The notes beneath the pieces were generated by a model. The model was not told where the DNA came from and ran no database searches. It was given only the letters and a program-made list of their open reading frames with translations. DNA of 64,000 bases from positions 98,394,001 to 98,458,000 of the forward strand of contig OZ360227.1 of NCBI GenBank assembly GCA_977017645.1. The letters are read 5' to 3'. How positions within the stretch are numbered: the first letter of the stretch is position 1; each line of letters opens with the position of its first letter. Positions 1 to 64,000 of this stretch are shown here, in pieces. Position numbers and translations under genes: made by a program. This stretch comes from Torpedo marmorata (taxonomy: Eukaryota).

Positions 1-2433
1 AGGCATTTGAACAAGCAACACAGTTTGCAAATGCTCTTGAGTGTGCAGAAATTCCATTGAAGGAAAAAGAGTTTTCAACACCAATAAAACAATTTCAAGT
101 GGACATAAAAGAATCTCAAAATCAATACAAGTTGAAGAAAAATATTGACATACTTTCTGATCAGAAGGCTGAAAGTTTGATAAGTTCATGGAACTCACTT
201 GCAAGGAAAACTGAATGCAGTCATTCAATGACTGACCACTCTAGCACAACAGAGAAATATGTACCTAGTTTTGCTGAAAAAGAAGTAATAACAAGAGAGT
301 ACACACAAAAGGTTATTCCTTCTCCATTACCCAAGAAAAGCATCTCAGTCCCTGTCTGTACACCTTTGAATGCTAATTTGCCTGGAAGCATCTTCATAAA
401 ACAGATGTCTGGATTTGAATATGGAACTGTTGACCACACCAAATCAGAATACAGAGAAAATGAAGCAATAAATGTCATTAAAATAAATGAAAAAGTGGTG
501 CAATATGAAGAGACAATTAAAGATGATACGCAGACACAGTTGCCTTCTACTTTATCAGATAAAAAAGAAACTTCATGTGTTATCAGTTCTTTGATTAAAG
601 ACACACCAGAAGATGTAAAATGCATTCCGTATAAAACTGTGGAGGTAAACTCTGAAACATTTGTGGATGCATCACCTGAAAGATATATTGGAAAACAAAA
701 TGATTTATTAACTCAGAAAGCAGTTGCTCATGAAATATCTGATCAGTCTCCATCAGAGATGATTGAAATGAGCAAAATCAATCAGAAAGAAACCCTGTAT
801 GAAGAAGAGATTACAGATTCTATTCCTGTACTGAGGAATTCTCCTTTGACAGCAAAGAGAAGAAAAGTATCAGCTTTTTTCAGACCAGTGATAAAACAAC
901 TTTCATTGGAAATAAAACAGTCTCCAAAGGAATCTGAAGTTTCTGAAGAAGATAAGCCAGCATCTGAAAGAGGTTATGGAAATTTTATGGAAAAAGACTG
1001 TGCAACAGCAAGATCTGAAGATAACCATGAAATCCAAATGATTGAACAATCCAAGTTAGCAGAAAAACAAATAGATGTTTTCAGTGTGCCTGAAGTCAGT
1101 CAAAATGAACAGTGTAAAGGCACAGTTAAAAATATCACTTTAATTTTGGGACCTTCTGCATCAGAAAACAAAGAAAGCTTCCCAGCTGTCAGTTCACTCC
1201 TGAAAGAAAGAGCAGCTGAAATGAAAGAACCTCCATATAAAGGTGATAAGGTACCACCTGATCAATTTGCTGGTGGGTTTGTTTGTATAATGAGAGAACT
1301 TGCAACAGAAAAATCTGAAGACTTCCTTGAAACAACCAATGTTTGCACACCAGTAGAGGTGATTTCTAATACTTACCAGAAAGAAACACAATATGAAGAC
1401 CAGATTAAAAGCACAATCCAAACAATAAAACAATCTTCACTTGATAGAAAAGATGCACCAACCACTTTAAGTACATCTGGACCTATGGAAGACGATGAGG
1501 CAACCCATGTGCAGCAATGTGGAATTTTGGTTCAAGCACAAAAGAGCTTTTTGCCAGGGAAACTTGATGAAAATCATAAAATGTACTTTCAATCCATTAA
1601 AGCAGGAAAAGAAACTGAGAAGATTTATGAAGATGAAATCAGACAAAAAGAAAGTGAATCTGAAGTAAAAGTTTTGAATTCCACATGGATGGCAAAGATT
1701 TCCCCTTTATCAGATGAAAAAGAAACTTCAATTTACACAAGTTCATTGGAAAAACAATTGTCAGTGGACACAAGTGATACTCTTTGCAACTTTAAATTTA
1801 AGGAAGATCCTTTGAAAGGTTTTGAAAGTTTTACCAGTACTCACAAAGAAGCTCCAACCGAGAACCTGGAGGATGACAAAATAATATCTGTTCATTCAGC
1901 ATTCAGTGAGAGAGCAGTGATTAACATATCTGAAATTGATCAGAAGGAGGGTGAATGGGAAGTTAAATGTCCTTCTCAAACTGTGAGACATATACAAACA
2001 AGGAGGCCTTCTTCCTTGAAAGAAAAAGAACAGGCTTTAGATTTATTCAGTTCATTAATGAAAGAAGCACCAGCAGAAGAGCATCATTATAAATGTAAAA
2101 CTCTGAAAGAATCTTCAAAACCAGAGACTCCTTCCAATAAATTCAACAACCATTGTCCACCAGAATTTCTTCACCACATTTCAAATCCTAAAATTAAGCA
2201 AGGAGCTACCTGTGTGCTTGAATATCAATTTTACGGGTACCCACTGCCCACTGTAACTTGGTACAAGGATGAGCATCCAATTCCACAAAATAGGGGTTAT
2301 GATATTTACTCCACAGAAAGAAAAACCTTATTGAGTATTAGCAACACATGCAAAGAACATGAAGGAGTTTATGCATGTGTAATATTCAACGAATATGGTT
2401 CTGCAAAAACATCTTGCGTCCTTAAAATGCAAG
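1..2433 (+). CDS. ttn: Titin novex-3 upstream exon (5' end outside window): long Glu/Lys/Ser-rich unique region plus one Ig domain
   Basis: Frame of ORF 57..2510 is open from the window start; Ig PPEFLHHIS...VTWYKD...EGVYACVIFNEYG resembles a human novex-3 Ig; donor CAAG|gtaaaa at 2434. Confidence 0.88.
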
Positions 2434-2535
2434 GTAAAATTCAGTATACTTTAGTTTTTAATTATTTTCTTAAATTATATTGCAATAACATAGTTGAAAA
2501 TCATTATTGATTACGTTTTTTTTTTCATTTTCCAG

Positions 2536-5500
2536 ACCCCGAACTGTTTGAAGAATCTTTGAAAACATTTAATATATGTGTGACAGAAACACTCGAGAAC
2601 TATACTGAAAAGGATGATCAGGACTATCAGGTTGAAAAGGAAGTTGAATCTTATTTTTCTCCAGTTCCAGTAATAAAATCCACCCTGCAAATACCAAAAT
2701 TTGCAGTACCCCAACCACATCCAATCAATTTATCTGCTCTTTCATCTCCCGTTGAAATTAAAATAACTGCTCCAACTCCAATACCAATGCAAGATGAAGA
2801 AGGGAGAGAGTTATTTCATACAGATGAGGTTGATTTCACAGATTTATCTCTAGAACCTTCCTCTCAATCTACAAAACATAAATTTAAATTTTCTTTTGAT
2901 GAGATTTGTGAACCTCCACAAGTTTTAAAAGAGTTAGATAAGATTTATTGTACATTAGGAGAAACAGTAATGTTTGAATGTCTAATTTCTGGTGAGCCAA
3001 AACCTGTTGTTACATGGATTCAAAATGACAGAGTTTTAACTTGTGATATGAGCAAGTACCAATTTGAAGAGAGTGGAGGAACGTATCGATTGTATATTAT
3101 TGGGGTTTCAGAATCTGATATAGGAAACTATAAATGCATTGCTAAAAATAAAGATGGGGAAGCACAGAGTATATCTAACCTCATAATAGAACCTGTAGTG
3201 CACAGTTTCATTTACCATTTGAAAGATATTGAGTCATCTGGTGAAGAAACAGAAACATCTATGAGCTCTTTTTTACATAATCTAAATAAAATGGGCCATG
3301 GTGAAAATATTGAGCAGCAATGTCAGAAAGAAAACAGGAATACTTCTCTTTCATTTGGTGTGAAAGAAAATCCAATTCATGTTATTTCTGAGGTTGGTAC
3401 TTTTGTTGCTGCAGATAAATTTTCAAGTGACATTTCATCTTTAAAAGAAGAGAGCAGTGATATTGCATTAGACTCATTGAGTTCTTTTGATAATGAATTT
3501 TTAAGTAACAATTCATTTTTAAAAGAGAAAAATAATAAAATAGTCACAGAATCAGGGACATTTGCTGAATTTCCAAATAAACATCCATCTTTAAAGGTTG
3601 TTAATAATACAATGATCAAAGACACAGATGAGACAGGGCAAAATTTGCCAGAAATAATAGAAGAAACATATTCTATCAGCCGATGTTTACGCTGTCTTGA
3701 GAAAAATCAGAAGTTTCCTGAAGTTCAGAAGATGGATGAAGCAACAGAATTAAAAGATAACAAGTCTGTATTTTCAGGAGAAATATATGAAGATGGTTTG
3801 TTTTCAGAAAGCAGAATTACACAAATTGTTGAAAGTGATAAAGGTGAAACAGAAAAAAATATGTCAGAAGAGGAGTTAAGTAACTCAGTATTTCAAAAAA
3901 ACAATTGTAATATTAGTGTGAATTCAGTGGAAGTAATTTCCAAGGATGAGGCAAGTGGAAATGTTTCTGTTGCACAATATCTCCATACTGCAAGCCAGGA
4001 GGAAGCACGAGTTCAAGTTCAGGAAAATAATGAAGTATTTCAACATGATGAATCTGGAATAACTTCAATGGAAGTTGAAGAAGTAACATTTTCTGCTGTT
4101 TATGACTACTATAATCAGAATGAAGAGTGGACACGGTCCCTTTCCCCTGAATCTGAAATGTCAATTGAAATTAGTAGTACAGTAAGTGATGAAGTAGCAG
4201 AAAATGAAAGATTTTATATACCACCCTTGGCTTCTGAAAATTTTAGATCTGCTGCATCTGCAGAGTCATTTCATACCCCACCTCAATCACCTGGCTATGT
4301 GACTCCTGAAGAAAGATTGCCTTCACTTAATGCTGTAAGTAGATCTCCTCCTGGTACTTTACTAGAGAGATTTTACACACCACTTGAGTATTTTAGATCA
4401 CCAGTAGATGAGGGAATTGAAACAACATCTATTGAATGCTCAAGTCTAACTACTGAAGAGCCAAGATCAGAGGTATTTTCTACTCCTCCACAGGAAGCTG
4501 AAGCAAAAGGAAATGAAATGCCTCCTGCATTTATTAGATCCCTTGCTAGAAAAACGATTCTTGAGGGAGGCTCACTAACGTTTTTTGCAGAAGTAATTGG
4601 TTATCCAATTCCAGATGTTAAGTGGTATAGAAGAAAATCATTATTAGAGCCAAATCACAAAATTAGACTCGAAAGGGAAGGAAATTTGTGTATGTTAGTA
4701 GTTCATAACTTGCAAAAAGAAGATGCAGGAGAGTATATTTGCAATGCTGTCAACATTTTTGGAGAAGCTAAGAGTATTGCTCAGGTGAATGTTTTGGCAC
4801 AAGACACTAGGTTAGTTGCATTGCCACCACCTGTGACTCATCAGCATGTAATAGAGTTTGATGTGCAGCAAGAACAAACATCAAGATCTCCTTCACCTCA
4901 AGAAATTATTTTGGAAGTTGAACTTGATGAACATGAAGTGAAGGAATTTGAAAAACAGATAAAAATTATTACAATTCCTGAATTCACTCCTGACAATAAA
5001 AATATGATCATCTCACTAGATGTTCTTCCTATGATAATTGCTGATGAACAGAATATGGACTTAACAGCAAGAGAAAATGAAGATGTTAAAATTGAGTTAA
5101 AAGTCACTGAAATGCCCCCACGGTTTATTAGCCACATTTTCAATCTTGAGATTCCAGAAAACAAGGATGCAGTGTTTGAATGCTCTGTGACAGGAATTCC
5201 TACTCCAGAAATAATGTGGTTCAAAGATGATTTATGTATAACAGTGGATGGCAGGAAATATATTAGAAAAGATGATTGTAATCATAGTCTTAAAATAACC
5301 AATGTCTGTCCTTCTGACAATGGCATATATAGTTGCAAAATAGTAAATAGTGTTGGAGAAACAACTTGTAAGGCTTATCTTGCAGTAACAAACTCAAACA
5401 TGGCACTAACAAAAGCAAGTGGAGGAGCTGAAGCTACTTTATCACTAGGTGGTGCTCAAGAATGTTCCCAGGAATTAGATGTTGTTGGTGATTCTTTGCT

Positions 5501-6020
5501 AGGTGATAATCAGTGTTTAGAATTTGAGGTTGAGCTTGAATTTGAGCAAGGTAGAGATGATTCTCAGAAATCAGTGAAACTTGTTGCTGTAACAGAGAAA
5601 GGAAATAAGGAAAAAGATGAGAAATGTGTGAATATCAATTTTGATGTATTTGCTGAATCTGCCAAAGATGAGACTATTCAGTTTAGAGCAGAGGCTTCTG
5701 AAACATGTTCATTTGACTTTCAAGTGACAGAAATTTCACCCAGGTTTGTAATTTATCTTCTTGACTGCAATGCAATCATAGGGAATACAGCATCTTTTCA
5801 ATGTGTTGTCACTGGTACTCCAAAACCTGGTGTAATTTGGTATTGGAATGATAGAATACTTGAAGGTGCCAACTATATCACTGGGGAAAAAGAATCTGGG
5901 GAACATTATTTAAACATTGTAAATGTTACGGAAAGTGATGCTGGAGTCTACAAGTGCAAAGCTTTCAATAAAGCTGGGAATGCTGTCACAGCTGCTGTTT
6001 TGAAAGTATTTTGTGCATAA
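2536..6020 (+). CDS. ttn: Titin novex-3 terminal exon (4 Ig domains plus unique sequence, ends in stop)
   Basis: Acceptor ttttccag|AC in frame with the upstream exon; novex-3 motifs PVEIKITAPTP, RSPSPQEIILEVELDE..VKEFEKQIKI, PEFTPD; TAA at 6018-6020 with no donor after the last Ig. Confidence 0.92.
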
Positions 6021-6129
6021 AAAAGCCTTTGAATGGCCTTTACATACTTGGAATAATGGAGAATTTTGAAGCTTAGATATGTTTTCGATATATGGCATGT
6101 TTAGGGATGTGCTAATTTCAAACATGAAA

Positions 6130-6135
6130 ATTAAA
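6130..6135 (+). terminator. Candidate novex-3 poly(A) signal (ATTAAA; alternatives ATTAAA at 6290 and AATAAA at 6633)
   Basis: Hexamer about 110 nt after the stop; AT-rich context makes this weak. Confidence 0.3.
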
Positions 6136-7496
6136 TTGATCTTTATGATAAGAATTATACTTGATGTGACTGAGAAAATGTTGAAAAATGTATTGGTTTT
6201 ACTCTGGAATTATATAATCAGTAGCAAAGCTTATATTTAAATATTTGAAGTATTAGCTGAAAAATACCTGGTGTAAAAATAGTGAATATATTAAATTAAG
6301 AACATGAAAAGACCGGATATGATTAAGGCTGGTTTGTTGAAAACTATTGCTAACTCAATGTATTTTACATTAGGCAGCTAAAGCATTAATAATTTATCTC
6401 TTTCTTTTTAAAATATTTTATTGAGTTTAACATATATCACATATACATGATCCGTAATAGACAGATAGTACTTCTTTTCGTATGCATATAGTATAACTTA
6501 TTCGTACTACATGGAACCATTTTCATATAGATCACAGATAAATTCTATTTGATTTTTAAAAAAAACAGTAATAGACATAGCTAAACCCCTTTCCCAATTA
6601 CTCAAAATAAGAAAGGAAACAAACAAAAAAAGAATAAAAAGAGAAAAAAAAAAGGGAAATAATTTATCTCTAAACAGTGATAATTTTACATCTGGTCACA
6701 CCGAAGATCAGTTCTGTTGAATTACAGAATATTTTTTACATAAATTTTAACACAATTTTCATCTTGTATGTACTTAATATTTTTTGCAATGTATATTGTA
6801 TATTCTTCATTAGATTTAACTTTATCCTGTTTGATAGTGTGATTTCCCTTCAAAAACCCTTTGAAAAATTTAACATTTCCGTCAATCCAAATTCCTTTTC
6901 CTTTGGGCCAGACATTGCTTCTGCATGAATCTGTGTTTATTAGGCAGTTCTCGGCTTCAAAACGTGCAGATATTAATTTCAGCAGATGTTTGCATTCAAA
7001 GGAACATTCTATAGTATCAGGTATGGCCTTTCTAAAAAATAATTTAATTCATGTACTTTTTCCCTGGAAAGGTTAGTTACAATATTGACATCTTATAAAT
7101 GGTTCATACTGCAAGTGATTCATTTTGTCAGTATAACTGAAAGTGTGTGTTAACGCAAAAAAGTTTATTTTTAACTACTTAAGGACAATTATTTTTGGTG
7201 GCAAAACGTTACATAGCAGAGATTTAACATTGTGCAGAAAAATTTTCCTTTTCATTTGACAGAAAAATAAATTTCATAGTCCTACTTGATAACATAGTTA
7301 TAGAATCATTTATTAAATAATATTATTACTTTAATGCTGTAGGTAAATTATGAAGTCAAGCACCCAAATTGCTGAAACTCGCCTCCACCTGGTTCTCGCT
7401 CTTCTACTTCTTATTTAATACCATGGTCTATTTCAAAATAGCAAAGCAAACTGATAAGGTTGATGGATATTATGCCTAAACTTGGATAGTCTAGGT

Positions 7497-8340
7497 CAGG
7501 GATGGGCAACCTGTGGGCAAAATCTGGCCCGGTGCTCGGCTGCCCCCATCGGTGTGAGGCTCCCCACTCTGTGCGCGGCTTCCCCCGCTCTCTGTGCATT
7601 GAAGATCCCCTGCCCTTTGTGCGATACTCCTCCTCCCCGCCCTCTGCACTGGAGACTCCCCCCCCCGCCCTCTGCACTGGAGACTCTCCCCCGCCCTCTG
7701 CGCGAGACTCTCCCCCGCCCTCTGCGCAAGCCCCCCCCCGTGTTGTTCTCCCCCTCTCACGATATTATCCCGCTGTCTGTGAGAGCCTTCTCCTCTGCGT
7801 GAGACCCATCTCTACTGTGAGAGACCCATGTCTGTGAGAATCCACCTCTCTCTCTGCAACACCACCTCTTTCTCTAACGCTCTTTCAACTTANNNNNNNN
7901 NNNNNNNNNNNNNNNNNNNNNNNNNNNNNNNNNNNNNNNNNNNNNNNNNNNNNNNNNNNNNNNNNNNNNNNNNNNNNNNNNNNNNNNNNNNNNNNNNNNN
8001 NNNNNNNNNNNNNNNNNNNNNNNNNTTTTCTCTGTGTGTATATGACACCATCTCTCTGTGTGACTCCTCATCTCTTTGCAATCATCTGCCTCTCTGTGTT
8101 GGACTCCCTCTCAGAGTGTTGCACTTCCTCTCCCTGGGTTGGACTCCCTCTCTCTGTGTGTGGCTCCCCCTATCTGTGCGTAAATCCTTCTCTCTCTGTG
8201 TCACTTCCTCTCTCTGTGTGTGACTCATCCTCTCTCTGTGACACGCCCCTCTCTCTGCGTGAGAGCCCCCTCTCTTTGTGTGAGGCTCCCCCTCTCCACT
8301 GTGACATCTCCCCCTCTCACTGCTGTCTGTTTTGGGGTTA
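7497..8340. repeat. GC/CT-rich degenerate tandem repeat around an assembly gap (N at 7893-8025); begins with a hAT-like end CAGGGATGGGCAAC
   Basis: Units such as gagactctcccccgccctctgc and (ct)n-gtgtg; 133 N. Confidence 0.7.
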
Positions 8341-9355
8341 GTTAAAACAAATAACGGAAACTCACTCTCTACCGGAAACATTTTCGAATGCAATAATAAC
8401 AGTTATATCAAAAAAAGACAGAGACTTGTTGAAAACAGAATCATATAGACCAATTTCATTGTTAAATGTGGATTATAAGATAATGGCGAAAATATTGGCA
8501 AATAGACTTGCTAAATATTTACCAGATTTAATTCATGAGGATCAAGCAGGTTTTATTAAGAATAGATATTCAAAAGATAATATAGCTAGGTTAATTAGTT
8601 TAATTAATGTGGCTCAAAAGAAAGAGGAATTGGCATTAGTATTAGCATTAGATGCTGAAAAGGCTTTTGACAGATTAGAGTGGAATTATTTATTTAAAGT
8701 ATTGGAAAAATTTGGTTTTGGCACTATATTTATTAATTGGATTAAAACTATATACGAAGAGCCTTCTGCCAGAGTGGTTACAAATGGACAAATTTCTTCA
8801 AAATTTTTGTTGACTTTGGTCGACACGACAAGGATGTCCTTTGTCACCTGCATTATTTATTTTAGCAATTGAACCTTTGGCAGAATTAATTAGACAAGAT
8901 ATCAAGATTACGGGTATTAAAGTTGGAAGGAAAGAGCATAAAATTAGTTTATTTGCAGATGATGTACTGATATATATGACAAAACCTACTACTTCTTTAA
9001 TACAATTGGATGTTTTATTGAAAGAATATGGGGAGATATCTGGTTATAAAATTAATTCTGATAAAAGTGAAATTATGGCATTAACACAAGGGGATTATAG
9101 TAAATGTAAAGAAATTACACAATTTAAATGGTCAAACGAAGGAATTAAATATTTAGGTATAAAGATAGACACTAAATTAGTTAACTTATATAAATTAAAT
9201 TATTTACCATTATTTGTGAAAATTAAAAAAGATTTAGAAAGTTGGAAAGATTTACCTATAACTTTAATAGGAAGGGTAAATTGTATTAAAATGAATGTCT
9301 TTCCAAGAATTCAATATCTTTTTCAATCAATTCCTTTTGAAATTCCTCAGAAATA
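8340..9355 (+). mobile_element. L1/Tx1-clade LINE ORF2 reverse transcriptase fragment, frameshifted
   Basis: SYRPISLLNVDYKI, LDAEKAFDRLEW, SLFADD, IKYLGI; frameshift near 8815. Confidence 0.93.
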
Positions 9356-9607
9356 TGACATTCTTCTGATGCTATTTTAATTAGTTTTATTTTTATTTTA
9401 TTAGTGCTATTTATTTGAACTGGTCTAATACATAAAATATTTTACAGAGGAATACCTTAAAACATGTTAAATGCTCATCTCCAATACCATTAACAGCTAC
9501 AAAATAATTTAATCTTAGAAATTTGTCATCTGATAACTTTGAGCAATGTGAAAGCATCCTCTCCAAATACTATACTGTGTGATGCAGTAAATTTTAAAAA
9601 ATTAAAA

Positions 9608-9858
9608 AATTTAGACATACAGCACGGTAACAGGACATTTCGGCCCACGAGTCCGTGCCACCCAATTTACACCCAATTATCCTACACCCCTGGTATGTTT
9701 CGAACGGTGGGAGGAAACCGGAACCCCCGGGGAAAAACCCACGCAGACACGGGGAGACCGTACAAACTCGTTACAGACAATGCGGGATTCGAACCCCGGT
9801 CCCGATCGCTGGTTCTGTAAAGGCGTTGCAATAACCGCTACGCCAACCGTGCCGCCCC
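9608..9858 (-). mobile_element. tRNA-derived V-SINE (HE1-like), full length
   Basis: Minus strand GGGGCGGCACGGTTGGCGTAGCGG...GGTTCGAATCCC (A/B boxes) and V-domain TCTCCCCGTGTCTGCGTGGGTTT; several copies in the window. Confidence 0.88.
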
Positions 9859-10299
9859 TGTAAAGAAAAGGATAAACCAAAGGATTGGGTTAGAGAGGTC
9901 CAACAAAGGATACTAACTATCAAATGAAGTCTGAGATGGTCACAGTTCTTGCAGGGAATCCATGAATTAAAACAGAATAATGTATGTGCCTAAACAAGCT
10001 TTTAAATGACATCTCTGGACGTTTGATTTTGCTTAATTATCATCCCACTGTTATCTATTCTTTTCTTGTCTCCTCTTGTCTTCCCTCCTATTTCTGAGCA
10101 AACGACTTCAAAATAATCTATGCCCAGATCTCTGCAGTTTGAAAATGCAGAGTCCATTTGACTCTACTTCACTTTCCTATCCTACCATTGAGGAAGTGCA
10201 TGCATTTTCTCATTTGTCTTTCTGTTATCTTTCTGAATGAAACGTGACATTTGTAATGGAAACCTAAGTTTTAAAAAAAGCATGTTCATTTGAACAAAA

Positions 10300-10444
10300 G
10301 TAAAACATGAAAATCTGTAGACACCGTGATTGAAGTAAAAAACACAACTGCTGGAGAAACTCAGCAGGTCAAACGTCGGTTATGTATTTCTACCTTTGCT
10401 ACATAAAAGACACTGTTTGACCTGCTGAGTTTCTCCAGCATTTG
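10300..10444. mobile_element. Short inverted-repeat element (Penelope-end/MITE-like) between 17-bp direct repeats
   Basis: tgctggagaaactcagcaggtcaaac ... gtttgacctgctgagtttctccagca; flanks tgttcatttgaacaaaa at 10283-10299 and 10445-10461. Confidence 0.75.
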
Positions 10445-10824
10445 TGTTCATTTGAACAAAATTGTGCCATAGGCTACATGTTTAAATTTTGTTCATTAAA
10501 TAGATTTCTTGTTACTTTAATATATTTGTTAACTTTAGGTCTAGATTTTAGAGATTGTTCAGGGTCAAAAATGCTTTTGGAAGAAGTCTATTATATGACA
10601 TGATAGAGTTTAGGAGGCTCTGAGAATTATTAGTCTGGCAGTCAGGCAGTAAGAGTTTATATTTTGTGGGACAATAACATAATATACTGTAGATGATTTC
10701 AGAGTAATTTAAGAGTAATAATGGAAATCCACTCTTCAATACGTTTGCAAATAATCAAATTGCGTCTGCATATTTGTGAGTCAGATTTTTGGTTATCATT
10801 TTAATATTTACTTTCTAATCTGTT

Positions 10825-12530
10825 AAATTGAATTATTTTCACGTGCACCGAAATACAGTGAAAACTTTGTTATATGTGCTATCTGGATAATCCAACTCGT
10901 ACAGCATGTAGTACAATTATAACGTATAAACAAATAAATAAGGCAACTGTGTAGGGAGTAGTGTTACTGTGGTCAAATAGTGCAGGATATAGAGAAAGGT
11001 ACAAAAATAGAGTGCATGGAATAGTACATTTATAAAAGACAGTGCAATTACATTATCTTTAGTCAGTGTGAGATCCATTCAAGATTCTGTTAACAGTAGG
11101 AAAGAAACTGTCCTTGAATCTGGGGGTTGAGTTCTCAAGCACATGTATCTTTTGCCTGCTTGAAGGGGGAGGGAGGGATAGGATGAATTGTTTAATGTTT
11201 TAGCAGCTCTTCTAAGACAGCAGGCGGTGTAGACAGAGTCAATGGAGGAGAGATGGTTATTGTGATGGCCTGAGCTGTTTTACCACTCTCTGCAGTTTCC
11301 TGCCATCTTGGGCAGAGCAATTCCGATACCAAGTTGTCATAAGTCCGGACAGGATACTTTCCATGGAGCACCTATCAAAGTTGATAAAAACACTTTGGAA
11401 ACATGCCAAATTTTCTCAGGCTTCTGTAAAAGTACAGCCTTTGGTCTGCTTTCTTGGTTGTAACATCTAGAAGACATTGTTAATGCTATATACTCTCCAC
11501 CTCAGAATTGTTGAGATATATTCGTGGACAGGTGTCCCTCTCCATTTCCTAAAATCAATGATCAGCTTCTTTGTTTTGCTGACATTGAGGGAGAGGTTGT
11601 TATCCTGACACCATGCCACCATATTCTCTATTTTTATTCCTGTATTCTATCTCATTGTGTTTGAGACCTGATCTATGACGTTGTTGTCATCTGAAAACTT
11701 GTAGACTGAATTAAAGCAGTGTTTGGTCACACAATCATGAGTGCAGAGGCATTATAGTAAGGGGCTGAGTTCAGAGACTTGCATCAGAGCATTAGTGTTC
11801 AGGATTATCGTGGAGTGGGTGTTGTCACCAACCTTCGCTGTTTGCGGTCTACAGGTCAGGAATTCAAGGGAGCAAAGGGAGTTGCAAAGGGAGTGTTAAT
11901 ACCTGTCTTTTAGGACGTCTTAGGAAGAGTAGTTTGTTGTTGAAGGCAAAGATGTTGTTAACAAATAGGAGTCAAACATAGGTGTCTATGTTGTCCAGAT
12001 GTTCCATGATAGAGGGCAGGGCCAAGGAGATGGACCTATTGTGATGGTAGGCAAATTGAGGTGAATCAACGCTGGCTGAGAGGCTGGAGTTAATGTGACC
12101 CTTGACTGTCCTTTTGAAGTACTTCATAATGATGTGTGTCAGTTTCACCAGGCAATAATTGAGGCACATTGTCTTGCTTTTCTTTGGTACTGATATAATA
12201 GTAGACTTCTTAAAGCAGGTGAGAACATGAGCTTGTAGCAGAGAGAGGTTAAAGATGTCAGTGAATAACACCACTAGCTGTTTGTACAGGTTCTAAGGAC
12301 ACTGCCATGGACTCTGTCTGGATCTGGCACTTTCCGTGGTTCACTCTCAGGAAGGCTGTGGTATTGACCTTGAGTGCAGGTACAGATGCTCCTGATTTAG
12401 TTTTGTAGCCCAAGATAGCTTGCATACCTTGCTACAATTAGCAAATGTCTGTAAGGTTTGTCCAGGAATCTAATTTGGTCTGGTATTGCCTCTTGTCATC
12501 CCTGATGGCCTTTTGGAGGCAACACATGAT
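10825..12530 (-). mobile_element. Degraded Rex1/Babar-clade LINE (RT and 3' end)
   Basis: Minus ORF FTDIFNLSLLQA..CFKKSTII.VPKK..QFAY..NRS; homologous to the element at 21970-23355. Confidence 0.85.
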
Positions 12531-13239
12531 TATGACCTCCAATATTTTAATTTACAAATAATTTTACATTTAAAGTGAAGTTATTTTATTGCAATAAGTC
12601 CACTTTGTCTAAACTGTGTAAATTATTTGAAATTTTATAAAGAATGTTTTAATAGTTTGAATTCTGCACTGGCTAGTTTATTGAAATGACAAAATAAGAA
12701 AAATGTTATTTTCATGATATAAACATGAATATTTTAATATTCAATAGTCAATATGTTTCTGCTGAGAATCTCGGTATAACAATCTAGTTTGCGTGAAAGC
12801 ATGTATTGTTTCCTTGTTTTCTCTGCGATATTTGACATGATATGAAACATGATGAGTATAAAGATGAGTACAAAGATTTCAATTTGTACCACTGAGAAGA
12901 AATGTTTAATACGGCAATTGTACAAGTTCCTGTTGCTAAAAAATATGTATTTTTTTGGTGTGTACACGAATGTATACACAAACCTTTGGTTCTGCTCCCA
13001 TATAAATATACAGTTGGTATGCAAGATATATTTTCTTTTGATATTCCACCTCTCCTTAAGACAACAACTTATACTAGGTTGTGTTTCCACGGGTGGTCAC
13101 AGCTCCCTCTACTATTACAAGTGTTCCAATGCTTTGAGTGTTTGTAAATATATTGATTGCAGGCCAGCACAGTTGATATAATCCTGCACTTAACTAATGC
13201 CTACACAATCCTGTGGGGAGAACAACCTGGAACTAAATT

Positions 13240-13504
13240 AAATTTAAACATACAGCAGAGTAACAGGCCATTTTGGTCCACGAGCCGTCCAATTACACCC
13301 AATTAACCTACAACCCCTGGTACATTTAGAACGGTGGGAGGAAACCGGAGCCCCCGGGGAAAGTCCACGTAGACACGGAGAGAACATACCAACTCCTTAC
13401 AGAAAGCACGGGATTCAAACCCCGGTCCCGATCGCTGGAGCTGTAACAGCGTTGTGCTAACCCCTACGCTAACTGTGCCGCCCCAACGCTAACCCTGCTG
13501 CCCC
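13240..13504 (-). mobile_element. V-SINE copy with a short duplicated 5' end
   Basis: Aligns by eye to 9608-9858; acgctaac..tgc.gcccc occurs twice. Confidence 0.85.
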
Positions 13505-14292
13505 AACTGTTGGCTGTTTTCTTTTCCTGTCACTTAGAAATCTGAAATGAATTTAAACATTTCATTGCTGCCCAGTTATGAGAAGTTAACATCATAAATC
13601 AGAGATTTATAGCTGCATTTGGTTGTTTTGATGAAACTGAAATTATAGTATTGATCTTTCTATAACCAAGGTAAATATAGCAATACATTGTCTCTTGATG
13701 TGACTTAATCAAATTTGGTTGATTGAAAAATATGTATATCAGTGATGGAATAAAGCTTAAATTAGAAATGACTCTTAAGTCTTTTGAAAATTTGTAGCAT
13801 GCAGCACATTTCTGTGTAAGAATAATGCTTTCTGCCATGATTGCTCTGGAGTGTGATTCTAGATTTGCAAGATGCCCATCGCTACTAACAAACACCTTTG
13901 TTCCTACAGTTCCTTTTTTATTCACTTTGAGTAATTCATGGAAATATAGACATTTATTCACAAATAATTACTCAGAAGGCACACATTTGAATCTATGAAT
14001 TTAAATCAAACTTAATTTGAAATGTTTTTTAAACTACTTGGGTGTTATTAAAATTGGCTTTAGACAAAATAAAATGAAATTGTCTGATCTAATTCTGTGC
14101 ACAATCACAAACCTACAACATACCTTGATTGAAGATAAATATTTAAAGAAGACAGAGAAAATTAACCTTTTGAAGCAAAACGAGCACAAAATGACATATT
14201 AATAATTCTGGTGATTTATTTTTGTTTCCAGTATTTAGAAACACTCACAATCAATATATTTTCTAAATTTAGCCATCTTATTTCTTATACGG

Positions 14293-17200
14293 AAATTTCT
14301 AGCTCTGTAATCATCACTGCTGAAGATGAGAGGGAAGATTTCTACACAAGTCAACTTCATGTGCCTGACAAAACATTTGAACTCAGGGTGGAAACTCCAG
14401 CTCCTTCGAACATTTTGGACCTTAAAACTGATGCTAAGCCTTTAAAATCTGTGCCAGTATTCATCAAACATATTTCTAGTATGGAGGTAGTTGAGGAAGA
14501 TGTAGCTAAATTCTCTGTCACTATTAGTGGATTCCCAGAACCCTCTATTCAGTGGTTTTACAATGGTAAAAAAATGACTCTTTCATCAAATTACAAGCTT
14601 ATTTATGATCAGGATGAATATAGTCCAATTATAACTTACACAAAATTTACAGATGAAGGAGAATATACGCATACAGCTACTAATGTACTTGGAGAGACTT
14701 CATGTAGTGCATATCTGAAAATCAAATCAAAGGAAGGTCTGGGAGGGTTTAGGAAATCAGCTGCAAAGCCTCCAGTAGCAAAACTGCCAGAAAAAAAAAA
14801 GATAAATAAATAGCCACTGTCAAAGAGTGCTGTGATGGTACAACAGGCAGAAACTATGCATGTATCTAGGGGTGAGGCACCACAGTTTTAGAAATAATTT
14901 AAATCTTTGCAATGTCTAAAAGGGATGCTTGCTAAATTTGAGTTTGTGGTGCCAGGAGAACCAATGCCAGAGATACTTTGATATAAGGGAAAATACCAGA
15001 TTTGTCAGTGTGTACACTGCCACTTGAATTACAGTTCCAGTGGCTCTGGTTCCTTAACCATTCTTGATGCACAGAAAGAGGATAGTGGTGTGTATTTCTG
15101 CAAAGCATTTAATGCCTTTGGAGAAACAACTTGCACTGCAGAGCTAATTGTGATTAGTGATCCTTTTGCTGTTGAGCATTCAAAACAAGAAAGAGTCCAG
15201 AAGCAACATAGTAAAATGTGCAAAACGTCTGTTGGTAATCATACTGTTGAGTCACGTTTATTCACAGTAAAATTATCTGGTGATACTCATGCAGAATTAC
15301 AGAGTAGAGATCAATTGTTCTATGCAATAGCTTCCGAAGATAAACATGCTGCCCACTGTGAAGAAGCATGAGGTAACAATCTCTGCTGCAATTTCAGGAA
15401 AGAAACTGAAGACAATGCAATCTCAAACTACACCAGAGAGTCTTGGCTTCATTGAGCAACACTATGAACCAATTAAAAGCCCAACAGTATTCAGATTACC
15501 ATGCATGGAAGCACAGCCAGACCAAAGCCTTTGTTTACCCACAATTGAGTAAAAAACTGCAAATCCAAAGGAACCCATCTTTGGTATCAAAGATTTGCCT
15601 TCTGCAACTCAACCAGTGACAGGGAAAGCAGGTATGCCAGAGAAAAATGTCTAATTCTAGCTCAAAAGCTGCATATGTTAATGTTGTAGAAATGTCAAAT
15701 GCAGAGCCAAGGTACCCTATGGATGGCTACAAACTTGAAGGACTTCAAGAGCTCCTAAAGAAGCTTTGTTCTTGTTTGAAGTTCCTGAATTGCAGAAATG
15801 TGAAATGCAAAAAGAAAACAAATTAGAGCTTTATGCAACTGTATCAACAGAGAAGAAGAAAATAAGGGATGAAATTACAAAAAGCATACAGCCACTAGAT
15901 GCTGGATCAAAGTTATTAAAATGGGAATCAAAGTTATTAAAAGAATGACCAAAACCATTTTTGGCATATGTTACTGAAAGCCAGAAGTCGACCTCCAAAG
16001 AGTCTACCTTTAAAGTACAAAAAGCTGAATCACAACAAGCTTTATTAATGAAAGATAAACTTGAGAAAACTGTTTTAAATGCAGAAGAGAAACAACCACT
16101 TAGAAGTGAATATACCAAAATATTAATCGGGCTAGATTGTGCAATCTCATTGACATTGAAAAAAGACGAAAAGGGACCTTTACATTTACAGATTTTCAAG
16201 GAACAAGATCCTCTACCCAAAGAAAGAACATACGGTATACTTTTGAAGTACCCAGAGAAGAGCAAGCAAATCTGAGAAAGAGCCCAACACCGAATTTCAT
16301 GACTTGTTCATGACAATAAATTCTGATTCTGAACATCTCTACATTCAGTACTATCAGAAGACCAGCACCCGGTACCTTATGAATGCACAACTCATTTATC
16401 TGATGTAAAGGACAGCATTAAAATTAAAACAACAAAGGAACGTTTATCTAATTTATATTCTCATAATGTAGAAACTATGTGCATTTTTTATAAAGAAGGT
16501 ATACTACCCAATGAAAAACTATCTCCTCATATTGCAACAAGCAAACTTGAGAAGGCATACAGCAATGCTGTGGTTGTAGAAGAAAAAACAGAACTGTCAA
16601 CCAAACAAATGAAACCACTTGAAATGAAAATTTGCATTCTGAAATCAAAATTGATGCTCCACCAATAAAGTATCTGCCACCTGTAACTTTACCAATACAA
16701 AAATCTAAAGAAAATGTGTTTACAATTGAAGAAAAAGAACAGCATGCTCTAATAACTAAGTCTGGTGACAACACAGTTGTGGAAGATGGTTCTGTTGCCA
16801 TTTTCAAAGCTATAAGTGCAGCAACCTGTGAAAATAAATGAGAGCCAGAATTACTTTCAGCTTCTGTGCAGGTTAAAGAAAAAACTTGTGTCTATAGAAA
16901 ATGCTGATATGCTAGAGGGTGCAGAAGATTTTGCAGTAAGGATGCAAGAGGGACAGCCGGTAAGATTTCCACTGTTGCTTCAAGAAAAACAGATTATTGA
17001 AGAGGAACATTCTTCAGATTTGAAGAGATCAATTCTGAAGTTGGAGAACCAACCAATTCAAACACTACAATCCCATGTAGCACAAGAAAATGGTGCACTC
17101 TATAAAGAAATTGCATTTAAGATTGAAATTCCCAAAGCAATCACTTTAAATCCAGGTACACAGTTTAAGGAAGCATTTAAATCTGCTTTAGCAAGTGAGC

Positions 17201-17927
17201 ATCATGCGATTTCTTCCATTTCATTAGGCTGCATAGAAGCGATAAAAATTAAGGAATTAAAAGTTCAAAAGGAACCAAAGTATACTTTATATACACACCA
17301 AATTACCAATGCTAATCCTCCTATAGATATAACTCTGACCTTTGAAGGAGAATACCCTCCGATAGCTGACTTACAAAAGGAACTGATGACAGTGTTTCAT
17401 TCTGTTATTCATGAACTGCAGCAAACTTTCATAGCTGAGCAGCTAGGTACAATTACAAAGCCATCTGGCAGGAAAGAATAATTGTATATCAGTGTTACTC
17501 CTGCTGAAAAGATGACTGCCAACATTGATGAAAATACTTGGGATACAGAGGAGTATGGGAAGAAAACAGCAGAAGTAACAATGGAGAAAAAAATATTTAC
17601 TCAGGTTTCTAAAGTGATAATTGCAAGTGAAACACAAATGAAAGGAACTAAAAATAATCCAATAATTATTAAAGGGCTTACTGATACCACTGTAAATGAT
17701 ATTTAGCATAGTCATAACAAAATTGAAAAGTGTAAATTGGTATATAAATAAGAAGAAAATTATTTCAAAAAATGAGTTCAAATGTTTTCAAGATTTTGAC
17801 ACATACCAGTACTCACTTATAATCAACAAAGTATAGAAAGAGGATCATCAAGGAGAATATATCTGTGAGACACTGAATGAAGCAGGAAAAGCAACTACAT
17901 CTGCAAAACTCACAGTTGTAAAAAGAG
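14293..17927 (+). pseudogene. ttn: Disrupted titin N2B exon (I24, I25, N2B unique sequence, I26 homologues): pseudo-exon
   Basis: EISSS.., PVFIKHIS..IQWFYNG..CSAYLKI, FAVRMQEGQPVRFPLLLQEKQ, EDHQGEYICETLNEAGKATTSAKLTVVKR match N2B; acceptor reads cgg|AA; in-frame stops at 14811, 14889, 14895, 14979, 15946, 17479, 17834; several frameshifts. Confidence 0.9.
16288..16333 (+). mobile_element. About 46-nt retroelement 3' tail inserted in the N2B exon
   Basis: ccgaatttcatgac...atgacaataaattctgattctga matches the intronic tail at 21808-21847; aaca on both sides. Confidence 0.75.
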
Positions 17928-18832
17928 GTTGGATTATGGGGATAAAATCTTTATTAATATGAACTTTAGAATCTAATCTATTCAACTAATAAAATAGTTA
18001 ACTTATAATTTTAGTTTATGCTAATAAATTCACATGACTGAATCTTTCCTCTTTGTTCCTCCTTTTCCCTTCCTTCTTTCCCATCATATCTTAATGGTAA
18101 AGGAGTAATTGTGTTACCCATTACATTTCAATATATAATGCAGTCAAAGCCTGATGAGTTTATTTCACAAAATATGCATTACAAATTTTAAATATTGATG
18201 GCATTGCCTTGAAAAAATGTGAATTTGATTCATATTGATGTGATCTTCATATGCTTTCACTACCAGTAATAAAAAGCAACTTAAAGTTAACTCTGTTTAC
18301 AAAACTTACCGTGAATGTATTATTTAGTCTTGCTCCCTTTTATTTTGATATTAACTAATGATTAACATCACCCATCTTTTTAATTTTTTACTAACACAAT
18401 ATTGTTTTCATCCCCATATCCACTTTTGAGGAGATGCTAGATATTTATTACCACCATCACCATGTCATAACGAGAAGACAATGGAATATTGTTTTTCCCT
18501 CCTAATATCAAATTTTGTCATCTACTTTGTTCCAGGGGAAAACATCTCATTTTGTATCAATTACTTGCATGCTGCTATGCACTTCACACATGTCAATAAA
18601 TGTTGAATTTCATTAATTGAAATTTTATCATTTACAACATTGAGCACAGCCACTGGTCAGCTAACATCATTTAACCATCATTTCTTCTCCACAGGCATTC
18701 CATGGATTGTTAGTTTCTGCCACTTCTTTTCCTTCATTTTTTGAGTTTCAGGGGGCCACATCTAAACTAAGCTGAAAGAATTAGGGTGTATTGTTACAAT
18801 CTTCTTACTTTTTCTTTAATTTTAATCTACAG

Positions 18833-19111
18833 TGCCTCCAACTTTTAAAAGAAAGATTGAATCACAGGAGGTGATCGTTGGACAGGCTACACAGTTTGAA
18901 TATGAGGTTGAACCTCTTCCTGATGTGAGATTCCAGTGGTTCCGAGCCAGAGCTGAACTTCGTGATAGTGAAAAATACAACATTGTGAACAAGAAATATA
19001 TTTCTATCTTGAAACTTTTGAAGCCCCAGCTAATTGACTGTGGAGAATATACTTGCAGAGCATCAAACCAAATTGGCAGTATAAGTAGCACAGCTAAGTT
19101 GATTGTTCTTG
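18833..19111 (+). CDS. ttn: Titin I27-like Ig exon (279 nt)
   Basis: PPTFKRKIE..VRFQWF..DCGEYTCRASN; ctacag|TG and G|gtaagt. Confidence 0.93.
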
Positions 19112-19439
19112 GTAAGTAGATTATGCTTTGATTGTTATGTTTTACTTTAACGTTTAATTTTCATCTTGATTTGGTCTTAAGATGGAGGAACTCAGCGGGT
19201 CAGGCAACATCTATGGAAGGAAATAATCTGAATGTTTCAGATTCAGACCCTTAATCAAGATGTTTTTAAATGACCTTTTTTGCCAAAATGGGCAATTTCA
19301 CATTCTGATTTGCAGAGTTTTAAGTCCACATTTACTTTTCATGTAACAAAATGATTATATTGCTTTTGCCAGATTTTTGCACATATTCTTAACCTACCTT
19401 TTCATCCCTTTATAGATTGGTTTCTTAAAATAAGGAAGG

Positions 19440-20260
19440 ATGCTCATTTATTGGAAGCAGTTCGGGAAAGGTTTACTAGACAACCTAGAATGAACAGCTT
19501 GTTTTATAAGGAAAGCTTGGAACAGGCTATGCTTGTATTCACCAGAGTTTAGTGAAAGAGAATAATTAAAGTTTAGAAAAATCTAACAGATCTTGACGGG
19601 GTTGAATTTGAGATGAAATTGCCTCGTGCAGGGAACTTTAGAACAATTGGCCACTGTTTATAAACAAGGCGTTGCCTATTAAGGCAGAGATGAGGTGATT
19701 TTTTTCCCTCTCAAAGGGATGAAAGGCATGGACAGAGTAGATGTTGATTCCCATAGTAGGAGAGTCTAGGACAAGAGGGCGTAACCAGGATTGAGGGTGT
19801 CCGCTTAGAATAGAGATGCGTAGGAATTTCTTCAGCCAGAGGGTGGTAAATCTGTGGAATTTGTTGCCACTGGTGGTTGTGGAGGTCAGGTCATTCATTG
19901 GGTGTATTTAAGACAGAGATTGTTAGGTTCTTGATTAGCCAGGCCATCGAAGGTTATCGGGAGAAGGCCAGGCAGTGGGGCTGAGTGGGGAAAAGGATCA
20001 GCTCATGATTAAATGGCGGGGCAAATTCGATGGGCTGAATAGCCTATTTCTGCTCCCATGTCTTATGGTCTTATGGATGTGATTCTTTGGAATTCTCTTC
20101 CTCTAAGGAATGGATGTAAGTGGAGTCTTTGAGTATTTTTAAGGTGGGAGTAGGTAGATACTTGATTAAAGGGTAAGCAAGTGTGCAAAAATGAGATAAC
20201 AGGCAGATTGTGGTGCATGCTCAAGGGGCTGAGTGGTACACTCCTGCTCCTAATTGGGAT
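19440..20260 (+). mobile_element. CR1-clade LINE 3' fragments (two, one nested)
   Basis: aggaatttcttcagccagagggtggtaaatctgtggaat and gggctgaatagcctatttctgctcc, typical CR1 3' ends. Confidence 0.75.
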
Positions 20261-20592
20261 GTTTATACATGTATCCATGCATTTAAAGATCTCTGTAGTT
20301 TTCTAATTAGTGTTTTTTTTCAAAATTGTATAGAATTGAAATTAGATTTATTCCTTCCATTTCTATCCCTTCAACTATATAATAAAAATGTTGAATTTAT
20401 GTCCATAAATGATCATTTATTATTATCATAATTTATAAATTATAAATGATCCAAAAAAGCATGAGAATATCAGCATCAGCAGCTTTCTTTCTCTTTTGGG
20501 AAAATTAGGACAATGTACCAGCCCTGAATGAGTTTTGTCTTCAAATGCAATTCAGTTAATGTAAATACTTAACCCTGATGTTTGTTTTGCAG

Positions 20593-21156
20593 AACTTACC
20601 CCACCAAGCTTTGAAACTAGACTGGAATCAGTAACAACATTTGTGGGTAAAACTGCAAGACTTGAATGCACAGTTTCTGGATCACCTGTGATCCACACTG
20701 TTTGGCAGAAGAATGGTGTTAATTTTACAGATGAAGACAACTATAACATATTAACCAAAGGCAACAAACGTACTTTAGAATTTAGTAACTTAAATGTTCA
20801 GAACAAAGGAACTTATTCTTGCAAAGTAACCAATGAATGTGGCACTAATATCTGCTCTGCTGATCTAATCGTGCTTGACAAACCACACTTCATTAGAAGT
20901 CTTGAATCTACTCAGACTGTAATTAATAGCAGTGCACGTCTTGAATGTCAAGTGGATGAAGATACAGCGGTAACAATTTCGTGGAAAAAAGATGGATTAG
21001 AGCTTCATTCAAACAAATATTATAAAATTACATTTGATGACAAAATAGCGGTTTTGGAAATCTTAAAAGCTAAACTGAAAGATGCAGGAAATTACTCATG
21101 TACAGCTTCTAATGAAGCTGGAAGTGATTCCTGCTCAACACTATTAACAGTTAAAG
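20593..21156 (+). CDS. ttn: Titin two-Ig exon (I28/I29-like, 564 nt)
   Basis: Two tandem Ig domains including ARLECQVDED; ttgcag|AA and G|gtaagg. Confidence 0.93.
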
Positions 21157-21279
21157 GTAAGGATTTTTGAAGGCTGTTTTATGCAGTACTTGTGGCTACT
21201 GTATAAAACAATAAATATTTTCAAATTCTGTTATAGACCATATTTCTGCTGCCTTGTTCATTTTTTAAAAAATTTCTTA

Positions 21280-21590
21280 CGACATAGAGGCAAGCCATAT
21301 TATCCCATCAAGTCCATGTGGACTCTTAGAGTCATCTCAACAATTCTTATCCACACTTATTCTCTTGTAACCCATTCTCATATATCGATCAACTCTCAAT
21401 GAATTTCCTAGCATCCACCTATAGTTGGATAGTTTAAATAACCTACCAACCAGCATATTCATGATTTTTAGGAGGAAATTAGAACACATGGAGCAAAAGC
21501 ACATGGTCACAGAAAGTGTATGAAAACAGACTGTGCTGGATGTAAAGATCAAACCTGGGTCAATAGTGCTGTGAGGCAGCAGCATTAATT
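21280..21590 (-). mobile_element. Old degenerate V-SINE-like copy
   Basis: Weak similarity to the other SINEs (taacctac, ggaggaaa, aaacctggg). Confidence 0.5.
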
Positions 21591-21759
21591 GTGATGCCCT
21601 TAGGTGATTCTGTTAATGGAATATTTTAATCTCCAGTTGTGTGTTTTATGTATATTCAATCATACTTCTGATTCAGTGATTGGATTCAAACATCATGATT
21701 ATGGTAGGTTTTCTAAAACATCTGATTTTGTTTTGTCACTGTATCTTATTTTGGATTTG

Positions 21760-21850
21760 TTATTTCTGGCTTGAATGTTAATTGCACTGTGATGCTGCCG
21801 CAAAACGCCGAATTTCATGACAATAAATTCTGATTCTTCTGATTCTGACT
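21760..21850 (+). mobile_element. Isolated Rex/Babar-type 3' tail
   Basis: gatgctgccgcaaaacgccgaatttcatgacaataaa followed by (ttctga)n. Confidence 0.6.
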
Positions 21851-21969
21851 CTTCTGAGGAACTCCTGCTGAAATCCCTGGTATTTCCCTCAATCAGCTTG
21901 AGGTTGACAGATTCCTATGTTCCAGTAAATCCCTCATCTTTCACTCTTTTAATTGCTTATTAATCGACC

Positions 21970-23355
21970 AGTAGCACTTACATCAACAGTGATGAAGTGT
22001 TTTGAAAGGCTGGTGTTGAAGCATATCAGCTCCTGATTGAGAGGCGACATGGATACGTTCCAGTTCATCTATCGCAGCAACAGGTCTACAGCAGATGCCA
22101 TCTCACTGGCTCTACACAAAGCCCTGGAACATATGGACAGTAAAGATGCATTCATCAGGATGCTCTTCAGCAATGACAGTTCGGCATTTAATGCCATCAT
22201 CCCCTCAAAACTGATCAGCAAATTCCAAGACCTGGGACTCAACACCCCAGTGTGTAATTGGATTATAGATTTCCTCACCTCCAGACCACAATCAGTGACG
22301 ATTGGTAAGAACATCTCCTCCACAATCTCCATCAGTACTGGAGCACCACAGGGCTGCGTTCTTAGCCCCCTGCTCTGCTCACTTTACACCTACGACTGTG
22401 TGGCTCAGTATGACAATAAAACCATCTACAAATATGCCGACAATACCAAGGTAGTGGGTTGTATAAAGGAAGGTGATGAGTCAGCATACAGGAGGGAGAT
22501 TGAAAACTTGGCTGAATGGTGCACCAACAACAACCTTGCACTCAACGTCACCAAAGCTAAGGAGCTGATTGTTAACTTCAGGAAAGGAAAGCCAGAGGTA
22601 TACAATCCAGTGATCATTGGGGGATCAAAGGTGGAGTGGGTGAACAAATTTAAGTTCTTGGGAGTCGCTATCTCGGAGGATCTTTCCTGGAGCCAACACA
22701 CTAATGGCACTGTGAAGAAAGCACGTCAGCGCGTCTACTTCCTCAGGAGTTTGCAGAGGTTTGGTATGACACCAGAAACCTGGCAAATTTCTACAGATTT
22801 GTGGTGGAAAGTGTGCTGACCGGCTGCATCACAGTCTGGAATGGGGACACCAATACCCCTGAGCGTTAAGCCCTTCAAAAGGTAGTGGACACAGCCCAGA
22901 ACATCACAGGCAAAACCCTCCCCACTATCGAGAACATCTTCAGGGAATGCTGCCGTTGGAGAGCAGCAGCAATCATCAAGGATCCACACCACCCAGCACA
23001 TGCTCTTTTCTCGCTGCTGCCATCAGGAAAGAGGTATCGGTGCCACAAGACTCACACCACCAGGTTTAGGAACAGCTGCTACCCCTCCACTATCAGACTC
23101 CTCAACAACAAACTCAATCAGGGACTCATTTAAGGACTCTTGTGCACTTTATTGTTTTTTTTATTTTTTCTGTATTGCACAGTCAATTTGTTTACATTCA
23201 TTATCTGTTTACAGTACTTTATTTGTTTACATGTATGCGCTGTGTACAGTTTTTTTTGCACTACCAATAAGTGATAATTCTGCCTTGCCCGCAGGAAAAA
23301 GAATCTCAGGGTTGTATGTGATGTCATGTATGTACTCTGACAATACATCTGAAAT
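21970..23355 (+). mobile_element. 5'-truncated Rex1/Babar-clade LINE (RT and 3' UTR)
   Basis: [38 protein letters not shown] (for YADD), FKFLGV. Confidence 0.92.
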
Positions 23356-23851
23356 CCCCCTCCCCCACCCATCTCCTTGAGTCGTGCAAACCTCTGAGAT
23401 AATTGTGCACCTTCAATTTTGGTCTTTTATGCATCCCAAATTCTAATCACTTTACCTATGGTGGTCACGTCTTCAGCACCAAGCTCTGGAATTGTTTTTA
23501 AATCTCTTTGCATCTCTTCCTTTCTTTCCTTTAAAGAGTCACTTCGTAAAACTCAACTCTTTATGAAATTCTGAACATTTTCACCAAAGTTGTTTGTTAT
23601 CTGCTGAATATATCTTTGTGTTGTGTGTCAAATTTTAGTGTAATAACTGTACTTTGAAAGACTTTGGACATTTTACTACGTTAAAAGCACATTATAAATA
23701 TAGATCAGTGTTTCATCATTTATGCAAGCTCTTCATGTATGTTTTTAGGGACTCTTTTCTGTTTTTACATGTTATTTTACATAAATTCATCCAAAAACAA
23801 CTCCCTTATTACATGATTAGAGATATTGAGAAAAGAGGATGTTAATAATAT

Positions 23852-24105
23852 GGGCATCAAGCTTTTAGCACAATGTTATTCCAGCACCAGTGACCTGGGT
23901 TCGAACTTGCTGCTGTCTGTAAGGTGTTTGTATGTTCTGCTGTGTCTACATGAGTTTCCTCTGGGGGCTCCAGTTTCCTCCCAGGTTCCAAAGACATAGG
24001 GGGTTAGTAAGTTAATTGGACACGTGGGTGTATTTGGGTGGCATGGGCTTGTGGGCTGGAAGGGCCTGTTACCATGCTGTATCTCTTATTAAAAACAAAA
24101 TAAAA
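23852..24105 (+). mobile_element. V-SINE copy, sense orientation
   Basis: gggttcgaac B box, V-domain, gggcctgttaccatgctgtatct and A-rich tail. Confidence 0.8.
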
Positions 24106-24109
24106 ATAT

Positions 24110-24555
24110 AAAAAGTAGAAAGAGGATCGTAATTTGGCCTTTTGGACCTGCTCAACCATTCAATCTGAGAACAGCTGATCTTTTACCTCAGCCCTGCTTT
24201 CCTGCACTAATCCCTTATCTATGAATTTAGTTTAATATCGAGAAAGATATCGATCTCTGCCCTGAATATATTTATGAATTGACCTCCCTAGCCCTCTTGT
24301 GTGGAGAATACTAAATGCTCCAGGTGAGGAAACATTCTCTTCTGAGATATCTCTATTTTGAGGCTGGGACACTTGGTTCTAGACATTCCAAAGAGGGAAC
24401 ATACCTTCTGTCATCAACCTCATCAAATCCTGTAAGAAGTTTGAATGCTTCATTGAGATTATTTCTTATTTTTTTCTTAACTGCGAACTACAACCCAGTC
24501 TGCATAATCTCTTCTCATAAGACAATAACCAGATGCCTGGAATCAATCTGGTGAA
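24110..24555 (-). mobile_element. Degraded CR1 LINE 3' fragment
   Basis: Similar to the reverse-strand CR1 end at 48260-48700. Confidence 0.6.
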
Positions 24556-25128
24556 CAAATGTACATGAATTGAATCTATAATAAAATAGGCATTTGCTTT
24601 TATTAGATGGCTGCAAAATTATCTTGCAGCTAAGATCGTTGCTTCATCCTTTTCATTTGGAATCAGATTCACATAGCCTCTATGAAAATCTTACTCTCAT
24701 CTGATGGTGGTTGGCAAGCAGATTTGTCATATTTACTTTATATTTTGCTTACCTCTTTATTTCACGTATAACAGAAGAAATTGTGCATAGAAAAATGGAT
24801 CATTTGAAATGAGATACAGTTACTAAATCATTAGTTCAGTTGATGATATGATAACATGAAAACAAAGCTGACCAAACCAAAAATGTTATAAGTCATCCAA
24901 CTTTATTTGCTGCTTTATACCTGTGACTGTTTAGCAATTTTATTTTATTATCTGTTTGATTTATTGTTGGTGAAATTTTAAAGGCAATAATTTAACTTTC
25001 TTTCAAATTACTGGCAAATAATACCTAATGTGTTGCAACTTTTAAAAAAAGTTTAAAAACTTTTAGTTCTTTCTTTTAATGGTTTTACTCTATCAACTCT
25101 TAATATTTTTCTTTAAACTTGCCTTCAG

Positions 25129-25410
25129 AACCACCTTCGTTCATCAGAAAGCCAGAACCATCACTGCTGTTGAAGAAAGGTGATTCAACACACTTGTATT
25201 GCCAAGTTAAGTGGTTGCCTGAAATTAGTGTTACCTGGTACAAAAACAACAAGATTCTCACTTCCTCGGAAAAATACAAGATATCATTTAGTGATTCTTC
25301 AGCTGTTCTCGAGATTACTGATGTAAATATAGAAGATAGTGGTGAATATGTATGTGAAGCACAAAATGAAGCTGGTACCGATAGCTGCAGCTCTATCATT
25401 ACAGTCAAAG
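25129..25410 (+). CDS. ttn: Titin Ig exon R1.1 (282 nt)
   Basis: Open I-set Ig, AG/GT, phase 1. Confidence 0.93.
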
Positions 25411-25510
25411 GTTTGTAGGATGTTGATGTTGCTGCTATTGTAAAATCCATGCTGTTTGTTTCTTTAATCTTTTATAAAAAGTTTGAATTTGAATTTTTGT
25501 GCCTTTTTAG

Positions 25511-25789
25511 AACCTCCTTCTTTTGTCAAAACATTTGATCCCATTGAAGTGGTGAAAGGATTCAATTGTACTCTTGAATGTGAGCTGACTGGTACAACTC
25601 CGTTTGAAGTTGTCTGGCACAAAGACAAAAAGCAGATCCGATTTAGTAAGAAGTACAAGATGATTTTCCAAAATATGCGTGCTTCTCTCCACATTAGCTT
25701 TTTTGAGTTCTCAGATGTTGGTGATTATCAATGCACAGTTTCTAATGAAGTAGGAAAATGTCTCTGTGGTGCAACAGTAAAGATGAAAG
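25511..25789 (+). CDS. ttn: Titin Ig exon R1.2 (279 nt)
   Basis: Open I-set Ig, AG/GT, phase 1. Confidence 0.93.
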
Positions 25790-25911
25790 GTCAGTAATCT
25801 TTTGGAAATTGAGAGAAATATGTCATAATAACTTGTAAAAATTTTAAAAAGATTTAAAACTTGGACTATATAACATATAACACGTTATTTTTTACCTTCC
25901 TTTTAAATTAG

Positions 25912-26190
25912 AACCTCCATCATTTGTGAAAAAAATTGAAAATGCAACAGCAATTTCGGGAAGTTCAGCAGTGTTTCAATGCAGCATGAAAGGTTCACTA
26001 CCAATCACTTTAACTTGGCTGAAAGATAAAGATGTAATTACAGAAAGTAATAATGTCAAAATGACTTTTGAGAACAATGTTGGTACTCTTCACGTTGCTG
26101 CTGTCGAAATGAACAGCAGTGGCAGATACACCTGTCATGCAGAAAATGAAGCAGGAAGTCAAAAGTGTTTAGCAACTTTAATTGTGAAAG
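25912..26190 (+). CDS. ttn: Titin Ig exon R1.3 (279 nt)
   Basis: Open I-set Ig, AG/GT, phase 1. Confidence 0.93.
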
Positions 26191-26298
26191 GTCAGTTTAA
26201 TAGTACATTGTGAAAAATAATATAAAGATCCATTTTATGAAACTATATGCTTTGCATTGCTAAAGCTTGTTAATGTTAACTGTTTCATTTTACCATAG

Positions 26299-26577
26299 AA
26301 CCGGCAAATATCATAGAGAAAACAGAACCAATTAGTGTGACTGCTGGAGACACAGCAACTTTGGAATTTGTAATAGCTGGCACACCAGAACTGAAAATTA
26401 AATGGTTCAAGAATGGCAAGGAGCTAATATCCAGTAGAAAATATAAAACAAGTTTATTAAATAAAATTGCCAGCCTAAAGATTATTTCTGCAACAAATGA
26501 GGACAGTGGCGAATACACTTTTGAGGTCAAAAATGATGTGGGGAGCTGCAGTTGCAAAACTTCAATTGCTGTATTGG
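26299..26577 (+). CDS. ttn: Titin Ig exon R1.4 (279 nt)
   Basis: EPA-type Ig, AG/GT, phase 1. Confidence 0.93.
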
Positions 26578-26669
26578 GTTAGTATATAATTTATAATTCT
26601 TTTAATAATTTAAGCATTTTTAAAATTAGTTAGGATAATATCATTGAATTCTCTCTCTGTCTTGGACAG

Positions 26670-26957
26670 ATCGTATGATTGCTCCAACCTTCTCTAGAAA
26701 ATTAAGGAAAATGACCAGCATCTTGGGTGTGACCTTTTGCATGGATTGCAAATTCTCTGGTTCTATCCCAGTTGTGATTTCTTGGTACAAAGATGACAAA
26801 GAGTTATCAGCCAATGATAAGTACACAATGACGTGTCAAGACAACACTGCTGCCTTGGCGGTTAAACAATTAGAAATTACAGATGGTGGAACTTACTCCT
26901 GTAAAGCTACTAACTCTGCAGGATGTGATGAATGCAGTGGAGTCTTAAACGTGAAAG
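26670..26957 (+). CDS. ttn: Titin Ig exon R1.5 (288 nt)
   Basis: DRMIAP long-linker Ig, AG/GT, phase 1. Confidence 0.93.
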
Positions 26958-27494
26958 GTTTGAATCAATAACCAACATTTTCTCTTTTGCTAATGTCGTT
27001 TTTGTTCCTTTTGCAAATGAGTTTTATTTTCAATGAAAGTAGATTTTCATGATCAATATGCTGAAATTTGGCGATATTTTGGGCTATTTTTATTTCTTTC
27101 TTGACACCTGCTCCTGATTCTCAGCCAAGGAAGTTTCTAGGTCACCCTTTGGTTCTCTGTTCAATGGTCCATAATTCTAATATGAAAGTTGACAGCAAAA
27201 ATCCTGCCTTTATTCAATATTCACAAGCATAGTATTCAAGTCAAATATTGGGAAAAGCACCCTCTTTATATTTCTTCTTTCAAACCTTGCTACTTGATTA
27301 TATTGATGCCACAGGCAACCTATGGAGCTCAGCTAACTGAGAACAAATCAGTAATTGATTCTTGTATGTTGCTGTTTGTGTTAGTTAACCACTTGGCAGA
27401 TAAACTTGCTGATCCATCAGGGAGACCATTAGAATATGTTAGAATTTATTCAGTTGTCTGATTGCAATTAGGTCTAAGTACCAGCAGACAATAA

Positions 27495-28350
27495 GATTCA
27501 AGATTCAATTTATTGTCATAGTAATAAGACAGTGTCATATTCCATGAAATTTCTTTTTGCCTGCTGCAAGGCAGACAGATTCGCTACCGGCAGAAATTGC
27601 CTAAGCGCCTCTAACATTCCTTACAGTCAGAGAAAGAGAAGCAAAAGAAAGTCCCCCCAGAGTCACCATGTGTCCATAGATTCACCTCCAGTGCTTCTGC
27701 AGCCTCCGCAGCCACACAGAGTTCAGTCCAAACCATGGCAACCCGAGCTCCAGATCCGAACCTCCAACACGGTCAGGTTGCCCTTGGCACCCCCTCGCAT
27801 CCCGGTTCCGATACCTGGTACTCCTCCAGCCAGTTCGAGCCAGCCTCCAGCAGTCCGCAGCCCGGTGTGAGTCCCCCGACAGCAGTCTCCAGCAGCCCAC
27901 AGCCTCCGCGGGTTCCTCGCCTCGAGTCGCCAGCAGCCCGCCGCATGCACTGGTCCTTCAGCCTCAGAGCCCCTCACCGGTCCGCCGCCGTGGTCACCGT
28001 CCTGTGGGTCGTTTCCTCTGCTTCTCCTTCACAGACGGGGGTGGGGGGGTGATCTTTCCGTCCTCTGGTGCCCTGCTCCAGTCCTCTGCTTCCCCGGAAT
28101 CTGCAGCCCTTCGTGGCTGCTACCGGTTAAAAGGCGCTGCCATCTTGGGCGCAGACCCCGTGGTCGCGGGATCTTAAATAAAACCACCGTCGGCTCCTTT
28201 AACGAGCCGTTCAAAGCCCGTGCGGAACCGACGGCAGTCGACTGGGCGGCTGGACCCCGCGGGAGCACTGTATCTCCACTCCCACGCTCCCCGCGGGTCC
28301 GCACCAGCGGCAGCGCTGCCACTACAGTGGCTCTGGAGGTCCCATCAGGT
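27495..28350 (-). mobile_element. GC/CpG-rich non-autonomous retroposon with a Rex/Babar-like tail
   Basis: Minus strand ends tgacaataaattgaatcttgaatct; sharp GC-rich block with no RT motif. Confidence 0.6.
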
Positions 28351-28492
28351 ACATAGGTAAGAGTCATAGTGTACTCTAACTTTTGTCATATCTTCAAAGA
28401 AGGGGAGAAAAAGAAAAGGGGTAGAAAACTTAGCTTGCTTGATATGTTTAATTATTTTGAATTACTTGTGCTATTTTTTTCATATATTTTAG

Positions 28493-28771
28493 AGCCTCCA
28501 AGCTTTATAATAAAACCTGCATCAGAGAAAGTTCTGCCAGGTACAACAGTGAAGTTTAAGACTGTTGTAAATGGAACACCTCCAATGTCAATGAAATGGT
28601 TCAAGGGTAATACAGAACTTGTGACTGGTGGCAGCTGTTTCATTATGAAGGATATTTCTACAACATATCTTGAGCTTTTTTCAGTGAAACCGTCTGATAT
28701 GGATGATTACACTTGTGAAATCAGCAATGATGCTGGAACAATTTCCTGCACAACAAATCTTTTTGTTAAAG
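28493..28771 (+). CDS. ttn: Titin Ig exon R1.6 (279 nt)
   Basis: Open I-set Ig, AG/GT, phase 1. Confidence 0.93.
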
Positions 28772-28906
28772 GTGATTATCTTTTATTTACATATATATTC
28801 TGCTTAATTGTATTCAATATTTAATTAGTCTTTGTCCATTTTATGAAAATAACTAATATTCTTGGGAATACTCAGTAATTGAAGGAATTGAAGTTCTAAT
28901 TACTGT

Positions 28907-29768
28907 TGTTACAAACTCAAACCAGCAACGACAGAAGACACAATGCAAAAGGGGTAAAATTGAAATTTATATTTATTAAAGACAATTAAACATATAATTT
29001 CTTAACAATTAACCCCACTATAAATGTCTATAAACACTATTCTTATCTAAAGTGTGTGTGTGTGTGTAAAGCCCAGACCATTACAGTCTGTGCCCAACCC
29101 TCATATAAAAATGGAAAACCTTCCCCAAAACCCCCTGGTCAGTCATAAAAATAAGTCAGTCCCAAAAATACAGTCCACAAAAATCACTCTCTATGTTCAG
29201 GGTCCAAATTCAGCTCTGTGCGCTGGCACAAAGAACTTCTTAATGAACGTTGGAGAGAGAGACAATGACTGTTTTAGCTTACGAATGCTTGGCCTGCTTT
29301 TCTTCCCTGATGACTTTCCCTTTTGGTAGGTGCATGAGGATTGTGATTCCAAATCAGTATACCACTGATTGAGGTGTATACTGGATCTCACAGCCTATCT
29401 CGCTGATCTCACGCCTGTTCTCCACGAAAGTTGCTTTACTTCAGTCTTTTACTGATAAAGGAGGCCATGTGTTCTTCTCCACAGCCTTTCTAGCTGGAAT
29501 GCACAAGCCTCTGGTTTTGCTGTGTTGCTCCAGCCTTTTGCAACTCCAAACTGAATGCTTTTTGCAGAGGTTTGCACCTGCTTTTGCAAAAGTGCAACAA
29601 AGTATCTTTCCACAGCCTGTCTCTCTCTCTATGTGTGTCTCTCTCTGAGCACAGCCAGTCCTGGGCAAGTTAGCTCTTTCAGTACCTGGTCCCAGTGTGT
29701 ACTCCAAAAGACTTCATCCTTCCTGCTAACCGTCCTGCAGTCCAAATGGTCAGTCATGGTCCATAACA
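28907..29768 (-). mobile_element. Solo LTR (Gypsy-like), 862 bp
   Basis: Termini TGTTA...TAACA; 4-bp TSD CTGT at 28903-28906 and 29769-29772; AATAAA on the minus strand near 28975. Confidence 0.8.
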
Positions 29769-29864
29769 CTGTGAAGTGCAACAGTTGCTTCTTGTTACTT
29801 CTTTGTCTCTTTTTATGAATATCTTTTAAATGTGTTATTCATGGCATCTTGATTTTTTTTTTAG

Positions 29865-30146
29865 AACCACCAATGTTTTCCCAGAAGTTAGAGCCGTCAA
29901 GATTGTTGAAAAGTGGTGACTCGGCTCGGTTTGAATGTAAAGTGACTGGCACACCTGAAATTAAAGTTACATGGTATAGGAAAGACAAGCAGGTTCATCC
30001 AAGTGATAAATACCGAATGTCATTTGTTGACTGTGTGTCCATTCTTGAAATTCTAAATGGTGTTGTGGAAGACAGTGGCGAATACACTTGTGAAGCTAGA
30101 AATGAAGTTGGCAGTGAGAGTTGCAGTGTTACTGTAACAGTTAAAG
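29865..30146 (+). CDS. ttn: Titin Ig exon R2.1 (282 nt)
   Basis: Open I-set Ig, AG/GT, phase 1. Confidence 0.93.
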
Positions 30147-30273
30147 GTCTGTGAAGATTCCTCACAATTTCATGACTTTGGCTTAATTCGCAAGATATTT
30201 GTGGAGCTTGTATGTTTGGATCTAGATGTCAAATGACATTTTTAGATTGAATTTATTATTTGTTCTTTTGCAG

Positions 30274-30552
30274 AACCTCCATCATTCAGTAAAGTACTTG
30301 AATTTCTTGAGGTGATTAAAGCCTCTGATGTTATTCTTGAATGTGAAGTGGCTGGCACAGCCCCCTTTGAAATTTCTTGGCATAAGGACAATAAGCAAAT
30401 TAGGCCTAGCAGAAAGTACAAGACAATCTGCCAGAACTCTTTAGTTAGTTTACATATTCTTAAATTTGATACTATGGATGTTGGTGAATATCAATGTAAG
30501 GTATCAAATGAAGTTGGAGGTTGTACATGCAGTTCTACAGTGGCTTTGAAAG
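30274..30552 (+). CDS. ttn: Titin Ig exon R2.2 (279 nt)
   Basis: Open I-set Ig, AG/GT, phase 1. Confidence 0.93.
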
Positions 30553-30686
30553 GTTAGTGAAGACCCAGTATGGATTTCTCTTCTGTTATATTCCAATAAA
30601 AACTAATTTAATTTTTTCCTAATTAAATGTTTTGCACTGTCTAATTTGAGAGTCCTATACTTAAAAATTTTCATTTTTAAAAACAG

Positions 30687-30965
30687 AACCACCATCATTT
30701 TTCAAGAAGATTGAAAATATTACCGTGCTTATGGGAATGCCTGTTATGTTTCAATGTATGGTGAAAGGTACAAGTCCAATTTCCATAACCTGGCAAAAAG
30801 ATAAAGATGATATTACTGAAGATGCTAATACTAAAATATCTTTTGAAGACGATATAGCAACACTGCAAATTGTTTCTGCTGAAAAATATCATGGTGGGAA
30901 GTTTGTTTGTCAGGCAAAGAATGATGCAGGAATCACAAAATGTGTTGCAAATTTAACAGTGAAAG
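30687..30965 (+). CDS. ttn: Titin Ig exon R2.3 (279 nt)
   Basis: Open I-set Ig, AG/GT, phase 1. Confidence 0.93.
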
Positions 30966-31865
30966 GTTGGTTTAAATATTACTATAATCATCTGTGCTAA
31001 GCAATCAGCTATTTCTAAAAATTGTCTGTTAAATGTTTCGAGTTATTTTAAGATTTGGATGCATGTTTTAAGACAATGCAAATAAAAGATAATATTTCTA
31101 GAATGAAAATATACTATGAGAAAAATCTCAAAATTAAATTGATTACAAGTGTTGAATTTTTAGTGTCCACTTTTGGTGTATAAAACTGGAATTTGTGGCA
31201 GCAAAGCGATACTGTTTTAGTTGTTAAATCAACAAATTGCTGGATGATTTGCATCAGCCTTGCAAAAGTGAGAGCATACCTTCACTCCATGCATGCAGAG
31301 AAATTAATGGATTTGTCCAAGCATATGAAATAATCTTATTATAGAAAGTTAGACTAGTGCTTGGTGTTCTCAAGACATTTGAATTTGTATGATTTATGAT
31401 AGTGACATGAATTTTTAAATTATTCAATTGAAATTATCATCTTACTTACAGATGATAAATTGTTCAGAGATATCCAATCATTTTAATTTTATATCCTTGC
31501 TCTTGCTTTCTGTTTATTTTTCAATCATTCTATAAATCCAACCTTTCTTTCATCTCTTTATTACTTTTTAATTATTAATTTGTCTCTAATTTTATTTCTT
31601 TCCACATTGCTCCCTCTATTAGTCTAAAACATACTGATCACTAGCATTTGATCAGTGGTTGATCCCAACAACTGTAAGTCATCTAATTCTCCTGAACATG
31701 AGGATGCATGAACAAATACTATAATATTTACATTCAGAGATTATCTAAGTTTGATTTTGTGATAGGTTAAATAGCTCAGTTCCAGAAAGAAAAAAAATAA
31801 TGGTCTTAAATTGTTTCCATTGTTTCTTATAGTCTTGCCCTCTTATATTTTTTTTATTGTCACAG

Positions 31866-32144
31866 AACCCGCAAATATTATAGAAAAAGCAGACTCTATT
31901 AGTGTAACTGCAGGAGAGCCAGCAACATTGGACTGCAGTTTTACAGGAACACCAGAAATCAAAGCCAGATGGTTTAAAAATGGCACACAGTTGATTACAG
32001 GGCGAAAATACAAAATCAGCATTACAAATAAGGTTACAAGTTTAAAGATTCCTTTTACTGAAAAAGAGGATAGTGGTGAATATACATGTGAAGTTGAGAA
32101 TGATGTTGGTAGCAGCAGTTGCAAAGCTTCCATTACAGTATTGG
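31866..32144 (+). CDS. ttn: Titin Ig exon R2.4 (279 nt)
   Basis: EPA-type Ig, AG/GT, phase 1. Confidence 0.93.
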
Positions 32145-32250
32145 GTTAGTATTTTTGCTCTTCCATTTCAATGCAATTAAATATTTTAACAAAACAGCAA
32201 AGGTTTTGAAAGAAATAATAATCTTTGATTTCCCACCATGTGTTGGACAG

Positions 32251-32538
32251 ATCGCATAGTTCCACCATCATTTAAGAGAAACTTAAAAAATATGGATGGC
32301 ATCAAAACTTCTTTTGTTAAGATGGAATGCAAAATCTCTGGTTCTCTTCCAATGAGTGTGCTTTGGTATAAGGACAATGAAGAATTAACAGCTACCGAAA
32401 AGCATAAATGTTCTTACCATGATAACATTGCACAGTTGGAGATTCATCAACTAGAGATAGCAGATGGTGGAACTTACACTTGCAGAGCAAAAAATGCTGC
32501 TGGAACTGATCAGAGTATTGGTGTCTTAACTGTGAAAG
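32251..32538 (+). CDS. ttn: Titin Ig exon R2.5 (288 nt)
   Basis: DRIVPP long-linker Ig, AG/GT, phase 1. Confidence 0.93.
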
Positions 32539-32654
32539 GTTTGAATTGTTATCTTCAATCTGTTAATTGGTTCAAATTTGATTAGATTGACCAATATCCT
32601 TCAGTTATCCAAAACTACTTGTCATCCATTTAAATTTTTTTAAATTTAAATTTT

Positions 32655-32903
32655 AAATTTAGACATACAGCACGGTAACAGGCCATTCGGCCCATGGGTC
32701 CGTGCCGCTCAATTTACACCCAATTAACCTACACCCCCAGTACGTTTCGAATGGTGGGAGGAAACTGGAGCCCCCGGGGAAAACCCATGCAGACACGGGG
32801 AGAACGTACAAACTCCTTACAGACAGCGCAGGATTCAAACACCAGTCCTGATCACTGGCGCTGTAAAGGCATTGCGCTAACCGCTACGCAAACCGTGCCG
32901 CCC
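32655..32903 (-). mobile_element. V-SINE copy, full length
   Basis: Closely similar to 9608-9858. Confidence 0.88.
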
Positions 32904-33044
32904 TATTTACTGCAATAATAACCCTGTTGAGAATGCATGTATTATACTGACCTGTTTATTATTTTAACGTTTCATTTTTGTGAAATCATTAATTTTCATT
33001 TTATTTTCTTGTGATAATGACTAGTTTTCCTCTGGAATTTTCAG

Positions 33045-33323
33045 AACCTCCATATTTTACTGTGAAGCCTTTGTCGCAGGATGTTGTACCTGGTTCTAAA
33101 GTACAGTTTAGGGGTGTTATTAGTGGAACTCCTCCAGTAACTATCAAATGGTTCAAGGACAAAAAGGAGTTGGTACCGAGTAATTCAATTTACATTTCAA
33201 AAGAAGGTTCAACAAGTATGCTACAACTTCATTCAGCAAAAGTCTCTGATACTGGTGACTACACTTGTCGAATCAGCAACGAAGTTGGCACTGAATCGTG
33301 TGTGGCAAATCTGTTTGTCAAAG
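33045..33323 (+). CDS. ttn: Titin Ig exon R2.6 (279 nt)
   Basis: Open I-set Ig, AG/GT, phase 1. Confidence 0.93.
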
Positions 33324-33889
33324 GTGTGGAATTTTTAAAGATTCTCTCGAGTTTTAAATGATTTGTTTAATTAAGTTTCTTTCTGGGGAAAAAAATCTTG
33401 TTTTGGAGGCTCCTTTTCTCATAGCTTTCTTTATTAATTATTACATATCTACCGGTATATTGTCTTTCCAATCAGCAAAATCTTCCTTCAACATTCATGC
33501 TAATTTCTTTGTCTTATTTTTATTTGACCAATTAAACATTTATCTTTTTTCTATCTTTTATTAGATTTAATATTTGTACCATGATTTTTGGCCACATAAT
33601 TCTTGTTTGAGATTTTATAGTTTTCTTCATTTTGCATATATTGTAGGAAATGGTCAAACTAAGGTGCTTGTCCCATCTGCGCCTTTTTTAATTCAATTCA
33701 GCATGAACAAAGAAGTACTGTTCACAGAACATTCAAATTAAGTTAGTAGAATTATCACCGTTTCATGACAGGCAGTCCTTGAATTGCCATGGCTCAGTAG
33801 TAAGGCCACAATTTGGATTTTCTGTTTTGCCCAATTTGTTCTGCAAGGGTGCCACCCAGTATTATGCTGCATCCCGAATGGTCCTTGTA

Positions 33890-34215
33890 GCATAATCACA
33901 GAAATACTGGAGGAACTCAGTAGGTCTCGTAGTGTCCATAGGAGGTAAAGATATATTACCGACTTTTCAGGCCTGAGCCCTTCTTCAAGGTATGAGAAAA
34001 AGCAGGCAGTGCCTGAATAAAGGAAATGGAGGGGAGTGGAGTACAGACCAACAGATAAAAGGTGATAATTGGATATGGAGAAGAGGCCAGCAGAAAGGAA
34101 AGGTGAGAATTGATAGGGGGAGGGGTGGGGTTGGCTCTGTGAATGCAAAGCTGGGGCAAAGAAGATAGAGGGAAAAGGGGAGGGAGAGAGATAGAGCTAC
34201 AGGAAAGGAGACCTG
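33890..34215 (-). mobile_element. Penelope-like element terminal fragment
   Basis: Minus strand cttgaagaagggctcaggcctgaaaagtc...gacctactgagttcctccagta after a pyrimidine-rich stretch; related to 10300, 19180 and 60636. Confidence 0.6.
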
Positions 34216-37200
34216 GAATTAGATAAGATAGGAGAAAAAAATACCAGAAGATTTTATATATAAATGGGAATCTAAATTAATAACGGGTGAGAGAGAAACC
34301 CCTTTGTTGAAACATTTGATTAATATTTGGAATAAGATAAACATTGATGATGAAATTTCTTTATATATTTATTTAATTCTTGAAAAAAACTTTTGTGGTA
34401 ATAATATTGGTAATGTTTGAAACAAATATTATACTCTAGGAAATACATTCATTTTAACACAATTAACTCTACCCAACAAAGTTATTGGTAACGTCATCCA
34501 TTTATTGAGATCTTCTCCAATTTTCTTCAATAAAGGTAAATAGTTCAGTCTATATAAATAATTTAAATTATTATCTACACGTATACCTAAATATTTTATA
34601 CCATTCGTTGGCCATTTAAATTGAGTTTCTCTTTGACACTGAGTATAATCTCCTGTAGTGAGGGGCATAATTTCACTCTTATCCCAATTTATTTTATAAC
34701 CCGATACTTTCCCATAATCTTCCAGTCTTAAATATAATTTACCTAGTGAACTTATTGGTTCTGTCAAATAGATTAAAACATCTTCTCGATTAACTTTGAA
34801 TCCTTTAATCTCTGGATCTGACCGGACCAATTCAGCAAGTGGTTCTATTTCTAAAATAAATAAGGATGGTCATAGTGGACATCCTTGTCTACTCGATCTT
34901 GTTAATGGAAATGGTGCAGAGACCTGTCCATTTGTTACAACTTTAGCCTTGGGCTCATTATACAGAGCTTTGATCCAATTTACAAATATCTGTCCCATCC
35001 CGTATTTTTCCAACACCTTAAATAAAAAGTCCCATTCCAATCTATCAAACGCCTTTTCCACGTCCAAAGCCACTGTTACACTTAAGTCTCCCATTTTCTG
35101 TGCTAAATGTATTACATCTAGTTACATTACATTATCTGCGGATTGTCTCTTTTTTACAAATCCTGTTTGATCCATATTTATCAATTATGGTAAATATTTC
35201 ATCAATCAATTTGATAAAATTTTTGAAATTATCTTATAATCTGCATTTAATAACGAAATAGGCCTATATGATGACGCTTTTAAAGGGTCTCTGATCTTTT
35301 TTGGTATTACTGTTAATATTGCTGTAGAAAAGGAATCCAGGAGAGTGTATGTCTCCGCCGTTTGTTGCACTACCTCCATAAATGGAGGAATCAACAGATC
35401 TTTAATTTCTTTATAAAATTCAGGTGGAAAACCATCCTCTCCCAGAGATTTATTACTTTGTAATGAGCTCAATGCTTCACACACCTCTTTTGATGTAAAA
35501 GGGGCATCCAACCCTGTTTGTTCTTCCAGACTTAACCTTGGTAAACTTATTTGTGATAAAAAGTTTTCTATCTTATTATCATCTCTTTGCGACTTGGATT
35601 GGTATAACTTAGGATAAAATTGCTTAAAAGCTACATTAATTTCTTGAGGTTTATAAGTAATCACATTTGCGTCTGTTTTTATTGCATTCATTATTCTTGA
35701 AGTTTACTCTGCTTTCAATTGCCAAGCAAGAACTTTATGAGCTTTTTCGCCTAACTCATAATATCTCTGTTTAGTTTGCATTATTGTTTTTTCTGGTCTA
35801 TATGTTTGTAATGTTTTATATTGAAGTTTCTTACTAATAAGCCGCCTACATTTCTCAGAGATTCGTTTTTGTAAATCCTTCTCTAAGTGTGTTATCTCTT
35901 TCTCCAATTTTTCTAACTCCTTTATATATTCCTTCTTAATTTTTGAAGTATAACTTATAATTTGTCCTCTTAGGTAAGCTTTCATCGCATCCCATAGAAT
36001 AAATTTATTATTAACCGAATTAGAATTTGTCTCAAAGAAAAATTGAATTTGCCTTCTAATAAAATCACAGAAGTCTGGTCTTTTTAACAACTGAATTAAA
36101 TCTCCATCTATAAACTGATTCTTCTTTATCCAGCATTATAATTGTCATTAACAAGGGTGAATGATCTGATAATATTCTATCTTTATAATCCACCTGTTTA
36201 ATCCTATCTTGAAGATGTGCTGATATTAAAAATAAATCTATCCTCGAATAAGAATCATGCCTGTTTGAGTAAAATTAATAATCTCTTTCTCTTGGATACA
36301 TTCTTCTCCATGCATCTATTAAATTCAAATCTTTCATTAACATCAAGGTAGCATTCGCTGCTTTTGTCCTTGTTATAGCTCTAGTTGATCTATCTAAGGC
36401 TGGGTCCAAACAGAAATTAAAATCCCCACCTATTAATATATTATTATGTGCTTCTGCCAAATTAAGAAAAGTTTCTTGTATAAATTTTTCATCATCTATA
36501 TTCAGTGCATATATATTCATAAGGGTCCATAATTCAGGAAAAAAATGACAGTGTACTACCACGTATCTCCCTGCAGGATCAGTTACTATATTCTGTATCT
36601 TAATCGGAAGAGTTTTCTTTATTAAGATTGCCACCCTTCTTGCTTTTGAGTTAAATGAAGAGGCTGTAACATATCCTACACAATCTCTCTTTAATTTCTG
36701 ATGCTCTGTCTCAGTTAAATGGGTCTCTTGTAAAAAAGCTATATCTGCTTTCATTTTCTTAATATTTGTCAATATTCTTTTTCTCTTCACCGGTCCATTT
36801 AGCCCATTAACATTAAAACTTTAAAAAATGTACTGTATTACTCATTGATAAATTAGATTTATTTCATAATATTTCTCCCTCCCCTATCTCCTCGCATCTC
36901 CCCGAGAATCTTATATTTATAATCTACCGTGCTACAGTGCGTCCTCCTCAGCCATCCAGGTAAAAAGAAAAGAAAAAAATATATATAGAGTAATAAAAGA
37001 CCCCCCTATTAATGTTGCTTAAATAATACGCAATACTACCCCCCTCCATTTTACGGGTTGTGGCTTCTGCCACAATTACACACATGATTCCGTAGTAGTC
37101 AGTCCATATCCCCTCCAACCCACCAGATGTTTTTTTTAAAAAATATTTTATTTAAATTTTTAAATCACAAAATACATAAAATAATTTTGCATATATTTCA

Positions 37201-39368
37201 AAAATACATGTGATATACATTTTCTCCCCCCCTTCCCACCCTCCTCTCCCTAACCCCTATATCCCCACTACTCTAAAAATAAAATATAGTAAAAGAGAGA
37301 AAGAAAAAGGAAAGATAGAAAAATAGGATGAGGAGACAACAAACTTAATACTAATTTACCTTAGAGGTTATTTTCGCCAGTGGATCTGATATCTAGAGAA
37401 TTTAAATTGTTAAACCCATAATCCTCATATATGGGCCCCAAATTTCAAGAAAGAATGATATTTATTTCGCAAGTTATAAGTAATTTTTTCTAATGGTATA
37501 CATGAGCGTAACTCTGCATGCCATCGTTCTAAACTTAAATCCACATCTGACTTCCAAGTAATAGCTATACACTTTTTCGAAACTGCTAATACTATACGTA
37601 AAAATTCTACTTGGTACATATTTAATCTATTTCTAATACTAAATTTTTTAATATCTCTAAATAAAAATAACATAGGATCCATTGTAAATCCAACATTAAA
37701 AATTCTCTCTAAAAAATTCTTAACTTTCAACCAAAAATCTTGAATTTTTGAACATAACCATGTACAATGTACAAAAGAACCTATTTCACTTTTACATCTA
37801 AAACACATATCTGATAACGCTGGATTAAATTTCTTCAATTTTTTAGGTGTTAAATATAATTGATGGAAAAAGTTATATTGTACTAATCTATATCTAACAT
37901 TAATAACTTTAGTCATACTTAATTTACATAAATCTTTCCAATGATTTTCATCTATATTAACATTTAAGTCTAATTCCCATTTTAATCTAGATTTATGTAA
38001 CCCTACTTTAGACATCTTTCTCTGAAACAATTTATACAACCCCCCAGATGTTATCCAAATATAAGTCCATCTTTAACTTCGTAATTAATAATGGATTTTT
38101 AGATTTCTGCCTGTTGGTTGTCTGGTAGAATGTCCATGTATTCTTCTGCACTCAGATGATTTCTAAAGAATTTATTTTGCCCATTTGCTACAAATCCTTC
38201 AGAGTAGCAGGATGTCGTAGATAAAATCTATAGCCTTTTTTCCACAGGTCATTCTTCACCTTGTTAAATTCTTTTCTTCTTTTCAACAACTCGTAACTTA
38301 TGTCCGGATAAAAGAAGACCTTGTTTCCATCAGATTTCAGTGGTTCTCTCCCTGCTTTAACTCTTCGTACTGCTGCTGTTAATATTGTCTCTCTATCTTG
38401 ATAACGAAAACGTTTTATCAATATCGATCTTGGCTTTTGATCTTGTGGTAGACGTGGTCTCAAAGCTCTATGTGCTCTTTCAATTTCAATAGGTTTATCC
38501 ATTTCTATTTCCAGAACTTCCGGGATCCATTCTTGAAAAAACTTTATCGGATCTTCACCTTCTATACCTTATTTAAGGGCAACAATTTTAATATTGTTTC
38601 TTCTACTGAAGTTTTCTAATAAGTCTATTTTATCCCAGAGCTGTTTTCTTTCACTAACCCAGGCATCTGTATTATTTTCCATACGATCCACTCTTCCTTG
38701 TACTCCTTCCATTTCGTTCTCCAAATGTTTAACTTTATTATCAACTTTGTCCAATTTGTTTTGCACTTTTGTTACCATGTCTGTTCTCATCTCTCTTAAT
38801 TCTTTAATTATAGATATATATATTTTTCATCACTTTTCTGCTTAGGTTTCCTACCTTTATCTTTGGAAACCTTAGTAATTGTAGGCATTGTTAATTCTTC
38901 CTCATACTCCTCTTCTTCGTTGCTGGCCTGAGGTGTAGTGTCCTGGTCGCTGACATTTTGAATTTTTTGTGTTCTGCGCATGCGTGGCTCCTCACGCATG
39001 CTCAGTTCCTCTTCCTCTTCTTCATCGTCTTCTGGTTCCAAATACACCTGTGATGGCGCTGTGGAGCATTTCACAGCCCCCAGCAGGGGTCTGCTTTGAC
39101 CGGGAGGGAGTTCTCACCTCAGCTCCCGGATCCATCGAGACGGTAGGCTTTCTTCCTTGTTGCTGTTGTTGTTCTCGTTGTGTTACCGACGGGCCAGCGA
39201 CCTTCCTTGATTTTTTTGGTGACATTCTAAAATCGTTCTAGGGTAGTTCTTAAACTTTTTTTTTTTATGTTTGGTTAAAAATACTTTACTTATATAGCAC
39301 TTTTTAAAACTATTTCCCAGGAGGGTCAGATTTTTACTTCCTGACTCTACTGCATCACGTGATGTTCC
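34216..39368 (-). mobile_element. L1-clade LINE with 5' UTR, ORF1, endonuclease and RT; degraded, 3' part missing
   Basis: ORF1 IEIERAHR, LENFSRRNNI; EN IAFLQETH, IGGDFN; RT SYRPISLLNADYK, LDVEKAFDRLEW, RQGCP. Confidence 0.93.
37132..38036 (-). mobile_element. Nested 5'-truncated L1 (zf-RVT C-terminus and 3' UTR) inside the larger L1
   Basis: CFRC...FVHC.WLC, IPLEKITY; 16-bp TSD with one mismatch at 37116-37131 and 38037-38052. Confidence 0.88.
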
Positions 39369-39369
39369 C

Positions 39370-40005
39370 AGATTAGGAGTTTCTTAAACTCCTTAACGTT
39401 GAGGCTTCCCCAAGATTTAGATTTTAATCTTATCTGGGAAGTATATAATTTTAGACATAATCAAAAAGGACTGATTTCAGCCCTTTATGAACTACTTTTA
39501 AGATACAGTGATAGTTCTTTATCTAACATTAAGAAAGTTTGGGAACATGACTTTCAACAAATGTTTGCTGAAGATACATGGGAGTCTATTTTGAAAAATG
39601 TACATTCGTCCTCTCTCTGTGCTAGACATTCCTTATTACAATTTAAAGTAGTCCATAGGGCCCACTATTCCAAAGTTCAATTAGTTAAATTTTACCCCAA
39701 TGTATCCTCTAAATGTGATAAGTGAACAACTCAGGAAGGTACTTTATATCATATGTTTTGATTATGTCCCTCCCTTTGTAACTACTGGAAAGAGATATTT
39801 AGTACACTATCTTTAATTCTTGATATAAATCTGTCTCCGAGCCCTTTTATTGCTATTTTTGGAATGAGTGGACCAATCGACTTAATTTTGACTCCATCTC
39901 AATCACATGTAGTTTCTTTTGCTTCCCTGATTGCTAGAAGGCTCAGTTTGCTGCGGTGGAAAAATGTTGTCCCTCCCACGCATACACAATGGTTATTGGA
40001 TTTGA
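39370..40005 (+). mobile_element. L1-clade ORF2 C-terminal fragment
   Basis: KKVWEHD..W..IL..VHSSSLCARHSLLQFKVVHRAHYS..CDK. Confidence 0.85.
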
Positions 40006-40260
40006 TATGTGAGTGGAAAGAAAATGTTTGAAAACCACTGTTTTAATCGTACCTAATTGACTCGTTATGTGCACGGTTTCATAACTCTAAAGGAAATGGG
40101 CCAATGACAATTTTTCTCAAGCAAAATATTTCAGTAACAATTGGGTCTAGAGCAGTGGTTCTCAACCCTCCCTTCCCACTCACATACCACCTTAAGCAAT
40201 CCCTTACTAATCACAGAGCACTTATGGCATAGGAATTGTGTAAGGTTGAATGTGAGTTTA
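40005..40260. mobile_element. hAT/Charlie-type MITE ends
   Basis: tctagag-CAGTGGTTCTCAAC at 40153 and the complementary tttgaaaaccactg near 40027-40040. Confidence 0.7.
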
Positions 40261-41205
40261 GTGTCAGCTGCTGTTGTCTGTTTTTTTTAAACACTCTAGT
40301 CTTTTTAAAATGACAATATGGTGAATTTAAGCAGAGTAATTTAAAACCACATAAATTGTTTCCAACAGACCATGCTCAATCTGGCTTTCCATATGTGCTT
40401 GCATCCCTCCTCCTCCAAGCATGATAAATTAATGTAGTCCTGTTGGTCCATTTGTCTGGGAAGCTTGGCAGTCATACTGTCAAACAAAGCCGAGCAATTC
40501 ACAAACACCTCTGCCCCAATTTTGGTGAATTTTAGCTAATAGAAATTGCAGCTACTGAGGAAAACTGTCACAATAAAAATTCATGTTGCTTTTTGAGACC
40601 TGGTGGATAGATGCAGTATTAGAGCGACATTTACAATGGAAAAAATGGTTATAACGCTGGAACTTCTGATGTAATAAAAAATATTTTTGAAAATTCCATG
40701 GGAAAAATATGACAAATGAAATTAAGTGGTGCATAAAATCAGTTTAGAATAGGCACAGGGCTAAGATTTTCATAGGGAAGGAGATGCCAAAAATAGATGA
40801 GGAGACAGTTGTATAAAATATGCAAGTAGCATGTGAATTGTAACCAAAAAGACTCCCTTTGTTTGTAAATAAGATTTTTTTTTTGCCTTAAAACATTTTG
40901 TAGTTAACTATTGATTGTTTAAGAAGGATGCTATTCACCTATTTCAAGGAACTTTGCTTTTCCATATATTTATACTGTGTGAAGTGTAATTTTTCAGAGA
41001 CCTTTACAAATATGACTGAATTCCATTGTATGATGTTTAACAATGAGAATCATAAAATGATGATGTAAGACATACTGTATTTTTTCTATAGTATAATTTA
41101 TGATGACTTGGATGTCATTCTAATCACCAGTTTTCACAAAGTCTTGAATTCACATACAATCTTTTATTTTTTTTCTCTTTTAATTTATTGTATTTTGGTT
41201 TATAG

Positions 41206-41487
41206 AACCTCCAAACTTTACTAAGAAGCCTGATCGAGTAATATTATTGAAAAAAGGGAGTTCGACATCTCTTGAGTGTACTGTAGCTGGTACACCTGAG
41301 ATCAAGGTAGCCTGGTACAAGCTGGAAAGTGAAATTCTTCCAAGTGACAAATTCGGGATGTCATTTATTAATTCAAAATCAGTCCTTGAACTTATTAATG
41401 TCAATGTAGAAGACAGTGGATATTACACTTGTAAAGCAGAGAATGAAGCTGGGTTTGACATCTGCAATGTTACAATTACCATTAAAG
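41206..41487 (+). CDS. ttn: Titin Ig exon R3.1 (282 nt)
   Basis: Open I-set Ig, AG/GT, phase 1. Confidence 0.93.
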
Positions 41488-41592
41488 GTGTGTGATCATA
41501 AACTGTAATAATAGAAGAAACATTGAAAACATATTTTCCAGTGATATTTCCTATCTACCCAGGTATCTAAATTCTCTTCCTAATTTTTTTAG

Positions 41593-41871
41593 AGCCACCT
41601 TCTTTTAGCAAGAAACTGGAACCTATTGAGGTAGTGAAAGGAAATGACATCAGTCTTGAATGTGAAATTGCTGGCACAGGGCCATTTGATGTCACTTGGT
41701 ATAAGGACAGTAAGCAGATTCAATCAAGTATAAAATTCAAGATGACGACTGGAAAATCTTTAACTAGTCTTTTTATTCAGAAAGTTGATAATTCCGATGC
41801 TGGTGAATACCAGTGTGAAGTAACAAATGACGTGGGAAGTTGTTCTTGTACTGCTGTAGTCAGATTAAAAA
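41593..41871 (+). CDS. ttn: Titin Ig exon R3.2 (279 nt)
   Basis: Open I-set Ig; donor A|gtaagt. Confidence 0.93.
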
Positions 41872-42055
41872 GTAAGTTACCAAATGCCAGCTATTTTCTT
41901 TTGTTATTTTCAATAATCCCATTTTGGATTGCACTCTTGCTAGGTTTTATGTCTTTAGTATGACAAAATTACTACTGTATTCTTATCTCTAATCTCTGAT
42001 CTTCTTATCTCTTATTCTTATCTCTAATTAATCACAATTCTTAACTCTAAATCAG

Positions 42056-42334
42056 AACCGCCCTCCTTGGTGAAAAGGATTGAAAATGTTACAACATTAT
42101 CTGGAAATTCAGCCACTTTTAACTGTCAATTAGGAGGCACAACTCCCATATTTGTTATATGGATGAAGGACAAAGATGAAATAAATGAAGATGACAATAT
42201 TAAAATATCTTTTAAGAACGGTATTGCTGAATTGCACATTGCTTCTGTTGACTCAAGTTACAGTGGAAAGTACACATGTCAAGCTTGGAATGATGCAGGA
42301 ACTGAGAAGTGTTTTGCAACCTTGTCAGTTACAG
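42056..42334 (+). CDS. ttn: Titin Ig exon R3.3 (279 nt)
   Basis: Open I-set Ig, AG/GT, phase 1. Confidence 0.93.
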
Positions 42335-42447
42335 GTTGGTATGATACACTTGACTTTTGTGAATTTCAGTACTGTGTCAAGTAGTCAAGAGGTGAAACAT
42401 TTTTTTTTACTTTATCGATTGAGAAAATATGTTTTTTTTTCTTGCAG

Positions 42448-42726
42448 AACCTGCACAAATCATAGAGAAACCAGAGCCTTTAAGTGTAACTTCTGGAACA
42501 ATGGCAATCTTAGAATGTGTTGTTTCTGGTACTCCAGAACTGAAAGTTAGATGGTTCAAGAATCAAAATGAATTGACATCGAGTAGGAAATATAAAGTGG
42601 CTTTTGTCAATAAGGTGGCTGTCCTAAAGATACAATCTGTTGATAAGGAAGATAGTGGGGAATATGCTTTTGAAGTACAGAATGAATTTGGACACAGCAG
42701 CTGCACAACTTCATTGACTGTACTAG
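42448..42726 (+). CDS. ttn: Titin Ig exon R3.4 (279 nt)
   Basis: EPA-type Ig, AG/GT, phase 1. Confidence 0.93.
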
Positions 42727-43201
42727 GTTGGTAATTCTTTTTTAAGGTGTTGAAACCATTGATAGTACATCCTAAAACAACAATTGAAAGGACAAATATA
42801 ATTTTAACATAGACTGAGAAGATTGTACTTCAAATGTTCTGAAATCAAAGTTATGTATTCAACATATTGTCTTTTAAATGTATGTAATTGGTTATAAACA
42901 AAGTCTTCAATACCCTCATGATATGCCTCATCAATGAGGCGTTATGGAATGGAGCATGTTCACTGCATCTCCTGCTCAATAATCCATAGTATTTTATTGA
43001 AGTACTAGTATATCATAAGACCAGAACTTGTGTTAAATTGAAAGATGCATCTTCTGCTCTGCAATGGAAGATGAAAGTGGCAGCATTTTCTTTTTTATAT
43101 TTTAATTTCATTACAATTCTGTTTCCGATAGGGAGGATGAGTAACAATCTTACACAGCTGATAAAGCTATTTTTTTGTTGTTGTTGTTCTATCTTGCACA
43201 G

Positions 43202-43489
43202 ATCGGATAATTGCTCCATCTTTCACAAAATGTTTAAAGAAAATGGAACATATCTTGGGAGCTTTGATGCACATGGAGTGCAAAGTATCTGGTTCTCTTC
43301 CAATCAGCATTTCTTGGTATAAAGATAACACAGAAATAACAGCAAGTCACAAATACAATATATCATTTGAAGAAAATACTGTATTTTTGGAGATTAAAGC
43401 ACTTGAAATCACAGATGGTGGAAATTACTCTTGCAAAGCAACAAATGTTGCTGGAAGTAGTAAATGCAGTGGATTTCTAACTGTAAAAG
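43202..43489 (+). CDS. ttn: Titin Ig exon R3.5 (288 nt)
   Basis: DRIIAP long-linker Ig, AG/GT, phase 1. Confidence 0.93.
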
Positions 43490-44235
43490 GTTTGAAGATG
43501 CACTTTTTTTCAATGCACTTCTATTTTAAGATGCGTCCAATGCTAATGTTTTGTTAAAATGGGCTGATCCATGCATGCTAATGCCAGAAGTTCCAGACTG
43601 ACTTGAATTTAGCTGGTAAGTCCAAATATGATGGTTGACTGTGCTTCTGGATTCCATATGAGGCCGGAATAAACAAAGAATCAGAGGATTGTCAATTTGA
43701 GTGGGTTTTGAAAGGGTTTGGATTAGAAGGCAAATGAGTTTTTAAGTTTCAATTATTTAACTTTAGCTTTATACCTTTATTTTATCATCCAAATCATTTA
43801 ATTTTTAATTCACTTGTTTTATTAGCTTTTAAATGTTTGTATAAACATTTAACAACTAGTGAAAATCATTCAGAGCCCTTACAGCTAGCAGATCTTGGAA
43901 CTGGGCCTTGCTGCCCGTTAAAGCATTACTGGACGCTTTGCTATCAAATAGACCATGCCGCTAGAGTTTGGGATGCTTCAGGCCAGCAAGTTATGTTCTC
44001 CACATTCAGAGTGATGTGCAGAGGATCCTTGGTAGAAGGACCAAATCAGCAAAGTTTCCACTCTTATTGTGTGTTTCTACATTTTATGTAGCAATGAAGA
44101 TAATGTGCATATTTCAACTTCCTAAAATATTTTGACATCATGTGCTCAGTAGTGGTATAAACGATTCTAAAAGTTTTAGTATTTTTACTTCAGCTAATCT
44201 TCTTGAATAAGATTTTTCTGAAATTATTTTTTTAG

Positions 44236-44514
44236 AACCACCAACCTTCATAGAAAAGCCAATATCCCAAGAGATTGTGCTTGGTTCCACACTACAGTTT
44301 AAAAGCATTGTAAGAGGAACTCTTCCACTATTTGTCAAGTGGTTTCAGGATAATAGGGAACTGAAACCTGGCACAAGATGTTCCATTTGGAATGAAGAAA
44401 CAACACACTTCCTTGAGCTACTTTCAACCAAAATTTCTGATGCTGGTGTCTACAACTGTCAACTCACCAATGAAGCTGGTTCAGCCTTTAGTACTGCAAA
44501 TGTATTTGTCAAAG
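44236..44514 (+). CDS. ttn: Titin Ig exon R3.6 (279 nt)
   Basis: Open I-set Ig, AG/GT, phase 1. Confidence 0.93.
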
Positions 44515-44716
44515 GTTTGCATTTTTTTTATTTATCTTATTAGTAAAATAGGTTTTCTGTAGCATTTTTAATAATGTTGCTTTCCTTAGCTTTCTTAAAC
44601 TCATAAAGAGTAACTTTTACCAGAAGGTAATTTCTTGTCCTTTGTCTACTTTATTCAATGTGCCTAATTTGACATCGTAATCCCAGTATTCATGATTACT
44701 ACATCTCATTTCTCAG

Positions 44717-44998
44717 AACCACCAAGTTTTGTTACAAAGCCACATTCTTCATCAGCACTGAAACAAGGCGAATTTGCACGTTTTGAGTGCAAAATTACTG
44801 GTACACCTGAAATTACTATAACATGGTATAAAAATAACCAAGATATCAGAACAGGTGATAAATATAGGATATCATTTCAAAACTCATTGGCTGTTCTTGA
44901 GATTGATGATATAAAGGTGGAAGATAGTGGGGATTATTCCTGCGAAGCACAGAATGAAGCTGGTGTTAACAGCTGCAACTTTATGATCCAGGTTAAAG
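44717..44998 (+). CDS. ttn: Titin Ig exon R4.1 (282 nt)
   Basis: Open I-set Ig, AG/GT, phase 1. Confidence 0.93.
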
Positions 44999-45083
44999 GT
45001 GTGTAAATGAGTATCTTAAAGAGAAATTGAACTCTTTGACATTTGATTGTTATCTAAGCCACATTGTATGTTTCACTCTTCAG

Positions 45084-45362
45084 AACCTCCTTTATTCACA
45101 AAGAAACTTGAACCTGTTGAGATAATTAAAGGTAGAGAAGTGTCTCTCGAATGTGAGGTGACCGGTACAGCTCCCTTTGAAGTTTTGTGGTATAAGGATA
45201 ATAAACTAGTTCGACGCAGCAAGAAATATAAAATGATCTTTGACAATTCATTAGCCATCCTTTGCATTTTAATGCCTGATACCACCGATGTTGGTGAATA
45301 CAAGTGTACTGTAAAAAATGATGTGGGAAGTTGTTCGTGTAGTTCTACAATCAGTTTGAAAG
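45084..45362 (+). CDS. ttn: Titin Ig exon R4.2 (279 nt)
   Basis: Open I-set Ig, AG/GT, phase 1. Confidence 0.93.
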
Positions 45363-45506
45363 GTCAGTTGTTGTACTTGTGTGAACATATTAGTCTTCTG
45401 CTATTTGAACCCAGTGCTCAATTATGAAGAAATTCAACTATTTCAACAACATACTGAAAAACTAAAATAAAAATCCATGTTTGTATAACCATTTGTTTTA
45501 AAATAG

Positions 45507-45785
45507 AACCCCCAAGATTTATAAAGAAGATTGAAAATATAACCATATTGTCAGGCAATTCGATTGTGTTCCAATGTCAAGTAAAAGGCTCAAAACCTAT
45601 TTGCATAACTTGGATGAAAGATAAAGGTGTTATTCAAGAAGATGGTAATATTACTTTATCTTTTGAGAATAATATTGCTACTCTTCAAATAAATGCTGTT
45701 GGAGAAAATCATGCTGGAAAGTATATGTGCGAGGTCAAGAATGATGCGGGAACTGAGAAGTGCTTTGCCACATTATTGGTCGCAG
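45507..45785 (+). CDS. ttn: Titin Ig exon R4.3 (279 nt)
   Basis: Open I-set Ig, AG/GT, phase 1. Confidence 0.93.
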
Positions 45786-45905
45786 GTCAGTGGGATATTG
45801 GATAGCTTCCTTTTAATTGGTCATCAATTCAAATTTTTTGCCGTGCATGAACTAAAATGAGATTTGTACAAGTAATGTATTGAAGAGATTTCTTTTCCCT
45901 CATAG

Positions 45906-46184
45906 AACCAGCAAAAATCACAGAACAAGCACAGTCATTCAGTGTGACAGCAGGAAATACAGCAAACCTGGAATGTACAGTAACTGGTACACCAGAACTA
46001 AAAGTTAAATGTTTTAAAGATGGTAATGAAATGGTTTCTAGTCGAAAACACAAAATCAGCTTTGATAATAACGTGATCAGCCTAAAGATTCCTTCTGTTT
46101 CCAATGATGACACTGGTGAATATACTTTTGAAGTCAAGAATCAGTTTGGAGCCAGCAGCTGTGCAGCTTCATTGACAGTATTAG
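45906..46184 (+). CDS. ttn: Titin Ig exon R4.4 (279 nt; core Trp replaced by Cys)
   Basis: EPA-type Ig, LKVKCFKDG, AG/GT. Confidence 0.92.
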
Positions 46185-46265
46185 GTTAGTGTTTATGTGT
46201 AATTTGATTGACATTTAAATAATCTAGTACATGGAATATTTTGTTGAAAACTAATGAAATTGTGT

Positions 46266-48245
46266 TCACTTTGCAAAGGCTGATTGGGAGAGCCAGTTGG
46301 CAGGAAAAGGGGCATCTTGCAAGTCATGGGCTTTTAAATGTGCGATAGGGAGAGTTAAGGGCCAGCATGTTCCTGTTAGAGTGAAAGGCAAGGATTGTTG
46401 ATGAGGGAAATTGAGGCTCATCAGGAAAATAAGGAAGCATATATCAGGTATTGGCAACTGGGATTCAGCAAATCCCTTGAGGAGATTCAGGATTCCACTT
46501 AAGAGAGAAATCAAGAGGACCAATAGAAGATATCCTTGGCAGATAAGGTAAAGAAGAATCTTCAGAGATTCTCTCAGTATTGTAAGAGCAAAAGGGTACC
46601 AATGGAGAGAATAAGGCCCAGTAAATATCAATGCGGTCATTTGTGTGGCGAGCCACAGGAGATGGGTGAGGTCTTAAATGAACATTTATTGTCTGTATTT
46701 ACTGTGGAAATCATGGAAGCTAGGGAATTGGGAGAAGAGAATATTGTGATCTTGAATCATATCCACATTACAAAAGAGGAGGTGCTGGTGGTCCTAAAAT
46801 ATATAAAGGTGGATAAATCCTTGGGGCATGACCATGTGTATCTTAGGACAATAGGAAGCTTGGGAAGAAATTGCTGGGGCCATTAGCAGAGATATTAGTG
46901 TGGGCTTTTGACAAGGTTTCGCTTGGTAGCTTGGTCTGGAAGATCAGATCGCACGAGTCAACTGGACAATTGGATACAGAGTTGGGTTGATGGAAGGAGA
47001 GAGAGGGTGGTAATGGAGGGTTGTTACTCAGATTGGAGGCCTGCAAGGATCGGCACTGGGTCCACTGTTGTTTCTCATCTACAGTAATGACTTGGATGAC
47101 TATTTAGTTAACATGGTCAGTAAATCTGCAGATGACGTGAAAATTAGTGGATATTGAAGAAGGTAATCTAAGATTATAATGTGATCTAGGTGATCTGGGA
47201 AAGTGGAGCCAAGGAATGGCAGATGGAATTTAACTAAGACAAATGTGAAGTGTTTCAGTTTGGTCAGGCAAGATTTACATGGTGAATGGTAGAACAAGGA
47301 GACATGTGGGTACAGGTGCTTGAAAATGGTGATGCAGAGATACAGCATGGTGAAGAAGGCACTTGGCATACTTTTCTTCAATGGTTGGCATTGTGTACAG
47401 GAGCAGGGAAGTCATTTTGTAACTGTACAGGGACATTGGTGCGACTGTAGTTGAAGTATTGTTCATAGCTTTGGGCACCCAGCTGTAGGAAAGATATTGT
47501 TAAACTTGAAAGGGTGCAGAAAATATTCTAATAAATGTTGTTGGGACTGGTAGGCTTAACTTATAAGGAGAAGCTGAATAGTCTGGACTTTACTCCCTAG
47601 AAACTAAGGGGCTAAGTGGGGACCTTGTAGAGGACTATAAAATCATGAGGGGCATAGATAAGGTAAATAGTCATTTTCCAGTAGTCATCAGTCTGTTTCC
47701 CAGAGTAGGTGAATCTAAAATCAGAGGGGAAAAATTTAAAAGGACTTGAGTGACACCTTCTTCACACAGAGTGTGATGGTATATGGAATGAGCTGCAAGT
47801 GGCAGAAACGGGACAATTTTAACATTCAAAAGGCATTTAGACAGGTACATGGATAGGAAAGATTAAGAAGGACATGAGCTGAATGCATGGAAATGGGACT
47901 AGCTTGTTTGGCGTAGATAAGGTGGACTGAAGAATCTGTTTCTTTGCTTTAGAACTCTATATTTGTATCATCGTTAGGCATGGGTGAGGTACCACAAGAC
48001 GGAAGGGTAGCTAATATTGTGCCTTTGTTTAACAAGGGCTGTAAGAAAGAGGCAGGGGACTATAGTATAGTGAGCATAACATCAATGGTGGAAAGTTTAC
48101 TGGAAGAGATTCTGAGAGATAGGATCTGACTGTTTTGCAAAGGCAGCATAGTTTTGTGCATGGACAATTGTCTTACGAGAATTTAATGGTTTCTTGAAGA
48201 TGTGACAAAGAGGATTGATGAAGGCAGGGTGATGAATGTTGTTTA
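46266..48245 (+). mobile_element. Degraded CR1 LINE fragments (sense)
   Basis: EMGEVLNE...SVFT, KVDKSLG.D..Y.R; CR1 3' end near 47940; a second RT fragment starts near 47960. Confidence 0.82.
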
Positions 48246-48259
48246 GACCACCAGACAAT

Positions 48260-50030
48260 AAGACATAGGAGAGAAAAAGCCATTTGGCCCATCAAGTCTG
48301 CCCTGCCATTCCATCATGGCTGATTTACTATAGTTTTCAACCCCATTCTCCTGCTTTCTCCCCATAACCCTTGATTCCCTACTTGATCAAGAATGTATCT
48401 ACCTCCACCTTAAATATCCCCAGATTTGACTTCCACAGCCGTCCATGGCAACTAATTCCACAAATTCACCACCCTCTGGGTAAAGAAATTCCTCCTCATC
48501 TCTGTTCAAATGTATTCTGAGGCTGTGCCCTCTGGTCCCAGGCTTCCCTACTATAGGAAACATCCTCTCCACATCCACTCTATCCAGGCCTTTCAGTATT
48601 CGATAAGTTTCAATGAGAACCTCCCCCCTTCATTCTTCTAAACTTCAGCGAGTACAATCCCAGAGCCCACAAACGCTCTTCATATGAAAACCCTTTCACA
48701 CTGGGGATCATCCTTGTAAACTTCCTCTGGATCCTCTCCAATGCCAAAACATGCTTCCTCAGATATGATGCCCAAAACTGCTCACAATATTGCAAGTGTG
48801 GTCTGACCAATGCCTTATAAAGCCTCAACATCACACTTTTATATTTTATCCTTTTCAAAATGAATGCGAGCATCCCATTTGTCTTCCCTACCACTGACTC
48901 TACATGCAAGTTGACATTTATAGAGTTTTGCATAATGACTCCTGAGTCCCTCTGCACCTCTGATTTCTGAACTCGTTGCCTGTTTAGAAAATAGTCTACG
49001 CCTTTAGTTCTTCCACCAAAGTGCATGATCATACACTTCTCTATACTGTACTCCTTCTGTCATTTCCTTTCCCAATCTCCTAACCTGTCTAAGACAATAT
49101 GCAGACTCAGTGCTTCCTCAACACTACTTGCCCCTCCTGCGATCTTTGTATTGTCTGCAAACTTGGCCACAAAGATATATAATCCATCATCCAAATCATT
49201 GACATATAATGTGAAAGGTAGCGGCCTCAGCACTGGGCCCTGTGGAACACCACTGGTCACCGGCAGCCAGCCAGAAAAGGCCCTTTTTATTCCCCACTCC
49301 ATGCCTCCTGCTGGTCAGCCAATCTTCTATCCATGCTAATTCCTTTCCCGTAATATCATGGGCTCTCATCTTTCTTAGCAGCCTCATGTGCGGCACCTTG
49401 TCAAAGACCTTTTGAAAATCCAGGTAAACCACATCCACTAATTCTCCTTTATCTGTCCTTCCTGTTATTTCCTCAAAGAATTCCAACAGGTTTGATAGGC
49501 AAGATTTCCCCTTCAGGAAACCTATTTTACCGTGTACCTCCAATTACACCGAAACCTCTTCCTTAATAATAAATTCTAACATCTTACCAACCACTGAAGT
49601 CAGGCTAGCTGGCCTGTAATTTCCTGTCTTTTGCCTCCCTCTTTTCTTAGAGTGGAGTGACCTTTGCAATTTTCCAATCCTCTGGAACCATTCCAGAATC
49701 TAGCGATTCCCAAAAGGTCACTGCCAATACCTCCACAATTTATTCAGCTACATCTTTTAAAACCCTGTGGTGTAGTTCATCTGGTCCAGGTGATTTGTCC
49801 ACCTTCAGACCTTTCAACTTTCCCAGCACCTTCTTGGTAATACCAACTGCACACATTTCTGCCCCATGACACTCTCGAACTTCTGGCACACTGCTGGTTA
49901 TTAAATACAAAATACTTGTTATGTTCACCCGCCATTTCTTTGTCCCTTCACTACCCCAGCAGTCCAATGTCAACACTCGGCTCTCTTTTGCTCTTTATGT
50001 AACTGAAGACATTTTTCACATTCTATGTTG
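48260..50030 (-). mobile_element. CR1 LINE (RT and 3' end), antisense, nested in a sense CR1
   Basis: GFLKGKSCLSNLLEFFE, VYLDFQKVFDKVPH, SGVPQG, KFADNTK, LYKALVRPHL. Confidence 0.9.
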
Positions 50031-50049
50031 CTGGCTCACCTATCTCAAC

Positions 50050-51090
50050 AGACTCTACATGAACTTTTGCAAGGCTTTTGTCAAACTCATATGAAAGGCT
50101 TGTCTGGAAGGTTAGATCATGTGGGATTCAGTGTGAACTAACCAATGCAGATTGGCTTAGTGGTAGGAGTCAGAAGATGATATCATAACAGAGGATTGTT
50201 TTTCAAATTGGAGATTGAAATAGATGAGAATGTCATTGGCATGGTTAGAAAGTTTGCAGATGACACCAAAATTAGTAAATTAGTGGTATAGTGGACAGTG
50301 AAGAGGGTTATCTAAGACTGCAACCAAATGAAGATCAACTGAGAACATGGGCCAAGAATGGCAGATGGAATTTAAATTGGACAAGTGCGAGGTGTTGAAT
50401 GTTGGGAAGTTGACCCAGGATACATCGTACAGAGTAAATGTTGTAGAACAGAGAGACCGAGGGGTACAAGTACCTAGTTCCATGAAAGTGGCAACACAAT
50501 AAGACAGGGTAGTGAAAAAGACGTTTGGCCCTTTTGCATTCATTGGTCAGGGCACTGAGTACAAGATTTCGGATGACATGTTTCAACTCTACAAGACATT
50601 AAGACAACACTTGGAGTATCATATGCAGTTCTGGACGCCTAGCTCTAGAAAGGCTGGAAAGCATGCAGAAAAGATTCGCAAATATGTTACCAGGTCTGGA
50701 TGGCTTGAGTTGCAAGGAGACACTAGATTGACTAGGGCTTTTTTTTCCCCTGGAACATGGGAGGCTGAGGGATTTCTTTATCGAGATATATAAAATCATG
50801 AAGGGGATAGAAAAAGGTGAATGGTGGCAGTCCTTTTCATAGTGTGGGGGAATCTAAAACTGGGGGCATAGATTTAAGGTGAGAAGAGAAAGATCCTGAG
50901 GGGCAACTTTTTCACATAGAGTGTGGTGGGTGTGTGGAATAAGCTGCCAGAGGAAGCAGTAGAGGCGAATACAATTACAATGTTAAAAAGGCATTTAGGC
51001 AGGTATGTGGTTAAGAAAGGTTTGGGGAGATATGGGCAAATGGGATGAGTTCAGGTGGGCAATTTGCCTGACATGGGTGAGTTAGGTCCA
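50050..51090 (+). mobile_element. Continuation of the interrupted sense CR1 (RT to 3' end)
   Basis: YMNFCKAF resumes after ..IDEGRVMNVV at about 48240; KFADDTKI; CR1 3' end. Confidence 0.82.
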
Positions 51091-51609
51091 GGCAGCAAGG
51101 CTATTGAACCTATTGTTCTCAGGCCTCCAATTCAAGCACGGAATGGTCTGAGTTTCTTAACTGGGTAATCACAGGGAATGCACAAAGTTATTCCATATTT
51201 TAGCATCTGCAGTCTCATTTGTCTTAAAGAAGTTTTTGAATATAAGTGGCATAGTAAGATGTCAATTTTTTTCAGACTACTTCCCCATGTGATGCCTTTA
51301 CATCACCATAGCCTTGCTGTCATGGAAACTACCACCATGAGGAAATTAGCAAACACTTCTTGTGTGAGAATTGCAGTAAATAACTGAACAATGAAGGTAG
51401 TCGATGAATGCAAATTCTCTGTTCTGTAAGAGCGGTAAAGTGTACATCAGCCATTGCAAGAATTTTTCAGTGTGTTACTGAATAGTCACCAATGGTATAT
51501 GCTAATAAACACAACATTTCATATTGGGATCAAAAAGCACAATCAATCTGACTCATTTAAAGCATTTGCAATTTGAGTTGACCAGCTGTACTTTTGGTAT
51601 CTTGGACAG

Positions 51610-51897
51610 ATCAACTAATTCCTCCAGTGTTTACACGGAAATTACGGAAAATGGACATTGTTTTAGGATCATCCATTCAGATGGAATGTAAAGTTTCTGG
51701 TTCTCTTCCAATGGTCTTTTCTTGGTATAAGGATTTCAAATTGATAACAAACAATGAAAAATGCAAAATATTATGTCAAGATAACACAACAACTTTGGAA
51801 GTTGATCAACTGGAAATTTCAGATCGTGGAACTTATATTTGCAAAGCAACCAATTCAGTGGGAAGTGATGAATCCAGTGGTTTCTTAAATATAACAG
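51610..51897 (+). CDS. ttn: Titin Ig exon R4.5 (288 nt)
   Basis: DQLIPP long-linker Ig, AG/GT, phase 1. Confidence 0.93.
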
Positions 51898-52116
51898 GTT
51901 TGAAAGTTGAATTTTCTTTCAGTTCAACTTGTATCTTTTTCATCATTCTTCATTTCTTCAGCTTTTCATTTTTGCATCTTACCCTAAGGAAGATGTGTAG
52001 CATTTAAAATTGATTGCAGTTTTGCAGTAATTTATTTTGGGTCTTGTAACTTTTCTTCATAAATGTAAACAACTTACTGCTGAGATCCAATGGTATTTTT
52101 TTCACCTGACTTTCAG

Positions 52117-52395
52117 AACCTCCAAGTTTTATAGAAAAACCTGTAACCCAGGAAAGTTTACCTGGTTCTACCGTGCAGTTTAGAAGTGTTGTGAAAGGAA
52201 CTGCTCCACTAACCATAAAATGGCTGAAGGATGGCAGGGAACTGATGTCTGGAGCTGATTATTTTATTTTAAATGAAGGCTCAACAAGTTTACTTGAGTT
52301 GTTTTCAGCCAAAGTATCTGATTCGGGTGACTATATTTGTGAAATCAGCAACAAAGGTGGCAGTGCTACTTGTACAGCAAGACTCTTTATCAAAG
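52117..52395 (+). CDS. ttn: Titin Ig exon R4.6 (279 nt)
   Basis: Open I-set Ig, AG/GT, phase 1. Confidence 0.93.
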
Positions 52396-52618
52396 GTGTG
52401 CAATTCATATGTACTTGTTTAACCATTAGAGAACAGCTTTTAAAATGCAAGAATATGATTTTTTTCATATTTTATTCTTTGTTATTTTTAATGGAATTTT
52501 TGTGCTGTGTGTTGTCTTTGTTCATTTTGCTTGTTCTATGTGTCTCATTCTTTATGTTGGATGGAATTGTTTTGGCATTTAGTGAGGATTGTTAAATTTG
52601 CAATGTTGTTTTCTACAG

Positions 52619-52900
52619 AGCCTCCATATTTTATTATGAAGTTAGAACCAACAGCAATATTTAAAAAAGGAGAGACAGCAAGTTTTGAGTGTAAAATAAC
52701 TGGCACACCTGAAATTAAAGTCACTTGGTTCAAGAACCATCGTGAAATTAGTGTCAACGAAAAATATAAAATGTCATTTGTTGATTCAGTGGCATTTTTA
52801 GCGATTGCTGATGTAAGTTTGGATGACAGTGGAAACTATTCCTGTAAAGCCCAAAATGAAGCTGGCAGTGAATCTTGTGGCATTACGGTCACAGTTAAAG
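52619..52900 (+). CDS. ttn: Titin Ig exon R5.1 (282 nt)
   Basis: Open I-set Ig, AG/GT, phase 1. Confidence 0.93.
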
Positions 52901-53229
52901 GTGTGTAAAAATTCTCAGATAAACTTTACAACTTTGGTCCATCAGCTTTTCCAGTCATGTTGCAACTGATGTGCGATTAAGGAATAATGAGAACTTGCCA
53001 CATACTTTTTGATTCTGACTGATCCACAAAATAAGACATAAACATTTTTCTATAATGTTTCAAAATTAATTTGATTTATCAATAGGATGCTGACAAAAGC
53101 AGATCAGATTTCTTTGTTGGAGGCTATATCAAGTTTTGAGAGCATTGGATATCACAACTAAGGATTTTGAGGACAAGAGTTTCTTTGGGAGGCCAGAAGG
53201 AGATTTCCTTCTGCACCTTGTTCTATTAC

Positions 53230-53755
53230 AAGTTATACAACCATAAAACATGGAAATAGGCCCTTCAGCCTGCCATGTCCATGCGAACCATCAAGTAACT
53301 ACCTATTCCAATACCATTTAATAGCACTTGGTCTTCAGCTTTTTTGCATCAGCTATTCAAGTGCTTATATAGATACTATACAATGAGAGTATCACCTTAA
53401 CTATCCATTCAGCAATTGTGTTCCAGATTCTATCCACTATCTGCATGAAAAAGTTCTTTATATCCTCTCTAAATGTCTTATCCCTTACATTAAACCTATG
53501 CATTTTGTTTTAGATATCCCTACTATGGAAAAAGTTTCCTACTATCTACCCTATTTATACCTGTCATAACTTTGTACACCTTTATCAGGCCCCCTCTCAG
53601 CTTCTTCCATTCCAAGGAAAACAAATCCAGCCTATCCAATATTTCACCAGAATTGAAACACTCAATACTCTCTAAAAGTTTATCATTCACTGTGTATGTC
53701 GTACCTTTATTAGTCCTCCCAAAGAGCATCACCTTGAATTTACCTGGATTAAATT
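53230..53755 (-). mobile_element. Degraded CR1 LINE 3' fragment
   Basis: LDRLDLFSLE.KKLRGGLIKVYKVM.GI.RVD. Confidence 0.75.
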
Positions 53756-53943
53756 ATGGAATTTATCCATGGGCAGTTGCAATGGGCATGTTACTCAGAT
53801 CATTAAACCACTATTTTGTTCATCTATGACTGTTGATAAAGTAAATATTTTTTGCTGTATGTGTCTTTTTGTGAGAGTCAATGTGCAAACCTGAATTTAG
53901 TGGCCCATATTTCATAAATCATAATGCCATGTTTGCTCTTCAG

Positions 53944-54222
53944 AACCTCCTATGTTCACAAAAGAACTTGAACCTATAGAGGTTGTTAAAGCCAGTGATG
54001 TTACTCTTGAGTGTGAGGTGACTGGTACATCTCCCTTTGAAGTTATCTGGTACAAGGACAATAAGCAAATACGGCGAAGTAAAAAATATAAAATGATATC
54101 TGACAATTCTCTAGCCAGTCTTTGCATTCTAACATCTGATAGCTCAGATGTTGGTGAATACAAGTGCATGGTAAAGAATGACGTGGGAAGTTGTTCCTGC
54201 AGTTCTACAGTCGAATTGAAAG
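53944..54222 (+). CDS. ttn: Titin Ig exon R5.2 (279 nt)
   Basis: Open I-set Ig, AG/GT, phase 1. Confidence 0.93.
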
Positions 54223-54393
54223 GTCAGTTGCTTTTTAGTTCTAATAAATAATTTTACCAGGATGAGTATTGTTTGTTTCATTATCTTGACATTATATAAT
54301 ATTGAATGTTTTAAAGTGGAATATTTTTAATTATTAAATGTTGGTTGTACAACTCTAAGTTATAATCTGGTATATTCTCTTTACTTAAAACAG

Positions 54394-54672
54394 AGCGACC
54401 AGCCTTCGTTCAAACAATCGAAAATGCAGCAGTTTTTTCTGGAAATTCAGCTTTATTTCAATGTCTTGTAAGAGGCTCAGTTCCTATAATTACAAGCTGG
54501 AGAAAAGATGACAAACGCATCAAAGAGGATGATAATATTAAAATTTCTTTTGAAAACAATACTGCTATATTACAGATTTTTAAGGCAGAAGAAAATAACA
54601 GTGGAAATTATACTTGTCAGGCAAAAAATGATGCAGGAACAGCAAAGTGCTTTGCCACATTGGTTGTAATGG
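54394..54672 (+). CDS. ttn: Titin Ig exon R5.3 (279 nt; absent from the ORF track)
   Basis: Manual translation ERPAFVQTIENAAVFSGNSALFQC...SWRKD...GNYTCQAKNDAG..LVVM; AG/GT. Confidence 0.92.
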
Positions 54673-55042
54673 GTTAGTAGGAAATTATAATTGGATATTG
54701 TCCACAAATTATTAATTTTAGTTTCAAGGTATTTACTTCTCACTGTAAAATTATTATAATTTTTGAATTAATTTTGTGAATATTAAAATAATATGGTTGG
54801 TCATAGGAACAATTTCTATGTTGAGTCACCATTGTTGGTTTTGTTTGGGAATATTTCGAATATAGGTCCTTCTGCTTATTTTCAAAATGCCATAGGCATT
54901 TCCCATATAATGGTTGTTATTTTATCTATTTTCCCTCACCACATATTTTGTTCAAAACTGTTCAAAAACTGGACTGATTTCCCAAATGTATTACATTCAT
55001 CAAGCACACAGTCGAAACAAATATTAGAGTAGTATTATTTTT

Positions 55043-55143
55043 TAAATTTAGACATACAGCACGGTAACAGGCCTTTCGGTCCACGAGCCTGTGCTGCCCA
55101 ATTACACCCAATTAACCTACATCGCCCGGTACATTTTTGAACG
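55043..55143 (-). mobile_element. 5'-truncated V-SINE (tail only)
   Basis: aaatttagacatacagcacggtaacaggcc...acccaattaacctac. Confidence 0.8.
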
Positions 55144-55261
55144 TATCTATATTTAATCCAGTCAACCCACAGTGAAGTCTGTTTCCCACAAAATTTATTA
55201 TTTTAAAATAGAAATCCTTAAGTGCATCATTTATAATGTAAGTAATCTATTTTTCCCACAG

Positions 55262-55540
55262 AACCTGCAAATATCATAGAAAAAACTGAGCCTCTGTCAG
55301 TGACTTCAGGAAATCCAGCTATTTTGGAATGTACAGTAGCTGGAACACCTGTATTAAATATTGCATGGTTAAAAAATGGAAGGCAGCTAGAATCAAACAG
55401 AAGATATAAATTGCGATTTGTGAATAAGGTGGCCAGTCTAAAAATTTTGTCTGTTGAAAAGGACGACAGTGGAGACTATACTTTTGAAGTTCAAAATGAG
55501 TTTGGAGCCGACAAATGTAATATTTCTTTGACCGTGATAG
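55262..55540 (+). CDS. ttn: Titin Ig exon R5.4 (279 nt)
   Basis: EPA-type Ig, AG/GT, phase 1. Confidence 0.93.
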
Positions 55541-55666
55541 GTCAGTACACAAATTGTGTTGATATTTTTCTCTTCTATCTTCTGATTTAAAACCACAGCT
55601 TATTGCAAAGTTAGAAATATAATACATCACTGGTGTTTTATCATTTTTCCCCTTTATATTGAACAG

Positions 55667-55954
55667 AACAAATAATTCCTCCTATGTTTACAAGAAAACT
55701 AAAGGATGTGGGCAGTACCGTAGGGTATTCTGTGCAAATGGAGTGCAAAGTTTCTGGTTCTATTCCACTGAACATTACTTGGTATAAAGAAGAGATGGAA
55801 CTATCCACTAGTAACAAACACAAGATGTTATTTCAAGAAAATGCAGTCTCTTTGGAAGTCAATGATTTAGATTTTTCAGATTGTGGAATTTACACTTGCA
55901 AAGTGGCAAATTCAGCAGGAAAAGATGAATGCAGTACTGTCTTGAGTATAAAAG
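55667..55954 (+). CDS. ttn: Titin Ig exon R5.5 (288 nt)
   Basis: EQIIPP long-linker Ig, AG/GT, phase 1. Confidence 0.93.
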
Positions 55955-56180
55955 GTTTGAATTGTTGCTATCCTACATATATTTCTCAGTTTCAAATGCA
56001 ACTATGTTCTTTCCAAAACAGCTTCTACATGTATTTTATTGTAGTAAAATATGTAAATAAATCTCTATCGTTATTTTAAAAGCTCAGACTTTTGAAGGAT
56101 ATAATCATCAAATTTGTAATGTTAACTTTAATCCAGTCAGTTTTTTTTGAGAGTTAACTAATTTTTTTATTGACTTTTAG

Positions 56181-56459
56181 AACCTCCAAGCTTTATAGAT
56201 AAAATAATGTCCCAGGAAATTGTTCTCGGTTCTGCAGTACAATTTAGGGGTGTTGTGAAAGGAAGCACACCGCTATCTACAAAGTGGTTCAAAGGGGACA
56301 GAGAATTGATGCATGGTGTGACATATTCTATTTGGAATGAAGGCTCAACATATTTTCTAGAATTGCTCTCGGCTAAAATATCTGATGCGGGTAGTTACAC
56401 CTGCCAAGTTAGCAACGATGTTGGTGCAGATGCCTGTTCTGCAAAACTGCTTGTTAAAG
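56181..56459 (+). CDS. ttn: Titin Ig exon R5.6 (279 nt)
   Basis: Open I-set Ig, AG/GT, phase 1. Confidence 0.93.
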
Positions 56460-57023
56460 GTGCGCATTTCTGGCATTTTATCTGCTGTTCTGAGATGTAT
56501 AAATAAGGTTTTCTTACTTTGCTACCTTGAACAATTAGCTATATCATTTTGTTTTCTTGATTGGTTAATCAGATGTTGCAAAAGAAATGTATATTAGCAG
56601 CACATACTGGGCATGAGGTGTTGAGGCATTCAAATTTGAGTTGGTTATCAGACCAATGCTCTTGGAGGCCCTACAGATTCCCCATTAACTGCAAGATGAG
56701 GCACCATTTAGTGGTGGCAAATTGTGTCTTACTCCAGGAAACAATAAAAAGAATTCTCCTCATTGAAATTAATGATAATAATGGCAATTTTGAGAATTCT
56801 CACAACCTAGTATCTCATCCCACGGCTGAGTAATAAGCTGTGGTCAAGGGGAACATGAAGAATAAATGTTGCTTCCTCAAATTAAGAGGGAGTTTGTTTG
56901 AGTATGTTTGGTGAAATTGTTCTCTATATTTTATGGCTAATTATTTATGCATATGTATTTGTTTGAATTGTTTTTTATTACCTCATAAATGTATATTGAA
57001 ATATACAATATTTTGGATTCTAG

Positions 57024-57305
57024 AACCACCAAGCTTCATTAAAAAGCTGCACTCTTCAACAATCCTAAAGAAAGGAGTCTCAGCACATTTTGAGTGCAGT
57101 ATAAGGGGCACCCCTAACATTAAAGTGACCTGGTACAAAAATAGTGATGAAATTATAGCCAGTGAAAAGTTTATAATATCATTTGATGGTGCTGTGGCAA
57201 TTCTTGAGATTATTGATGTGATTCCGGACGACAGTGCATGCTACATTTGTGAAGCACAAAATGAAGCTGGTAGTGAAAGCTGCAGCACTGAAGTTGAAAT
57301 TAAAG
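57024..57305 (+). CDS. ttn: Titin Ig exon R6.1 (282 nt)
   Basis: Open I-set Ig, AG/GT, phase 1. Confidence 0.93.
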
Positions 57306-57424
57306 GTCTGTAATAATGTCTTTTATTCAATAAAACTATATATTCTTTACTTTCTTGAGCAGGAATACTAATGGTTTCTGTATTTTGATTAATTCACATA
57401 TTTTTTATTGTGATTACTTTTTAG

Positions 57425-57703
57425 AACCACCAAGTTTTAGACAGAAGCTTCAATCCACTGAGATAGTTAAATCCAGTGATATATCTCTTGAATGTGAGGT
57501 GGCTGGTACAGCACCTTTTGAAGTTATGTGGTATAAGGACAATAAACAAATTCGACGCAGTAAAAAATACAAAATTATATCTGACAATTCATTAGTTAGT
57601 GTTTGCATTCTAAACTCTGATACCTCAGATGTTGGTGAATACAAGTGTGTCGTGCAAAATGACGTGGGGTGTTGTTCCTGCAGTTCTACAGTCAGTTTGA
57701 AAG
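57425..57703 (+). CDS. ttn: Titin Ig exon R6.2 (279 nt)
   Basis: Open I-set Ig, AG/GT, phase 1. Confidence 0.93.
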
Positions 57704-57856
57704 GTCAGTTTTACATTGTTGTCGGAAAATATTGCCTTTCTGACAGTTGTGGTATGTCAGAATTATCTTATTACATATTTAGACCTATTTGTAAAATAAT
57801 TATGTACTGTTAAGAAATAACTTCACTAAATCATGCTATTATTTATTTTAAACTAG

Positions 57857-58135
57857 AACCCCCAGGATTTATAAAGAAGATTGAAAATATAACAACAGTA
57901 TCAGGCAATTCAATTACATTCCAAAGTCAAGTAAAAGGCTCAAAGCCTCTTTATTTAACTTGGATGAAAGATAAAGATGTTATTGAAGAAGATGGTAATA
58001 TTACTTTGTCTTTTGAGAATAATATTGCTATTCTTCAAATAAATGTTGTTGGAGAAAATCATGCTGGAAAATATACATGCCAGGTTAAGAATGATGCAGG
58101 AACTGAGAAGTGTTTTGCCACATTGTTGGTAGCAG
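57857..58135 (+). CDS. ttn: Titin Ig exon R6.3 (279 nt; absent from the ORF track)
   Basis: Manual translation EPPGFIKKIENITTVSGNSITFQSQVKG..TWMKD..GKYTCQVKNDAG..LLVA; AG/GT. Confidence 0.92.
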
Positions 58136-58277
58136 GTCAGTAGGATATTGATTAGCTTAATATTTCCCGGCACCCCATTGTTTTTTCTAATCATAAATCA
58201 ATTCTGATTCTTCAATATGCATTAACTAAAGTGAAATTCACATTAATTACATATAAAAGAGATTTTTCTTCTCATAG

Positions 58278-58556
58278 AACCAGCAAAAATCACAGAACAA
58301 GCACAGTCAATCAGTGTGACAGCAGGAAATGCAGCAAACCTGGAATGTACAGTAACTGGTACACCAGAACTAAAAATTAAATGTTTTAAAGATGGCAATG
58401 AAATGGTGTCTAGTCGAAAACACAGAATCAGCTTTGATAATAACGTGATCAGCCTAAAGATTCCTTCTGTTTCCAATGATGACACTGGTGAATATACTTT
58501 TGAAGTCAAGAATCAGTTTGGAGCCAGCAGCTGTGCAGCTTCATTGACAGTATTAG
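58278..58556 (+). CDS. ttn: Titin Ig exon R6.4 (279 nt; core Trp replaced by Cys)
   Basis: EPA-type Ig, LKIKCFKDG, AG/GT. Confidence 0.92.
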
Positions 58557-58889
58557 GTTAGTGTTTATTTGTAATTGGAAGTCAGCTAATCCATATATCT
58601 AATGTGTTCAAAAATATGGCTACGAAATTTAAAATCCTGTTTGCATTAAACAGAAACTTATATAAAGAAATTTATTATAATCTACCAACTGGAACTAGTG
58701 ATGATGGGATTAGGCTGATCAGCTATTGTGAGAAATTTCAAAATTAATTTTATTTTTCAATGGGTAACCAAGCATATATCAATAAATTTGAAAATTCTTA
58801 CTTTAAAGAAAGCATAACACATTTTGATTCATTTAAATATTTGCTGTATGAATTGATTAGCTGTGCTTTTGTCACTTTGCCTTGGACAG

Positions 58890-59177
58890 ATCAACTAATT
58901 CCCCCAGTATTTAAAAGAAAATTACGCAAAAAGGACAGTGTTTTAGGGACTTTCGTACAATTCGAATGCAAAGTTTCTGGTTCTCTTCCAATGACATTTT
59001 CATGGTATAAAGATGGTATATTGATAACAACCAGTGAAAAATACAAAATATTATGTCAAGATAACACAACAACTTTGGAAGTTAATCAACTGGAGATTTC
59101 AGATCATGGAACTTATATTTGCAAAGCAACCAATTCAGTGGGAAGTGATGAATGCAGTGGTTTCTTAAACATAACAG
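58890..59177 (+). CDS. ttn: Titin Ig exon R6.5 (288 nt)
   Basis: DQLIPP long-linker Ig, AG/GT, phase 1. Confidence 0.93.
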
Positions 59178-59406
59178 GTTAGAAAGATGCATTTCCTTTC
59201 AGTTTAATTTATATCTGTTTGGTACACTTACTAAATTTTACCTTTTATTCTATGAAAATGTAATATATTTACATCTTAAAATTTGATTACAATTTATCAT
59301 AATTACTTATTTTAGTTCTGACTTTTAATTTTTCTTGATATACAATATAGTATAATCAATGTACAGTTGGAATACAATGGTGTTTTATTTTTCACCTGAC
59401 TTTCAG

Positions 59407-59685
59407 AGCCTCCAAGTTTTATAGAAAAACCTGTAGCCCAAGAAAGCTTACCTGGTTCCACAGTGCAGTTTAGAAGTGTTGTGCAAGGAACTGCTCCACT
59501 AACTATAAAGTGGCTGAAGGATGGCAGGGAACTGATGTCTGGAGCTGATTATTTCATTTTAAATGAAGGCTCAACAAGTTTACTTGAGTTGTTTTCAGCC
59601 AAAGTGTCTGATTCGGGTGACTATATTTGTGAAATCAGTAACAAAGTTGGCAGTCTCACTTGTGCAGCACGACTCTTTATCAAAG
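59407..59685 (+). CDS. ttn: Titin Ig exon R6.6 (279 nt)
   Basis: Open I-set Ig, AG/GT, phase 1. Confidence 0.93.
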
Positions 59686-59914
59686 GTGTGCAATTTGTTT
59701 GTACTTGTTTAACCATTATGGAATGGTTGTGAATAATATGTGCAGTAACTTTTCTTTGATTTACTTGTAATTTTCTCTATGTTGTTATTAATGTTACTTT
59801 TGTGTCATGTGTTGTCTGTTTTTTAATGTTCCATGTGTCTCATTTTTCTTTGTGAAATGGATTTGTTTTTGAATTTTATACATTCATGAAGTTTGCAACA
59901 TTTTTTTTTTACAG

Positions 59915-60196
59915 AACCTCCATATTTTATTAAGAAATTAGATTCAACAGCAATATTTAAAAAAGGAGAGACAGCAATTTTTGATTGTAAAGTAACTGGC
60001 ACACCTGAAATTAAAGTCACTTGGTTCAAGAATTATCGTGAAATTAATGCCGATGAAAAATACAGAATGACATTTGTTGATTCTGTGGCAATCTTAGAGA
60101 TTGTTGATGTAAACTTGGATGACAGTGGGAATTATTCCTGTAAAGCCAAAAATGAAGCTGCCAGTGAATCTTGCGACATTGCGGTGACAGTTAAAG
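59915..60196 (+). CDS. ttn: Titin Ig exon R7.1 (282 nt)
   Basis: Open I-set Ig, AG/GT, phase 1. Confidence 0.93.
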
Positions 60197-60635
60197 GTGT
60201 GTAAATATTCCCAGTTTCATTTAATAAAAACACTGAATATTATACCTTTTTAAATGTGCGCTATAATTAACAACTTAACTCAAGTTGATTTATGAAACAA
60301 AATCTAATCACTTTAATGGAATGCTTCAAAATAGACTTCTAAAGAATTATGTTAATTATCAGACCACTTCAGGTTAAAAGTCCTCACTTTGAGATCAAGG
60401 CACTTTTCTTGGGGCCAGAAGTTCTCCTTGTGCCATAATGGAAAAAAAGTTTAAATGTTCTCAAATCCCTTGCTACTTTCTTAGCAATATTTATTCACCT
60501 GTAGATGTAGGGGGATCTGCGTATTTTTTTCCTGTTGTTTGCTGTGATTTCCCCCCCCCCCCCACCTAACAACCTAAGATTAGATTCATGGGCGTTAGAG
60601 TAAAAATCTGTAGCAGGATAAATCTACATGATTAT

Positions 60636-60822
60636 AAACAAGAAAATCTGCAGATGCTGGGGTCTTGTGCAATACACAAAGGTGCTGGAGAAACTCAACA
60701 AGGTCACACAGCATCCATGGGAAGTAAAAGGTAACCAACATTTCGTTAAATATTGATGTCTTTTGCTTCCAACGGATGTGTGTGACCTGCTAAATTTCTC
60801 CAGTGCTTTTGTAAATCTGCAT
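60636..60822. mobile_element. Inverted-repeat (Penelope-end/MITE-like) element, same family as 10300-10444
   Basis: aaaatctgcagatgctgg..tgctggagaaactc..ggtcacacagcatcc ... ggatgtgtgtgacctgct..tttctccag. Confidence 0.7.
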
Positions 60823-60968
60823 GCTGATTGCTCTCCCATGCTTACTCATAACATTAAAATAGACATCATGTAAGCTTTTCTTTCAATGGTTATTCTTGGG
60901 AATTGTTTTGTCATCCTGTACTTAGGGCCCTCTGATTTGTAAACCGTATTATCATATTTGCTCTTCAG

Positions 60969-61247
60969 AACCTCCTACATTTATGAAGAAACTTGAACCT
61001 GCTGAAGTAGTTAAATCTGGTGATGTTACTCTTGAATGTGAGGTGGCTGGTACAGCTCCCTTTGATGTGTTGTGGTATAAGGACAATAAACAACTTTGTC
61101 GCAGCAAAAAGTACAAAATAATCTCTGACATTTCGTTAGTCAGTCTTTGCATTCTAACATCTGATAGCTCAGATGTTGGTGAATACATGTGTATGGTAAA
61201 AAATGATGTGGGAAGTTGTTCCTGCAGTTCTACAGTCAATTTGAAAG
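60969..61247 (+). CDS. ttn: Titin Ig exon R7.2 (279 nt)
   Basis: Open I-set Ig, AG/GT, phase 1. Confidence 0.93.
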
Positions 61248-61375
61248 GTCAGTTATGTCCTTATTCTAGTTTTTTGGAAGTTGTGTTTTTATTTCATTAG
61301 CATATTCTTATTAAGCAATACTAACTTCTTTCAAGCATAGTTTAAATGTAACAAGATATATTCTCTTCAAATTAG

Positions 61376-61654
61376 AGCGACCAATCTTCATACAAACAAT
61401 AGAAAATGAAACCGTGTTTTCTGGAAATTCAGCTGTGTTTCAATGTCTTGTAAGAGGGTCAGGACCCATAACTACAAGTTGGAAAAAAGATGACAAACGT
61501 GTCAAGGAAGATGACAATATTAAAATTTCCTTTGAAAACAATATTGCCACATTACAGATCATTAATGCTGAGGAAAATCACAGTGGAAATTACATTTGTC
61601 AGGCAAAGAATGATGCAGGATCAGCAAAATGCTTTGCTACTTTGGTTGTCATGG
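61376..61654 (+). CDS. ttn: Titin Ig exon R7.3 (279 nt)
   Basis: ERP-type Ig, AG/GT, phase 1. Confidence 0.93.
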
Positions 61655-62246
61655 GTTAGTAAGAAATTAAAAGCTCAAGTACTATCTACATAAAAAATAT
61701 TTGATCTTATTTATGTTACTTCTCTGAAATTATTTTAATTTTAAAATTAAATGTGAACATAAAAGTGAGAAATGCTATCACTGGAAATGGGGAAAAGATT
61801 TCCATGCAAAGCCACCAGTGCAAGATGTAACACAGTGATACACAGAATATTGATTCCTTTTTATTTTTCTATAATGCCCAATGTATCATGGTCAAATCCT
61901 CAAAAGAGCATTACTATTGTATCATGAAAAACATTTCTCCTTGTTCCACATGTGTTTCTCAATTACATAGATAATTGATTACCCAGTAAGGTATAATTTT
62001 GTACCATTGGCATAATGCTATCAGAATCTTGACTGGGACTGCTAAAGCTAATTTCACATGTAACACCTTCAGAAGGCATGCTGAAGGAACTTTAATTCCA
62101 ATGCCTCGAATTGATTGTGACCCAAGATATGAGGGTTCACAGCCAACAGCAGTTTCTTCCCCCCAAAATTAATTACCTTAAAATAGCAGTTCTTGATTAA
62201 ATATTGCTAAATTCTCTTGATGTAAATTATCCATTTTTTTTCACAG

Positions 62247-62525
62247 AACCTGCGAATATCATAGAAAAATCGGAGCCACTCATAGTGACTTCAGGAAATC
62301 CAGCCATTTTTGAATGCACTGTAGCTGGTACACCAGTATTAAATGTTGCCTGGTTCAAATGTGAAAAACAACTGGAATCAAATAGAAGATATAAATTGAG
62401 TTTTGCAAATAAGGTAGCCAGGTTAAAAGTGTTGTCTGTTGAAATGGATGACACTGGAAACTATACTTTTAAAGTCCAGAATGAGTTTGGAGCTAACAGC
62501 TGCAATATTCCTTTAACTGTGTTAG
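62247..62525 (+). CDS. ttn: Titin Ig exon R7.4 (279 nt)
   Basis: EPA-type Ig, AG/GT, phase 1. Confidence 0.93.
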
Positions 62526-62660
62526 GTCAGTAATTACTTTTTGTTTTGAGCTTTGTTTTTGAAAAAAATTTAAAAAAACACAAGAGTTTCTCACAAAGTT
62601 TGAAATGTTTAACACGATTATTAATTTTTTTTTTTATCATTTATCCCTTTATATGAACAG

Positions 62661-62948
62661 AGCAAATGATTCCTCCACTGATAACAAGAAAATTAAAAGA
62701 AATGAGCAGTATTTTAGGATCTGTTGTGCGAATCGAATTCAAAGTTTCTGGTTCTATTCCAATGACCCTTACTTGGTATAAAGAGGACAAAGAAATATCA
62801 GCTAGTAACAAATATAAGATGTTATTTCAAGAGAACACAAGTTCATTAGAAATCCTTGAGTTAGACTTTTCAGATGGTGGAATGTACACTTGCAAAGCAG
62901 CAAATTCAGCAGGAAAGCATGATTGCAGTGCTCTCTTAACTGTAAAAG
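62661..62948 (+). CDS. ttn: Titin Ig exon R7.5 (288 nt)
   Basis: EQMIPP long-linker Ig, AG/GT, phase 1. Confidence 0.93.
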
Positions 62949-63218
62949 GTTTGAAATATTTCTTTGTTACATTTCTTTCTCACCCGTATCAGCAGCAAAT
63001 ATTCTCTACTTACAAATGAGCTTGCATTTGCCATTAGCTGCAATAATGAAGTATTTATAGAAGTGAATCAACCAATTCTATATTTTGTTAAGCATTTATT
63101 GGACTTTTGAAGACTAAGCATGTATATTTTATAAAGTTAACTCGAATTTGACCATTTTTCTAGTTTGTATATAAACCTGAGTTAATTAAATGTTTCTTTC
63201 CTGCTGTATGATTTTTAG

Positions 63219-63497
63219 AACCTCCAAGCTTTACAGATAAAATAATGTCCCAGGAAGTTGTACTTGGTTCTACGGTGCAATTTAGGTGTGATGTGAAAGG
63301 AAGCACACCACTATCTACAAAATGGTTCAAAGGGGACAGAGAATTGATGCATGGTGTGACATATTCTATTTGGAATGAGGGTTCGACATATTTTCTTGAA
63401 TTGCTCTCAGCTAAAATATCTGATGCGGGTAGTTACACCTGCCAAGTTAGCAACGATGTTGGTGCAGATGCCTGTTCTGCAAAACTGCTTGTTAAAG
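63219..63497 (+). CDS. ttn: Titin Ig exon R7.6 (279 nt)
   Basis: Open I-set Ig, AG/GT, phase 1. Confidence 0.93.
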
Positions 63498-63846
63498 GTG
63501 CGCATTTCTGGCTTTGTTCTGCAGTTTTGATTTACACAAATCGTTTTTCATGTTTTGCTGTCTTGAAACATTAGTTTTTTCTTTATAGTGTACTCAAGTG
63601 ATAGAACAATGCAGTGCTATTCTTGAGAGAGTGAGATGTGGACTTGAAGCATTCAAATTTTAACTTGCAATCAGACATTTTCTATATGACACCCTATAGT
63701 TTTGACACTAACTGCAAAGCTAAGCACCATATATCGATGGAGAACATCAATATATGATGTTTAGTTTCAGGATGAACTGGAAAAGCAGACAGTAGCCACT
63801 GTGATTTAATTGTATTATCTAATTCAAAAGTTAAGGTGATGTCAGT

Positions 63847-63929
63847 TCCACAGGTGCACCAATAGCCTGAATACGACTGGGATTGTCTGATCTCAGAAGC
63901 TAAGCAGGCACAGGACTGGTCAGTACTTG
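63847..63929 (+). pseudogene. 5S rRNA-derived fragment (3'-truncated pseudogene or 5S-SINE head)
   Basis: gtctgatctcagaagctaagcagg....ggactggtcagtacttg compared with 5S GTCTGATCTCGGAAGCTAAGCAGGGTCGGGCCTGGTTAGTACTTG. Confidence 0.85.
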
Positions 63930-64000
63930 TGGGTATAAATAAATTTATTTCTCAAATGTATAGATTGTTACATTAAAAAATGCCTAAACCAGGAATTCAT

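Follow-up and report, generated by a model that had tools for sequence, protein, structure and literature searches.

The 64,000-nucleotide stretch of Torpedo marmorata DNA analysed here (the window) is part of the titin gene of an electric ray (Table 1). The acetylcholinesterase encoded in this genome agrees at 468 of 477 residues with the top-ranked Protein Data Bank chain, an entry of Torpedo californica, which places the animal among the torpedinids. Its first 6020 nucleotides contain the 3′ part of a terminal exon region, which we take to be of Novex-3 type from its position, its terminal stop codon and the presumed exon order. A further basis for this name is found in the available text of PMC9575118. 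A same-frame stop at 2508–2510 is spanned by an apparent short intron (2507–2535), and the protein search gave no named close relatives of this region. A run of Ig exons extends from 18833 onward, downstream of the candidate N2B site, and is followed by N2A, PEVK and distal Ig exons, with N2A and PEVK open. We also observed decayed LINE reverse-transcriptase fragments, recognised from their translations, in the titin introns (8342–9380, 22037–22819 and 34429–36135).

Table 1. Features at and around the N2B exon, in window coordinates. The slash marks the exon end; X1 and X2 are contig sets of relatives, L009 and L010 are teleost loci.
Feature	Position	Strand	Basis
Novex-3-type terminal exon region, 3′ part	1..6020	+	open, stop at 6020
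Cryptic AG, out of frame, score 4.3	14230–14231	+	acceptor matrix
Cryptic AG, in frame, score 6.6	14237–14238	+	acceptor matrix
Second shared A>G (G14272), TAG at −23 to −21, out of frame	14270..14272	+	read-through codon; X1/X2
Polypyrimidine tract of the former acceptor, sequence still acceptor-like	14276..14289	+	matrix score 8.2 without AG columns
Broken N2B 3′ splice site, CGG for CAG, G at 14291	14290..14292	+	sequence; CAG in L009/L010; G in X1/X2
Decayed titin N2B exon, 3635 nt (two Ig, unique spring sequence, third Ig)	14293..17927	+	alignment, stops, frame changes
46-nt insertion, tail of a high-copy repeat with TTCTGA repeats at its end	16286..16332	+	X2 contig skips 46
Intact phase-1 N2B donor, G/GTTGGA	17928..17933	+	sequence
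I27-type Ig exon that follows N2B; phase-1 acceptor and donor both intact; the skipping junction would lead here	18833..19111	+	sequence

The frame 3′ of the broken site matched the N2B proteins of the skate Rhinoraja longicauda (XP_078260425.1) and the shark Mustelus asterias (XP_078085249.1), and also that of a skate-like sequence (P0001). Over 14293–17927, a frameshift-aware alignment gave 806 identical residues out of 1171 with P0001 (69%) and 757 out of 1219 with the Mustelus N2B (62%). In the tree, which was run twice with the same shape, the decayed exon grouped with two skate-type sequences with support of 100/100, and the shark was placed outside. The exon is flanked by the Novex-3 terminal exon on one side and the I27-type exon on the other, and its layout (Ig-Ig-long unique-Ig) is homologous to the N2B of shark, skate and teleost. 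In position, in domain order and in its phase 1-1 ends, it is like the N2B of jawed vertebrates (human exon 49; Rhinoraja, Mustelus, elephant shark), whereas it differs from them in having no AG acceptor, nine stops, eight frame changes and a repeat insertion, and the spring is not encodable. We must also note that the Rhinoraja model P0002 lacks 30 residues between the first and second Ig of N2B, which are present in P0001, in the shark sequence P0003 and in the window; this gap could reflect either a short additional intron or an annotation that bridges an indel.

A sequence-only reading of the window had claimed that the N2B acceptor was changed from CAG to CGG, that all intact exons carry AG at this place and that the donor at 17928 was intact, and each of these claims was confirmed, the second of them for the 34 exons checked. 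Positions 14281–14294 read tttcttatacggaa (tttcttatac-gg-aa), and the CGG, followed by AA ATT TCT AGC TCT, stands where a working N2B would have its canonical AG. With the AG columns of the matrix left out, the broken site scored 8.2, compared to a mean of 9.5 and a minimum of 4.5 for 34 real acceptors, and of the window's 2325 GG sites only this one and two others reach 8.2. These 34 acceptors belong to hand-picked Ig exons (a few others, e.g. near 28400, were left out), and AG was present in every one of them (24 CAG, 10 TAG). At the orthologous end of N2B, two teleost loci (L009 and L010) have the donor G/GTTTGA. The start of the following intron (17928–17960) reads RGWIMGIKSLL in the ray, the skate-type P0001 and the shark P0003, and RGWIMGI in teleost; it is probably a conserved splicing element for inclusion in the heart, still intact in the ray.

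Two metagenome scans were made for relatives; the first gave none and the second gave eight loci, with N2B present in L009 and L010 only. The N2B frame of L009 is open over 1279 codons and its acceptor reads ...ccaactcag/CCTTCTCTAGCTCA (CC TTC TCT AGC), and that of L010 is open over 1300 codons behind ...ttcctgacag/AGCGTTGTAGC (AG CGT TGT AGC). The CAG at the same place in both loci bears out the earlier identification of the ray site as the N2B acceptor, and the proposed co-occurrence of AG with an open N2B held directly for these two teleost loci and by inference for skate. All five intact read-through orthologues (P0001, P0003, P0005, P0007 and P0011) have T or S followed by E, A or V across the junction, as xCA G/ in phase 1 would yield. 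The skate model P0002 joins its upstream piece straight to EFSSS at the homologous site and appears to be spliced exactly there. N2B starts with EFSS in shark and skate, and with EFSSS in human. From the protein models we infer an AG acceptor in shark and skate, with the read-through of P0001 and P0003 fixing the position of the junction and not its base, since ACA and ACG both encode Thr. The primer SCnb1F from the elephant-shark supplement (PMC12241362) resembles 14298–14315. Judged by the teleost DNA and the protein read-through, 14290–14292 is the true orthologous position of the N2B acceptor. When intact orthologues using a different acceptor were looked for, the same junction was found in use. 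A conserved 'LISYT' had suggested a real acceptor further upstream; this was ruled out by the CAG/ at the junction in teleost DNA, and P0002 being spliced at the junction and the comparable read-through conservation 3′ of the donor also speak against it.

The decay of the exon amounts to nine in-frame stops and eight frame changes in 3489 phased nucleotides, and no open phase 1-1 frame is left in its 3635 nt. DNA of relatives at this stretch was available as three contig sets (X1, X2 and X3) from two studies, with X2 and X3 derived from the same sample. In its first contig, X1 showed 24 differences to the window over 1592 bases (1.5%). Inside the exon, 32 differences were among those listed for X1, of which 31 could be phased; 27 changed an amino acid and 4 were silent, with a neutral expectation of 21–28% for the silent share. 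X2 differed from the window over N2B at 169 of 3572 nt (4.7%), compared to 3 of 184 nt (1.6%, low depth) between X3 and the window in the exon that follows (Fisher P 0.046). Both the 27:4 ratio and the 4.7% versus 1.6% divergence agree with neutral evolution of the exon. The nine stops imply 0.05–0.07 substitutions per site since release (range 0.02–0.14), which is roughly double the half of the X2 distance that falls to the window, and therefore about five of the nine stops are expected to be common to X2. That N2B is a dead exon in this electric-ray lineage is strongly suggested by its sequence, and we are much more confident of this than of the order in which events took place. Within the exon we also observed a short tandem duplication at 15900–15945 (atcaaagttattaaaa twice), corresponding to approximately five codons more than in the orthologues.

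Position 14291 is spanned by X1 and X2 well inside their contigs, with no difference listed there in either, and X3 does not cover it; the splice lesion is common to all three decayed copies covering the site (the window, X1 and X2). The sequence-only reading had predicted a GG shared by species with a decayed exon, and the contigs of X1 and X2 both have G. Because X1 and X2 carry it, G14291 predates the lineage split and the lesions private to the window and to X2. The latter include deletions of 1, 13 and 4 bases in the first 270 bases of the exon in X2 (three frameshifts, 14293–14560), and the stops at 15550 and 17479, which are missing from X1 and X2 and belong to the window. G14291 is older than several such private lesions, with some five stops expected to be shared as it is, and G14272 shared too. 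The 46-nt insertion is not in X2; its bin (16286–16332) has very high depth and loose ends, and one X1 contig runs into it. Its tail is presumably that of a CR1-type LINE/SINE. This retroelement tail entered after the split from X2 and may serve as a dating marker.

Three further features lie just upstream of the broken site. The read-through codon at 14272 is AGC (S) in the window, N (AAY) in P0001 and K (AAR) in P0003. An A is needed in both skate-like and shark sequences, and G14272 is derived with respect to them; no difference was listed here in X1 or X2. The resulting TAG scored −12.6 as an acceptor, and it sits where the former acceptor would have had its AG-free zone. Position 14272 lies 21 bases upstream of the exon, and we take its original A to be the predicted branch point on the basis of the consensus, which makes the change a candidate branch-point loss. 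Both cryptic AGs scored below the weakest real acceptor (8.5), and the window frame is open from 14166 to 14813, covering the in-frame one.

Skipping of the exon keeps the gene in frame, as had been proposed from the sequence. The upstream 51-nt exon (L003:7330-7380) has a phase-1 donor, and its joining to 18833 gives GTG (Val). In all 34 checked exons (9771 nt) the frame is open and a phase-1 GT follows, the donor of each being the first fitting GT chosen by script.

In zebrafish, nonsense mutation of N2B acts as a recessive lethal (PMC9575118 and PMC7912658, available text), whereas the in-frame deletion of exon 49 in mouse gave viable and fertile animals with small, stiff hearts (PMC9575118, PMC7912658 and PMC8553726, available text). 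Skipping probably came first in the ray, because stops could not become fixed in an included exon; the order claimed earlier, skipping before stops, fits this published fish and mouse genetics. We consider it fairly probable that the A>G change in the acceptor was the founding event that released the exon. Without AG, the spliceosome would skip N2B in the heart, just as happens normally in skeletal muscle, and the heart would then make a full-length N2A-type titin, avoiding truncation. Once skipping was fixed, the exon would drift neutrally, acquiring shared lesions and later those private to each lineage. The founding-mutation claim of the sequence-only reading thus stands in the identity of the acceptor, the pairing of AG with open and GG with decayed exons, and the in-frame skip; that this base was the first change is no more than likely, given that about five of the nine stops should be as old and that G14272 is shared as well. 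Sharing sets no order among these lesions: those five or so stops should already have been present when X2 diverged, and a release close to this split lies within the decay interval of 0.02–0.14. We must also note that a morpholino against zebrafish N2B gave a lethal phenotype too (PMC9575118, available text), and because of this the loss of N2B in fish may not be harmless without another change.

In the main alternative, skipping arose by another route and the acceptor change was an early passenger. Candidates for this route are the A>G in the predicted branch motif (14272) and the loss of either a splicing enhancer or the heart-specific inclusion factor. G14272, being derived with respect to P0001 and P0003 and common to X1 and X2, could have weakened splicing before G14291, and with about half of the decay predating the X2 split, many lesions are equally old. 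Nevertheless, the role of 14272 as a branch point is only predicted, the K of the shark is a poorer match to the motif, and by neutral drift alone one would expect a couple of changes in the last 40 intron bases. Had skipping arisen otherwise, the AG would have had a chance of 5–9% of being struck passively before X2 diverged, and this low chance favours the acceptor as the cause. We therefore hold another route to be a possible, though doubtful, account. All explanations other than these two, in which skipping came first, are improbable even when taken together.

Among them, partial inclusion of the exon through a cryptic acceptor, with the transcripts lost to nonsense-mediated decay or yielding a short truncated titin, has in its favour the AG at 14237–14238 with its surrounding open frame and the intact donor, and this AG could have rescued some inclusion. 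We find partial inclusion very unlikely, since the score of this AG is below those of all 34 real acceptors, the frameshifts of X2 from 14332 on leave the open stretch unconserved, and truncation in N2B is lethal in zebrafish. A working N2B elsewhere, in a second titin copy or as a moved exon, would make the window copy a spare. Searches of the ray's own genome scored the best candidates only, and their counts are lower bounds: no further N2B copy was found among the DNA candidates scored (at least one match), nor by protein at E ≤ 1e-10 among the best 150 of 236 candidates (at least one match). Against a spare copy stand this single DNA match and single protein match, the flanking exons, N2A and PEVK, all intact, and the N2B unique sequence, of which no second occurrence beyond the known place was found in 324 kb of the locus; we rate it marginally lower still. 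An assembly error behind the G and the stops has only the general possibility of such errors in its favour and can practically be dismissed, because X1 and X2, at 1.5% and 4.7% divergence, keep G14291 in two independent contig sets from two studies. Moreover, X2 has frameshifts of its own, and the 34 neighbouring exons are clean.

The loss of a frame-preserving cassette exon in one lineage after a splice-site mutation is a known class of event. The ray case shares with it the loss of the splice site, the in-frame skip and the neutral decay inside a working gene, and differs in that the exon is 3.6 kb long and is the defining element of all main cardiac titin isoforms. According to the available text of PMC9575118 and PMC11033294, these isoforms all contain N2B, and the latter source describes N2B-containing cardiac titin in mammals, birds, turtle and fishes. 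In the elephant shark, the heart includes N2B (N2BA) and skeletal muscle skips it, and N2B was judged crucial for the hearts of cartilaginous fish (PMC12241362, available text). The mouse Ttn Δ49 line (Radke et al. 2007, via the available text of PMC9575118 and PMC8553726) is like the ray in that the whole N2B is lost in frame and the rest of titin is intact. However, the mouse deletion was engineered, whereas that of the ray is natural, fixed and old, and the rays retain N2A together with many of the middle Ig exons. In the mouse, the heart is small, with diastolic dysfunction and a reduced FHL2 level (same sources). The zebrafish mutant pickwick m171 has stops in the fish N2B exon, as has the ray, but its exon is still included, leading to truncated titin and death of the embryos, whereas the stops of the ray lie behind a dead acceptor (PMC9575118 and PMC7912658, available text).

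This electric ray and the two related rays (X1 and X2) are likely, from what their DNA indicates, a natural and long-standing knockout of a cardiac spring that is still present in sharks, skates and bony fish. Among the matches listed from the open-licence literature, none described a natural loss of N2B or the structure of titin in electric rays, with subscription papers and bioRxiv supplements lying outside this scope, and the available text of PMC9635730 and PMC12198301 added nothing on N2B loss. The fuller picture, in which torpedinid hearts run on an N2B-less, skeletal-type titin without the N2B kinase/FHL hub, a single acceptor A>G started this and an expanded PEVK may compensate, is in our view about evenly poised between right and wrong. 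If true, this natural knockout would test the need for the N2B spring and its PKA/PKG/ERK/FHL2 hub, and would show how a heart compensates, e.g. by longer middle-Ig or PEVK inclusion; an N2B-null heart would surprise titin specialists. It may also bear on the tolerance of exon 49 skipping around human truncating variants in that exon. The acceptor base itself is a precise marker to date and map the loss of N2B across electric rays. In terms of compensation, an amplification of PEVK could lengthen the spring and offset the loss of N2B. Downstream of the window, at approximately 116,000–221,000 in extended window coordinates (G000:C39, L030-L040), PEVK is amplified in tandem, with about 20 near-identical exon units at ~1.5 kb spacing followed by a second set of larger repeats.

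Follow-up and report, generated by a model that had tools for sequence, protein, structure and literature searches.

The N2B exon is very probably dead and skipped in the otherwise intact titin gene of an electric ray

The N2B exon in the single titin gene of an electric ray is, with high probability, dead and decaying without selection, and the heart of this animal likely splices I23 directly to I27, making an N2A-type titin that lacks the N2B spring. N2B binds FHL proteins and alphaB-crystallin and carries the PKA/PKG sites by which stiffness is tuned. The sequence analyzed, hereafter the window, is a stretch of 64,000 nt, and all coordinates are positions in it unless marked as contig positions. 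For profile searches, 550 kb of flanking genome was added to give a 614-kb titin locus. Searches of the whole genome (6.2 Gb) rank the best-scoring candidates, in an assembly that may have gaps. The exon, its parts and the neighboring exons are as follows.

Positions 3 to 6017, + strand: novex-3 coding exons, open and serving as a control, with a 102-nt intron at 2434-2535.
Positions 14293 to 17927, + strand: titin N2B exon, very probably dead (equivalent of mammalian exon 49), aligned end to end with skate P0002 (68.5% identity) and shark P0003 (62% identity).
Positions 14454 to 14723, + strand: I24 Ig domain (human I21 in the UniProt count), Pfam I-set E value of 3e-20, stop-free with a damaged core.
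Positions 14880 to 15152, + strand: I25 Ig domain, with three internal stops.
Positions 15153 to 17650, + strand: N2B unique (spring) sequence, with stops at 15550, 15946, 16839 and 17479 and seven frameshifts.
Positions 17651 to 17920, + strand: I26 Ig domain, with a frameshift near 17695 and a stop at 17834.
Positions 18833 to 19111, + strand: I27 exon, intact, with an AG acceptor; it continues the frame of the I23 exon, which lies upstream of the window.

The identity of the exon follows from its layout, from structural matches and from homologues, all of which agree with the preliminary description in placing I24, I25, the unique sequence and I26 in the N2B position. The order Ig-Ig-unique-Ig occurs in one exon that lies between I23/novex-3 and I27 of the titin gene. 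The best single-domain PDB matches of I24 are 8P35 and 8OVU, both human titin I21 (E values of ~1e-29), and its alignment to human I21 scores 105 bits, versus at most ~33 bits per domain for the other two titin chains aligned. With the first 172 codons of the exon as the query, we retrieved three long open homologues as reference frames, namely, P0001 (1,203 residues), P0002 from the skate Rhinoraja longicauda and P0003 from the shark Mustelus asterias. Open N2B frames of 1,170 to 1,350 residues are present in skates, a shark and bony fishes, and the exon aligns with such frames from end to end; I24 to I26 of the window are 67 to 80% identical to their skate and shark counterparts. Among 50% cluster representatives, the additional matches were remote N2B frames and a model from the elephant shark (P0138), and none came from another ray. 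In a 13-row tree, the exon joins the two skate-type rows, with the shark apart, at a support of 100/100. On the basis of these alignments, we identify 14293-17927 as the titin N2B exon, orthologous to the known N2B. An acetylcholinesterase exon of the host genome is identical at 470 of 479 positions to the 1EEA/1ACJ-type chain of the PDB, entries that we take to be from Torpedo californica, and with that assumed reference species this match and the N2B tree place the host among the torpedinid electric rays.

Three-frame translation of 14100-18100 yields recognizable Ig domains with stops in every frame. Lesions were called by frameshift-aware alignment to P0001-P0003, which are 62 to 69% identical to the exon. 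Nine stops, all substitutions, lie in the ancestral frame: those at 14811, 14889, 14895, 14979, 15946, 17479 and 17834, which the preliminary description had listed and which are all found at those places, and two more at 15550 and 16839. The "several" frameshifts claimed there amount to eight, near 15366, 15650, 15752, 16235, 16332, 16630, 16887 and 17695; the skate and shark references place them to within ~50 nt, and P0001 puts the 15650 event at 15700. The principal sites of damage and the adjoining splice sites are the following.

Positions 14291 to 14292, + strand: former splice acceptor with GG in place of AG, its position deduced from protein homologues.
Positions 14670 to 14672, + strand: conserved strand-F Cys of I24 replaced by His, by alignment to 8P35; this is the position of human C3575S.
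Positions 14811 to 14981, + strand: four in-frame substitution stops (14811 TAG, 14889 TAG, 14895 TAA and 14979 TGA, the last replacing the I25 Trp).
Positions 16286 to 16331, + strand: inserted repeat tail (46 nt, from the 3' end of a repeat with very high copy number), absent in organism B (see below).
Positions 17928 to 17929, + strand: splice donor GT, retained.

Both core substitutions had been noticed before, the I25 Trp turned to TGA and the I24 Cys turned to His; the human counterpart of the latter, C3575S in titin I21, is a reported cause of dilated cardiomyopathy (bioRxiv 10.1101/2023.06.02.543467). The position of the acceptor was deduced from two observations: the skate P0002 model departs from the open-frame homologues exactly at the 14291-14292 boundary, and homologues carry Thr/Ser-Glu/Ala codon pairs there. 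At this deduced position the canonical AG is missing, and the frame from acceptor to donor is not open, leaving only the first 172 codons readable up to the first stop, which is codon 173 and falls after I24. The repeat tail shows up as a skip of 46 in X2 and as a summed depth of ~3 million in X1, and five further copies of 40 to 47 nt with 95 to 100% identity are scattered in the 614-kb locus. Chance does not account for this pattern, since the 3.6-kb N2B exon has 17 lesions, whereas another exon of this gene, 17.2 kb long, has none.

Three public sequencing runs from two studies cover the stretch as contigs and represent two organisms, A and B, which differ from the window by ~1.5% and ~5%, respectively. 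The organism A contig over 13800-15491 has no difference from the window at the acceptor or at the stops from 14811 to 14979, among the 22 of 25 differences listed, and its contig over 16549-17601 has no gaps relative to the window, so that the frameshifts near 16630 and 16887 are common to both. Organism B has indels of its own at 14332, 14378, 14485, 14567, 14600-14606, 14791, 14842 and 15187; as these break the frame where the window keeps the ancestral one, its N2B is also broken. Some of the damage is confined to the window, counter to a single shared origin: the stops at 15550 and 17479 and the replacement of Cys by His (the codon at 14670-14672 is Cys in skates, the shark and organisms A and B). 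The repeat tail is absent from organism B, and among the positions displayed for this organism, which take in a minority of the stops, no lesion common to all three sequences is seen.

Neither comparison reveals purifying selection. Between the window and organism A there are 67 differences, and of the 40 displayed, 32 lie in the exon, of which 31 were scorable; silent changes are not in excess among these, with 4 synonymous and 27 nonsynonymous against a neutral expectation of 25% synonymous (P = 0.15). Between the window and organism B, the N2B exon differs at 169 of 3,609 positions (4.7%) and introns at 31 of 671 (4.6%), i.e., the exon diverges at the intron level. The I27 exon differs at 3 of 184 positions (1.6%), a short control that misses the 0.05 level in comparison with N2B (P = 0.066). 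These substitution patterns indicate that the N2B exon is evolving without selection. With stops arising at 4.4% of neutral substitutions, nine stops correspond to a change of ~5.7% per site since the loss (95% range, 2.6 to 10.8%). As this exceeds half of the distance between the window and organism B (~2.3%), the loss of N2B is likely older than the split from organism B.

The remainder of the gene presents a different picture: it is intact, and N2B can be skipped in frame. The exon is symmetric (phase 1 to phase 1), its present length of 3,635 nt leaves a remainder of 2 on division by 3, and a direct I23-I27 junction is in frame and contains no stop. The A-band exon (5,720 codons), the kinase/M-band exon (1,961 codons) and the Ig domains and unique sequence of N2A are all open. 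Profile searches over 614 kb recovered 337 domains (196 Ig and 141 Fn3); a neighboring gene may account for a few of those upstream. Just seven of these hits bear stops, two of them being I25 and I26 of N2B; we rejected the other five as lesions, for these hits run into an intron and have an AG right at the boundary. The earlier statement that all 44 exons downstream are open holds: the 45 Ig hits that they contain (18838-63493) are all stop-free, and an in-phase AG immediately precedes 44 of the 45, the exception being the second domain of a two-domain exon. The parallel statement on novex-3 stands in part, in that both exons are open but do not form one frame; the stop at 2508, considered as a possible lesion, was discarded because it falls inside the GT-AG intron noted above. 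This check of gene integrity covered the Ig and Fn3 domains, N2A and the large exons fully and the small PEVK and Z-repeat exons in part; a rough count of PEVK gives at least 23 exons and 581 residues, a crude lower bound.

Upstream of the window, open stretches bearing Ig domains continue for 4.7 kb or more, and novex-3 therefore comprises several exons. A search for novex-3 homologues yielded proteins of birds and weak matches to unrelated sequences; no novex-3 of a cartilaginous fish was among them. For novex-1/-2, a proxy query found no Ig half in the 15.4 kb between the split-Ig halves (contig positions ~98,371,000-98,386,500, upstream of the window, L024-L026), with an I23-half control that gave 148 hits; we tentatively suggest that novex-1/-2 have been deleted or have decayed beyond recognition. 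From I27 to N2A (window position 18833 to contig position 98,482,631) there are 69 Ig domains, which by eye follow the whale-shark pattern with the addition of a three-Ig unit present three times near the end (contig positions ~98,466,800-98,481,600).

Several other explanations of the broken exon have to be weighed against a dead N2B in a single gene. The preliminary description had left room for a second ttn paralogue with an intact N2B, and more generally an intact N2B might reside in a second titin copy or an unassembled stretch, the copy in the window having decayed after duplication. The genome searches, which rank best candidates in a possibly incomplete assembly, allow some scope for such a copy, but I24, the skate N2B and I27 each match a single place in the genome. 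Among the best candidates, I24 and I27 have one strong place each, the one described here, followed by other Ig domains of at most 38% identity, and the whole skate N2B, in a stricter first pass, likewise has a single place. Further, there is no duplicate N2B in the 614 kb around the gene and no long second version among the listed contig pieces of the three runs, and cartilaginous fishes are reported to have one titin gene (PMC12241362). We hence regard a hidden copy as highly unlikely and the loss as unitary: no intact N2B was found elsewhere in the genome, within the limits set by assembly completeness and best-candidate scoring. That the lesions are assembly or sequencing errors has a negligible likelihood. 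The exon is A-rich, and the reads compared come from other individuals, with the best run ~1.5% different, but the nine stops are substitutions, the titin exon of 17.2 kb is open, organism A has two of the same frameshifts while organism B has its own, and an inserted repeat cannot arise by base-calling. The objection to assembly error raised in the preliminary description is strengthened by these data, as the lesions and neutral divergence in organisms A and B refute such an error.

Two further alternatives accept the lesions and give the remnant of the exon a role. In one, the heart keeps the first unique stretch and I24 by means of an upstream AG (14237) and a GT inside the exon (14737), with I25, the spring and I26 lost. 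The resulting mini-exon (14239-14736) has a length divisible by 3, contains no stop and agrees in phase with I27, and its donor may be real in rays, given that a skate gene model lacks the 30 residues starting at GT 14737. However, all eight differences from organism A in 14293-14736 are nonsynonymous, one organism A difference alters the base preceding GT 14737, organism B is frameshifted inside the mini-exon and the core Cys of I24 is His in the window. For a single gap at the observed lesion density, a lesion-free length of 518 nt has a probability of ~0.09, and the middle of the exon holds a longer gap of 592 nt. Such a partial rescue thus seems unlikely. In the other, the broken N2B would still enter some heart transcripts as a poison exon, lowering the amount of full-length titin or giving a short Z-disc-anchored protein that ends after I24. 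The intact donor GT and a first stop placed after I24, at codon 173, would fit this possibility, but the GG acceptor and the neutral evolution of the exon make it very improbable, as does a first stop that may not be shared with organism B.

The preferred reading, a dead N2B exon bypassed in the heart, can be set against what is known of N2B in other vertebrates. Mammalian TTN exon 49 encodes the N2B element (I24-I25-N2Bus-I26; PMC8553726), and the ray exon resembles it in position (novex-3, then N2B, then I27) and in being a single exon with three I-set domains and a long unique sequence; unlike it, the ray exon cannot encode the element, by virtue of its nine stops, eight frameshifts, GG acceptor and repeat insertion. 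In Callorhinchus milii, the elephant shark, the ventricular N2BA isoform includes N2B and the skeletal N2A isoform skips it (PMC12241362). The elephant shark and the ray share a single titin gene and the expansion of a 6-Ig super-repeat, but the ventricle of the former expresses N2B, which in the ray is very probably dead. They also differ in the number of middle Ig domains, 69 in the ray versus 51 (e27-77) for the elephant shark and 63 (w27-89) for the whale shark, and in Novex-I and Novex-II, which are reported in the elephant shark (PMC12241362) and of which neither was detected in the ray by the search described above. Mice with a knockout of exon 49 are viable and have small, stiff hearts whose diastolic function is impaired (Radke et al. 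2007, as reviewed in PMC8553726), and zebrafish N2B mutants have diseased hearts with an outcome worse than that in the mouse (PMC8553726). From these mutants it is clear that loss of N2B is not obviously free of cost. The zebrafish allele is said to be a stop codon, hence with no in-frame skip. The knockout mouse and the state proposed for the ray are alike in that the whole of N2B would be absent in frame from cardiac titin; the mouse loss is engineered, whereas that of the ray is natural and apparently fixed. In the N2B-knockout mouse, lowering RBM20 (activity halved) lengthens titin and rescues the animal (PMC5143357).

In light of these precedents, we propose that inclusion of the N2B exon ceased, for which disappearance of the acceptor AG may have been the first step, and that the skeletal I23-to-I27 skip became the sole productive route in the heart. 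Stops arising after this exclusion would cost nothing and be invisible to selection. Given the in-frame I23-I27 junction and the intact N2A, the heart would then likely rely on skeletal-type N2A titin. By analogy with the mouse rescue, the lost extensibility was probably offset in the heart by retaining additional middle-Ig and PEVK exons, for which the 69 middle Ig domains would provide the material for splice compensation, with a putative use in this organ. Electric rays lead a sluggish life on the bottom, and the demand on their hearts is modest. A bolder reading, which we consider possible while leaning somewhat against it, is that the torpedinid rays are the first known jawed vertebrates with hearts lacking all N2B. 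Under it, the skeletal route would have become fixed, the FHL/alphaB-crystallin/PKA/PKG hub and apparently also novex-1/-2 would have been lost, and compliance would come from the 69 middle Ig domains and more PEVK in the heart, as a natural RBM20-type rescue.

N2B itself and the loss of exons from working genes are already known, and the new part is a well-supported natural loss of the cardiac N2B. In common with other lineage-specific losses of alternative exons, an optional symmetric exon decays inside a working gene; in contrast to the usual pseudoexon, it is a major and normally obligatory cardiac element rather than a minor exon. We found no report of a natural loss of N2B in the literature searched, in which subscription journals are mostly outside coverage, and the relevant part of a comparative review (PMC11033294) lists rat and turtle as having cardiac titin that contains N2B, without naming an exception. 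N2B has been described as a part of every cardiac titin isoform and is used by the elephant-shark heart, and a wild lineage without it would constitute a natural long-term knockout. This raises the question of whether N2B is needed for a beating heart as such or just for high-pressure, hormonally tuned hearts, and the related questions of what takes over from the spring and by what means passive stiffness is controlled without the PKA/PKG sites. The ray might also bear on exon-skipping therapy for truncating variants of exon 49.

A few other sequence features of the region deserve mention. The intron flanks of N2B (14240-14292 and 17928-17990) translate to similar residues in the ray, skate and shark, which suggests that they are conserved splice-regulatory sequences still recognizable beside the dead exon. 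Within the exon, positions 14737-14830 correspond to a linker of ~30 residues between I24 and I25 that is found in rays and the shark and is lacking in bony fishes and the skate gene model; it may represent an intron within N2B whose removal is optional in cartilaginous fishes. Finally, the titin introns contain fragments of LINE-type retrotransposons, recognized by eye from reverse-transcriptase/endonuclease-like frames, at 8342-9377 and 22037-23130 and, on the minus strand, at 33741-38568 and 48613-49059.
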